This document shows positions 1 through 64,000 of a DNA stretch of 64,000 nt, piece by piece. The position numbers were made by a program, and so were the translations under genes. Source of the stretch: Eledone cirrhosa. Taxonomy: Eukaryota. The notes beneath the pieces were generated by a model. It was not told the DNA's origin. It ran no database searches and worked only from the letters and a program-made list of their open reading frames with translations. How positions within the stretch are numbered: the stretch's first letter is position 1; each line of letters starts with the position of its first letter. The stretch is taken from NCBI GenBank assembly GCA_964016885.1, contig OZ024740.1, positions 142,786,001 to 142,850,000 on the forward strand. Direction: 5' to 3'.

Positions 1-352
1 CATCGGTATGCGCTGTGAGTGCACGTCATGAGAACCAGAAGGCCCACGAGGAGCAATACCCCGCTTACACTGTACAGGACAAGGACTTCAAGGCAGTGTT
101 TGATGGGCAGCGATGGGTTGTTGAGTGGTACTGGAAGGGAGAACCACCAACACTGAAGACCAAAGTGGGCTGCTATCAACACACATTGAAGGGAAACGCT
201 AGGGGCGAGAAGTAGAGAGATGGATCGAAGAGGGCATACTGCTTCCCTGGAAGGAGGAGGTGAAGTGCGGAGTATTGCCGTTGATGGCGGTGGTGCAACC
301 CACGAAGAGCAAGGTGAGGCCGGTGCTGGACTATTGAGAGCTGAACGAGCAC

Positions 353-1633
353 GTGTCATGCCACACGGGTGGCGAGGTCACGGATGTCTGTGGGGAAACC
401 CTGCGTGAGTGGAGACGCATGACGGGGGTTTCAGCGATCGTGGATCTAAAGTCGGCTTACTTGCAGTTGCATATAGATGAGAAGCTCTGGCGGTATCAGC
501 TGGTCAGGTATAAGGGCCGGACATATTGCCTGACCAGGCTCGGTTTCGGGCTGAGCTCCTCACCGAAGATCATGGCGGCGGTCCTCAAGACCGCTCTGGG
601 GAGGGCCGACAAGATAAAGAGGGCTACTAACTCCTACATTGACGACATCCTAGTGGACGAGTCGGTGGTGTCGACGGCGGAGGTCACGAGCCATTTGCGG
701 AGGTATGGACTGACTGCGAAGCCATCAGAAGCATTGGAGGGAGGAGCCGCGCTGGGACTTAGGCTACGGCGAGATAAGACGGGCGTTTTGGTGTTCCAGA
801 GGGGAAACGAAGTTCCGGAACTGGGCCCAAGTATGAATAGGCGGGAGCTTTTCTCGGTGTGTGGAAAGCTGGTGGGTCACTACCCGATCGCTGGGTGGCT
901 CCGGACGGCATGCAGCTATGTCAAGAGACGAGCGGGAGGGGTGACTTGGAGTGACAGAGTGGGAGAGAGAACAGTGGCCATGATGCAGGAGATCGTGGGG
1001 AGGGTGAAGGCCGACGACCCAGTGCGGGGACGCTGGTACGTTCCCAAATCACGGAGCGGGACCGTATGGTGCGATGCCAGCAGCATAGCGCTGGGTGTCA
1101 CGTTGGAGATAGGAGGTGTTGAGGTCGAGGATGCAGCCTGGCTTAGAAAGAAGGACGACTGCAGCCACATCAATGTGGCCGAGCTGGACGCGGTGTTGAG
1201 AGGGGTGAACCTCGCCCTGCGGTGGGGGCTGCGCACCATCGAGATACGCACCGACTCGGCTACCGTACTCGGATGGGTAAGATCAGTGCTCACCAGTGAG
1301 AAGAGAGTGCGAACGAGAGGCGCGGCGGAGATGCTGATAAAGCGCCGCCTGGGAACGTTGGGAGAACTGGCCACCGAGTTCGACCTGAAGCTGAGCGTAG
1401 TGTTCGTGCCCTCAGAGAAAAATAGGGTGGACATCTTAACTAGAGTGAAGAAAGCCTGGATGGAAGCGCCGGAGGAGGTAGAGGATGAGATAGCTGCCGT
1501 GTGTCGGCTGACCGAGTCAGACCTGAAGGGGTTCCATGACATGCACCACATGGGGGTGGATAGGAGCCTGTTCCTAGCCAGGAGAATCGACTCGGACGTT
1601 AGCAGACACAGTGTTCGGGGGAGGGGGGGTTAG
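353..1633 (+). pseudogene. Gypsy pol: reverse transcriptase + RNase H (disrupted)
   Basis: RT and RNase H motifs are present. The same frame continues upstream (RWIEEGIL...VRPVLDY) through an in-frame TGA at 335-337. A further frameshift lies near 205-215. Confidence 0.9.
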
Positions 1634-2495
1634 AGGCTGCGTCCGATGTCAGTCCATTGATCCCGCCCCGGGTGTACACGAAACGGGAAGCCTCCCGGTG
1701 GATCGCGACTGGAAGCGATTAGCGGTGGATGTGACGCACTACCGGCAGGGAACGTACCTCTCGATGGTCGACTGTGGACCAGGTCGAATGGCGATATGGA
1801 GGGAGATGAAGACTGGAACGGCCGAGGAAATCGTGCGGACGTTGAGAGAGGTGATCTTGGAGCGGGGCCCTGTGGATGAACTGCTGATGGACAACAGCGC
1901 AGCGTTCCGCTCGGAGGCACTGAGGGAGATGCTCGATGGATGGAAGGTGGACCGTTTCTTCAGAGCGGCGCACAGGCCGAGCGTGAATGGAATCGTGGAG
2001 CGACACCACCGGACGATCAAGGCAATGGCGGAGCGGGGCCATATCTCACCAATGGAGGCAGTGTTCTGGTACAATATGTCCCCTCGGGTTGGACAGGTCG
2101 AGGAATCGGTGCCACATAGAGCAGTATTCAAATACGAGTGGCGGCACCCGTGCACGCCACCACAACGGCCAGTGGGGAGAGAGAGTGCATTCGTGCAGGT
2201 GGGCGAAGAAGTCTGGGTTAAGCCCCCAGATGCACGGTGCACATCTCAATGGGGAAGGGGAACGGTGACGGCCGTAAATTCAAAGAACAATGTGTCCGTG
2301 GACGGGGTACCACGTCATGTCCTGGATGTAAGAAGAATCACTGTGTCGACGGACTCCGAGGAAGAGGAAACCCAAGATGAGGTGGAAACCCAGAGCCCTG
2401 CCCCAATACTGCGAAGATCGCAACGGAGTCGTAGACCACCGACCTGGACGGCAGACTTTCATATGCAGAGGGACGAGGGGGAAATTGATCCTTGA
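1611..2495 (+). pseudogene. Gypsy pol: integrase, frameshifted from the RT frame at the G-run ~1617-1629
   Basis: HxxxH lies in the upstream frame and CVRC in this one. Core LAVDVT / MDNS / NGIVER, SH3-like C-terminal region and RRSQRSRRPP tail. Confidence 0.9.
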
Positions 2496-2508
2496 GATCA
2501 GGGGGGCG

Positions 2509-2794
2509 TGTGGGTATGGTGTGGCGTGCGGTGGCCGGGGGCGGGGGGGGGGGGGGGAGTGCTCGACCGGAAGGGGTTTTTGAGTGCTCGACTGGAAGGG
2601 GTCTTTGACCGGAAGGATGCTCGACTGGAAGTGCCAGGAGAGGGCCTCTCTCTAGTGGTGACCAGCATACGGTGAGGACGCGTTTTTGGGCAGTTCCCGG
2701 TGTTAAGCAGTCGGACGCACGTGGAAGAGGAGTTGCAGTGGAATTTAGCGGCGCCTGTGAAAAGCAGTAAGTGAGATAGCTTTTTCTAACCACA
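2509..2794 (+). repeat. 3' LTR of the Gypsy element (~286 bp)
   Basis: Begins TGTGG directly after the purine tract and ends CCACA (terminal inverted repeat). Contains a G-run and about 4 copies of a (TGCTC)GACYGGAAG unit. Confidence 0.8.
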
Positions 2795-4202
2795 TATCTG
2801 TGCAGTTCCTTTTCTCATACTTATTTGAGGTAAATTTTTTAGTATGATCCTCTTTCCAGGAATCAGCAAACTTCAACCTATGGGCTAAATTCAACCTGTA
2901 GCTTCACTTCATCCAGCCCACAGATTTTTATTGAATATCTGATGTTGCATACAAAATTTCTGCTTTCATTAGCAAATAATAAAATTCAGTATCAAGAAAA
3001 AATCTTGCAGTGGCTTCAATTGAAACAATATTTTATATTAATACAAAAAAGTGAGATTCTTTCATTTGGTAAAAAATGAAAGTTTACTTAAAGATGAAAT
3101 TTTAAACAATAATTTGTTTTCTCTTCCCCAAATGAATGGAGTAACAGAGATTAACAGCATCTCACTACTGCAATATAGTTTGCATGACTCATTAATTCTA
3201 AGAAAGAAGGGAATAACAAAAACATTCTTTACTTGTCATGGTTTCATTTTATTTGCCTTGGCTTGCAATTGATAAAAACATTTCCAATCTGACCTGCCTC
3301 AAAAGAATGTTTGCTAAAGCATGGTGAATTTCCAAAGATTAACTTGAAATTCCAGCTCAACTACCATCAATCACCAACCATACCAGTTAAGAATATTCTC
3401 ATCACAAGTCTAGTCTATCCTTAATGAATTTCTTATACTGAAGCTAGATCTTTTAAGATGACATCTTATGTTCATCAAATTTGACTTTATAATTTCCAAG
3501 ACTATTTAGGTTCCTGTGCAGCTATTTGGTAGTCATGAGAACATCAGATAGAATGTTTTGCAGTATTCATTCTGGCTCTCTGGGTTTAAATGCCAGTGAG
3601 GTCAACTTTGCCTTTCAACTTTTTAAGGTCGATAAGAAATTACTAGTCAAGTACTGGGGTGGATGCTTCCTCTATATTTCTTTTTCACTTCCTTTCTGTC
3701 CTTCTCTGAAAGAAATCAACTGTCCTGTATCTCACAACGGCAGCCCTATGACTCCATCGAGAGTTATGTGTTCATATAAACATACATTTAGGTTCCTATG
3801 TGTATACTTTAGAGTTTAATGCTTTTGCTATCAAACCAACTGAAACTACTTATGGATATATGTCACAGAACTGTTTGTTTTTAAATGTTTATATTTATCT
3901 AAAAACTTTCCATCACTTTAAGTTTTATTATCATATAACAAATACATAAGATTAAATAGAAGTACATACATATAATCAATTAATTATTGATAGGGACCTT
4001 TAAATATAATACACAAAAATATATAATCAAAGCAAAAAAGAAAAAAAATCATCAATTCAATGCTAAGTGTATCAATCGGTCACACACCATAAGGGTCATC
4101 GGAAATATTTTAGGCAAGCCAACACACTCGCAGCATTACCGCAGGTGAATGGGAGGCTAAGGCACTGAAACAACCAAACACCCACCACTACCACCATCGG
4201 CA

Positions 4203-4497
4203 TCACCTGACACCTCGGTAAGGCGAGCCACTAACGATGACAAGAACTATGCTATCAGCTCCACCAAACGTCTCCAATGCCACAGGCTGGTAAAAATGGT
4301 TAGTTGATAATTCCCAGTATTTTAGGATTTTATTCCATTCAGCTATTGAAGCAGTGACCCTCACATTTACCATGGCAGCCAGGATGTGTGAGAGAGCAAA
4401 AGAGTGACTGACTGAGGCATCCCATATATCCAGAGACAAAGAGTACGACAATCTAGTGTTTTCCCATCAATTCTGGATAATCTAGTCGGCTCCAGAA
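4203..4497 (-). mobile_element. Decayed fragment of a CRE-like non-LTR retrotransposon restriction-like endonuclease (RLE) domain
   Basis: Pieces LEPTRLSRIDGK...IWDASV...AE.NK..KY..L...FYQPVALETFG resemble the RLE C-terminal signature (LEP..L.R.DGKRPD...WD...AE..K..KY...P.AVET.G). Confidence 0.6.
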
Positions 4498-5364
4498 ATG
4501 AGAGTATATTTTATGTAGTGTTCCAAACACCAGCTTAATAATGAAATCTATTTAAATTTTTCATTACTTCCAAAATTATTTGAAAAGTTATAATCCTCTC
4601 ATTAATGAGAGGGTTCAGTACTTACATTCTCTAGTTACCTTCAACTGAAATGTTGGACCTCCATATTTTATTACAAATTGAAATTGTAATAAAATTTATA
4701 TATGAGAGTCAATGTGGAAAACAACCAAACTAAAAATGAAAATTGCCAAAAATCACCGAGCATGTTTTTCTCATTGATAACTTTGTTCCATTCATTAACT
4801 AAAAAATTAAATATAACTACCTTTTTTCTGTTTATGTAGTCCTCAGGAAGATTCAGTGTAACACACTGTATGATAAGACTGGCTCTTTGAATTACAGGTA
4901 TAACTCATTTTTTCCAGGTCAATGGACTGGAGCAAGAAAAGACAGTGTCAGACACAAGAGGGAATTGATAAAGTAACAGACAACTCTATCGATTATCTTA
5001 CATATCATATTTAAGGACTCATAACATTATAAAAAATACTTTAATTAGAGAGAGAACTATAAATGGTGTCCGTCAAACTTTTCTTTGAGACAAAACAGCA
5101 AAACACAAATTAAATGCCTTTTACTGGGAAAAGTAACAGGGTCGTTGATGCGAACTGGCAACAGGTACACCCAAAATTCTAAACAACAATAACTGGAATA
5201 AATAGAGACAAAAGAAAACGTTTCACTAAAATGTAAATGGGAAATATGAAAAAAAAAAATTGTATTAAATACATACCCAATTCATCCACAAATATTAAAG
5301 ATTAAAGTTGAGGGAATTAGTTGAGGGTATCATAGCAGCAGAAAGTAACAGCCAGCTATCTATT

Positions 5365-5999
5365 TAAAGCTGTATATAGCTATGGTGTGGCCACACTTAG
5401 AATTTACATCACCAGTCTGAAACCCCTATCTTGCTCAAAACATTGATCTCCTGGAAACTGTTCAGAGACATGCAATCAAAAAATACCCTCTATCAGGCAT
5501 CTACCATACTCTGAATGCCTTGCTTCCCTGGCCATGGATACATTGAAGCTCCTACGTCTGGCAACTGTCTTGGTAAACACCCACAAAATTATTAACCATC
5601 TTGCCAACAACAACCCTGAGCACCTTTTTGATTTCCACGTGTCTAACACACGTGGGTATGCCTACAAAGTCAGAAAACAGCACAGCTCCCATGACTTTTG
5701 GAAACATTTTTTCACGCTCAGAGTTGCTGAAGCATGGAACAAACTACCTGCATCAGTTGTTAGATGTCGAGACACTGCATCCTTTAAAACCTCCATGCTT
5801 CCTGAAATTCGCCAACACTACACCTGATATCCTCCCTCTCCCGCCATACACAAGCACACATGTATATCATGACTCATACACTGTTCACTTTCCTGACATT
5901 TGTACATTATTCTATGTACTAGACATGCACCTTTGATGAGTTGTAGTGCACCTGAGAACTGTACACAATAATTTCATTATTATTATTATTATTATTATT
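5365..5999 (+). mobile_element. CR1/L2-group LINE 3' fragment with (ATT)n tail
   Basis: LEFTSPV...LLETVQR...HKII...NTRG..YK...KHFFTLRVAEAWNKLPASVV is typical of the CR1-group RT C-terminus; ends in (att)n. Confidence 0.8.
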
Positions 6000-6419
6000 G
6001 AATCAAATCCCGCCGAGGTTGACTTTGCCTTTTATCGTTACGGAGTCGATAAAATAAAGTACCAGTAATGCACTGGGTAATTGCTGGCCTTGTGCCTAAA
6101 GTAGAAACAATTATTATTGAACGATGATGACAATCGAGTGTGACATGATGTAAGGGAGATAATTCTGATGTCACTTTTGTTTATTTTGGGAATCTTTTTT
6201 TACAATAAAAGTTGACAGGTTTTCTCAGGCTGGATACTTTTCTTATCCCTAACCACTTTACAGTATGTACTGGGTACATTTATAATGTAGATCACCAACA
6301 CTAGAGAGGTCGTTGACACAACGAAAAAGTCCTGTCGTCCTTTTCTGATATGTTTTCTACAGCAGGGTGCCCGTCCTATCGCTAACCACCCTATAGGATG
6401 TACTGGGTACATCATTCAT

Positions 6420-7020
6420 GGCATCAGCACTAGAGAAGTTGTCGGTCATTGTCTCAAGTGGATGAGTCAGATCACATTCTATGCTGGTAGTGGGTCGTCT
6501 AGAGTATAGTTTGTCACCAATTCTCGTGGTCCTTTGTCATCTCCATTGTGAGGTCCAGGCTCTTAAAGTCAGTCTTCACTACATCAGCCAAAGTCTTTCT
6601 GGGTTTGCCTCTTCAAGCCCCAACCACTGAAATTTCTCTATACATTTTTATAAAGCTCTCATCTTCCACATTCATTACATATCCATACTAATGCATTCTT
6701 CTCTTTTGCACACAACATCCAATTCCTGTTTTGTTACATCGTTCACGCACACAAATATTACACATCCATTGGAGCATACTTACTTCATTTCTTACTATTC
6801 ATCAAAGGTCTTTTGCAATCAATGCCCATGTACAGACTACACATCACTCAGAGAAGCTATTTGTTGTCTAACTCCTTAAACTGTACTTACTCTATCACAA
6901 TTTCATATCATCTTGCTAAACTGCTGATTAGGTCTTCTAGGTAACAAAAGCTGTCAACATCTTTTAAGGAGCCTCCCTGGCATTTGAACGAATTTATTTC
7001 ACGTGGGGTCTTAGTGCTTA
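6420..7020 (-). mobile_element. Degraded RTE LINE 3' fragment
   Basis: Remnants of [16 protein letters not shown] and GKPRKT motifs with many stops. Confidence 0.6.
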
Positions 7021-8113
7021 CCATATACTTGGTATATAAATTGAGAAATATATGACAAAAAAATCGATAGCAAAATGGGGTCAACTTGTATTCTAGGTCA
7101 AAATTTTGCCGATTTTCACTAACTTAAAATTCTACATAAATAAGGAGCTAAAATATCTGGAGTGATTATGTTACAATGAAATTTTTTTTTTGGGGGGGGG
7201 GGGGGGGGGTTATTACATCGTCATTAATCTTTTTATGCATTTACTTCAAAATATTTCCAACAATTCTTTTATAATTTGAACATTTTAATGCATAAATATT
7301 CCCTGCACACACATGCACATATTCACATACACGCACTTACACACACACATACATGCACGCACACTCACTGTTATTCTCTGAATTAATATTTTTTCTTTCA
7401 CTCTTACATAAGATTGTTTCTACTTTTGGCACAATGCCAGCAATTATCGTATTACTGGTGCTTTATTTTATCGACCCTGTAAGGATGAAAGGCAAAGTTA
7501 ACCTCGGTGGGATTTGAACTCAGAACGCAAAGGGCCATAACTCTATGCTGCAAAGCATGGTATGTTACATAAGAGTGAAATCTTACTTCTGACTTGTGTT
7601 TTATTGCTCTCAATCTCTCTCTCTCTCTTGCTTTGCCTCCCCTTTCTCTCACTTACTGTCTCCTACTTTTATTCTATGAATCACTACACAAATTCCTCTT
7701 ATTCCATCTCTTGCTTTCGAAGTACTAGTCTCAGTATGTGAGTAGCTGGATGTAAAGAAAGATTCAAGAAACTTATTGAAGCTATAAAATGGATAAAATG
7801 GGAAAAAAGCATAACGTAATGGAGTTGTAAAAACAAAAACTATATTTTAAACATTTTAAACATCAAAACTTCATAAATATCTCCTTATAATATATATATT
7901 TCTTTATTTACCATAAAGGCATAAAAAGAAGGGACAAATACAAAGGGGGAGTTTACATACAATCGAGTAAAAAGGGTATAAAATGAAAATAATCGAAAAT
8001 AACCTCAAAAGGGAGGGGACGTGATGGGGGTTGCACACACCCCCGAAAAAGTGTGCAATCCTTTGCCCGGGGAGCACATGGAGAAGGTGCTCCCCTCTCC
8101 TTTACTTCTTTAC

Positions 8114-11100
8114 CTACATGATGGTATACAGAGAAGGCCCATTTACACGAGCCATTCTCGCCACTATCACCCACCTTTCATAAAACTGCCTGTGGCCAAG
8201 CACCTCTCTCTCCATTCTTATCCTTCTTCCGAAGTGATATCGGAAGAAGTAGACCAGACTATGGCCAGAGAGGAAGTTGCCTGACCTCAGACCTTTCAAT
8301 CGTGTCCACCAAACAACCTCTTTCAACATGGCTATTACGCACAGAAAAACCGCCTTTGCTTCCTTTGTGAATAGGGGAGGCGGTTTGATTGTCATCACGG
8401 ACTCGGCGGTCAATTGAATCGGCGCCACCCGCGACAGCAGTCGTTCGGCGTAGCCCCACAGATCACCAATGCGTGCGCAACGGTTTCTTCGTGACGCACG
8501 CATCTAGGGCAAATCTTTTTTGAGGGATCCCTGCCCGGGCGCCCGTGTCTGTAGAGCCTCTCTCGAACGGGTAGAGCCCCCCGGTAGCACTGCCAGGCTA
8601 GTGACTTCTGGAAGTTGTCCATTGGTCCCGGGCCGAAAGTCCTACCGAACAGGCTGGCCAGTTCGTCCTCTTCCATGTCCAGCGACTCTCCAAAGGTGTT
8701 ATCGCCCCTGCTAGCCACCAGCCCTCTATAGAATGATGAGGTGGATTCTCCACCGACGGCCTGGCCCGCTTGCCAGAGAGCCCTGAGCGCCTGAGCACAC
8801 TCAGTATGCCAGTCTCCCAGTTTTCCGGATCTTTGCTTGACCCAGGACTGCAGCTCGGTGAGCGAGACGAGTCTCGGAAAGGCTCGTTTCACGAACGGAG
8901 CCCACACCGGTTGACCAGTGAGGAATACCTGTAGGTGCCGTAGCCTTAATGCGTGCCTACGCATCATTAACCACAGCATCCCCAGCCCTCCTTTCGAAGG
9001 TTGTTGGCAGCAGATGGATTTTCTCACCATAGGAGGGCGCTTCTTCCAAAGAAATTGGAAGAGCATGCGTTCCATGGTGGTGAGTGTTTCCTTAGGGCAA
9101 GGCACGACAATCAGGCGGTAGTAGGTGACGGACGCTATGTAAATGTTCGCCACCTCCGCCCGGCCTTTTAGGGACAGCTTACACTTGGCCCATTTCTGGG
9201 TTAGTGCAAACACCTTGTTCGTAACCTCGTTCCAGTTCTTTTCCACCTGGAGGTCCGGTCCAAACCAGACCCCAAGCAACTTTACCGGGCCCTCCGTCCA
9301 GTGTCCGACGACACCGTCAGGAGGCATCGGTCTGCCTCTCCACGTTTCGAGTTGAAGCCCGATGGATTTTTCCCGGTTCAGTTTCGTTCCTGACAACCTT
9401 TCGTAATCCTCCAGTAAGGTACCGATCGCCTCGATCTCCGAGTCGGTCGATACCATTACTGTTACGTCATCGGCGTAGGCCGACACCGCTTTGCTCAATC
9501 CTAGTTCTAGGGGGATACCCTGCAACAACTCCAACTTCCTCAGTAAAGGCTCGAGAGTCAATACGTACAGAAGGGAGGAGAGAGGGCACCCCTGTCGAAT
9601 GGATCGTGTGATTTCGAACGGCTTCGAAAGGTAGCCGTTCACCTTGATCCTAGAACAGATGTGGTTGCTATGTAAGGCAGTGATCCAGCCTCTGAAAACA
9701 GGACCGAACCCAGCCGCCGCTAGCACCGCATCCAGGTAACCATGGTCGACCCTATCGAAGGCCTTAGACTGATCCAAGTTGATCAGGGCCCCACCGAAGC
9801 CGGATTTGTTGCCAACCCTCTCTATGATGTATCGCATGAGGTGGAGGTTATCGTGAATGGACCTGGATGGGATAGCACATGTCTGCGCATCTCCCACCAG
9901 GCCACCCACGACAAGCGCCAACCTCTTTGCTAACACCTTGGCCAACATCTTTAACTCTGTGTTTAGCAGGGTTATGGGCCGAAAATTATTTATACTATCT
10001 CCCTTGTTCTCGTCCTTCCTCACCAGCGTGACTACGCCCTTGGCTATAGAACAAGGAATTCTCTCGTTCTGCTGCCAATTGCAGTAGACCGCTTCGAGGA
10101 GTTCGGAGAAGAAGACCGGCATTGCTAAATAAAGTTCGTAAGGTATACCATCGAGACCTGGAGATTTGCGTCTGCTGCATTGGCTCAGCGCATCTCCGAT
10201 CTCATCAGCCGAGATTGGTCCCTCGCAGGACTCTGCCTCTTCGCTCGAGAGACGCGGCAGGCCGTCGAGGTATGGACCGAAATCCACGTCCCCGCCCGGA
10301 CCCTCGCCTCCCCCGAACAATCGGGCAAAGTGCCTTTGAAAGGCCTCGCACATCTGCTTAGGCTCCCGGATCACCCGTCCATCTTCGTCTTGCAACGACC
10401 GGATGGTGGATCGATTTCTACTCTTAGCTTCTGTCACGCGGGCCCAGGCAACGGCTTTGGCCCCCTCATTACCTAGAGCACGTATTTTACTTCGAATGAC
10501 GCAGCCTTCGTGCTTTGCATCGAAAAACTGGTTCAAGGCCGTCCTCGATGCCAGCACTCTGGCCACATCTTCGCTCTTGATTGCCTCTTCTAATTTACCT
10601 GTTAATTCTTTCTCGTTTCTATTCCTATCGGCAGCTAACATCTTGCTATAACTTATTGATTCTGTTTTAATCTCTCTTTTGAGAGATGCCCACCATCGGT
10701 TGTTGACGATTGCACCCGTCAACCTCTCCTTAACTAATCTGCTAATCCGGTTTCTGTAAGTCTCTTTTGCCGGTAAAGACAAATTAAGTTTCCAGTAACC
10801 GGGACCCTGTTTATGTGTTTTCTCGAGATTGACTACGCAGGTCACTAATTTGTGATCCGTGTAGCCAACCGTGCGCATTTCTGGACAGCTTAATATGTCC
10901 CTATCCTTACTTCTAACTAAGAATCTATCTAAGTACGATCTAGATTGGCCACTGTGGTTTCTCCAAGTCCAGGTAGGCACAGTTGGAAAATCTAGTCGAT
11001 ATCTATCGACCAAGTTAAAACGGTTGAGTAACCCCTTGAGGCTGTTACACCCCCTCTATTAGGACATGCTCCTGCATAGTCCCAACGTGCATCTAGGATG

Positions 11101-11531
11101 TCATTCCATTCCCCCGCTAGAAGCAGGGAACGCGACGTTCCCAGAAAAGTCTCTAAACGCTGGAAGAAGTCGGGCCGTTCAGCTCCGAAAGGGGAGTAGA
11201 CGGCGACCAGTCTGAAGGCCGCACCTTCACTACTGCCAACGTCTAGCACCAACAAACGACCCTCCGGGTCCGAGTGCACAACCTCTACGGCAAGACCCAG
11301 GTGTTTTTGCAGCAGTACGACAACCCCACCCCCACCTCCAGGTTGACAGAGAGATGCATGCACCTCAAAGTCATCGAAGGTAGGGGCCAGCTGCCGCACG
11401 ACGCTGATCCGAGTCTCACAGATAACCATTACATTTATACCACATGACCTGAGGTCATTTAGAAGCTTTGCTTGCTTCCAAGTTGAGCCCAGGCCACGTG
11501 CATTCAAACATCCTACTCTTAACACATCCAC
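8114..11531 (-). pseudogene. Tx1-type ORF2 (APE endonuclease + reverse transcriptase + C-terminal zinc-binding motif), two frameshifts
   Basis: EN motifs LNARGL, ICET, AVYSP, SYLDRF, TDH. RT motifs SPGLDG, FRPITLLN, DQSKAFD, QGCPLS, AYADD. C-terminal CPRC..EETVAH. Split across ORFs 10992-11531, 8410-11013 and 8114-8503. Confidence 0.92.
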
Positions 11532-11564
11532 GTGGGCGGCAGAGCCAAAGGAGAGTGTAGAGAC

Positions 11565-13459
11565 CTACCTTTCCGCTTCCCGGGATTCGGGTCGCACAAC
11601 TTCCATGGGGTCGGGGGTGTTGGGTGAAGGGGTGTCTTGTGGTGGTGTGGGGTCGTCAGTGTGTGGTGGGGTTGGGGTGTTTGGAGTTGTGTTGGGGAGG
11701 GGAAGGGGAGGGGGAAAGCTTTTTAGTAGGACGCGGTTTATGGGTTTGACAGAGGGTGGTCCTACGTCCTCCTTAAAATCCTTTTTTAGTTTTTGGTAGA
11801 GGTTCATTGGGATCTTTATTAATTTTAAATGTGGGTAGTTTTCTGAAGAAACAAAGTTTACACCTTCGGTTTGTACTGAAGGATTATTGTTTATGAGTTC
11901 ATTTAATTTATTATTGTTTCTGTTGATGTAAGTATAGTGTAATGTCTTTTTTTCGGATGGTGTGAGTGTTTCGAAGAGGGGAGGGGCAGGTTTGGTTTTG
12001 TTTGTTGCTGGAGGGGTGTTTTCTGTTTTGTTGGATTTTGTTGACATTTGGGTGGGGGTTGTTTGGCCATGTGTGTTTTGCACATGTTTTCTTTTTTTCC
12101 TTTTAATCTGTCTGAAGGACTCCGTTTCTTCCTCCGAATTCGTTGGGTTATCTTCAGTGTTGGAGGGAAGAGGTATGTTTGCTGGTAATGTTTCCGTGTT
12201 GGTTTTCTTTGTGGGGGAGATGGATGTCACTATGTTAGACTGTGTTGTGTGTTGTGTCTGCGGTGGTTGTGTTGTTTTATTGAGTGAGGGGTTGGGTGGG
12301 CCTGTATTTTGTTTTGGGGTAATGTGTTGTGACTGTTTGTGTTGTGGTGGTGGTGTAGTTTTACTGAGGGACGGGTTGGGTGGGACTGAGTTTTGTTGTT
12401 TGTTTATCTGTTGTGGTGGTGGTGGTGGAGCTGGTGTTGGTAGCAGGGTTTTCTTTTTGTTGAGTTGGGGACAAGCGGCCTTCAGGTGCCCTCTGCCTGC
12501 ACAGATATGACAGGACGGCCTTCTCCCCTCCACGATAATGTTTATATACCCGTGGCCCTCTAATAGGATTCTGTCGGGTATTTGGGCGATGCGTTCAGGC
12601 TTCATTTGCACTACCAGCTCTATACCTGTTCCACTGAACGCATTGCCTGTGGTTTTCCCAATGGAAATCACGTTGTCATTCACTGGATCGATGAAGCCAG
12701 CTATGAGCCAGCAGTAGTCCACATCTGGCATCATTGCATCCAGCCATATGCGTTGAGTTCTTTTACCCATATAAGATGGATAAAAGGTAAAAATTTTCGA
12801 ACGAATCGGTGACAAAGCACATTTTTTTGCCGCCGATTCGTTCTTCATAATAATTGCTAGGCTTCCATACAGTCTGTCTTTTCTTATGAAAGTGGTTTCA
12901 TTAAGTACTTCTGTGAGTACTGTTTTGATATCTGCTTGAGAAGGCTGTTCAGGTTTTTTTGAAGTGTTGTTGATGACCGTTCGACTTTCAATGTCTTTGG
13001 TGAGTTCTTGAGGCATTTTTACCGATAAAATACCATTCTCTCCTTCACTTATGTATTGTTTGGCGTCTGTGATTCTTCGTGCCACATCTGAAATATTTTC
13101 GGGTATATATGTCAAAGATTTCTTTGTTGTTTGTGCAAATGAAATCTTGTTGACTTTGTCGTCTGCTTTGCTTTCTGTTATGATGTTGTTTTCAAATGTT
13201 ATTTTTGTGTTTGTTGTGTCTTTGTTTGTGGTATTAATATTGTCATGCAATTTTTCAAATTTTTTTTTTTTTCGTTGTTGGAATCCATGTCCAGATTTGT
13301 GTTTTTGTCATTTTTCTCCGCAGATTCGTCTGTTTTTATTTTATTTTTTCCTTCCTTCTCTATGACGTTAGTTGGGAAGGAAGGGGGGACTAAAGCGTGC
13401 GAGCTTACAACTCTTACCGCTGTCCCCCCACCACTATTTTCGTTCGCTTCGTTTAACAT
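11565..13459 (-). CDS. Tx1-type ORF1 (gag-like, CCHC zinc knuckle, Pro/Gln/Thr-rich C-terminus); probable frameshift in the T-run 13260-13272
   Basis: CHICAGRGHLKAAC = CX2CX4HX4C in the 561-aa ORF 11565-13250. The ATG-started ORF 13199-13459 overlaps it across the homopolymer. Confidence 0.8.
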
Positions 13460-13981
13460 TTCTGTCAGACGATTGAAATTTTTTTTGCCACAAAATTTTA
13501 AAAAACAGGTTTTTCACCTCTAGGAGGGGTAAAGATGAGCTGACCCACCGTCTGACAGTTCAGACGGGGGGTCAAGCTACACAATAGTATCAAAATTAAA
13601 TTTGAACTCACAAAATTTCCGCAATAAATTTGAACAAAACTTCTGTGCGAAGTGAATTACATCCACACTGTAGAACAGACGACAGCTAGATTTATCTCCT
13701 TATAATATATAACCAGCAATTTCTCTCTCTGTCTGTCCGACAGTGGAAACACGTGCGCGCGTGGTTGCTATCTCTCTCTCTCTCCAGCTATCCCTCTCTT
13801 TTAGTCTGTCTGTTTCTCTCACTCTCACTCTTTCTCTTTGTAACACACTAACATTCCTCCCCTCTATCGCTGTGACGAATGGGGAGATGGAGGAGGAGGA
13901 GGAGGAGGAGAGAGTCACTTCATCACTTCACCTCTGCCTTTCTTTCTCTCCCCTCTCACTCCCTCATTACGTACAGACATT

Positions 13982-14176
13982 AGGGCGGTGGATTGGCAGA
14001 ATCTGTAGAGAGTCGGACACCATGCTTCATAACATGGAGTTACGTCCCTTTACGGTCTGAGTTCAAATACCGCCGAGGTTAACTTTGCCTTTCATCCTCA
14101 CGGGGTCGATAAAATAAAGTACCAGTAATCTACTGGGTAATTGCTGGCCTTGTGCCAAAAGTAGAAACAATTATTA
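13982..14176 (+). mobile_element. tRNA-derived SINE, full-length representative of the dominant family (Meta/Sauria-like core)
   Basis: Box-A-like TGGCAGAATCTG, box B GAGTTCAAATAC, core ACTTTGCCTTTCATCCT..CGGGGTCGATAAAATAAAGTACCAG, (ATT) tail. Other copies near 3530, 6001, 7412, 17115, 21225, 22945, 32530, 38881, 39225, 39345, 43500, 43890, 45370-46400, 47045, 54500. Confidence 0.85.
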
Positions 14177-14295
14177 GAAACATTGCTTCATTTTTACATA
14201 TCTAAGCATTAGTAAAATAACTAATAATTTCAAAAGTAATTTTTCAATTCCAATTGTTATGAACAGCAAAACATTAATAATAATTTTGTTCTAAG

Positions 14296-14560
<265 letters not shown>

Positions 14561-15099
14561 GGCATTTCTCTGTTTGTCTGTCTGTCTGTCTGTCCTTCCC
14601 TAAAACTCAAATGTAGGTGCTACAGAAATATTACCTTCCCCTTCCTTTCTCCACTTTGGTACTACCAAGAGAAACACTGTCGCTATAGAAACATTACCTT
14701 CCCCTCTCCACTGATTTTGGTCACTGAGGCCGAGGGAATCGCTGGTTGCTATAGAGACACCTTGCACAAGCCAGAAGTAACCAGTTCGAGGCGGTTCTGA
14801 CTTGACACCATGCCAAGGACCATTTGAAGATATATTTCCATCGTTATATCATAACGTTTATGTATCATAACGTTTATATTTCCGTCACTAATCTCTTTTT
14901 CTCCTTTTTCGTTTTAACATATATTTATTTCAAAGATTTCACCGTATAGATAACATATATATTTATACATGCATAAAAGACACACCGAGAGACGGTGAAC
15001 ATGTGGTGCCGAAAACATTTCTCATCCAAATCTCAACAATATCAGTATATACACTAGATTTGCTAGCAGAAAACCGCTCACCGGGTGGTTTTCTGCTAG

Positions 15100-15654
<555 letters not shown>

Positions 15655-16046
15655 TATCTGAAAATCGTGAGAATTTTGAAATCATGCCATCTGTCGATTA
15701 GCTGCTCAGCTTATAAACAGGGTTTAATTTTTGGCCATTTCTCAGATATAGGAGAGTCGCCTTATATCCATGTATATACAGTAATTCTCTGTGCAACTTC
15801 TCCTTTAACTCACCTGTAATCCCATTACATTTCTTGTGCCGATAGATTACATTGTGTGCATCTTATGGAATTTCTGCCCATCTCTTTTCTAGATATAGAG
15901 CAATGCCACTTCCCTCAGAGTATCAGCATCTTGTCCTTTCCTACATATTAAGACTCTTGCTAAGTTTACTTTCAGGCCTTTCAACGCTAAGTTTTATAAA
16001 TATATGTATGTATATATTTAACGAAGGGTATTTTAGTGGTAACAAA

Positions 16047-16405
16047 GTAGGCATCTCTAACAAAATACACCCCCGTCCCACCTCCCCCACCCCATCCACA
16101 CCGCCCCTTTCAATGTAAAGTTATGTTGGTGCCACAACATCCAGGCCGAAACAAATGAGATCATGTAGGTGTCACGACAAAAGAATTCAGTCCACGCTGT
16201 AATGTGGCCGTGTAGGCAACACGGTAAAAACCTCCCAGCCCCACACTGTAAATGTGGTTGGTGTTAGGAAGGGCATCCAGCTGTAGAAAACCCGCCAGAC
16301 AGTCCTATGCGAGCAATGACAACCACTCTTGCCTCAAGTGGGAAAACTCCCGTCCAAACCCATGCAAGCGTGGAACATGGACGTTAAACGATGATGATGA
16401 TGATG
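16047..16405 (+). mobile_element. RTE family A 3'-UTR-only copy with (GAT)n tail
   Basis: Near-identical to the reverse complement of 17888-18250. Confidence 0.85.
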
Positions 16406-16832
16406 AAGGTATTAGTGGAATAACAAGAATAAATGATTTACTTTATAATTAAAGGTTTACTTCACTTCAGTAAAAAGAACAATAAACAAGTTCCGAGTTG
16501 CGAAGGTTGACAATGTTATTTTGTTGTTGGTTCATGAAGCTGGTGTAGTCTGCGACCAGGAGAGAGAGAGTAATGGTCTGTAGTTGTCTGTAGACCTCAA
16601 AGGCCTGTAGTAGCGGTGAATCTTTCACATAGCTTGTCTGTATCGTGGTGCTCCAATCTCCCTTTTCTGGTGTAAACGTGGGATTATACAGGCTTTATAT
16701 ACCTGTCGCTTTCTGTCTCCCACCTTGAGGGATCGGCCACGCATGAACCTGTCCACACCGAAATGGATGGTGACCTAGAATTTGACTTTTAGGTGTCACC
16801 CAAGGTTCAAGGTACGGACAGATTTCGCTACA
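16403..16832 (-). mobile_element. Possible solo LTR
   Basis: Minus strand begins TGTAGCG and has an internal GGTATATAAAG TATA-like box. The other end and a TSD are unclear. Confidence 0.35.
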
Positions 16833-17528
16833 TATATACATATATAAAATAATATGCAATATATACATATGTATATATACATAATATGTTTTGTTAAATC
16901 ACCAGTCTGACAAGCAGATCAATGCTGGAGTCAGGTCCATAGGTGCCTTTGGATCAATCATCTGCAAAACGCACACAACAGGTTGATGCATATATGTAGA
17001 TATAAAACAAACTGTGATGACAAATAAGTGTTCTTAAGATATTTAATTCCTTAGTTGTTTCAACACAGTTCTCAGTATAATACATAAGACATAATAGAAC
17101 AACTAATAATAAAAATAATGGTTTCTGATTTTGGCACAAGGCCTGCAATTTCAGGGGGAAGGGAAAGTTGATTAAATCAACCCCAGTGCATTACTGGTAC
17201 TTTATTTTATCAACCCTGTAAGGATTAAAGGCAAAGCTAACCGCAGCAGAAGTTGAACTCAGAACGTAAAGGCCCATAACTCTATGTGACTAAGCATTGA
17301 ACTGTGTTGAAATAATTATAAAGAATTAAATGTCTTATGAGCTCTTATCTGTCATCTCAATTTCTTCTATATGCTATGTGTTAAAGATATCATTTTTATT
17401 CTGCTCTTAAATGACACTCCCCTACATTTCTATTTGTAATGACATAAACACATTTAGCTTAAATATTATTCACTGCAATTTCTCATTAGTTAATTTTATG
17501 AGTATGTGTTTATATATATATATATACA

Positions 17529-17869
17529 CAGTGTAACCCCAGCATTCGCGGTCCCGGCATTTGCGATCCCAATTATTCGTGGAATTTTCCTTAGGACCTA
17601 ATTAATAATTGTTCAAGGAAACCACCGCATATTCATAGTATCGTAAATATCTTCCGTGATTTTTTTAATGGGTTTTTATGGCAATATATATTTTTTCATG
17701 CTTTTTAATGCTAAATTATTAATAACAATATACCGTATTTACCTGCCTATATCTTACGTTATGTTTTGACATTTATAGGCATTTTATGGACCATGTCCAA
17801 TATTCGCGATTTTTCACACTTTGCGGTTGCTCTAGGATCATAACCCCCGTCAATACCAAGGGACAACTG
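17529..17869. mobile_element. pogo/Tigger-like MITE
   Basis: Imperfect TIRs CAGTG..CCCC.GCATTCGCG / CG..AATACC.AGGG.CAACTG followed by TA. Second copy at 30385-30742. Confidence 0.7.
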
Positions 17870-17887
17870 TATATATATATATATATA

Positions 17888-20800
17888 TCATCATCATCAT
17901 CATCATCATCGTTTAACGTCCGTGTTCCACGCTTGCATGGGTTTGGACGGGGGTTTTCCCACTTGAGGCAAGAGTGATTGTCTTGCTCGCATAGGACTGT
18001 CTGGCAGGTTTTCTACAGTTGGATGCCCTTCCTAACACCAACCACATTTACAGTGTGGGTCTGGGAGGTTTTTACCGTGTTGCCTACACGGCCACATTAC
18101 AGCGTGGACTGTGTGTTTTTTTGTCGTGACACCTACACGATCTCATTTGTTTCGGCCTGGATGGTGTGGCACCAACATAACTTTACATAGAAGGGGGGGC
18201 GGTGTGGATGGGGTGGGGGGGTGGGGGTGTATTTTGTTAGAGATGCCTACTGACTGTAGTAGGTTTTACTTTGTATTTAGGTAAGGCGGGTCTTCTCTAT
18301 TACTGAGTACCGCCAAAGGTCTCGGTCCAGTGACATTGTCTTGGTGAGGTGTAAGTGTGTGAGGTCGGAGTTTATCAGCTCGTCCCAGGTTTTTCTGGGT
18401 CTGCCTATTCCGTGGCTACCGTCTATCTTTATTGCCCTGCACTTTGTTATACAGCTATCGTCCTTCATGCGCATCACGTGACCATACCAACGTAGCCTTC
18501 TCTCGAGTAAACAACATCTGATCCCTCTTATTTCTAATTTTTTCCTTAGTTCGTTTATGCTTTGTCGTTCACATATATTACTATTACACATCCAGCGGAG
18601 CATGCAAGCTTCGTTTCTCTCTAGTCTGCGTATATCCTCTGCACACAATGCCCAGGTCTCACTGCCATGCAACATTGCTGTTCGTATGCAGGCATCGTAC
18701 AACCTGCCTTTCATTTTTAGGGAGAACCCTTTAGCGGCTAATAGTGGTATAAGCTCTCTGAACTTTTTCCACCCAGTTCTGACTCTAGCTACTGTACTTT
18801 CAGAGCACCCTCCCCCACTGCTGATTTTGTCACCCAGGTAACGGAAGCTGTCCACTATTTCTATAGAACCCTCTGCGCAGTTGAAAGAGCTAGTATTTTG
18901 TGGGCACTTGCTGCTACTTATTGCCCCAGAACACCGGCCACATGTAAAATCTGTGTTCTTAGTTAGCTTACCTGTGATCCCACTACATCTTTTATGAACC
19001 CAAACTTTGCATTTGGGACACAAAATGGAATTTCCACCTACGCCTTTCCTACACTCTGCGCATGGCCACTTCCCGGGGGGGACCGCCGCCTTATTTTCTT
19101 TCTTACAAACTAGAACTTTAGTCTTAGCCAGGTTAATTTTAAGGCCTTTTGATTCTAGCCCGTGCTTCCATGTTTGGAATTTCTTCTCTAGCTCGGCCAT
19201 TGATTCAGCTATGAGCGTTAGATCATCTGCGCATAGGAGTTCCCATGGGCAGCCGGTCTTGAACTCCACTGTTATAGCCTGGAGGGCAATAATAAATAGT
19301 AGGGGGCTAAGAACAGAGCCCTGATGAACACCAACTTTTACACTAAACTCTTCACTATATTCGTTGTTAATTCTAACCTTGCTGACTGTTTCTTTATACA
19401 TGGCTTGTATAGCTCTCACAAGCCATTCATCGACACCTAGTTTTCTAAGAGCCCACCAGATAATGGAACGGGGGACTCTGTCGAAGGCCTTCTCCAAGTC
19501 GACGAAAGCTAAGTATAGGGGTTTACTTTTAGCTAGGTACTTCTCCTGTAGTTGTCGTACAATGAAAAGAGCGTCTGTGGTACTTTTTCCTGACACAAAC
19601 CCGAACTGCATTTCATCTAGATCAATTCGCTCTCTGATTAGTTGCGCTATTACTTTTTCCGTGACCTTCATGACCTGGTCGATTAATTTAATGCCTCTAT
19701 AGTTACTCCTATCTAGGGCGTCTCCTTTACCCTTATAACAGTTAACGATAATGCTGCTACGCCAGTCCTTCGGAACAACCCCATTCTGTATGACTTGGTT
19801 GACTATCCGGGTGACCATGGTGTGTCCCACCGTACCAGATGCCTTCAGCATTTCGGCAACTATTTCCGAAGGCCCAGCCGCCTTGCCTGTCTTCATATCT
19901 TTGATTGCCTTACTTATTATACTACCGTCGACTAACACTGCTGGTCCCTCTATTGGGTCGATGTGGGGGAGACTGTCTTTCTCCCATTTATTCTCCTCAT
20001 TGAGTAGCCTTTCATAGTGACACTTCCAAGCTACCTTCTTATCGGCGTCGGTGATGGCAAGTACGCCATCATCGTTAAGAACACACTTCTCCCCGACAAT
20101 ATCACTGTTTTCCTTGACACATTGCCTAGCAATCCTGAACACCTCACGTTTTTGGTCCTCACGTTGTAGAACATGCTTGAACTTTCTTTCCTCTGCTTCC
20201 CTTCTTGCGAAGTACACTTGTCTCCTAGCTTCCCTCCTGGCCACTTGATAGTCTTCTCTGCTTCCCCCATCCCGCCATACTTTCCAAGCCTGCTTTTTGG
20301 CCTTAATTGACCCCTCCACCTTACTGTTCCACCACCATGTTACTCTCCTCCTGCCTATAGGCCTGCTCCAGCCACAGACTTCGTCTGTCGCCGTCAGCAG
20401 GTTTGCTTTCAGGAATTCCCACTGTTCCTCTACCTTGTACGACTCTATTTGCTCTTCCTTACTGTCGAAAGCATCAAGTAATATGCTTTGGAATTTATTT
20501 TTGGCTGTGGGGTCCTTTAGCTTCTCTATTTTTCTCCTGAGGGTAGTCCTCTTCTGTTGCCTAGTACGTCTCGTCCTGACTATTAGGTCGCTAATTATCA
20601 GTCTATGTTGGGAGGTGCATTCTTCATGGGGGAGGGATTTAGTGTTTACAACAGTCACTTTGTCACGTCTTCTGGTAAGGATATAATCTACCTGGCTGGT
20701 ATGTTCCCCTGAACTGTAGGTGATCAAGTGATTGTTTCGTTTTTTGAAGTTAGTGTTGCAGATAGTTAGGTTATTTGCGTCACAGAATTCCAGGATTCTG

Positions 20801-21157
20801 GAGCCTTCCTCATTTCTAGTACCAAACCCATAGCCTCCATGGATTTCGTCGTAGCCGTCACAATGTTGTCCGTGACCGTTTAGGTCACCTGCAATAATTA
20901 TATAGTCACTGTCGGTTATTTGGGAGGTAGTGAGCATCAGTGTCTCATAGAATCTGTCTTTTATAGTGCTGGGCAGTCCGGATTGGGGTGCGTACGCGGA
21001 TATTACTGTCACCGTGGTTCTGTTGAGGACAAGTCTTATTTTAATTATTCTGTCGTTCACTCTATTTACATCTATTATCTTATCTGCCCACTTTTCTGCT
21101 ACCATGATTCCTACCCCACCCAGCCCATTGTCGTTTCCCACCCAGAAAAGCTTATAG
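17888..21157 (-). mobile_element. RTE-clade LINE (family A), 5'-truncated, young, inserted in a (TA)n tract, (GAT)n tail
   Basis: Uninterrupted APE-RT ORF, 3' UTR and (GAT)n tail; (TA)n on both sides. Confidence 0.93.
18277..21156 (-). CDS. RTE ORF: APE endonuclease + reverse transcriptase + PHD-like zinc finger; open for ~960 codons but lacking the extreme N-terminus
   Basis: SAYAPQ, AGDLNGH, QVDYIL, SQHR; [19 protein letters not shown] (YADD in family B); C-terminal RLRWYGHV, GRPRKTW. The first residues of the ORF-track translation come from the TA microsatellite. Confidence 0.9.
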   Translation of the reverse strand, partial: YKLFWVGNDNGLGGVGIMVAEKWADKIIDVNRVNDRIIKIRLVLNRTTVTVISAYAPQSGLPSTIKDRFYETLMLTTSQITDSDYIIIAGDLNGHGQHCDGYDEIHGGYGFGTRNEEGSRILEFCDANNLTICNTNFKKRNNHLITYSSGEHTSQVDYILTRRRDKVTVVNTKSLPHEECTSQHRLIISDLIVRTRRTRQQKRTTLRRKIEKLKDPTAKNKFQSILLDAFDSKEEQIESYKVEEQWEFLKANLLTATDEVCGWSRPIGRRRVTWWWNSKVEGSIKAKKQAWKVWRDGGSREDYQVARREARRQVYFARREAEERKFKHVLQREDQKREVFRIARQCVKENSDIVGEKCVLNDDGVLAITDADKKVAWKCHYERLLNEENKWEKDSLPHIDPIEGPAVLVDGSIISKAIKDMKTGKAAGPSEIVAEMLKASGTVGHTMVTRIVNQVIQNGVVPKDWRSSIIVNCYKGKGDALDRSNYRGIKLIDQVMKVTEKVIAQLIRERIDLDEMQFGFVSGKSTTDALFIVRQLQEKYLAKSKPLYLAFVDLEKAFDRVPRSIIWWALRKLGVDEWLVRAIQAMYKETVSKVRINNEYSEEFSVKVGVHQGSVLSPLLFIIALQAITVEFKTGCPWELLCADDLTLIAESMAELEKKFQTWKHGLESKGLKINLAKTKVLVCKKENKAAVPPGKWPCAECRKGVGGNSILCPKCKVWVHKRCSGITGKLTKNTDFTCGRCSGAISSSKCPQNTSSFNCAEGSIEIVDSFRYLGDKISSGGGCSESTVARVRTGWKKFRELIPLLAAKGFSLKMKGRLYDACIRTAMLHGSETWALCAEDIRRLERNEACMLRWMCNSNICERQSINELRKKLEIRGIRCCLLERRLRWYGHVMRMKDDSCITKCRAIKIDGSHGIGRPRKTWDELINSDLTHLHLTKTMSLDRDLWRYSVIEKTRLT

Positions 21158-21409
21158 CATATATATATATATATATTGTAAAAATGTATGTATAATACAA
21201 TCATATAGTTACTTTCTACTTGTGGATTGGCAGTATTGAAAGGGCATCAAACAACATACTTTGTGGTATACAGTTATGACCCTTTACGTTCTGAGTTCAA
21301 ATCCTGATGAGGTTAGCTTTGCTTTTCCTCCTTACAGGGTTAATGCAGTTTAATTGACTTACACTTACCCAAATATTGTTGGCCTGGTACCATAATTAGA
21401 AATTATATA

Positions 21410-21785
21410 CCTGAGATCCCACATCTCGTGTACCTATAGCTTGCATTTAGGACAGCAGATGGAATTTCTATCCACCCCTTTCCTATAACCTGAACAGGAC
21501 CATTTCCCAGAAGGTATCAGGACCTTATTTTACTTACTACTTACTAGAACTTTGGTCTCTGCCAAGTTGACTTTAAGACCTCTTGATTCCAGGTCATGCT
21601 TCCATGTCAGGAATTTTTTTGTCTAGTTCTGTCATAGACTCAGCTATGAGAGTTAGATCATCAACATACAGGAGTTCCCAAGGGCATCCTGTTTTAAACT
21701 CTTCTGTTATAGCCTTCCTTTGGGTAAATTGAGGGTAGTTTCTCTTCCTCCCATTCATTCTCTACATTCATCAATCTCTGTAAAA
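21410..21785 (-). mobile_element. Degraded RTE fragment
   Basis: GCPWELLYVDD, GKWSCSG and RLMNVENEWEEE remnants. Confidence 0.7.
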
Positions 21786-23465
21786 ACACCAAAATACCGT
21801 CAATGACAGTGTCGGGTAAAATTAAGCTCAAACGACAGAAATCAGTGGCTATAAGTGTGTTGGCTTGCAGAAGTGATAGGAAGAAAGGAGCAAAGGAAGA
21901 AAATGAATGAGATAAGATCACACACACATACACATCTTTTGACCTCATCAGCTCTCACACCACCTGTGGTTTCACACAATTTAATTTGAGAGAACCACAT
22001 GAAATTGCTGGCTCATACAACATAAAAAAAAATATTTCTGCTGGTATTATGTTTACATGATAAATGAACAAATTAGATAGACAACAGACAGACAGATCAA
22101 GCAGAAAGAAGTAAAATGCATCCTCACAGCACAAAGTCGCGACTAGAAAGGACTACAAAAGCCCTGGCGCTGCAAAAGTGGCTAGCAAGAGTGGTGGGTA
22201 GGAGAAGAGGGAAGAAAAGAGCATGGGAGAAGAAAAGCAACAGCTAATCTTGTGTTGAGTTTTTCTTATTCTATGAATTCTAATACACTCGCACTCCAAT
22301 TCAGTCTTCAAGAAAACTTTGTTTATATTTTCATCACAGCTGTATTAACTTTCTGTTTTAGACGGATACCATAGCCTGAGTTTCGTTGGCTATTTCTTTC
22401 TTTCTTTCCCTTCTTATTTCGTCTTTTCTTTCTCTCTCCCACTCTTCCTTTCTCCTTCTTGCTGCTTCTTATCTTCTTGCATTTAACTTATCAGCCTTCT
22501 CTCTCAGTCAGGCCCAGACAAGTAGTAAGATGTAAAATATAGGTCCCATTTCAAATTGTTCATTAAGTGCTAATTATATTTATGATTTATATACGGATTA
22601 CAGGTATATAAATGCAAATATAGACTATATAATGTACTTACAAGTAAGAGAACAAAATAAAAAGAATATTTGAAAAGAGTTGACGCTCACAAAATCTTAG
22701 GGTCATGACAACTAGCTCACTTGGACCTCCTTCTGTTCTAGCCTGGTCACTGCCACTTACATTTGTTTCATCATCATCATCAACTTGTAACTCCTGATGG
22801 TATTATAAGGGTACCATCATGACATATAGTATTTCTTGAGTATTTAAAAGTGCCAGAGTTCATCCCTCTCCAGATTTGACCATAGTCAACTTCTTTAGAG
22901 AATGACAGAAAGTGAAAGAGAGAAAGAATGTGAAAGAGAAAACTTGGTCCCAATACAGAACTTTTACTTTATTCATCAACCCCAAAAGGATGAAAGGCAA
23001 AGTTGACTTCAATGGGATTTGAACTCAGAGCACAGAAAACTAGAATGACTGCTGCAAAGCATTCTATCTGATATCCAAACATTTAATTTGCCTTCTACAG
23101 TTTTTAACTTTATCAAATAATAAAAAATTAGAAAATTGGAAATACTTCATAGAGTAAATTTATCACCTTGTTTTAAGATTTTGTTGATTTGTTTTTAATG
23201 AATAGTTTTTCAAATCAATTGTGTACTGTAATACATTTTTTTTAAATGAAACATTTCTTAAATATCATTATTCATTCACACCACTATCATCATAACCACA
23301 ACAAAAATATAATAAAATGACATTTTTTTTACAAATTTATATATAAAAATGAGTTACAAATAAAAAAAAAGAGAGAATCTACACTTCAAACCTCATAACC
23401 CTTTCCTCTAATCATACAATAGACCTTGTAGCAATCAAACAGAATTGATCAAATGTTTAATATAT

Positions 23466-23640
23466 ACCATATATACTCGTGTATAAGTTGCATTAGTAGA
23501 TAAGTCGAACCCCATACAACATTTAAAATATACCATATATTTTGAATTGAAGTTTTGTAAGTCCAGTAGATAATTTGCAGGCTGGTTTCACACACAGTAT
23601 TTCCGTGGAATAAAAAGGTGTGATATTATTATATGGTATA
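23466..23640. mobile_element. Decayed Tc1/pogo-type MITE relic downstream of twinfilin
   Basis: TA-CCATATATACTCGTGTATAAGT start with a weak inverted end ...TATATGG-TA. Confidence 0.4.
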
Positions 23641-24095
23641 TTTGATTGAGGAATATGTTCAACAATTATTTTGAATTAAGGATTATCAAATGTCCAATAA
23701 TTATAAATAGAATTTTTTTGTTGTTTTCAATTTTTAAAAAAATGGAGGAAAATCATTAGAAATACCAAAAAATATACGTTACTATCTAACTCCATTTTAT
23801 GGAGGAAAGACAGGGAAAGTTCATATAAAGAAAATGCTTAGAAATTCAAGCTAGGAAGAAGACAAGGAGAATACACAAGGGTTTGTCAATCAAATATTCT
23901 GTAATTTAGGATTTAGCTGGGGAAATATTTGTTTGATTTTTATGTTTGTATATTTTTTTATGTTTGTTTATGTTTTTTTCTTTTGTGTTTATTTTCATTT
24001 AATTATTTCCTGGCACAGACAGAATAACACATGATTACCACCAACAAGATGAGTTTTGATGGTTTCTCTCTTTCTCTCCCTTCCTATCAATTGAT

Positions 24096-24260
24096 TCAGT
24101 TGACTGTAGATGACTCTGCAGTGGGTCTGATCATTCGCTTTGGTCCTCGATTTGAAGGGCCTTTTGGTTTGGCAAATGCTTGCCGAGCTATGTTTTTCTT
24201 TGGATGAAGCTCATCCAGCAAGAAGTCTTCAGTTAATTCAGCACCCTCAGAAATTTCAAT
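24096..24260 (-). CDS. TWF1: Twinfilin coding exon 10 (terminal)
   Basis: tttaag|ATT GAA...AAC TGA; encodes [22 protein letters not shown]...[18 protein letters not shown]...VN*. Confidence 0.95.
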   Translation of the reverse strand: MEISEGAELTEDFLLDELHPKKNIARQAFAKPKGPSNRGPKRMIRPTAESSTVN

Positions 24261-27200
24261 CTTAAAAAAAATAAATAAAAATAAAAACATAAAGCAAAAA
24301 GAAATAAAAGTAGTTGTAGTGGTTGTTGTTATTGCTTAGCTCAAAGTCAACCCTAATCAAACAGACCAATTATAAAGGACAGGTGCCCTCTTTTTAGTGA
24401 GACAGCTACAAGAGAATTTCCAAGCTTAGTGTAAGCCACTAGTATAACTATCTAGCTTCCGTTGATCTGGAGAAGATTTTTGACAAAGTGCCACAATCTG
24501 TCATCTGGTGGTCCCTAAGGAAACTAGGTGTAGAAGAATGGCTTGTGAAAGCAGTGTAAGACATGTACAGAGGAGCTGTTAGTAAGATGAGAATAGGTAA
24601 TAAGTTAAGTGAGGAATCCAATGTGCAGGTAGGTGTCCATCAGGATTCAGTCCTCAGACCATTCCTGGTTATTACAGTTCTTCAGGCCATAACAGAAAAT
24701 TTAATATAAGCTGTCTGTGGAAGAGCTAGAGAAGAAATTCCAGTTTTGAAAAAGAGCTAAGAGTCAAAACGGCTTAGAATAAACTTGAGAAAAACAGAAG
24801 TTTCGGTCAGTAGGAAAGAAAAGAAAACTTTGATGCACATTGATAGTTGGTAGTAAAAGCATCGATAAAATATACTTTTTCCAATCCCAGGAAGGTTCCA
24901 TAGTAGTTGATAGCTTCTGCTACATAGGTGGAGAAGGTTTCACTGAGAGCATGGTAACTAGGATAAGAACAAGATGGAAAAAGTTCAGGGAGCTACTGCC
25001 TCTGTTGACAACAAAAGAAAGGCCAGCTGTATGATGCCTGTATGCAAAGTGTAATGTTGCATATTAGCCAGACACGAATATGCAAAGGCTAAAAAGAAAT
25101 TAAGCAAGGAATCCCAGTGAAAGGAAGCTGCAGAAGCAGGAGATGAAGGAAACGCTCATAGAGGAGATGACTAAAAACTGCAACAACTGGAGGGATGCTG
25201 TGTTAGAAAAGACCCGTCCAACCCATGCAAACAGGGAAAAACAGACATAAAACAATGATGATAATGATGATGATTCTAGCAGCAATGATTATCCTATCAT
25301 TTTGTACATATTACTATGGAATATTGTAAGGAGATAATTAAAAGTAGCACTAACATAACATGGTTCATCATAGGCGTGTATATCAAAGCATATGCAATAT
25401 ATTTATATATAATAAACTTACAAGTGTATTGCAATGAATTTTTTTTTAAAGCAGTGATCATGTATGTCACAGTTATCTCACTAGTGGTGAGAATGTCAAA
25501 TAGCTATTTGGGGATTATTATCTGACATTAGTAACATTTAGTCACTTGCTACTGAGCTATTTATGGCATATGAAACATCGGCTGCAGATGCTCATTTGCA
25601 TATAATGCAAACTTGACAGGTGAAAGGGAGATAATTAGAAGTGGCACTAACATCATAGGTGTGTATATGAAAGCAGGATATTGACTCTTAACATCCTGTA
25701 CTGATTTAGCAGGAAATATTTTAAGATGGGCTTGTTAATTTAAATGTTTATAGTATCTTTACCATTGTGAAAATTTGCAGTAAACTAAAATAAAGGCTTT
25801 AATATTTAATGTGATTCAGTCATAGTGCTGTTTTGTACATCTCAATGTGCTTTCATATGGTACAGGACGTTAAGAGTTAAATCACAATCCACAGACTATA
25901 TGTCTGAGAGGAGGTCAGCAATAATATCAACTTACCTTCTTAATAATTTCCATTTCCATCTGCTGCTCAACATAACTGAGAAAACAAGATTTGCAGCTGG
26001 AATAAAGCATTCTTTCTTTCACTGGGATACTATAACCAGGTGTAGAATATATGAACACTGCAAAGAAAATGACACAAATGACAATAAAATGTTTTACTTC
26101 CTCTATTTTACTTCTTTTTCATGGTGTAAAGTGACTGGCATTAAGAAAGGCTTCTAATTGTAGAAACCAAGCCAAAAATGGAATGTCTGAACAAGATATG
26201 GTCACCTGACAAGACAAGTCTCAAAACATGACAATCTATCTAACTGGAAAATATGGAAAATAGATGTTAAATGGTGATGATGAGGATGATGACATTATCA
26301 TCCTAAATTATAAGCACCATCTATCTACCAAATTCCACTCACTAAATATTGGTTAACCTGAGGCTAAAGTGATAATATAAAGTGGTAGTGCTAAAGTCAC
26401 ATTAAAATGCTCCCAATATATCTCTGGGAAGTGACTGAAGAATGTCCATATGTAGAAACCAAACCAAAAATGGAACATATGAACAAGATATGGTCGCCTG
26501 ACCAGTCTAGCCTCAGAACGTGACAACCTGTCTAACCCATGCAAGCATGAAAAATAAATAATTATGATATATCTTCATTCAGATACGAGACAAAAATTTA
26601 GTGGATATATAATGGACTTGAGATACTTATAAATACATGAATGTACCCATACTTATGTGTACACTATCTACGTGTATAAACACACACAGACACACACACT
26701 CAGTCACTCACACGCAAAAAAATAAACAACAAATGTATACAAACCAATGTTCTCCATATAATCTCCTTCATGGGTATGTTTGAATGTGAAGAAATGATAC
26801 CGGGCATGGTTATCAGGCACGTACTTTGGTAAGACATTCACATCAATAGTTGATTCGATTTCTAAGCAAATTCTCTCTTTTTGTATATCAATACTCTATA
26901 GATGAGAAATAATAACAATTGTCAAGCCACATGGAAATCATATTCACCATCATCACTGTATCTGCAGGAATACATGTAAATGCAGGAATTTGATTGCATT
27001 TGAATGTATGTGAGTCATTGCAGTATGTGGTAAGGAGATGCATATATGTGTGCAAATGCATATGTGTATGTGCATGTGTGACAAATATTGTGTATGCATG
27101 TATGATTGCATATCCTCATGTGACTGCATATGTAATTTGGCATATGTTTTCTTGAGCACACATGTCCAAATATTTGCAAATGTCTGTAAGTTTGAATGAG

Positions 27201-30200
27201 CGCATATATACGTATGTGTGAGAAGCAAGGGAGAAAACAGTAGTGTAAGGGAATGTAGGAAAGTAAGTGAATGGCAGAGAGAGTAAGAGGAAGTACTGAG
27301 TAAGAGAGGGTGAGAGGATAAAAGAGTGAATATAAAGAGTGAGTAAGAGAAAGTAAGTGACTGAGAGGTGATGATCTAGTTTGACAATAACAGTAAGTGA
27401 AATACTTACAATCTGGATATAAGTTATTAAACCATTCTGGAGGCGCTCCAAAGCTGCGATACAATCATTTGTGATGGGGAATGCTAGACCTTGCATCGTT
27501 TGGTTCTTAGTATCAATATTCACATCAGTATTCACCTAACAACAAAACAAAAGACATTTACACTATCTACTTCTCTGGTTCATGAGTTTGTGGGCATATA
27601 AGACAAAGATTGTGTATGCATGTATGATGGAATCTCCTCATGTGATTGCATATATAATTTGCTATGTGTTTCCATGAGCACAAATGTAATCACTCAAGAT
27701 GCAAGAAATAGCAGCTAAGTCTCTCAAAAATCCATCACTATCATCTTAAAAGAGAAAGACATATTTAGACAATATAGTCCTAAATATACAAAAGAGTGGA
27801 TTGTCACTACTAGGAAAAAAATCTTTGGTCATTTAAAGTTAAAGTTTGTCTTGAGCTTGGAGGTTCATCAAACCAGAGCTTATCTTGGATACATGAAGAC
27901 ACTTGTCTGCGATAAGGTCAAACCCTCCACCCCAGCTGCTGCTGATACTACTGGTACTTGATTTTTTTTTTTTTTCAGCTGAGTTGACTACAGCAAGATC
28001 TAGGGATTGAATCCATAATCTTCCAATCATGAACCCAATAGATTAACCACCACTAAGTTGGCGACCGCTGATTCAAAGCATTAGTTACAGAAAAACTAAC
28101 TTGTACACCAGATTAAATGCCTTACAGAATTCAATTTTGCTTTTGCTCCTCTGTATTTAGAGTTCAACTTCTTTAGGTGACTTAGTTGGAAAAGAGAGGG
28201 CACTACTTACAGTCATTTTCAAGGACAACTGAGATTGCTAGAAAGAAGAAAAGAAATTACCCTGAAACCCAAGAACTAACCCAAATGTTTGCAACAGAGT
28301 GGACTCAACTATTGACACACAAGAATCAGATTAAGTTTACTACCAAAAACAGGAATAGTCACTGTAACAATCTTCCACACAGGTTCCATCTACCAATTTT
28401 AACTCACAAGGTTTTCATTAATGCAAGGTTATAGTTGAAGTACAGTACACAGCTTAGAGGTTAGTTTTGAGTTCAGTCATAGGGTCATGGATTCGATTCT
28501 TGGACCAGACAGTACAGATCTTTGAACAAGCACTTCATTTAATGTTGCTCCAGTCCACTGGAGGGAAAAAATGAGTACCAACAGCAGTTGGGAGCTAACT
28601 CTGCATAAGGCATTGAAGATATGAACAACAAAGATGTCAAAAGAAACAGAAAAAAATAAACCTGTTCAAAGAAACAAAATAGTTCAAATACTTACTTCAG
28701 TTTTCTTAATAATTTCTAACTCTTCTTCAGCAAATGTTAATGGAGCAGGGGCCTTCTGGAATTCTATATGTTTGAGAAAACCATTCAGGGATATATCTTC
28801 CTATAATTATCAAAATACAGAGATGATAAATACTTGACCCTTGGTTAAATTTAGAAAACGAAATAGATGGAAGAGAAGAAGAGAAAAGAAATATGTTCAT
28901 GTATACAGAGAATAAAATGTAAACATCCCACCCCTTGCAGTTACTTAACACTTTCATTACCATATTTTTTAATGAAAAACACTGCCTATGATTTTGAAAT
29001 CATTTTGAAAATAAACAAGAATTTGAAGGGATTTAGTATGATGAAATAACTAAATTTCTTGATTTTAAGCTGGTGTTTGGAACATAACAAAGGTTCTTTC
29101 ATAAAATTATTATAAAAGTCTTTTTCAAATAAATATAAACACTTTAAAATAAACAATTTTCTATCATAGAATTAGGGTTGGTATCAGGCAGCTAGCTGTC
29201 AGGGGTTGGTGAGTGAAATAGTCTCTTGATACACTGAAGTGGGGGGTTAAAAATGTTAAAGTCTGTCACAAGTCCAGAAGCTCATCAGGCCGAGTTTATC
29301 CCAGTTTTATTGGTGTTAAGCAAAGAGTTGCCACTTCTATTCATATCTATAACTAAAACTGCATCAAAAGTTTGGCCTTCCAATTCAGAACCAGAAACTA
29401 CTTCAAAGTTCGCTAGTTCGCCACAAATGTTAAATAAGACCCACAATGGAGTGCTGCTCTCACATCTTTTGTGGTTTTGCTGCTGCTGTCCACACAGACA
29501 TCCTAAACTGTATTCCAAAGAAAGCCATCCAACTAATCAACATGGATTCACTCAACCAACACACTCCAAACTCTGGCTTATTAACATGCTGTTACAAGTG
29601 GTGTTACTAGGGTTGGTGTCACCCAGTGCAGTAATTGATAGCATCACCAATCCTTTCCATGGGTCTCTTTCTGTGCCAGATCATCAAAATTCTTAGTAAT
29701 ATTTTGTGAGTTACCAAACAAAAGGCCAAGAGGACTCTTAATTGTGTCAAGGACATGACAACCTCCCTAGTGTTTTGGGCCACAAATTGCACCTAATACA
29801 CTCTGTAAAGTGGTTGGTGAAAGGAAAAGCATCTAGCTGTAGAAACCAGCACAGGACAGCAGGCATTAAGCAATGATGATGATGATGATTTTAACTTACT
29901 TCAACTGTACCAAATAATTCTTCTTTTATGGAACCTCCACCAAACTCGGACTTCAGGGTTGACCTTGTAGCAGCAAACACCATTTTCTCACGCACCTTGA
30001 TCAGAAGGAATTCAGTGATACAAAAATGCAGAAAAGAATACAAATAAACTTCCAATAGTAAACATTTTTGAAATGTTTACTATTTCTCAATGATAAACAC
30101 TTATGAAATATTTGCCATCCTCAATAATAAACATTTCATAAATGTTTAATATTCCTCACATTTATGATGTTTACTATTCCTCAATGGTAAATAAAAAATG

Positions 30201-33200
30201 TTTGCTATTTTCAATGATAAACATTTACGAAATGTTTGCAATTTCTCAATAGTAAATATTTATGAAATGCTTACTAGTTCTCAATAATAAACATTTATGA
30301 AGTGTTTATTGGAAAATGATGAAATGCATTTGACTTGCAGGATAAAGAGAGGAAACTATACATATTAAGTCTATAATGAGTATACAGTGAACCCCCGACA
30401 TTCGCAGTCTTGGTTATTCACGGATTTTCCTTAGAACCTAACTAATAATTGTTTGTGGAAACCACTGCATATTCGCGGAATCATAAATATCTTCTGCGAT
30501 TTTTTATGGCTTTTTTCATGGCAATATATTTTTTTTAATGCTAAATTATTAATAACAATATACCGTATTTGCCGGCCTATTGGACGCCCCTTCGCATAAG
30601 ATGCTCCCTCTTTTTTTATAATATTTTACATTATATTTTTATGTTTATAGGCATTTTTATGGACCACGTCTAACATTCCCAGTTTTTCACTCTTCGTGAG
30701 TACTCTGGTAATGTAACCCTTGCGAATACCAGGGGACAACTGTATATGACTTGTCTTGTTCCCTCAACTCCATCTGGATTTGAGGGAGTACTATCACGAC
30801 ATACGGCATCTCTTCTAGATTTTAAACCTGACGGCACCCAGTGACAAGACATGAACCAATTATGTAAACATTGTAAATACCCCCTCACACACACAAACTA
30901 ACATGCAAGGATATATATCCTGATTAACGTTTCCGTTTCTGGCCATATTGCAGTGTTTTGGTCAACCCTTACCTATGGTCATGAATCTTGGATTATGACC
31001 GAAAGAATACAACATGAATACAAACAGCCAAAATGGGGTTCCTTCAAAGGGTCCTTGGAGTAACATTACTCTCAGAGGTTGGAGAGTTGCTCCACACGGA
31101 GCTGCTATTTCTCCAAATTGAGAGATCATAGCTCGGATACTACAGACATGTGGTCAGCATGTCTCAGGAAAGAATAGTTGGACAGATTTTACAGATAAAA
31201 CCAACAAGCAGGAGACCCAGTGGTAGACCCTGAGCAAGATGGTTGAATAACATCCATGAACTTGGCTGGTCTCACTTGGAGATCAAGCCAAATCAATTGG
31301 AAACGGTTGCTTCTGACAGGACCTGCTGGAAGGCCTGCTTCAGGACTCTACCTCCACGACCCAACCAAGAATAAGTGGGTGAAGAAGACCATGTTTCTAA
31401 TAAAATATACTGTATTTTAATAAATTAATGAACAATTTGGAGGGATTTACTCAAATTATTACTTATTTTATTAATATAAATAGGTAGACACAAAGCAGGC
31501 TTTGTTTACAAACAGCTAGCGAATTTGAAAATTAGGTAGTAACATGTGCTTATACCATATTTGACTAAATAGGATTAGTCTGTTAGTTAGGATTTAAAAA
31601 ACCCTCTGAATGGAAAAAAGGATGAGTATTGACATACATGGGACATGAACCCACATTTTTGGTTTACCAGACCAATGTGTTACCATTATTGTAGTTGGTG
31701 AAAGGAAAATCATCTAGCTGTTGAAACCAGCAAAGGAAAGTAGGCATCAAGCAATGATGATGATTTTAACTTACTTGGTAAGGCAAACCAAAGATGTGGG
31801 TTCGTGTCCCATGTGCGTCAATACTCATCCTTTTTTCCATTTAGAGAGTTTTTTTAAATCCCAACTAACAGACTAATTTTATTTAGTCAAGTACAGTGTA
31901 AGCACATGCTACTACCTAATTTTATTTTATTAAGACGGTATTTGTAACATAACTTAAAGGTTCTTACATTAACTTATGCTGAAAGGCTTTAATTTAAATT
32001 AAAATCACTTAAAATAGGTAGTTTTGTTTCATAGAATCAGATGCAGTTTTGGGTAGGTTAGTATGAAAAGAGTTAAATGTCTAATGTTTAAAATACCCAG
32101 GAATAAAACACCTGATGATGATCAAAGATCAAACTAACCATAGTACCATCATTGTCACCATCATTTTTACGTCCATATGTACCAGTATGGATTGGATGCA
32201 ACTTTATAAGACAGTGTTTTCTGACAAAATACCCTTCCTGGTGCCAACCCTTTCAGTCACCTCTAACAGCACACAGGGATATGATACAGCATTCCTAATC
32301 TAAAAACCAGGATACATACAGTATAAATATTTGCATAATATAAATATATACTCTCAAGATGAGGTTAACAGTCTGAGAAATTACCATCTGGATATATATT
32401 ACTCTGGTTGATAAGAATATTAAGTAGCTTATGACATTTCTTTCAGAGCATACCATATTCTTGAAAGAGATAGTATCAAACTTCATATACTTTATCAACA
32501 AAAATAATATTACTGATAACAACGATGAGAATAACAATGGTTTGTAATTAAAGCACGTGGTTAGCAATTCGGTGGGGAAGAGAGTATGTCAATTATATCG
32601 ACCCTGGAAGGAAAAAAGACAAAGTATCCTCAGCAGGATTTGAACTCAAAATATAATGCTCTAATGATTCTGCTAATCCACTAGCCCTTTTAATAATGAG
32701 AGTAATAATCCTAATATTGGCATAAACCCACAATTTGGTGGGGAAGGGGAATAGACAATTGATTCAACTTTAATATATGACTGCTATTCATTTTAGCAAC
32801 ACATTCTTCTTTCTTTTTTAGTTCATTTTACTCCCTATAGATCATTGGATAACAAGAGATCCTTATTCCCTATGGTCACAAGCTCTGTCATGAGCCTGCT
32901 CTCAGACCAGGTTTATGTCTGCCAGGTCTTCTGCCACAGAGATCAGCCAGGTCTTAAAACACCATGCCACTTTCAGGATTCCAAGCATTCATTATCAACA
33001 CTGGAGATATGGAATACTAAAGTTGACTTTAGAGATCTGAACTCTAAAGTCAACTTTAGAAGACAAAAATAAATACTGTAAACTATTTAATGTGACAAAA
33101 ATAATACTTACCGGTGAAAAGTCTGGAGACCAACAGATAAAGGCCCATTCATAGCCAAGGTTATTTTTTGAATCCAAGCGATATAGTATGTAACAAGGTT

Positions 33201-36200
33201 TCTTATCCTCCAAATATCTAAGTACCATTTTATCATAATGTGAAAGAGCTGTTAAAGAATTATATAAATCTGTGGCATCTAATTGTCTCATGAGACAATG
33301 GATCTGCTCCTGGAAAGTCTTGCTTTATACACACATACACACACAAACACACAGCCATTACTTGTAAGCAAGGATGACTTGATAGCATGTACCATGCTTT
33401 TGTGAATTGTGTTTGGCCTATGATCAATGTACTTGACTCTGCTTGCTTCAATCTACCTTGGCAATCATCATATATATAGCACAGCATTAGCTACTCTTTA
33501 CTTCATGTACAAGTCAGTATTTACATACAGTTGGTGGTATTGATCTTTTTATAGGTGACACAGCTTTCATTTTTAGTGATTTATACATTCACAAGTCTCT
33601 TACTACATTGCTAGCTATAGCACAGACAGATGTATATACACACACACAGATATGCTCACACACATAGATATATTTACACATACAGACATACAGACACACA
33701 CACACACACACACACACACAACAGACAGGCAGGCACATTGAGATACACATCATTATCATCATCATCATTTTATGTTAGTTTTCTATGTTGGCATGGGTTG
33801 GATAGGTCAATATAGTCCGAGACTAGACTTGTCCGAGCACCACATTTAGCTCTTGTGTTCCATATTTGGTATGGTTTCTATGGCCCTTCCTAATACCAAA
33901 CCCCTTAAAGGGTGTAATGGATGCATTTTATCATAGCACTACCATTTTACAGAATGCCATGAAAGTATTTTATTGTAGCACCAGTATTACCACATTATAG
34001 AGTGTACTGGGTATATTTTATCATGGCACAATCACAACTACATTAGAGAGTGTACTAGGTGCATATATACTTCTCACACCAAATGTTTAACTTAAGAAAT
34101 ACCATATGAGGTCTGTCAAAAAAGTATCCAATCTTAAGCTGGGAAAAAATAATTACATAGTTGGTAGGGTTTGATTGTTAATCTCCTTCAAAGTTTTATC
34201 CCTTGTGCCTCCACACACATAGCCCAACAATCCTTCCACTGTTTAAAACATGTCTTGAATGCTTCATCAAGAATGACTGTCAGCTCCACCATTGCAGTCT
34301 GCATGAAGCTCAAATGAGCCATGTCTGGAGAGTGGATCAGCTGCAACAAATGAGAGAGGGCATTGTCATGATGCAGCTGCCTGTTTTGGAGTCTAAGGAT
34401 CTGGTCTATAAACTGAACTGCCTTATGAAGACATTGGACAACTTCCTGATAGTACTTTGTAACTGTTTTTTCCTTTTGGTGCATATTCAGGATACACAAT
34501 ACTTCAGTAGTAAAAATAAAAAAAAAACAGTCAGCATCACTTTGATTTTGCTCCACAGCTGACATTGCTTTTTGGGGACGTTGGTGATGTTGAGTGTTTC
34601 CACTGTGATAAATGAGCTTTGGTTTCTTGGTTTTACCTGTACACTCATGTCTCATCTCCAGTTATCACAGTATTCAGGATCCTTGTTAGCAGTATCAGGG
34701 GAAATGAAAATGTGCAGCACCTCACATGCTGGATGCCTGACAGCAACTGATATGTCTATCAAATTCACCAAAAATGATGCATGCACATGAATGTATCCAG
34801 CTCCATCCTACACACTTTTATCTCTCTAACATCATTACTTATACAAAACAAAGTGAGATACTTTTTTGACAGACTGCATATATGTGTGTATATATATAAA
34901 AGGATATCATTTTTCCAGTCACTAGTTGGCATTAAATGTTTCTCTAAAACTATCACTTCTGAAAAAGAAAGAAGATAATCATGAAAAGAAACAATAATTA
35001 AGGTATTTTTAAAAATAATAACAACATTGTTGAAATAATGATTTTTTAAAATAATATTCTTAATCAATGATTTCTTAAAATAATGTTTTTAAAATATTGT
35101 TTTGTAATAAAAAAAAATTTAGAATGAATTTTTTATCTTCTGCTTCCCTCCTTGCAAAGTATACTTCCTGGCCTCTATATAGGGTACTCTGCTTCCCTGG
35201 TTCTTTCATGACCTGGTCCATCAACTTGATGTCTCTATAGTTTCCTCTATCTAGTGCATCGCCTTTACCTTAGCAGTTGACAATGATGCTGCTGTGCTAA
35301 TCATTCGGTATGACACCATTTAGTATTACTTGGTTTACAATACAAGTGGTTAAGGTGTGACCCACTGATGCTTACAGCATCTCGGAAACTATCCCCGATG
35401 GACCGGCTGCTTTTCCGGTCACAATTTTTCCTAACACACTGCCTCACAATCCTGAACACCTTGTGTTTCTGGTCTTCATTCTGCAAAACATGCTTGAATT
35501 TTTTATCTTGATTCTCTCCTTGGAATGTATAGTTCCTGGCCTCTATGTAGTGTACCCTGATTCCCCTGTTCTTCCTTTTTTCCATGTCTGTCTTTTGTCC
35601 TTAATTGTCTCATCTACCTTATTGTTCCACAACCAAGTCACTCTCTTTCTCTCTGTAACCCTGCAGCATCACCTTCAGTAAATTATTTTTCAGGAACTCC
35701 CAATGCTCTTCTACACTGAATGTCACTATTTGTTCTTCCTTAGTGTCGTAGGGCATCAAGCAAAATATCTTTAAATTTGTTACTGGCTGAGGGCTCTTTC
35801 AACTTCTGTCTCCAAGTTCATATAGCTCTGATAATGAGGTCACTAACAACTAGATTATGTTGGGCGGTGCATTCCTCGCCAGGGAAGGATTTCGTGTTTA
35901 CCACTGTCACTTATCTCACCCTCTGGTAAGGATAAAATCTGATTAGCATGTTCACCTGATTTATAGGTGATCAGGTGGTTGTCAGGTTTTTCAAAGTTTG
36001 TGTTACGTATTGATAGGTCATGGCGTCATAGAATTCTAGGAGCCTGAAACCTTCTTCATTTCTTGTGCCAAACATGTGGCCACCATGGACTCTGTAGAAG
36101 CCGTCACAGTGTTTTCCCACATGTCCAATAAAGTCTCCTGCATTGATTATGAAGTCAGTGTCATTCGTTAGGGTAGTGGCATGCATTAGGAATTCATAAA

Positions 36201-36767
36201 ACCTATCTTTGAGTTTGACTGTCAACCCAGATCGGGGTGCATATGTAGATATAATTGTAGCCATCATTCTATTTAAGACTAGTCAAAGTTTAATGATTCT
36301 TGTGTTCACTCTATTTACAGAGATTACCTTATCTACCCATTTATCAGCTAATAAAATACCTTTTCTCCCCAGCCCATTGTCATTTACCACCCAGAAAAAT
36401 GTGTAATACTGTTTTTTTGCTTACAAGGATTCTAGCTGACTCTCCCTTCTAGACTCTTGTACACAACATACATCAATTTTCTTCCTCTCTAGCATCTCTA
36501 CAATCTCTCCTGTTCCTTTCATTGTGCTCATGTTGATGGTGCCAATTCGGAAGTTTGGGCCTTTGATGCCAATGATAGAGGGGGAAGATGAGGGTGGATA
36601 TTTGCAGGGTTGGAATGGGTGTATGCTTTCTGTATATGAAATAAAGAAGGTTTGCATGGTCGCTTGGAAATGTGTGGATTCATATTTAGAGTTGCTCCAT
36701 CATTTCAGCCCATCCATAATAAACAAAAATCTCCAGGAAGAATAGAGAAGATAGTTTCAGTAAGAGT

Positions 36768-36798
<31 letters not shown>

Positions 36799-39700
36799 AA
36801 TGAAAAATGGCGAGCTGTGTTATTGCAAATAGGATATATATATAATAAATGAAGAATTAGAAATAGAAGCCAGGAATATCCATCATCAGTGGTCTACTAG
36901 CCATCATAGGTATTTCTTCGCATTACAGACCATATACCTCAAGCTAGGGCGATACAATAACTAAAATAAGTTATTGCGATAAAAAAAAGTTGGGTGGAGA
37001 AAGAGAGACAGGTAAACAAAAATGGTGAGGCAACGTAAAGAGAGAAAAAAATGAGAAAATCAAGTCAATAATTCATTTTGAACATAAGAACTTGTGAATA
37101 TTGACGAGAAGGCAAAGACACATCTTGGCAGTGCAGATATGAGCGAGGAAAGAATCTCGTATGGTGTGGGACGATGGAGGAAGTGAGAGAGAGGGTGAGT
37201 AGCAGAGAGTGAGTGAGTGAAAGTGTGTGGAAGAGGCTAGCCGAGAGAGAGTGGCTAGCAGAGGGAGTGAGTGAAAGTAAGAGGGAGAAGGAGAGAGAAG
37301 GGGGAGAGAGAAAGAGGATAGCAGTAAAGGAAGAGAAAAAGACAGGATATATACATATATATCCTCATCAGCACCGTTTAGCATCCATTTTTCCATACTA
37401 GCATAAGTTAAACGAGTTGTCCTGCTGTGAGACAAGCCAGATCAGATGACCATGTCTTGCTCATACAGAACTATTTCTGACTTGATTTCTATGGTTGGAT
37501 TCCCTTCCTAACACCAAACACATTTACAGTGTCAACTGGATGTTTTTTGTCATGACACCTACACTACCACTTTACAGTGTCCTACACAACCACAGTGTGG
37601 ACTGTAAAGTGGTTGTGTAGATCTCACGACAAAAAGCGCCCAGTCCACACTGTAAACTGGTTGTGTAGGTGTCATGACAAAAAGCTTCCAGTCCACACTG
37701 TAAATGTGGTTGGTGTTAGGAAGGGCATCAAGAACTCCCAATGCTCTTCTATACTGAATGTCACTATTTGTTCTTCCTTACTGCTGTAGGGCATCGAGCA
37801 AAATATCTCTAAATTTGTTACTGGCTGAAGGCTCTTTCAACTTCCATATCCTCCTCCTCCAGGTTGCTCTCTGTCTCCAAGTTCATATAGCTCTGATAAC
37901 GAGGTCACTAACAACTAGATTATGTTGGGAGGTGCATTGCTTGCCAGGGAAGGATTTTGTGTTTACCACTGTCACTCTATCTCACCCTCTGGTAAGGATA
38001 AAATCTAATTAGCATGTTCACCTGATTTATAGGTGATCAGGTAGTTGTCAGGTTTTTCCAAGTTTGTGTTACATATTGATAGGTCATTGGCGTCACAGAA
38101 TTCAAGGCGCTAGAAACCTTCTTCATTTCTTGTGCCAAACATGTGGCCACCATAGACTCTGTAGAAGCCGTCACAGTGTTTTCCCACATGTCCAATAAAG
38201 TCTCCTGCATTGATTATGAAGTCAGTGTCATTCGTTAGGGTAGCAGAATGCATCAGGAATTCATAAAACCTATCTTTGAGTTTGTCTGTCAACCCAGATC
38301 AGACAACAGAACAGCCTGCTCACGAAACTTATGAGCATTCCACAAGCACATACACCCCTAGCCCCTTAACATATTTCTCAGAGAGCTTCAGCATGACACA
38401 GTGTGTGCGACAAGGCTGGCATTTTAAATTGCAGATAAATCCTTTGCCAGTTGAGTGGACTGGAACAATGTAAAATAAAGTGTCTTACTCAAGGACACAA
38501 GGAATCAAACTCACGACCATACACTGAGAAGATGAGCTCCACCAGGTTTTCAAAAAGATCCCCTAGAAACACTATATGTTAATATGGCACCCCTATGACT
38601 CTGTCAGAAAATGGGAGGAGGAAGAGAAACAGTAATTCCAATATCTTAACATTTCAAAAACAGCAACACTGAAGAACTGAAGGAGGTAACTTACCATCTT
38701 CTATGCTTAACTTCATAAAACGCAGGCCTTCACTTTTAGCATTACCAAAGAAGACTTTTAATTCCGGAGAAGCTATGGACAAAATGAAACAGATATTGGA
38801 AAACAGTTCAGAACAAATAAAATAGAATGAAAAAATACTACCAATTTAAAGATTTTATTTCTCATTTAATGGAATCATTATCCCGCCGAGGTTAACTTTG
38901 CCTTTCATCCTTACAGGGTCAATAAAATAATGTACCAGTGATGCACTGGGTAATAGTTGGCCTTGTGCCAAAAGTAGAAACAATTATTATTGTTATTGTT
39001 GTTATTATTATTATTTGTGACTTGGATGGCCAACCTTAACCCTTTAGCATTTAAACAGGCCGGAATTCTCCCACATCATGTTATTTATTTTGACAACAAT
39101 ACCTTAACATCAGTATGAGTGGCCAATTACAGTCAGTTTGAACAGAAAGAGGTGGGAGAATTCTGGCCAGATATGGTTGGTTTAAATGCCAAAGGATTGA
39201 GGTTAGCTATCCAGGTCACAAATAATAATAATTGTTTCTACTTTTGGCACAAGGCCAGCAATTACCCAGTGCATGACTGGTACTTTATTTTATTGACCCC
39301 GCAAGGATGAAAGGCAAAATTAACCTCGGCGGGATTTGAACAATAATATAGGCACGAGGCCAGCAATTTTGGGGGAGGGGAACGTCGATTAAATTGACCC
39401 CAGTGCATGACTGGTACTTTATTTTATCGACCCCGTAAGGATGAAAGGCAAAGTTAACCTCGGCGGGATTTGAACTCAGATCATAAAGGGCCGTAACTCT
39501 ATGCTGCAAAGCATGGCGTCCGACCCTCTACCAATAATGCCAATCGACCGCCCTAATAGTAATAACAACAATAAAAATAACAAGGATTTAATATTCCTAT
39601 CTAATAGAAACTTTGTTTTAAATCTGCTTTTATTCATAACTAATTGCTTGCTGCCAAAAAAAAACAAGAATTTTACACAACTAATCAACTACTCCGCATA

Positions 39701-42700
39701 TGCATTTCCGAATAAAAATAACATTCTTCTTTTAAAAAAAAAAAATCTCTTCAAAAAACCTTTTTATTTCTTATTGCTGAAAAAAAATTCAGGCTTATTT
39801 AGCACAATTAAGTAACTGCTTTGTTTGTACATCCCCTGATATAAAATAACTTTATCAGTATTTCTTTAAAATTTTTTTTTTTAAAAACATTTTCAATTTC
39901 TTTACTGTATTGACTATGATTCTTGTGCTTCTTTGGGACTCTCATCATCAAAATCCCGAATTAATGCCCTGGTGATGCTTTAGTATCATATGCTAATATT
40001 GAAGTTGAAATGCATGTAAACATTAAAAAATGCTTTGAAGTGCCTCATTAGTTGTCAATTGATTTTAATAAAAAAAATATGTATGTATGAGAAGAGAGGT
40101 TGCCCCAAGTTGACCCAACAGAGTCAGCACTAGTATAGTAAGGCAATCAAGGATATGAAGACAGGCAAGGCAGCTGGACCTTCGGGGTTTGTTGCTGAGA
40201 TGCGGAAAGCATCTGGAATAGTGAGTCACACTATAGTCACCCGCAATTGTAAACCAAGTAATACTGGCGTAGCAGCATCATTTTCAACTGCTACAAGAGC
40301 AAAGGAGATGCTCTAGACAGAGAAAACTATAGATACATTAAGTTGGTTGACCAGGTTATGAAGGTCACAAAAAAAGTTATAGCATAATTGATTAGGGATC
40401 AAATTAACCTAGATGAGATGCAGTTTGGATTTGTAAAAATACTACAGATGCCCTCTTTCTTGAGAGGCAACTGCAGCTGAAGTAACTAGCTCAACGTAAA
40501 CCCCTCTATTTGGCTTTTGTAGACCTGGAGACAGAGCTTTTGACAAAGCACCCGTTCCATTATTTAGTGGGCTCTTAGAAAACTAGGAGTAGACGAATGG
40601 CTTGTGAGGGCAGTACAAGCCATGTATAGAGGAACAGTCAGCAAGGTCAGGATTAACAATGACTATAGGGAAGAATTTAGTGTGCCGGTCGGTGTACATC
40701 AGGGGTCAGTTCTGAGCCCTCTCTTGTTTATTATTGTCCTACAGGCTAAATTTTAATATCGATGATCCCATATAGGGATCAATGGGATCATCGATATTAA
40801 AATTTAGCCTGTAGGACAATAATAAACAGGAGAGGGCTCAGAACTAAGCCCTGATGTACACCTACAGGCTATAACAGAGCAGTTTAAGACTGGCTGCCTT
40901 TGGGAACTCCTGTATGCAGATGACCTAACCCCTATAGGTGAATCTATGGTAAAATTAGAGAGGAAATTCCAAACCTGGAAGCATGGCTTAAAATCAAAAG
41001 GTCTTAAAGTTAACATGTCAAAAACCAAAGTTCTAGTGTGTAGAAAGGAATACAGGGCCCAGATTCTCTCAGGGAAATGTCCTTGCTAAGTGCACAGAAA
41101 AGGAGTCGGTAGAAATTACATCCTATGTCACAAAGACAAACTATGAGTACACAAGAAAAGTAGTGGGATCTCAAGTGGGCTGGCAAAAAACGTAGGTTCT
41201 TACATGTGGCCGACGCACATGTGCAGTAAGTAGCAAGAGCCCACAGGATACTAGCTTCTTCAAATGCCCAGAGGGCTCTGTAGAAGTAGTAGATAGTTTC
41301 TGTTACCTGGGTCACCAAATTAGCAGTGGAGGAGGGTGTTTCGAAAGCACAGTAGCCGGAGTGAGAATGGGTTAGAGAAACTTCAGGGAGTTACTACTGC
41401 TACTAACTATAAAAGATTTTCCCTCAAAATGAAGGGCTGCTTATATGATGCATGTTTATGGGCTGCAATGCTGTATGGTAGTGAAATCTGGTTGCTGTGT
41501 GCAGGACCTGCAAAGATTGGAAAGAAATGAAGCTTCCATGCTTCAAGGGATGTATAATAGTAATATACATGAACAGCACTGGCCCTCTCACTATAAACCT
41601 TTCCCACACAGGTTTCTTCTTTAGCGTGCACTCCCAAAGCCCTGCGACGATGGGCGAGAGGAGGAGCTAACCTCTGGGAGTTGCCAGTCTGACTCCGGTC
41701 TCTTCCCCTGCCCCCACTGTCCCCGGACCTGCAAGTCAAGGATCGGCCTCCACTGCCATCTTTGTGCCCACGGCAGACGGGAACAACAATAAAGAAGATG
41801 CCATCATCGTTTACGATGGACAACCAAGAGAGAGACATGAACAGCAAAGCATAAATGAACTGAGAAAGAAATTGGGCATAAGAGGGATCAGCTGCAGTGT
41901 GCAATTGCACAATTGCACCTCTCTAGTATGCACCACCTAACCCTCCCATACACCTCCCACATCATAACAACCCACCCCTCACCCATGTCGCTAGATCTAC
42001 CCCCTCAATCTCCATGCACTTCTCCACCCAAGTCCCCAGTCCACATTGTTAAGCGGTCATTTTGGTGCCATGACAATGAGCACCCAGTCCACACTATAAA
42101 GTGGGTCTAGTAGGTGTCACAACAAAAAGTGCCCAGCACACATGGTAAAGTGGTCGTGTAGGTCTCATGACAAAAAGCACCCAATCCACACTGTAAACTG
42201 GTCATGTAGGTTTCACGACAAAAGCACCGAGTACACACTGTAAATGTGGTTGGCATTAAGTAGGGCATCAAGCCAAAATCCATTCTGTATGAGCAAAATA
42301 CGATCATCTCAATGGGACAGCTTGTCTAACCCATGTTAGTGTGGAAAATGGACATTAAACAGTGATGATGATGATATATAAATGTATTTTTTGTATGAAA
42401 TACATATGTATCTTTTCTACTAATGTATTGAGTACCTTGTTTAATCATAGTTTCTTCCCAATCCCCTTCAAAAAACATTCTTTATAATGTATTATATATA
42501 TATACATACACACACACACATGCATGTGTGTGTGTATACTTTGCACTGACATAGCAGATGGTGACATTTTTTGTGTTCTGCAGCTCAGTGATTTAACTTG
42601 TAATAGTCAGTACTTTACTTGAAAACAAATAAAGGTCAACATCAGGAAAGGCATTTGGCCATAGACTACTGCCTCAAAAAATCTCATCCAACCCATGCCA

Positions 42701-45004
42701 GCATGGAAAAGCAGTTGTAAAAACAATGATGATGATGATGAAATGAAGCTTTCTTTCATTACTTCAGGTATGAAATGTTTTAATTTGCAGCATAATTCAT
42801 GTGTATCCTGGTTTTAAGGATAGCTGTATTCTTATGGACCATAAGAGATGAGTAAAAGAACTGACATTAGGAAGAGCATCAGGCTGTAGAGCACTGTTGT
42901 AAGTATTCTTATCTAACTCATGCTACCAAAGATAAGTGATTGTAAAAATGATGATGATGATGATTTGACTTATATATGCAAACACTAAATAAGTGATTGG
43001 CAGGGTGAGGTGGGGAAGGTAATGTTATATTTATTAGATTGACAAAGAACCCAGCTTAGAACACACAGGCCACCAGCAATGTTAACTCTAACATCCTGTA
43101 ACACAATTGCATTTATAAGACAATTCTTGTAAAGTACAAAGCAGCACTATAACTGCCACACATTAAAAGCCTTTACGCTAATTGCCAATTTCCCCAACGA
43201 TCTGCCCACTAGTATAGATATTATAAACTATAAACATTAACCAACCTATTTTTAAGTATTTTCTGTTAAATCATAATAGGATGTTAAGAGTTAATCACAG
43301 GAAACAATCAAACCAAAGTAAAAAGGGCGTGGTTTAGAGATTTCTTTTTTTTTAATCAATAAATTTACAAACAAAATAAATAAATGAATACAGGGTCTTT
43401 AGAGTAAACGTTACTCAATAGAGTGCATAGCTCACTCCAGGTAGGAGTGTTTGAGGACACTGCCCCTATGGTCCTTTCAGAAAGGAGGAGGAGAAGAAGA
43501 AGACTGTGCTCTGAGTTCAAATTCCACCTGGTCCTTTTGAAGTTGATAAAAAAAGTACCAGTCAAGTAATGGGATCAATTCTTCCTCTATATTTCTTTCT
43601 CACTTCTTCTCTATTACTCTCTCTCCTTCTTCTCTATTACTGGCTCTGCCAGGTTTAAAAAATGCCCACAAAATACCATGTGTCACTGAAGTGCCCCTAC
43701 AACTCCACTAGAAGTTATAGGTCCATACATATAACATTGTGAATAGTAATATATTGAATAGTAATATACAGGATGTTAGTATGGTGGATAGTAATACAGT
43801 GGATGGTAATATAGTGAATAGCGATAAGCTTCTGGGCTGGTGACAGACTTTAGACTTGAACTTTTAGACTTAGATATTGTTAATATAATTGTTTCTACTT
43901 TAGGCACAAGGCCAGCAATTATCCAGTGCATTACTGGTACTTTATTTTATCGACCCCGTAAGGATGAAAGGCAAAGTCAACCTCGGCGGGATTTGAACTC
44001 AGATCGTAAAGGGACGTAACTATGCTGGAAAGCATGGCGTCCGACCCTCTACCGATACTGCCAATCCACCTTAGATATTGTTAATATAATGGATAGTAGT
44101 ATAGTGAACAATAATAATTCTTCTTCTTCCTAGTATGTAATGAATAGTATGTGTTAGACCTCCATCAGTCCCTGTGATGAGATTTCCAGTTGTTCAAACA
44201 ACAGAACAGCCTGCTCATGAGATTAACATGGAAGTGTTTGAGTATTCAACAGACACATGCATCCTTAATGTAGTTCTGAGGGTGAGTCAGTGTGACACAG
44301 AGTGTGATAAGGCTGGCCCCTTGAATTACAGGTACAACTCATTTTTACCAGCTGAGTGGACTAGAGCAATGTGAAATAAAGTATCTTGCTCGAGAACACA
44401 ATGCAATGCCAAGAATTGAGTTCATGACCTTATGATCATGAGCCCATCACCCTAATCACTAACCCATGTTCCTTCACTGAATAATATATAATGAATAGTG
44501 TATTGTGAATGATGGATTCATTGTCAGTTTCAGCAATGAGCATTCAGTTGTTCCATCAATTGACCTCCCAACTTGTAAATTAACATGTAAGTGGTTGAGT
44601 ACTCCACAGGCATGTGTCCCCTTAATGTTATTTGCAAGATGAATGAATCAGTATGACAGTGTGAAAAGGCTGGACTTTGAATTATTGGTAAAATGCATCC
44701 AATGAGCTTCCATAGTTTCCATCTAGCCAATTTCACTCACAGGGCTTGAGAGTCAACCTTAGTCTATGCAAAGACACTTGCAAAAGATGTCTATCAGTGG
44801 GTAACCAAGCTCAGGATCTCATGATTGTGAAGCTTGTGAACTTCTTAACCACTCAGCTATGCCTGAATGAACAGTATAGTGAATGGTATAGTAAATAATG
44901 AGTTTACAATTGTTTCTATCCAGAAAAGACTCATTAACTTCCTTTAAACATGTCAATCAACAAATACATATCATTCTATAGTTGTTTAACATTCCAATTT
45001 ACTA

Positions 45005-45058
<54 letters not shown>

Positions 45059-48000
45059 CTATATGTGGATGTGCCAGTGTGTATGCATATCTGCCTGTGA
45101 GCTTGTGCGAGTGGTGTATGTGTGCCTGTCTATGCATGTGTGTGTGTGTGTGTGTACATGTGTGCCTGAAAGTGTGTATGTATGCAGCTATATATGAGAG
45201 TATGTGTGTGTAAGTGTGATTATAACATGAAACTTGTGGTTTTATTTTTTTTAGGATTTTTTTTATTCTCAATAACATTTAATTTGTCAAAACTATGTCA
45301 TTTCCTATCTGTTCATTATCAACATCATTATCACTATTATCATTATCACTATTACCATTATCATTATTGTGAGGGTGGTGATGAGGGCAGTTGACTGACA
45401 GAATTGTTAAAGTATCAAATAATTGCTTTACAGTAATTGTTCTGTCTTTTTATGCCCCGAGTTCAAATCCTGCCGAGGTCAACTTTGCCTTTCATCCTTC
45501 CAGGGTCAATAAAATAAAGTACCAGTCAAGTACTGGTGTCAATCTAATTGACATTCATCCTCCCTTAAAAAAACTGCTGGTCTGGTGCCTGCGTTAGAAA
45601 CCATTATTTTGAGGGTGGTGGATTGGCAGAATCATTAGTGTCATCAGAATTCTTTGTAGTATTTGGTTATGGTTCTTTACATTTTAAATTCAAATCATAC
45701 TTGAGATAAATTTTGTCTTTCATCCTTCCGAGGTCAATAAAATAAAGTACCAGTCAAGTATTAGGTCATTCCTATCCCCTTAAATCACTGGCATTGCACC
45801 TAAAGTAGAAATCATTAGAGCATCGCACAAAATACTTTATGCCGTTTCAGATCTTTTGTGTTCTGAGCTCTAATTCTGCCAAGATCCTCTTTGCCTTTCA
45901 TCCTACCAGACATGATAAAATAAAATACCAGTTAAGTACTGAGGTCGATTTAACTGACTTTCCCCATCACCAGAAAATTGCTGGCCTTGTGCCTAAATTA
46001 GAACATCATTATTATTGTTATGGCAGTAGAGACACAGAAACTAGAACATCTAATTAAAAGCTATTTAATGTTTAATTCTATCCATCTATGTTCTAAGTTC
46101 AAATCCCACTGGTGTTGACTTCATCTTTCATCCTTCTGAGATTAATTAATTTGCATTTCAATCTTCTGGGGTCAATAAAATAAAGTACTTGTCAAGTACT
46201 AAGTCAATTTAATCAACTTCATTCTCACCCAAAATTGCTAGCCCTGTTCCTAAATCAGAAACCATTATTATTGCTGCTATTGAGCAGTATATTAATAGAA
46301 TTGTTAGAGCATCAGACAAAATGCTTTGTATTTGTTCCAGTTCTGTATGTTTTGAGTTCAACTTAGCCTTTCATCAGTCTGGGGAAATGGGTCAATAAAA
46401 TATAGATTCACTTTCATGTGTCATTTTTGTATACAACCACTCTTTAGCCAATCATATCACCACCAGTACTTTTTTTTTATATCTAATATTTATTTTATTG
46501 ATATTTATTTGTAGAATCGCTGAGTTAGTGAACATTATCTAACAGCAATGTAAATGCAAATATGAAGTTACACATATATATGACAGGCTTCTGTAAAGAT
46601 TCCATCGAGTAAATTTCACTCGTAGGGCATTGGTCAACCTGAGGCTATTGTAGAAGACAGTTACCCAAGGGGTCACGCAGTGAGATGGAACCCAAAATAA
46701 TGTGGCAGAAAAACAAACTTCTTAACCACACAACCATTCCTGCACCATATATTACAACTGCTTTTTATCTTGTTTATTTTTTTTTCGCCTTTTAATTTTA
46801 ATGTTTGCTCATTTATCATATTTACCCAAATATGTCCTAAAATCAGAAAAATAATTAAATTTTATACAAATATCATGATCAAATATATAGGGTCAAAACA
46901 TTATTTTGTTTTGTTTTGTTATCCTTTTTACCCCAGTTCCATCTTATATTATCTGCATTATACTGTCTTTCTCAACACTCTCTATTATTTATTACCTATC
47001 TCACAATACCATTTTAAACAAAGACAATTAGGAGACAATTATTATCCTTACGGGGTCGATAAAATAAAGTACCAGTAATGTACTGGGTAATTGCTGGCCT
47101 TGTGCCTAAAGTAGAAACAATTATTTATAATTAGTAAGAATCATACCACCATGTTGTATGAAATATCTCCAAGATACAGTCTACAGTTAACTCACAGAAA
47201 CATGACATAAATGAATGGTACCAATCAGAAACTGAACGATGGTATCCTGGCTGGTGGTTCAGTAATTGCCAGTTTCTGAACAGCATGCACCTACAGAGGC
47301 TTATAGGTGCTGCATTTGAAAGTATGTGACATAGTACCTGTTGGCTTTCAGTTACCCAAACAAAAGTGAAATAAAATATTAACCGGATTTATGTGGAGTC
47401 TATGTACATTAAAGAGAACTCTATAATCTTGTTGAGGGCATGACAATCACCCCATTGCTGGTGTCATGATAAAATGTACCTAGTACTATCCGTAAATTTG
47501 TAGGTGTTAAGAAAAGCATGCTGTTGTAGAAATCATGCCAATATTTGGAGTTTATGAGCATGAAATGGTTTCCTGACCCATTAATGAGAGCAGTAACTCT
47601 GAATATGAACTGGTGCATACCATGAGAACCTATCCAGCCTATGTCAGCATGGAAAGCAAGCATAAAATGATGATGATCATCATCATTATCATTATCATAT
47701 AGTTTAAAAGGTTGGCCAGGAGCTCAGAACAACTCTACAAACTTTCAACAAAGCAATATTTTCAATATGTAACTATACTTCAAAAAGAACACAAATTATT
47801 CAGCCAAGCATGCTTGAGGTGCAGTTCTCATGGCCAAGTTCTACCCAGAAGTTTCACATTTCAAATCAATTTTAGTTGAAACCATTCTGCCACTTCAACT
47901 CATTCACAAAAGAGAGAACAAGTATGCTAAACTACTGGTGCATCACAACTATACAACAAACACATACTGAAACAATCAACCTGTAAATTCAAATGTTCAA

Positions 48001-51000
48001 TTGCTGAAAGGAATTTTTTTTTAATATGTAGGAAAGATATATGAAGAATGTTACTTCATAGGAATTCGCATCATTCCATTCATAAAAGTTTATATCAATG
48101 ATTCATCCTTATGGAGAATGTAATAGAAAATTGTGAGGAAAGTCACATGGAACCTCTATTACACACACAGAGACACACACATCTTTATATATAATAGGAT
48201 AAATGTTTATTCAAAACACAGACTGGTGTGACAAAGTAAATCTAGTTTAATCTTTTGGTGTCATCATTAATGGATAATTGTGGATTAATGGATAATCATG
48301 GATGATTAGCCAGTATCAACAAAACTTGAATACCAGTAAACTAAGATATTTATAATAAATATGACTCTACCACAAGTATGAAGTCACTACATCAGTATAT
48401 GTTGGTTGCCATCTATAAATCTATAACTAGACACACATACACATGCTAGGGCAAGAAATAAAATTCTAATTTTATTCTCTTGAGAATTGCTTGCATGGCA
48501 AACTCATGATCAGTCAGTCATCGGTGCAAAACCCATGGCCAGTCATGACAGGAGGGTGTAGGTAGATGAATGGGTTATGAGAGCTGAGCAAACCATATAA
48601 AACTGTGTTGGTGGATGCTAGTAATGAGTTCAGTGTGGAATTTAGCATAAAAGCCTCAGTTCTTAGCCACCCACTGTTTCTTATATACAATTCTTCATGT
48701 TGCAATACAGTGGGAATTCATGTTTGCTGACAACCTATTTCTCATTGCCGACTCATTTCCAAATGTGAAAGTAGAGCCTCGAACTACATACATGGTCAAC
48801 ATAACAAGACAAATGTTTTAGTTAGGTGAGAACACAGAATTCTACTTTTTTCTAGAAAGTGGACAATGTGCAGAAAAAGTATAGGTAGGAACTCTATACT
48901 GAGTACCCAATGGAAATTTTGTGCATAAATAGGGCAGTATGGTCAAGCAGGTTAACAGAAAAGGACTGCAGTGTTAGGATGTGGTGGAAAGGTTCAGTGA
49001 ACCATTACCTCTGTTGGAAACAAAAGATCTCTTTCCTCAAGTAAAAGGTACTGTGTATAATACTTGTTTGCAAAGGACGGAGTAGTATGGTAGTGAGATA
49101 TGGGCACTGAATGTGGAAAACCGTGTTAGGGCAATAAAATGAACATTCTCTGTTGGATGTGTAATGTTAGCATGTATGAACGACAGAGTGGAGAGGGACT
49201 GAAGGATAAAAATAAGGATCACAGACAGGACTGTACTGGTACAGACATGTGATACATTTGACAGTTAAGTGATGAAGAGATCAAAAGTGGAAGCTTAGAG
49301 TAGAAGACAAAAGAAAGCATGGGAAGAAGTGATGATGGATTAACCTCCCAAGGAAATAACAAGGAGCATCAAGTGGTTAAACTGGATCAACCCATGCCAA
49401 CGTGGAAAAAAAAACGAATAGAAAACAATGATGAGCTAAGAACAGATAGTCCAATACCTTAGCTACATGGTTTATAAATGAAAGAAAGTTTATAATATAT
49501 TTTGACAAAATTATTAATAAATACTCCAGCTAAGATCTGCATCCTTTTTTAAATGCCCATCATATTTTGACAAGATGTTCAATATATATATTTGTGTGCT
49601 AACTTATTTACTTGAAAGTGCTCTTGAGTCAAATATAAAAATATAATTATCATACTAACTAGAGGAGTTGGTAGAAAGTACAAGTGACTTATTATAAAAT
49701 TAGTTAAATGTTTTTTCAGATATGCATAAAAGAAACAGTTATAACGTAACACAATAAAGAATGCCGACGGAACGAAAAGGGCGGGGGCCGGAATTGTAAC
49801 ATATCCGAGTTGCTAGACACGATTATCGCTTTCCAATGGTTCGATCGCTATTCCAAGCTATAAGGGCTTGCACAGGCACCACTGACCAAGGATACTCAAC
49901 AACAATCTTGACGCTGCCGTTCGACCTGCTAGAAACAGCAGTCAAAATCTTCCTCAAACCACACCCCGCAATCTTAATTTGATACCGTAATCCTAAGCGC
50001 ACTATGTCTGCTTAAAAGATGGGTTGGTCACAGTTGAAATATCTTGGATTTAGGTCTGCATATCAGGGCAGACTTAGGGATAAACAACAAGGTGCATTGC
50101 GAAACAGTTCACTGAAACTTTTGTTAGTCGTTTATTTTGTTTGTGTAAATCCTAATTAATAATTAGTTAAATCAAGAAAAAATTCTAACGAAATGAAAAG
50201 AATTTATTTGGTGGAATAAGTAAAATAAATAAATGAAAAATAAATTTTAAAAAAAGAACTTCACACCACCCACATACAAAAATTAGTGTCGATCACCAAA
50301 TTTATTTTTGGACTTTTCCGGCGACCCAATTACTTTACACAGTGTAAAGTAGATAGCACCTCCAACTCTCCATTCCTGTAGACTTAGCTGATAACAAGCT
50401 TTTTCTTTTCTTTTTCATTATGAAATATTCTCTGAGTTTATTCAAAATCTGTCAAAACACTATTGGCATTAGCAACAACAGAGAAACATCAACAAGAGAT
50501 CTTAACTAATCGTTTCACTCACGCTTTCTCTCGTTGTGTGTGTGTGAGAGAGAGAGAGAGAGGGTGTGTGTGAGTGTGTGCGTGCGTGTTTAGAAATTTA
50601 ACCAGAGTCCTCTTTCTCTTTCATAAGTAACATAAGAGGCTTATCAAAGACCGGTGTTTTTAGAATTGTGTTAAGTAAAACAAATAGATAAATAAGTGTA
50701 AACATTCAGAATCCAATGAGACTCATTTGTGGTGTGCGTAAACATCATCACGTTATTTATGTCTGATGAGACATTCAATAAATTTCAGCAACTGATTATA
50801 TGTTCTCGTTGTTACTAATATTAATAAATAATTAGAAGACTATTTATTATGTACTATAAACTACAACGTTTATATTTGCCATTCTGACTGTGTTATGTCC
50901 CACGAAATTCAGCTATCGATAGTATATTCCTGTCAGATTTTGATAAAATAAATTACGAGATGGCCAAACACACATTTCTTTAAGCCAAACAAAAGTTTCA

Positions 51001-52620
51001 TTGTGTTATTTCTCGTCCTAGTGCCCTAATAGTTCCACGAAGAAGTTATTTAATACTGGTCGGAATGTAAATGCGTTATAAATTTAATTTTGTTTCTCTC
51101 GGCTCCGAGTTCAAATTTCATCAAAGTTGACAAAAATGTCACCAAAAGAGAAAAAAAAAAGAAAAAGATAGCTAATGAATTCACGAAACTCTGGAGTTCA
51201 TAATCAGAGTTTAACTTTCTATGCCCAGTTTATTGCAACTAACTTTCCTTGAGTTGCCTGGAAACAACACTAGGCAAATAAGTAAACCGAGGGAAGTACC
51301 ACGTCCAAACACTCGTAAACCATGATTTGACAGATCACAGTACACCCATTTAGTCATTTTTTATATTTAATTTCTATGGTTCATTCAAAAGTTATCATTT
51401 GTAACATGGAATAGAACAATGGACGGAGGTCATATTGTGATCGAATCAATTCTGGACCCGGTTGTGAACCCTAGGTGAATACGGTTTACTTCATATACAT
51501 GGCAAATGAAAGCGGAAAAATCAGGCATGAACTTCGCGCGACTAGGCTGAGCTATCACTCGCTACTTAAAGTGTTAAGTTTTCGTCTCGACGTAAAAAAT
51601 TACCAGTGTGAAAAATACATTTATTTCAAATTACGTCAGCTATGTAACACCGATGCTTCAGCAAACCCGTCATAAGATCGTCATCCAATCTTGTTAACAT
51701 CTATTAATATAATTTTCAATGTGTAATGTTTGTTGGGCTCTGTTGGAACACCAAAAGTATTAAATAATGAACTAGTTTTTAAAATAGGAATTTATGAATG
51801 AAGAGCAATTTAGAAAAATTTATGTTTCTTTCTCTATTTCTTTTCTTTCCTTTAATCACCTATTTCTTTAATATTATATCTGTAGTATTTGCGTGTGGAC
51901 AATGTTATGAATCGTTTTAGCCAAATACAGATCATAAATTTTTCTTTTATTTATATATTTATACATTTTTCTTTTATTTAAATCAAAATTTCTTATTTCC
52001 TCATTTCTTTATTTAGTATAAGCATAATGAAATATAAAATAAAATATAATTATATTACCTATGTCATATTACATGATGTTAGCCACCGTGATGAAAGTAC
52101 ACTCTCAAAATTAGCCGTCATAAGACGGGTAGTACTCTTATAAATATGGGACTAGTTATTAAGCAAGAAATCAATAATTCATTTATTGAATCATATGTCT
52201 GTTTGATATATCGAATGAACACAATATGATAAATTAGATGTTGTTTAGCCCTAGGTCAGCCCATTGATCAGGATATGCAAGCCGTTACCAACACGCCTCT
52301 TATTCAGACATAATGTATTTATGACAATATTGGCTGCTATTTTTTGCGACTAGTGCAATCGTGTAGTTGATTCTAATATAAGCCAATTCGCATTTGGATA
52401 TCATATATCCAGTACAACTTCACATCTAAACGTTTTTAAACAAATATACACACCGCCTAGTTTGTGTGTGTACATATATATATATATTATACATACCTCT
52501 GGAACTAGCGGTTGAAACGGCAAAAGCTCAGCCATAGGAGTCCTGACTCTTTATAATATAACCATACTCTACTACCTCAAGTATTGAGTACTCTGGTTTC
52601 AAACTGAATCTAGCCTGATT

Positions 52621-52675
<55 letters not shown>

Positions 52676-53659
52676 AGAGAGGGGGGTGGCGGGCATTAGT
52701 GTCTCAAAGTTTTATTTTTCTACTTTTTGTTTCCTTTTACAAATTGTTTATATAGAATTTACTAAAAATTCGAACCCACCTGAGGCCAAAATTCTTATTA
52801 ATTATTAAAACTACATAACTGACTAGGATTGTCGGTAAGCACAGACTATATAGAAATAGCAGCCACATATCTCTGATATCACACCCTGACGTCTTAAATA
52901 AACAAAGATGCAATGGATAATGTATTTCCTGGTATACAACTATGTATAAGGGATTGTCATATGCTAGGACGCATTTGGATCAGAGCTGACTTACGACTAA
53001 ATAGCAGCAAAATGTAATAAATAAACTGTTAAATTGCCACATGAGGAGAAATATCTTGCAGAAAGTATAATTTTTGGTCAACATATTTTACTATATACAC
53101 ACATATGTATATATATATATATATTTTTTTTAAATTGGTCAGGAATTTTTAAAAATTGAAACCCAAAATTATAGATGTTATCTATAAATACACCCGGTTG
53201 GCCTAGTGACACATCCGTAGAAAAAGCTTACCTTAAACAGAATATATGGATAAAAGAAGATAGTATCACATGCAATGTTTGTTAATGAAAGGAAGTAAAC
53301 TCGCCCTGTGAAATAGTGACACAATTAGTTGTTGTTGGTATGGTTGTTTAGCCACAGATCAGATCAAGTAGACCTTCTTGGTGGGCGTAAACAACCTGGA
53401 ATAAATATATAACACATCATGTTAATATTTTTTTGTAAATTAAGTATAACAATTAAGAACATATAAATTAAAAGGCTTCGTAAATAATTTTCTACGGTAA
53501 AATTGGAAAGTATATACGTAGCTTATTTAAAAAGGAAAGAATGAAAAAAACAAGTGTCCCGGTACACGGAGAGAGACAGAAAAAATCAAACTGATCAATA
53601 TCATTATCACAATGTAAATAGAGAAAATATTAACCTGTTATTCCAGTTTGATGAGACAT
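24096..53659 (-). CDS. TWF1: Twinfilin (two ADF-H domains + capping-protein-binding tail), 10 coding exons, 348 aa
   Basis: Spliced product [75 protein letters not shown]...[28 protein letters not shown]...[16 protein letters not shown]...[11 protein letters not shown]...AFAKPKGP. Exon lengths 25,78,51,128,96,105,126,151,122,165 = 1047 nt with consistent phases. The symbol denotes the twinfilin family; TWF1 vs TWF2 orthology is not resolved. Confidence 0.97.
24440..25275 (+). mobile_element. Degraded, internally deleted RTE copy in twinfilin intron 9
   Basis: [36 protein letters not shown] remnants; (GAT)n tail. Confidence 0.8.
25936..26057 (-). CDS. TWF1: Twinfilin coding exon 9
   Basis: tgcag|TG TTC...AAG|gtaag; encodes [41 protein letters not shown]. 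Confidence 0.95.
26745..26895 (-). CDS. TWF1: Twinfilin coding exon 8
   Basis: atag|AGT...ATT G|gtttgt; encodes [11 protein letters not shown]...[21 protein letters not shown]. Confidence 0.95.
27410..27535 (-). CDS. TWF1: Twinfilin coding exon 7
   Basis: ttag|GTG...ATT|gtaag; encodes [42 protein letters not shown]. Confidence 0.95.
28696..28800 (-). CDS. TWF1: Twinfilin coding exon 6
   Basis: atag|GAA...GAA|gtaag; encodes [35 protein letters not shown]. Confidence 0.95.
29900..29995 (-). CDS. TWF1: Twinfilin coding exon 5
   Basis: tcaag|GTG...GAA|gtaag; encodes [32 protein letters not shown]. Confidence 0.95.
30053..30311. repeat. Minisatellite of ~8 self-complementary ~35-bp units
   Basis: Unit approximately CAATAGTAAACATTT-ATG-AAATGTTTACTATTYCT. 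Confidence 0.85.
30385..30742. mobile_element. pogo/Tigger-like MITE (same family as 17529-17869)
   Basis: TA-CAGTGAACCCCCGACATTCGC ... GCGAATACCAGGGGACAACTG-TA; shares internal sequence with the first copy. Confidence 0.75.
30900..31390 (+). mobile_element. Degraded RTE-clade (Expander/Rex3-like) LINE 3' fragment
   Basis: [31 protein letters not shown] remnants; short GAA tail. Confidence 0.65.
31528..31923. repeat. ~148-bp inverted repeat (31528-31675 / 31775-31923) with a ~100-bp spacer
   Basis: Arms align as reverse complements with scattered mismatches, e.g. AATGGAAAAAAGGATGAGTATTGAC / GTCAATACTCATCCTTTTTTCCATT. Confidence 0.9.
33112..33239 (-). CDS. TWF1: Twinfilin coding exon 4 (starts after the U12 AC acceptor)
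   Basis: tttcac|AT TAT GAT...TCA CCG|gtaag; encodes [42 protein letters not shown]. Confidence 0.93.
33240..34907 (-). other. U12-type (minor spliceosome) AT-AC intron of twinfilin, 1668 nt
   Basis: 5' ATATCCTTTT; branch-point motif TTCTTTAAC at 33259-33251; 3' terminal AC at 33241-33240. Removal restores WKND-YDKM in frame. Confidence 0.9.
34107..34878 (-). mobile_element. Mariner (Tc1/mariner) relic inside the U12 intron
   Basis: TIRs GTCTGTCAAAAAAGTATC / GATACTTTTTTGACAGAC with TA flanks. Transposase remnants YYQEV and LHHDNA. Confidence 0.8.
34908..34958 (-). CDS. TWF1: Twinfilin coding exon 3 (ends at the U12 AT donor)
   Basis: ttttcag|AA GTG...AAT G|atatcctttt; encodes [17 protein letters not shown]. 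Confidence 0.9.
35150..36560 (-). mobile_element. Degraded RTE copy (5' endonuclease region) in twinfilin intron 2
   Basis: [32 protein letters not shown] remnants with deletions. Confidence 0.85.
37732..38300 (-). mobile_element. Duplicate of the RTE endonuclease fragment at 35693-36232
   Basis: Near-identical sequence ([36 protein letters not shown]). Confidence 0.85.
38695..38772 (-). CDS. TWF1: Twinfilin coding exon 2
   Basis: catag|CT...GAT G|gtaag; encodes [26 protein letters not shown]. Confidence 0.93.
40090..42375 (+). mobile_element. Degraded RTE copy with an internal fold-back and a nested insertion
   Basis: [32 protein letters not shown] remnants; 3' UTR repeats; (GAT)n tail. 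Confidence 0.85.
41579..41834 (+). mobile_element. 3' fragment of a different RTE-type LINE (C2H2 finger) with a 12-bp TSD
   Basis: Encodes [38 protein letters not shown] at 41567-41578 and 41835-41846. Confidence 0.8.
43890..44069 (-). mobile_element. SINE copy with a 21-bp TSD
   Basis: CTTAGATATTGTTAATATAAT at 43869-43889 and 44070-44090. Confidence 0.85.
44155..44480 (-). mobile_element. Second tRNA-derived SINE family
   Basis: Degenerate tRNA-like head at the right end; body ACAACAGAACAGCCTGCTC...GAGTGGACT.GAGCAATG shared with 38300-38530, 4840-4940 and 28450-28600. Confidence 0.65.
45007..45056. repeat. (GT)n microsatellite
   Basis: Read directly from the sequence. Confidence 0.95.
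53635..53659 (-). CDS. TWF1: Twinfilin coding exon 1 (MSHQTGIT)
   Basis: AAAA-ATG TCT CAT CAA ACT GGA ATA ACA G|gttaat; conserved twinfilin N-terminus, phase 1. Confidence 0.93.
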
Positions 53660-54587
53660 TTTTGTTTAAAGTGATACTGAATGTGGAAGAAAAAAATCAA
53701 CACAAATTTAAACCCAACACTTGAAATTTAGATCCTTTCGCGCTGAGCTTTTAAAAATCTTGCTTTCCTTAAATTTCTTGAGACAACTAACTACAAAACA
53801 CCGCCTTGACAAGGGGGAAGTACAGGTTTGAACTAATTGGTTCTGAACTAAAGAAGAGGAGGGGAGAATTGGCCCTGAGTTAGAGTTATTTCCCCTTCAT
53901 TTTGACTTTCACCTTCTGAGGTCACTGCAGTAACGCTAGCTGCTAATTAACTTATTTTTCTGGTGTTGTTTATCTCGTGTGCATATGTGAGCAACACTTA
54001 TTCAGAGAGCATCTTACTAAGTGTTGTTTTCTTACAAGCTATATTTAGGTTGTTTCAAGTTTCATCTGATTAGAAAACAAATATGGATGAACTGTATATT
54101 CGCTTATTTTACACGTAACCAAAATGTCTCAAACTAATTGTGATCAGTGAAGTGAAGGGTGACGTATATCCAAGTGGATATGACACTTCACCAGGATACC
54201 GTGTTTCTTGGAAAAGGTTAATAAAAGGAGTGAACCTCGACGGAAAATCTACAGTGAAACCAGCAAGGCATTCAGGTTAACATATTTCTCTTTCAGCTGA
54301 TCTTACAGTCAACCAAACTAGAGTCAAACATCTTATTCCGTATACCCTCGGACCAAGCGAAACCGAGAAAGTGTCCTGGCGTTTGAGGTGCGTGGCAGGA
54401 CTTCTCTTACACAACGCTCGAACTGGCTCTCTTAAAATTACTAGTAAAAACCGTTATCCACTGCATTCATCATCAAGTAAATTGGAGTATTTAGTTACGA
54501 TCCTTTACGTTCTGAGTTCAAAACCCATTGAGATCAACTTAGTCTTTCATTCTTCTAGTAGTCAAGTAATACAGTCGATTTATACTG

Positions 54588-54853
54588 CAGTGGTTCCCAA
54601 CATTTTCACAACTAAAGATTCTTTTTATTTAAATGAATTTTTCCATTCGCCCCTCTACTAAAATTATTTTTCTCCCGGACTGTTAAATAGTGAGAATAAG
54701 AATATAAACAGAAACATGTTTATACATAGAGAAGGATAGGTGCCCAACAGTATGAGTATGATTTGTTTTTAACTAACTACTTGAAATTTTTAGCTTAGCT
54801 CATGCCACCACCAGCCAGTATTATTTTTATGGACTACAGATTGGGGACTACTG
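54588..54853. mobile_element. hAT (Charlie-like) MITE relic
   Basis: TIRs CAGTGGTTCCCAA / TTGGGGACTACTG; no TSD preserved. Confidence 0.55.
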
Positions 54854-56199
54854 CTCAAATGCATCTAGAAGATGTGAAAGGATGGTAATAAAAGATTTCA
54901 TATATTGCTCCGTAGTATATTGACACTGTATGTTTCAGACCTGCGTTTTAAAAATATGATTAAAGAGAGAATATAACTCAATGTAGGGAAGCAATTGTCA
55001 CCATTCTGTGGGAAGTTTAAATGGATATTTTAGCAACACTAGTGAAGAGAAATTACTACGACTGAGAATCGAAACCCTCTTGCAGGTTCAGCTCATAAAG
55101 AACTTTCTTACAACATTTGTCGTTTCAGTGGTAAATTCTCTCGTTGGGCCAGCACCTGGGTACTTAGTGCCCTAGGCTAGCTCTTACAATGTGTGCCCCA
55201 TTCTCTCAAATAAAATAATTTCAACTTACAGTTTGGCAGGCTAACAAACCTAGTTTTTAAAACTTCTTTCTGATCACTCTAAGAAAATTACTAAGCCTGC
55301 ATTTTCCACTACACAGTCCATACCTACACCAAATCGTAACAGATCCTTCAACTATACGACCATCCCCAACACTGGATATTTTCACATTGCTACTGTGCAA
55401 CAATGATATTTAGCGATTTATTTATTGAGCATAGGAAAATATATATTTAAGTTAATTATTTGTTTAAAATGTTGATCCTTTTATGTTCAGTAATGCACAT
55501 TAGGCAACTGCATAGTTGGCCTAATGGAAGTACCAGCTGTGTTCTCACAAGATACATTGAAGCCTGGTTTCGCTATGATTATGAATTATAAATATACTAG
55601 TTATAATTAGATTTCCAGAACATAGATCCAAGGATTAAATCTAGATTTTGAAAATATTTAATAAAGCTGGCATCTGTTGATATTAGGACTTAAAAATTCT
55701 ACTAGGCTGCTATATCATATTTTCTTATACAGTATCTTGCTCTGCTAGCATAGCTAGGAAGATATTTGGAAGAGTATCAAAAATGCTATTTGTAAACAAT
55801 TAGAAAGAGAAAAGGCAATAATAGATATTTAAGAGAGCTTATTGTTGCTTTCTAAATCCAGAGAGTTCTACAGTTCTTCAGTTGAATAACTGGTGGTTGC
55901 TATGTAATGTAAAACGATAGGGAACTAATAGTAAATACATCATAGTATTTAGTTTCCTCCCATTACATACTGTATTTTAAATCTATCAATAAAATATGTG
56001 GCAGTAATATCTAAGAGCCTCTCACCAAACCAGCACTGACTTCATAAACAAAGACCTCAAAAACATTCATTCAGGAGTGGGGGGGTCATATCAATCTTCA
56101 CTCCACTATTATACAGTCACTACACATATGAAGAAAACAATACTGTAATATATCCCCACTAAACATGAACAATGTAAATAAAAACCTCAAAGTCACTAG

Positions 56200-56620
56200 G
56201 AATGCTAAGCCTCACCATCATTGGGGACCTTTTGTGATGATCTCACATTCTCAGCATACCAAAGACTGCATCACCATGACTGGCCTTCTTGTTCAGGATT
56301 AGAAAATATTCCAACTACCAACACTATACAAAGCTCCAGTGAGACCCATTATGAAATTGCTCACCAATACAGGCCAAACTCTGGCCCACTGTTGTGCTGT
56401 TTCCATACTTTACCTCTTCTACCATTCTACTACCACTATTGTGGCATCTGTACCTCTGAGATGTATAATCTTGTATCACCTCCACACAGAGCTTCCTGAT
56501 TTACTTGTCTCTCTCCCTTTCTTCACCTATATATTAAGTTCAATTCCCAAACTGGGTAGTGTATTGTGTCCTAACAAGACACCTTATCTCACATTCATGC
56601 AGTCCACTCAACAATAGAAA
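56200..56620 (+). mobile_element. Old CR1/Jockey-group LINE RT C-terminal fragment
   Basis: TLYKAPVRPIM and HCCAVSILYLFY resemble LYKAQVRP.MEY and HRR.V.SL.LFY. Confidence 0.5.
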
Positions 56621-58589
56621 TGAGTTGCAACACTGGTGCCAAGCATTATCAGCCTTTGCCTTTCCCTTGGACAATATCATTGTCATAGAAAAGGAAGACT
56701 CATATGAATGGGCAACTGCTAGTCTTCCACAAATCACCTTGTCCAGGCTTGTGCCTCAGAGAAGAACAACTTTCCAGATTTAAACCCATGGTCAGTCATG
56801 ACTTAAAAGGTGACTTCTGTTTTATATATATATATATTGATTGATTGATTGTTTCTGAGGGAGATGGTTGGATTGGTCAGAGATTTCGAGACTAGAAACA
56901 ATTAGCGATGTAACCGCTATCTGCTAGTCAATATATCAATCTATCACGATCAACCAATCCTCTGAAACAATCGTAAAACAATGAACTAATTAACTACCTA
57001 TCTCCAATTTATTTCATTTTGTTCACCTTGATGGTGCCAATTCGGAAGTTTGGGTATTTGCTGTCAGTGAAAGCACATGGCTTTGTGGTTAGAGAGTCGG
57101 GCTTACAATTATAAAATTGTGAGTTCGATTCCCATATATATATATATATATTAGGGATAGAAGCAAGAGCCCATAGGTAGAAACATCTCAAGACTTCATG
57201 CATATCTACAGAGGACAATGGGAAACCATTCCAGTATAATCTTTCATTGAAAAATCCTTTAATTATCAGTAAGGCACCTCTGGTATCTTCACCTTAGTTG
57301 GTCTAAAAGAAGCACTGGCCCTGCTTATCAGTAAAACACAATTACTGTGGTAGGCTTTTGACTCATAAATTAATACTTAATAACTTGGGAATGCTGCCTG
57401 CATGAACAAACTCCTACAGTTAAATAAGGTGTATTAATGAAGTGGGGTGACCAAACAATATCAAGGAATGGACAGGGAGGAAAACATTATTAGGAATTAA
57501 GGGTTTAATTTTTTTTTTTTTTTTGCAATTGAATCAACTGTATACCTCTCAAAATATCTAGCTTTGTGCTAAATGTAAACTCATTTAAGAAGAATTTAGA
57601 ACAGGCAATGACATACCTACTTAAACCTTTTGGGACATCTCAGTGGTGTAGTAAGGGCTCTCTAGTAGGCAAAGTCACGTTTGACACAAGCACTTTATTT
57701 AACAGGCATGTTAGGCTAGAGGAAATTTTGTGCCAAGGGCTATTTAGTTCTGTATCTTATGATTCAAATTTTAATCTTCACTGGTATAGGCATTGTCTTC
57801 TACATGATTTGTCCATTCTAGCTATGAATCAAGTTGAGGAAGAATATTACTTGATTATATGTGACCTATTTTATATCAGTTGAGATAAAATTTCTTATTG
57901 GAATTTTAATTGATGTCATAGTTATACTCTCCTGTCACAGTGAAACCATTATATATCCAAATTATAAGTGTGAAGAAAAAATAGACAAATGTTTACCAAA
58001 TTATTCCTCATAGTCCAGATTGCTGCAGTTTCACTTGTAATTTTATATAGCTTGGATTAATTGATTATTTATTTAATTAATTTCTCTGGACTACAAAGAA
58101 AAGTTAAGTAAATTTTGTCTGTCTGTTCTTCACACTTATAATTTTATATAGCTCTGATTAATTGATTATTTATTCATTGAGTAATAATCAGTTGAAGATA
58201 GACATCACTCATATATGTGTTTGTACTTCATCATCATCATCTTCGTTTAATGTCCATCTTCCAGCTAGCATGGGTTAGACGGGAGTTGTCCCACTTAAGG
58301 CAAGGTTGGTCGGGTGACCGTGTCTCACTCATATAGGACTATCTGGCAGGTTTTCTACGGCTGGATGCCCTTCCTAACACCAACCATATTTACAGTGTGA
58401 AACTGGGAACTTTTTACCGTGTTACCTACACGGCCACATTACAGCGTGGACTGTGTTTTTTTGTTGTGACACCTACACGATCTCGATCTCATCTCATTTA
58501 TTTGGACTGGATATTGTGGTACCAACTTTACAGAGAGAGGGTGGTGTCGGAGGATAGAGTAGGGGTAGTGGATTGGGGTGTATATATAT

Positions 58590-60640
58590 GATAGATTACT
58601 AAATGAGGAGAATGCATGGGAAGAAGAGACCCTACCCCACGTAGACCCTATAGAGGGACCAGCAGTACAAGTCAGCGGCAGCGTAGTAAGTAAGGCAATC
58701 AGAGATATGAAGATAGGGAAGGCAACCGGTCCATCGGGTATAGCTGCCGAGATGCTGAAGGCATCTGGGTCTGTAGGTCACACTATAACCACACGTATCG
58801 TTAACCAGGTAATACTAGAGGGGGCCATACCAAAAGATTGGTGCAGTAGCATCATTGTCAACTGCTACAAAGGTAAAGGCGATGCACTAGATAGAGGAAA
58901 CTATAGAGGTATAAAGTTGATGGACCAGGTCATGAAAGTAACAGAAAGAGTTATAGCACAGCTGATTAGGGACCGGGTGAATATAGACGAGATGCAATTT
59001 GGGTTTGTTCCAGGGAAAGGCACCACTGATGCGCTCTTCCTTGTGAGGCAATTACAGGAAAAGTACCTAGCTAAAAGTAAGCCACTCTACTTGGCATTTG
59101 TCGACCTTGAGAAAGCCTTTGACAGAGTTCCACGTGCAGTAATCTGGTGGGCTCTTAGAAAACTAGGAGTAGATGAATGGCTTGTGAAAGCGGTACAAGC
59201 CATGTATAGGGGAGCAGTCAGCAAAGTTAGGATTGGCAATGAGTATAGCGAGGAATTTAGCGTACAGGTTGGGGTCCACCAGGGCTCTGTTCTTAGCCCT
59301 CTCCTGTTCATCATAGTCCTGCAGGCAATAACGGAGGAGTTTAAGACCGGATGCCCATGGGAACTCCTGTATGCTGATGACCTCGCACTCATAGCTGAAT
59401 CTATGGTAGAACTAGAGAATAAATTCCAAACCTGGAAGCAGGGACTAGAGAGAAAGGGCCTCAAAGTCAACATGACAAAGACTAAGGTCCTTATAAGTAG
59501 ACGAGAAAACAGAACCCAGATCCCCTCAGGGAAATGGCCTTGCTCAGTATGTAGGAAAGGTGTAGGTAGGAACTCCATTCTTTGCCCCAAATGCAAACAA
59601 TGGGTACACAAGAGATGTAGCGGGATCTCAGGAAGCTTAATTAAGAATGTAGGATTCACATGCAGCAGCTGTGCTGAAACAGCAAGCAAACAGCCACAGG
59701 AAACAAGTACCACCAATCTCTGGGAGGGCCCTGTAGAAACAGTAGACAGCTTCTGCTACCTAGGTGACCGAATTAGCAACGGAGGTGGGTGCTCAGAAAG
59801 TACAATAACTAGGGTAAGAACGGGATGGAAGAAGTTTAGGGAACTACTACCACTGCTAGCTGCAAAAGGCTTCTCCCTCAGAATGAAAGGCAGACTGTAT
59901 GATGCGTGTATCCGAACAGCGATGTTGCATGGTAGTGAGACCTGGGCGCTGAAGGTGGAAGACTTACGTAGATTAGAGAGAAACGAAGCCTGCATGCTCC
60001 GATGGATGTGTAACAGTAATATACGTGAACGACAAAGCATAAATGAATTGAGAGAGAGACTGAGCATAAGAGGAATCAAATGCTGCGTGCAGGAGAGGCG
60101 GTTACGCTGGTATGGACATGTGATGCGTATGAAGGATGACAGCTGCATAAAAAGGTGCAGAGCACTAGAAGTTGATGGAAACCGCGGAGTGGGGAGACCC
60201 AAGATGACTTGGGATGAGGTGATAAAAGCCGACCTTACCCAACTACACCTCTCAAAGTCAATGACACACGACCGTGACTTCTGGCGTCACGCAGTAATAC
60301 AGGGTACCCGACCTCCCATGGGTACATGCTGAAGCATATAAACAATATGCCCCCCCCCCCCCCCCCACCGCAAGGTGGTCGTGGAGGTGCCACGGCAAAA
60401 AAGCACCCAGCCCACACTGTAAAGTGGACGTGTAGGCGCCACGAAAAAGCACCCAGCACTCACTGTAAATGAGGTTGGTGTTAGGAAGGGCATCCAGCTG
60501 TAGAAATCAAGCCAGATCAGTTCCTGTATGAGCAAGGCATGGTCAGCCGACCAGACACTGCCCACAACAGGACAACCCGTCTAACCCATGCTAGCGTGGA
60601 AGAACGGACGTAAAACGGTGATGATGATGATGATGATGAT
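58590..60640 (+). mobile_element. RTE family B LINE, 5'-truncated, with (GAT)n tail
   Basis: Open RT ORF followed by 3' UTR and (GAT)n. Confidence 0.92.
58593..60332 (+). CDS. RTE reverse transcriptase + PHD-like finger (5'-truncated, stop-free)
   Basis: [25 protein letters not shown]...CPKC..WVH..C...CSSC, RLRWYGHV. Confidence 0.88.
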   Translation, partial: RLLNEENAWEEETLPHVDPIEGPAVQVSGSVVSKAIRDMKIGKATGPSGIAAEMLKASGSVGHTITTRIVNQVILEGAIPKDWCSSIIVNCYKGKGDALDRGNYRGIKLMDQVMKVTERVIAQLIRDRVNIDEMQFGFVPGKGTTDALFLVRQLQEKYLAKSKPLYLAFVDLEKAFDRVPRAVIWWALRKLGVDEWLVKAVQAMYRGAVSKVRIGNEYSEEFSVQVGVHQGSVLSPLLFIIVLQAITEEFKTGCPWELLYADDLALIAESMVELENKFQTWKQGLERKGLKVNMTKTKVLISRRENRTQIPSGKWPCSVCRKGVGRNSILCPKCKQWVHKRCSGISGSLIKNVGFTCSSCAETASKQPQETSTTNLWEGPVETVDSFCYLGDRISNGGGCSESTITRVRTGWKKFRELLPLLAAKGFSLRMKGRLYDACIRTAMLHGSETWALKVEDLRRLERNEACMLRWMCNSNIRERQSINELRERLSIRGIKCCVQERRLRWYGHVMRMKDDSCIKRCRALEVDGNRGVGRPKMTWDEVIKADLTQLHLSKSMTHDRDFWRHAVIQGTRPPMGTC

Positions 60641-61842
60641 TTGGTTAAGAGGTGCCTACTGACTAAGTTTCACTTTGTACATAGGCAAGGCGGATCTTCT
60701 GTATAACTGCGTAGCACCAAAGATCTCGGTCCAGTGACATTGTCTTAGAGAGGTACAAGTATGTAAGGTCAGAATTTATTAGATCGTCCCAGGTTTTTCT
60801 GGGTCTACCTACTCCGTAACTACCATCAATTTTGATCGCCCTGCACTTTTTTTATACAGTTGTCGTCTTTCATGCGCATTACGTGACCATACCAACGTAG
60901 TCTTCTCTCAAGCAAACAGCATCTGATCCCTCTTATTCCTAATTTCTCACTTAGTTCATTTATGTTTAGCCGTTCACGTATATTACTATTACACATCCAA
61001 CGGAGCATGCATTCTTCGTTCCTTTCCAGTCTGTGCAGGTCCTCTGCACACAATGCCCTTGTCTCACTGCCATGTAGCATTGCTGTTCGTATACAGGCAT
61101 CATACAATCTGTCTTTCATTTTTAGAGAGAAACCTTTTGTGGCCAACAGCGGTATAAGCTCTCTGAACTTTTTCCATCCTGTTCTGACTCTGGCTACTGT
61201 ACTTTCAGAACACCCTCCACCACTGCTGATCTTGTCACCCAGGTAACGGAAAGTGTCCACTATTTCTATAGAACCATCTGGGCAATAGAAGGAGCTAGTA
61301 TCCTGTGAGCACCTGCTACTTATTGTACCTGAGCATCAGCCACATATAAAGTCTACGTTCTTAGATAGCTTGCCTGTGATCTCACTACATCCTTTATGTA
61401 CCCATAGTTTGCATTTGGGACATAGAATGGAATTTCTGCCTACTCCTTTCCTACACACTGAGCATGGCTTATGTATAAATATATATGTGTATCCTCTGAT
61501 TTTGTTCTAACTCGCATAGGTTTGAGTAAAAATTAGGCAGTACTTGACTGCTTCTCCTAGCAATGCCTTTACTCGCCATCAGTCTACCCTTCACTACCTT
61601 TCTGTCTTGACCGTTAGCCACATGATGACTTCCCCTTTTGAAATTATTACTGGCAGTGGTCACTTTAGAAAAAATTAGTCCTAATTGAGAGAGTCTCTTG
61701 AAAAGGTTGGGACCTCATAGTGAAAGTGCAATTGCAGCGGAATTGCAATTTTTCTACATAGCACAAGCGAAACTGCAGTAGTCAGGACTATGAGGAATAA
61801 TTCAGTAGACATTTGTCTATTTTTTCTTCACACTTATAATTA

Positions 61843-62972
61843 TCTATATATATAAAACTGATGTTGTCTGTGTGTGTGTGTCCTCATTTTTGCAAAGTCT
61901 ACACAAATCCACATTTCTACTCCGATTGACTTCAAACTTGCATTTATATATTCCTTGCGGTCTAAAAATATTAACTGCAGCTTTTATTTTTCAATTTTCA
62001 GTTGTTAAAGGGGTGTTAGGCGCCGGTTATCCATCTCCCTTATAATATTTTGCTGTCTGTATTATGACATTCTGACAAACATTGATGACGTATTATGTTC
62101 GCTATTTTCCGTTCGTTGCCAGGGAACGTTTTCACGAACCAAAGTATTGCCTTCCTGTTTTCCTTCGGTTGCAACGTTTTTCGAAATATTTACTTCTGCG
62201 TTCACAGATTGATTTTTTTTTAGTTTCAGAAGATCCTATTAAGGGTGAAAGCAGCGATTCTTTGCTTAAACTTTAATCTGTTATTTTAATATATAATATA
62301 AGCGAGGCAAGCCAGCCCAGTTGCACTTCTTTCCAATAAACATTAACCCTTTGTGCGCCATTCATCTAACTAGACCAACAAATATCAACTAAACGGAGTG
62401 TTGACAAGAACGATGGCGAATGAATCCTCCCGTGTTGTTAGTTCACGCGGGATTCTCTACTACATCTTTTCGTAATAATACCGAACAACGTACTGCTGGT
62501 CACTCCTTCCTCCAAAAGCCGTACAAAGCGGACATGTGCATCGGGCAGATGGATCGGGTGCAGATCTACACCAAGCCTACGCGAAAAATTCGCAAGGGAC
62601 TGCACCGAGAGGGATAGAGAGAAAGAGTAACTCAGTGGAAAGAGTGCGAATGAACTTTTGAGGTAAGTAGCCTACGCCTTACTGCTATGGCACTGGAACC
62701 TTCTGCCAACTTAACCTGTGACTTTCTCTTTCACATTTACTCCAAAAGACCAAAACAGGGAGTATGAAAAGAAGGGGCTCAACAATATTTCTATGAACAA
62801 TGCACGTAGACAGCTAAACTGTACTTTCAACTTCTTAATTTTCTCCAAATAAAACAAGTTTCCTGTCGGTATATTTTCGTGAATTTTTAATAGGCACTCA
62901 CAAATAAACGTTTCTCATTGGAGGTGCTATTACCAATGTTCTTACCCGTGCAACGCCGGGATACACTGCTAG
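61843..62972 (+). mobile_element. Helitron-like non-autonomous element
   Basis: A|TCTATATATATAAAACTG ... CCCGTGCAACGCCGGG ATACACTGCTAG|T; insertion between A and T with no TSD. Confidence 0.75.
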
Positions 62973-63134
62973 TATATATATATATATATATAGACATATA
63001 TATATATATGTGTGTGTGTGTATCTCAGGTTCAATTGGGGGTAACCCCCAGTAAGTAAGGTACTCAATACATATTCCTTTGAATGAAACAGTCCTAGTCC
63101 TGTAGAAGCCATTTCTCATATATATGTATGTATC

Positions 63135-63500
63135 AGTAGGCACCTCTTAACTAAAATACACCCCTGTCCCACTAACCCTACCCACACCGCCATCTACACC
63201 ACCCCTTTCGATGTAAAGCTATGTTGGTACCACAACATCCAATCCTAAATAAATGAGGTCATGTAGGTGTTACAACAAAAAAACACACAGTCCACACTGT
63301 AATGTGGCCGTGTAGGTAACACGGTAAAAACCTCCCAGTCCACACTGTAAACGTGGTTGGTGTTAGGAAGGGCATCCAGCCGTAGAAAACCCGCCAGACA
63401 GTCCTGAGCAAGACAACCAATCTTGCCTCAAGTGGGACAATTCCCATCCAGACCCATGCTAGCGTGGAAAATGGACGTTAAACGATGATGATGATGATGT
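63135..63500 (+). mobile_element. RTE family A 3'-UTR-only copy with (GAT)n tail
   Basis: Homologous to 16047-16405 and starts at nearly the same position. Confidence 0.85.
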
Positions 63501-64000
63501 GATAGTGCAAACTCGCTACTGTATAGACAGCATATTTGTCTTGCTATATAGGTGCTTCTATAGAGAGACAGGCATAGATAGACCCATAGAAAGATATATA
63601 TCTAATTGTCCATTGCAGGTAGCATCCAGCTGATCTAATATATTGGATCTTCCCTCTCATATTGCAAACAGCCCACTTTTGCATAATTATGTGCTTGTGG
63701 ACTACCTGAAGGATCTATCATGCTGCTGAAATGCAACCAAAACTTTGGTGTAGCTCCTAAATAATCCATACCCATTCTGTATTTTTCTACATGTGTATGC
63801 ACATATACGTGCATAATGGTGCAAGCTCTGTATGCATATGAGTATGCAAATTTGCACATGAGTATGCATATCTTGGTGCATAGACACTCATTATTATACT
63901 GGTATATAATGTGTTTTTATATATATGTATGTATATATACATATATATGTATATGTGTATGGAAGCTATAGTGTAGGAAGACTTGGGATGAAGTGATAAA

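Follow-up and report, generated by a model that had tools for sequence, protein, structure and literature searches.

An exactly excised AT-AC intron in an octopod twinfilin gene, likely a minor-spliceosome intron and likely an old animal intron lost by vertebrates

Introduction

Twinfilin is an actin regulator with two ADF-H domains (Pfam PF00241; PDB 1m4j, 7ccc and 2vac). The window, by which we mean the whole stretch of 64,000 nucleotides of Eledone cirrhosa DNA analysed here, holds a twinfilin gene in which a single intron begins with AT and ends with AC. An initial annotation, made from the letters alone, had called this intron U12-type and had proposed that it is either a rare lineage-specific gain or an ancestral intron lost in vertebrates. 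The locus raises three questions: whether the intron is spliced at its AT-AC ends, which spliceosome would remove it, and whether it is a gain or a survivor. Our answer, to which we give a probability of about 75%, is that the intron is excised exactly, that it is likely removed by the minor spliceosome, and that it likely belongs to the old introns of animals and has been lost from vertebrates.

Both large surveys of minor introns include Octopus species, as far as their available portions show. The portions of the papers and supplements that our search covered (including PMC3291851) make no mention of a twinfilin minor intron; one may be listed in the introns.info, MIDB, Dryad or FigShare tables, which lie outside that search.

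Results

An ordinary twinfilin gene with one AT-AC intron

The gene lies on the minus strand of the window and has ten exons:

53635..53659, minus strand: coding exon 1, 25 nt (gene model)
38695..38772, minus strand: exon 2, 78 nt (gene model and a loose end of transcript contig X4 record 26)
34908..34958, minus strand: exon 3, 51 nt, residues 35-52, ending AAT G (gene model and X4 contig)
33112..33239, minus strand: exon 4, 128 nt, residues 52-94, part of the N-terminal ADF-H domain, starting AT TAT GAT (gene model and X4 contig)
29900..29995, minus strand: exon 5, 96 nt (gene model and a loose end of X4 record 26)
28696..28800, minus strand: exon 6, 105 nt (gene model)
27410..27535, minus strand: exon 7, 126 nt (gene model)
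26745..26895, minus strand: exon 8, 151 nt (gene model)
25936..26057, minus strand: exon 9, 122 nt (gene model)
24096..24260, minus strand: exon 10, 165 nt including the stop codon (gene model)

Together the exons form a frame of 1,047 nt whose sole stop is terminal, and the 348-aa product is 86% identical to the Octopus sinensis twinfilin(-1), grouping with Octopus and Argonauta in our tree (support 99). Exon 4 has a single match across the 3.0-Gb genome. By these measures the gene is an ordinary, single-copy twinfilin. The eight introns other than intron 3 are GT-AG; introns 2 and 4-9 were checked at both ends, and intron 1 has a GT donor and an AG before exon 2.

Mobile DNA and repeats lie around these exons. 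At 18280-21246 on the minus strand a LINE has an open frame of 989 aa that covers endonuclease, reverse transcriptase and PHD domains, and decayed relatives of it are found in intron 2. In intron 4, about 50 nt past the exon 4 donor, a perfect 18-bp inverted repeat with a 7-nt loop lies at 33017-33059.

Intron 3 and its signals comprise the following features:

33240..34907, minus strand: AT-AC intron 3, 1,668 nt, phase 1, in the Asp52 codon (G|AT); exact junction in X4 record 26
34898..34907, minus strand: U12-type 5' splice site ATATCCTTTT, matching RTATCCTT(T)
33251..33259, minus strand: U12-type branch motif TTCTTTAAC, eight of nine letters of TTCCTTAAC
33240..33241, minus strand: 3' splice site AC (sequence and X4 contig)
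34104..34881, unstranded: decayed DNA transposon within intron 3, with 25-nt inverted ends (92%) and no Pfam hit

The transposon, which we take from its motifs to be mariner-like, has one edge about 26 nt from the donor.

Signals of the U12 class stand at both ends of intron 3

Intron 3 opens with ATATCCTTTTA and closes with ATTCTTTAACAGCTCTTTCAC (also given as TTCTTTAACAGCTCTTTCAC). Paired by eye, donor positions +4 to +10 are complementary to the U11 5' end of this genome, with one G-U pair, and to the AAGGAGA region of U6atac; the lone mismatch of TTCTTTAAC to TTCCTTAAC, also read by eye, forms a G-U pair with U12 GUAAGGAA. The branch A is likely the one at 33252, 12 nt ahead of the 3' end, and the optimum given in the accessible text of Turunen et al. 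(2013; PMC3584512) is 11-13 nt. The 5' site, the AT-AC ends and the presence of minor snRNA genes in the genome (below) are all shared with the U12-type AT-AC introns described there. Minor introns avoid phase 0, according to the available part of PMC10639083, and intron 3, in phase 1, is like them in this respect.

The donor motif by itself is not rare: RTATCCTTT was seen once in the window, against 1.95 occurrences expected in shuffles. It is the position of the motifs that counts. Per base of the gene span, the frequencies are 1.7e-4 for ATATCCYT and 6.8e-4 for the branch motif followed by AC, and the chance of finding both motifs on two intron edges that are fixed by homology is ~1e-7.

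A transcript contig joins exons 3 and 4 at the AT-AC ends

Record 26 of run X4 is an mRNA-type contig of 2,336 nt with a depth of 167 and no mismatches. Its letters 282-333 correspond to 34959-34908 and its letters 334-463 to 33239-33110; the sequence beyond these stretches, at the loose ends, is that of exons 2 and 5. The contig joins 34908 directly to 33239, and the splice is therefore exact at the AT-AC ends. A join placed as much as 2 nt further along would fit the contig too, but of these placements only the one given here has AT-AC ends with the full donor. The RNA support consists of contigs of one run, of unrecorded kind, from one study, and contigs drop rare forms; four runs were found, and none of them is registered as RNA. 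Within these bounds, intron 3 is real and is excised exactly in a transcript contig, and the junction between 34908 and 33239 that the initial annotation had predicted is the one used, with no recourse to GT-AG sites. Contigs lying within the intron have depths of 3-5 vs 167 for the spliced contig; contig depth is flat, and these were left out as a measure of retention.

The AG 9 nt upstream of the intron end is unused in this contig. That AG had been put forward as the site at which GT-AG gene predictors would err, replacing Asp with ALSH; such a change needs an AT-AG junction, and we rejected it as a form of GT-AG mis-annotation.

The genome also holds genes for the minor snRNAs. Matches over the Rfam cut-offs were found for U6atac (15 matches, best 93.6 bits), U11 (two, 96.4 bits), U12 (one, 128.2 bits) and U4atac (one, 81.3 bits). 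Most of the 15 U6atac matches are likely retrocopies, U11, U12 and U4atac having one or two each. Taken together, the motifs, the exactness of the junction and the presence of all four snRNA genes make it likely that intron 3 is removed by the minor spliceosome, the U12 class being judged here by hand comparison of motifs. The U12-type call of the initial annotation is upheld on the same three grounds.

Removal by the major (U2) spliceosome has to be weighed against this, since AT-AC ends alone do not define the class, as the accessible text of PMC3584512 makes clear. U12-type introns have no distinct polypyrimidine tract; the last 15 nt of intron 3 are fairly pyrimidine-rich (0.67), with a share at positions -15 to -4 (0.67) that resembles those of the AT-AC and the GT-AG orthologues alike, and the branch motif carries one mismatch. 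Nevertheless, the 5' site is a full ATATCCTTT, the branch motif stands within the optimal 11-13 nt, and both signals are kept in eight distinct orthologous introns whose interiors range from 342 to 1,430 nt (below). We consider removal by the U2 machinery very improbable.

Vertebrates and several other groups read through the site

A profile of residues 35-94 found 111 short open reading frames, 92 of which are unbroken through the Asp52 site. In 85 of the 111 the best match is a vertebrate one, TWF1- or TWF2-like, and the frame runs unbroken through the site to an intron-like tail after P94; a few of these 85 are partial gene models rather than read-throughs. These frames indirectly support a single vertebrate exon across the site, in agreement with the 179-nt exon that the initial annotation had given for vertebrates. 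The vertebrate E35-P94 exon would thus correspond to the 51 + 128 nt of the octopod gene, split by intron 3 with the protein unchanged. In the part of the human minor-intron table available to us (PMC10810330 supplement), ACTR10 and ARPC5 are present while TWF1 and TWF2 are absent.

Four tapeworm-like frames also read through the site, as do arthropod-like frames (taxa assigned by similarity alone) and five frames from a group without a named member (P0240, P0247, P0322, P0326 and P0354). No named deuterostome with an intron at Asp52 was found among the sequences examined.

The same intron in metagenome DNA

An exon 4 profile, run against metagenome contigs, picked out 31 loci. At 14 of these (eight distinct sequences) an AT-AC intron with U12 signals interrupts the same Asp codon in the same phase. 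These introns start with ATATCCTTT or ATATCTTTT, end with CCTTRAC and AC, have the branch A 10-13 nt from the intron end and are 342-1,430 nt long. Five further loci show the branch motif and AC, and nothing more of the intron ends. We left out of the intron tally L010, L011, L015, L018 and L021, which are cDNA-like and intronless over the matched stretch, and L037, which starts inside exon 4. With the profile A4, viral contigs yielded no loci (32 pattern matches, no relatives), and neither did prokaryote genomes (six matches, two relatives).

In the tree, a quick version in which 40 of 78 inner branches are left open, the AT-AC loci (eight, one per distinct sequence) fall together with L031 in a clade of 20 rows that has a support of 99 and contains no named mollusc. 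Similarity to Lamellibrachia suggests that this clade is likely annelid. Protein clusters could be named to species for five of 30 proteins (Centruroides, Acropora, Helgoeca, Rhincodon and Meganyctiphanes). One locus, L017, has other introns and none at the Asp52 site; it is choanoflagellate-like (support 86 with Helgoeca).

A GT-AG intron occupies the same place at four of the 31 loci (three distinct sequences). Two of the four, L012 (intron at 497-1768) and L013, lie within the heterodont bivalves (support 100 for L013), and their donor GTATCT is a remnant of the U12 donor. L014 and L016, with the donors GTAAGA and GTAATC, belong to a clade without a named member; this clade, L011/L014/L016, stands outside the mollusc and annelid groups and weakly near Acropora (support 87). 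All three distinct GT-AG versions have AG at donor positions -2/-1, where the phase-1 AT-AC versions have TG or CG. In the available portion of PMC11347168, AG at these positions is described for minor-like and major introns, and the twinfilin versions fit the conversion route given there, in a sample that is small and made up of related sequences.

Locus L031 differs from the others in position. Its intron (L031:415-1240) is AT-AC, carries ATATCCTTG and TTCTTAAC, and lies 2 nt downstream in phase 0, leaving an exon 3 of 53 nt; the exons match the full-length protein P0064. The branch distance given by the TTCTTAAC motif is 10, and we set aside a distance of 4, which comes from a later TTTAAT. 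We also rejected the unshifted placement, which would have AC-TC ends and just 8 nt after the branch A, and likewise a placement with CA-CA ends. With good confidence we regard this intron as having slid by 2 nt, from phase 1 to phase 0, while staying U12-type, the slide apparently running through a tandem ACAC acceptor. Intron sliding is described as very rare in the accessible part of PMC10639083; twinfilin would offer one lineage with a 2-nt slide.

Exon 4 itself varies among the metagenome loci. In a heterodont bivalve twinfilin gene, the 3' half of exon 4 recurs together with its donor in several tandem repeats of ~82 nt (L012, L013:3044-3513 and L037), and in-frame insertions of an 8-codon tandem repeat lie inside exon 4 at L038:2423-2629 and L039:702-860, with copy numbers that differ between the two loci.

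Public gene models are scarred at Asp52

Where a gene model runs on into an intron that ends in AC, Asp52 becomes His; where it runs on into the donor, the result is D-I-L. As a control, residue 52 in 139 intact full-length proteins is D in 129, E in nine, Y in one and H in none. Four public twinfilin models (P0012, P0035, P0094 and P0325, from Pinctada imbricata, Mactra antiquata, Lymnaea stagnalis and Acropora digitifera) contain an error at the Asp52 codon that could be corrected. The Lymnaea scar reads D-I-L-F...I-H-Y-D and the Mactra scar D-D-I-L-C; the Pinctada scar reads F-L-N-A-N-L-H-Y-D, in which F-L-N fits the branch motif in frame. Mis-annotation had been foreseen by the initial annotation, and it did occur in these four models; its form is D-I-L...H-Y-D, not ALSH.

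The Acropora model (XP_015778183.1) ends its scar ...L-P-H-Y-D and is the sole non-bilaterian evidence for the intron. It is gappy, is mis-built elsewhere, and has residues without a clear branch motif; its scar indicates what would be an exon edge at the Asp52 codon and says nothing of the intron class.

Scars of the AG or AC type also occur in frames without a species name (P0015, P0241-P0243, P0245, P0246, P0248, P0250, P0314, P0315, P0320, P0321, P0340, P0347, P0361 and P0366). These show the intron to be widespread, and they were left out of the dating.

Taken with the likely annelid loci, the mollusc scars indicate that the intron was already in place in the ancestor that molluscs share with the likely annelid clade. 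An intron of that age excludes a gain within cephalopods. A recent gain in octopods or cephalopods would have vertebrate absence in its favour and nothing else, and it faces an intron of the same position and phase at 14 AT-AC and four GT-AG metagenome loci, together with scars in snail and bivalve gene models; we give it almost no credence. The lineage-specific gain that had been offered as one of two histories thus fails at the level of cephalopods or molluscs.

Discussion

In minor splicing, U11/U12 binds the 5' splice site and the branch motif together, and U6atac then replaces U11. For intron 3, U11/U12 would recognise the donor and the branch motif jointly, U6atac would take over from U11, and the AC 12 nt past the branch A would serve as the 3' site. 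With intron 3 retained, the reading frame reaches a stop 46 codons in, and degradation would be the likely fate of such a transcript.

As to history, the intron would date back at least to the mollusc-annelid ancestor and likely as far as the cnidarian-bilaterian one. Cephalopods, snails, some bivalves and the likely annelid clade would have kept its AT-AC form; a heterodont bivalve and one other clade would have converted it to GT-AG, and in one lineage it would have moved by 2 nt. Precise deletion would have taken place before the vertebrate TWF1/TWF2 split, and would also account for the tapeworm and arthropod-like sequences examined. On this account the intron must have been lost several times independently, because vertebrates, tapeworm and arthropod-like frames and the choanoflagellate-like L017 are all without the intron.

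The principal competing history is a de novo gain of a U12 intron on the protostome or spiralian stem, in which case vertebrates, arthropods and non-bilaterians never had one. Every placeable example at the DNA level comes from a mollusc or the likely annelid clade, the vertebrate, arthropod-like and choanoflagellate-like sequences lack the intron, and one gain requires fewer events than several losses. A stem gain keeps some probability because of those required losses, because no deuterostome case was found, and because U12 introns are stable in vertebrates: in the available text of Lin et al. (2010; PMC2831892), 156 of 180 U12 clusters are kept in all eight vertebrate species. Against it, the Acropora model breaks exactly at the Asp52 codon with an H-Y-D scar, and the GT-AG clade L011/L014/L016 lies outside the mollusc and annelid groups and weakly near Acropora. 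Gain of U12 introns is moreover very rare, with one clear case in the accessible portions of PMC2831892 and PMC3584512, the former reporting far more losses. We think a stem gain unlikely, and we favour an old intron because U12 losses far exceed gains and because of the Acropora scar. An ancestral intron lost in vertebrates, the second history proposed at the outset, is accordingly the better supported, its putative presence in an outgroup to Bilateria being read from the Acropora digitifera scar.

If the intron is indeed old, its fate follows processes described elsewhere. Loss and conversion of minor introns are treated, in the parts available, by Lin et al. (2010; PMC2831892), Larue and Roy (2023; PMC10639083) and Olthof et al. 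(2024; PMC11347168), and PMC10639083 also describes rare sliding; the twinfilin site is alike in combining precise deletion with GT-AG conversion. It differs in one respect, the losses in the accessible text of Lin et al. (2010) lying mainly in invertebrates and the twinfilin loss lying on the vertebrate side. Human twinfilin orthologues are without a minor intron, and surveys anchored on human genes would miss the octopod one.

Most of the surprise disappears if the intron is ancestral and was lost, for there are many documented cases in which minor introns were lost or converted. The finding would matter more if non-bilaterians and invertebrate deuterostomes prove to lack the intron, de novo U12 gains being almost unknown. 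A gain on the protostome or spiralian stem, if true, would be one of very few datable minor-intron gains, with retention, GT-AG conversion, precise loss and a slide all followed at one site. On the reading that we favour, an old intron lost by vertebrates, there is nothing unusual about this minor intron except its host, a gene that is not known to carry one. It explains wrong gene models in several invertebrates, exemplifies a minor intron that is invisible to human-anchored surveys, and offers students of intron evolution a single site for comparing retention with conversion, loss and an apparent 2-nt slide.
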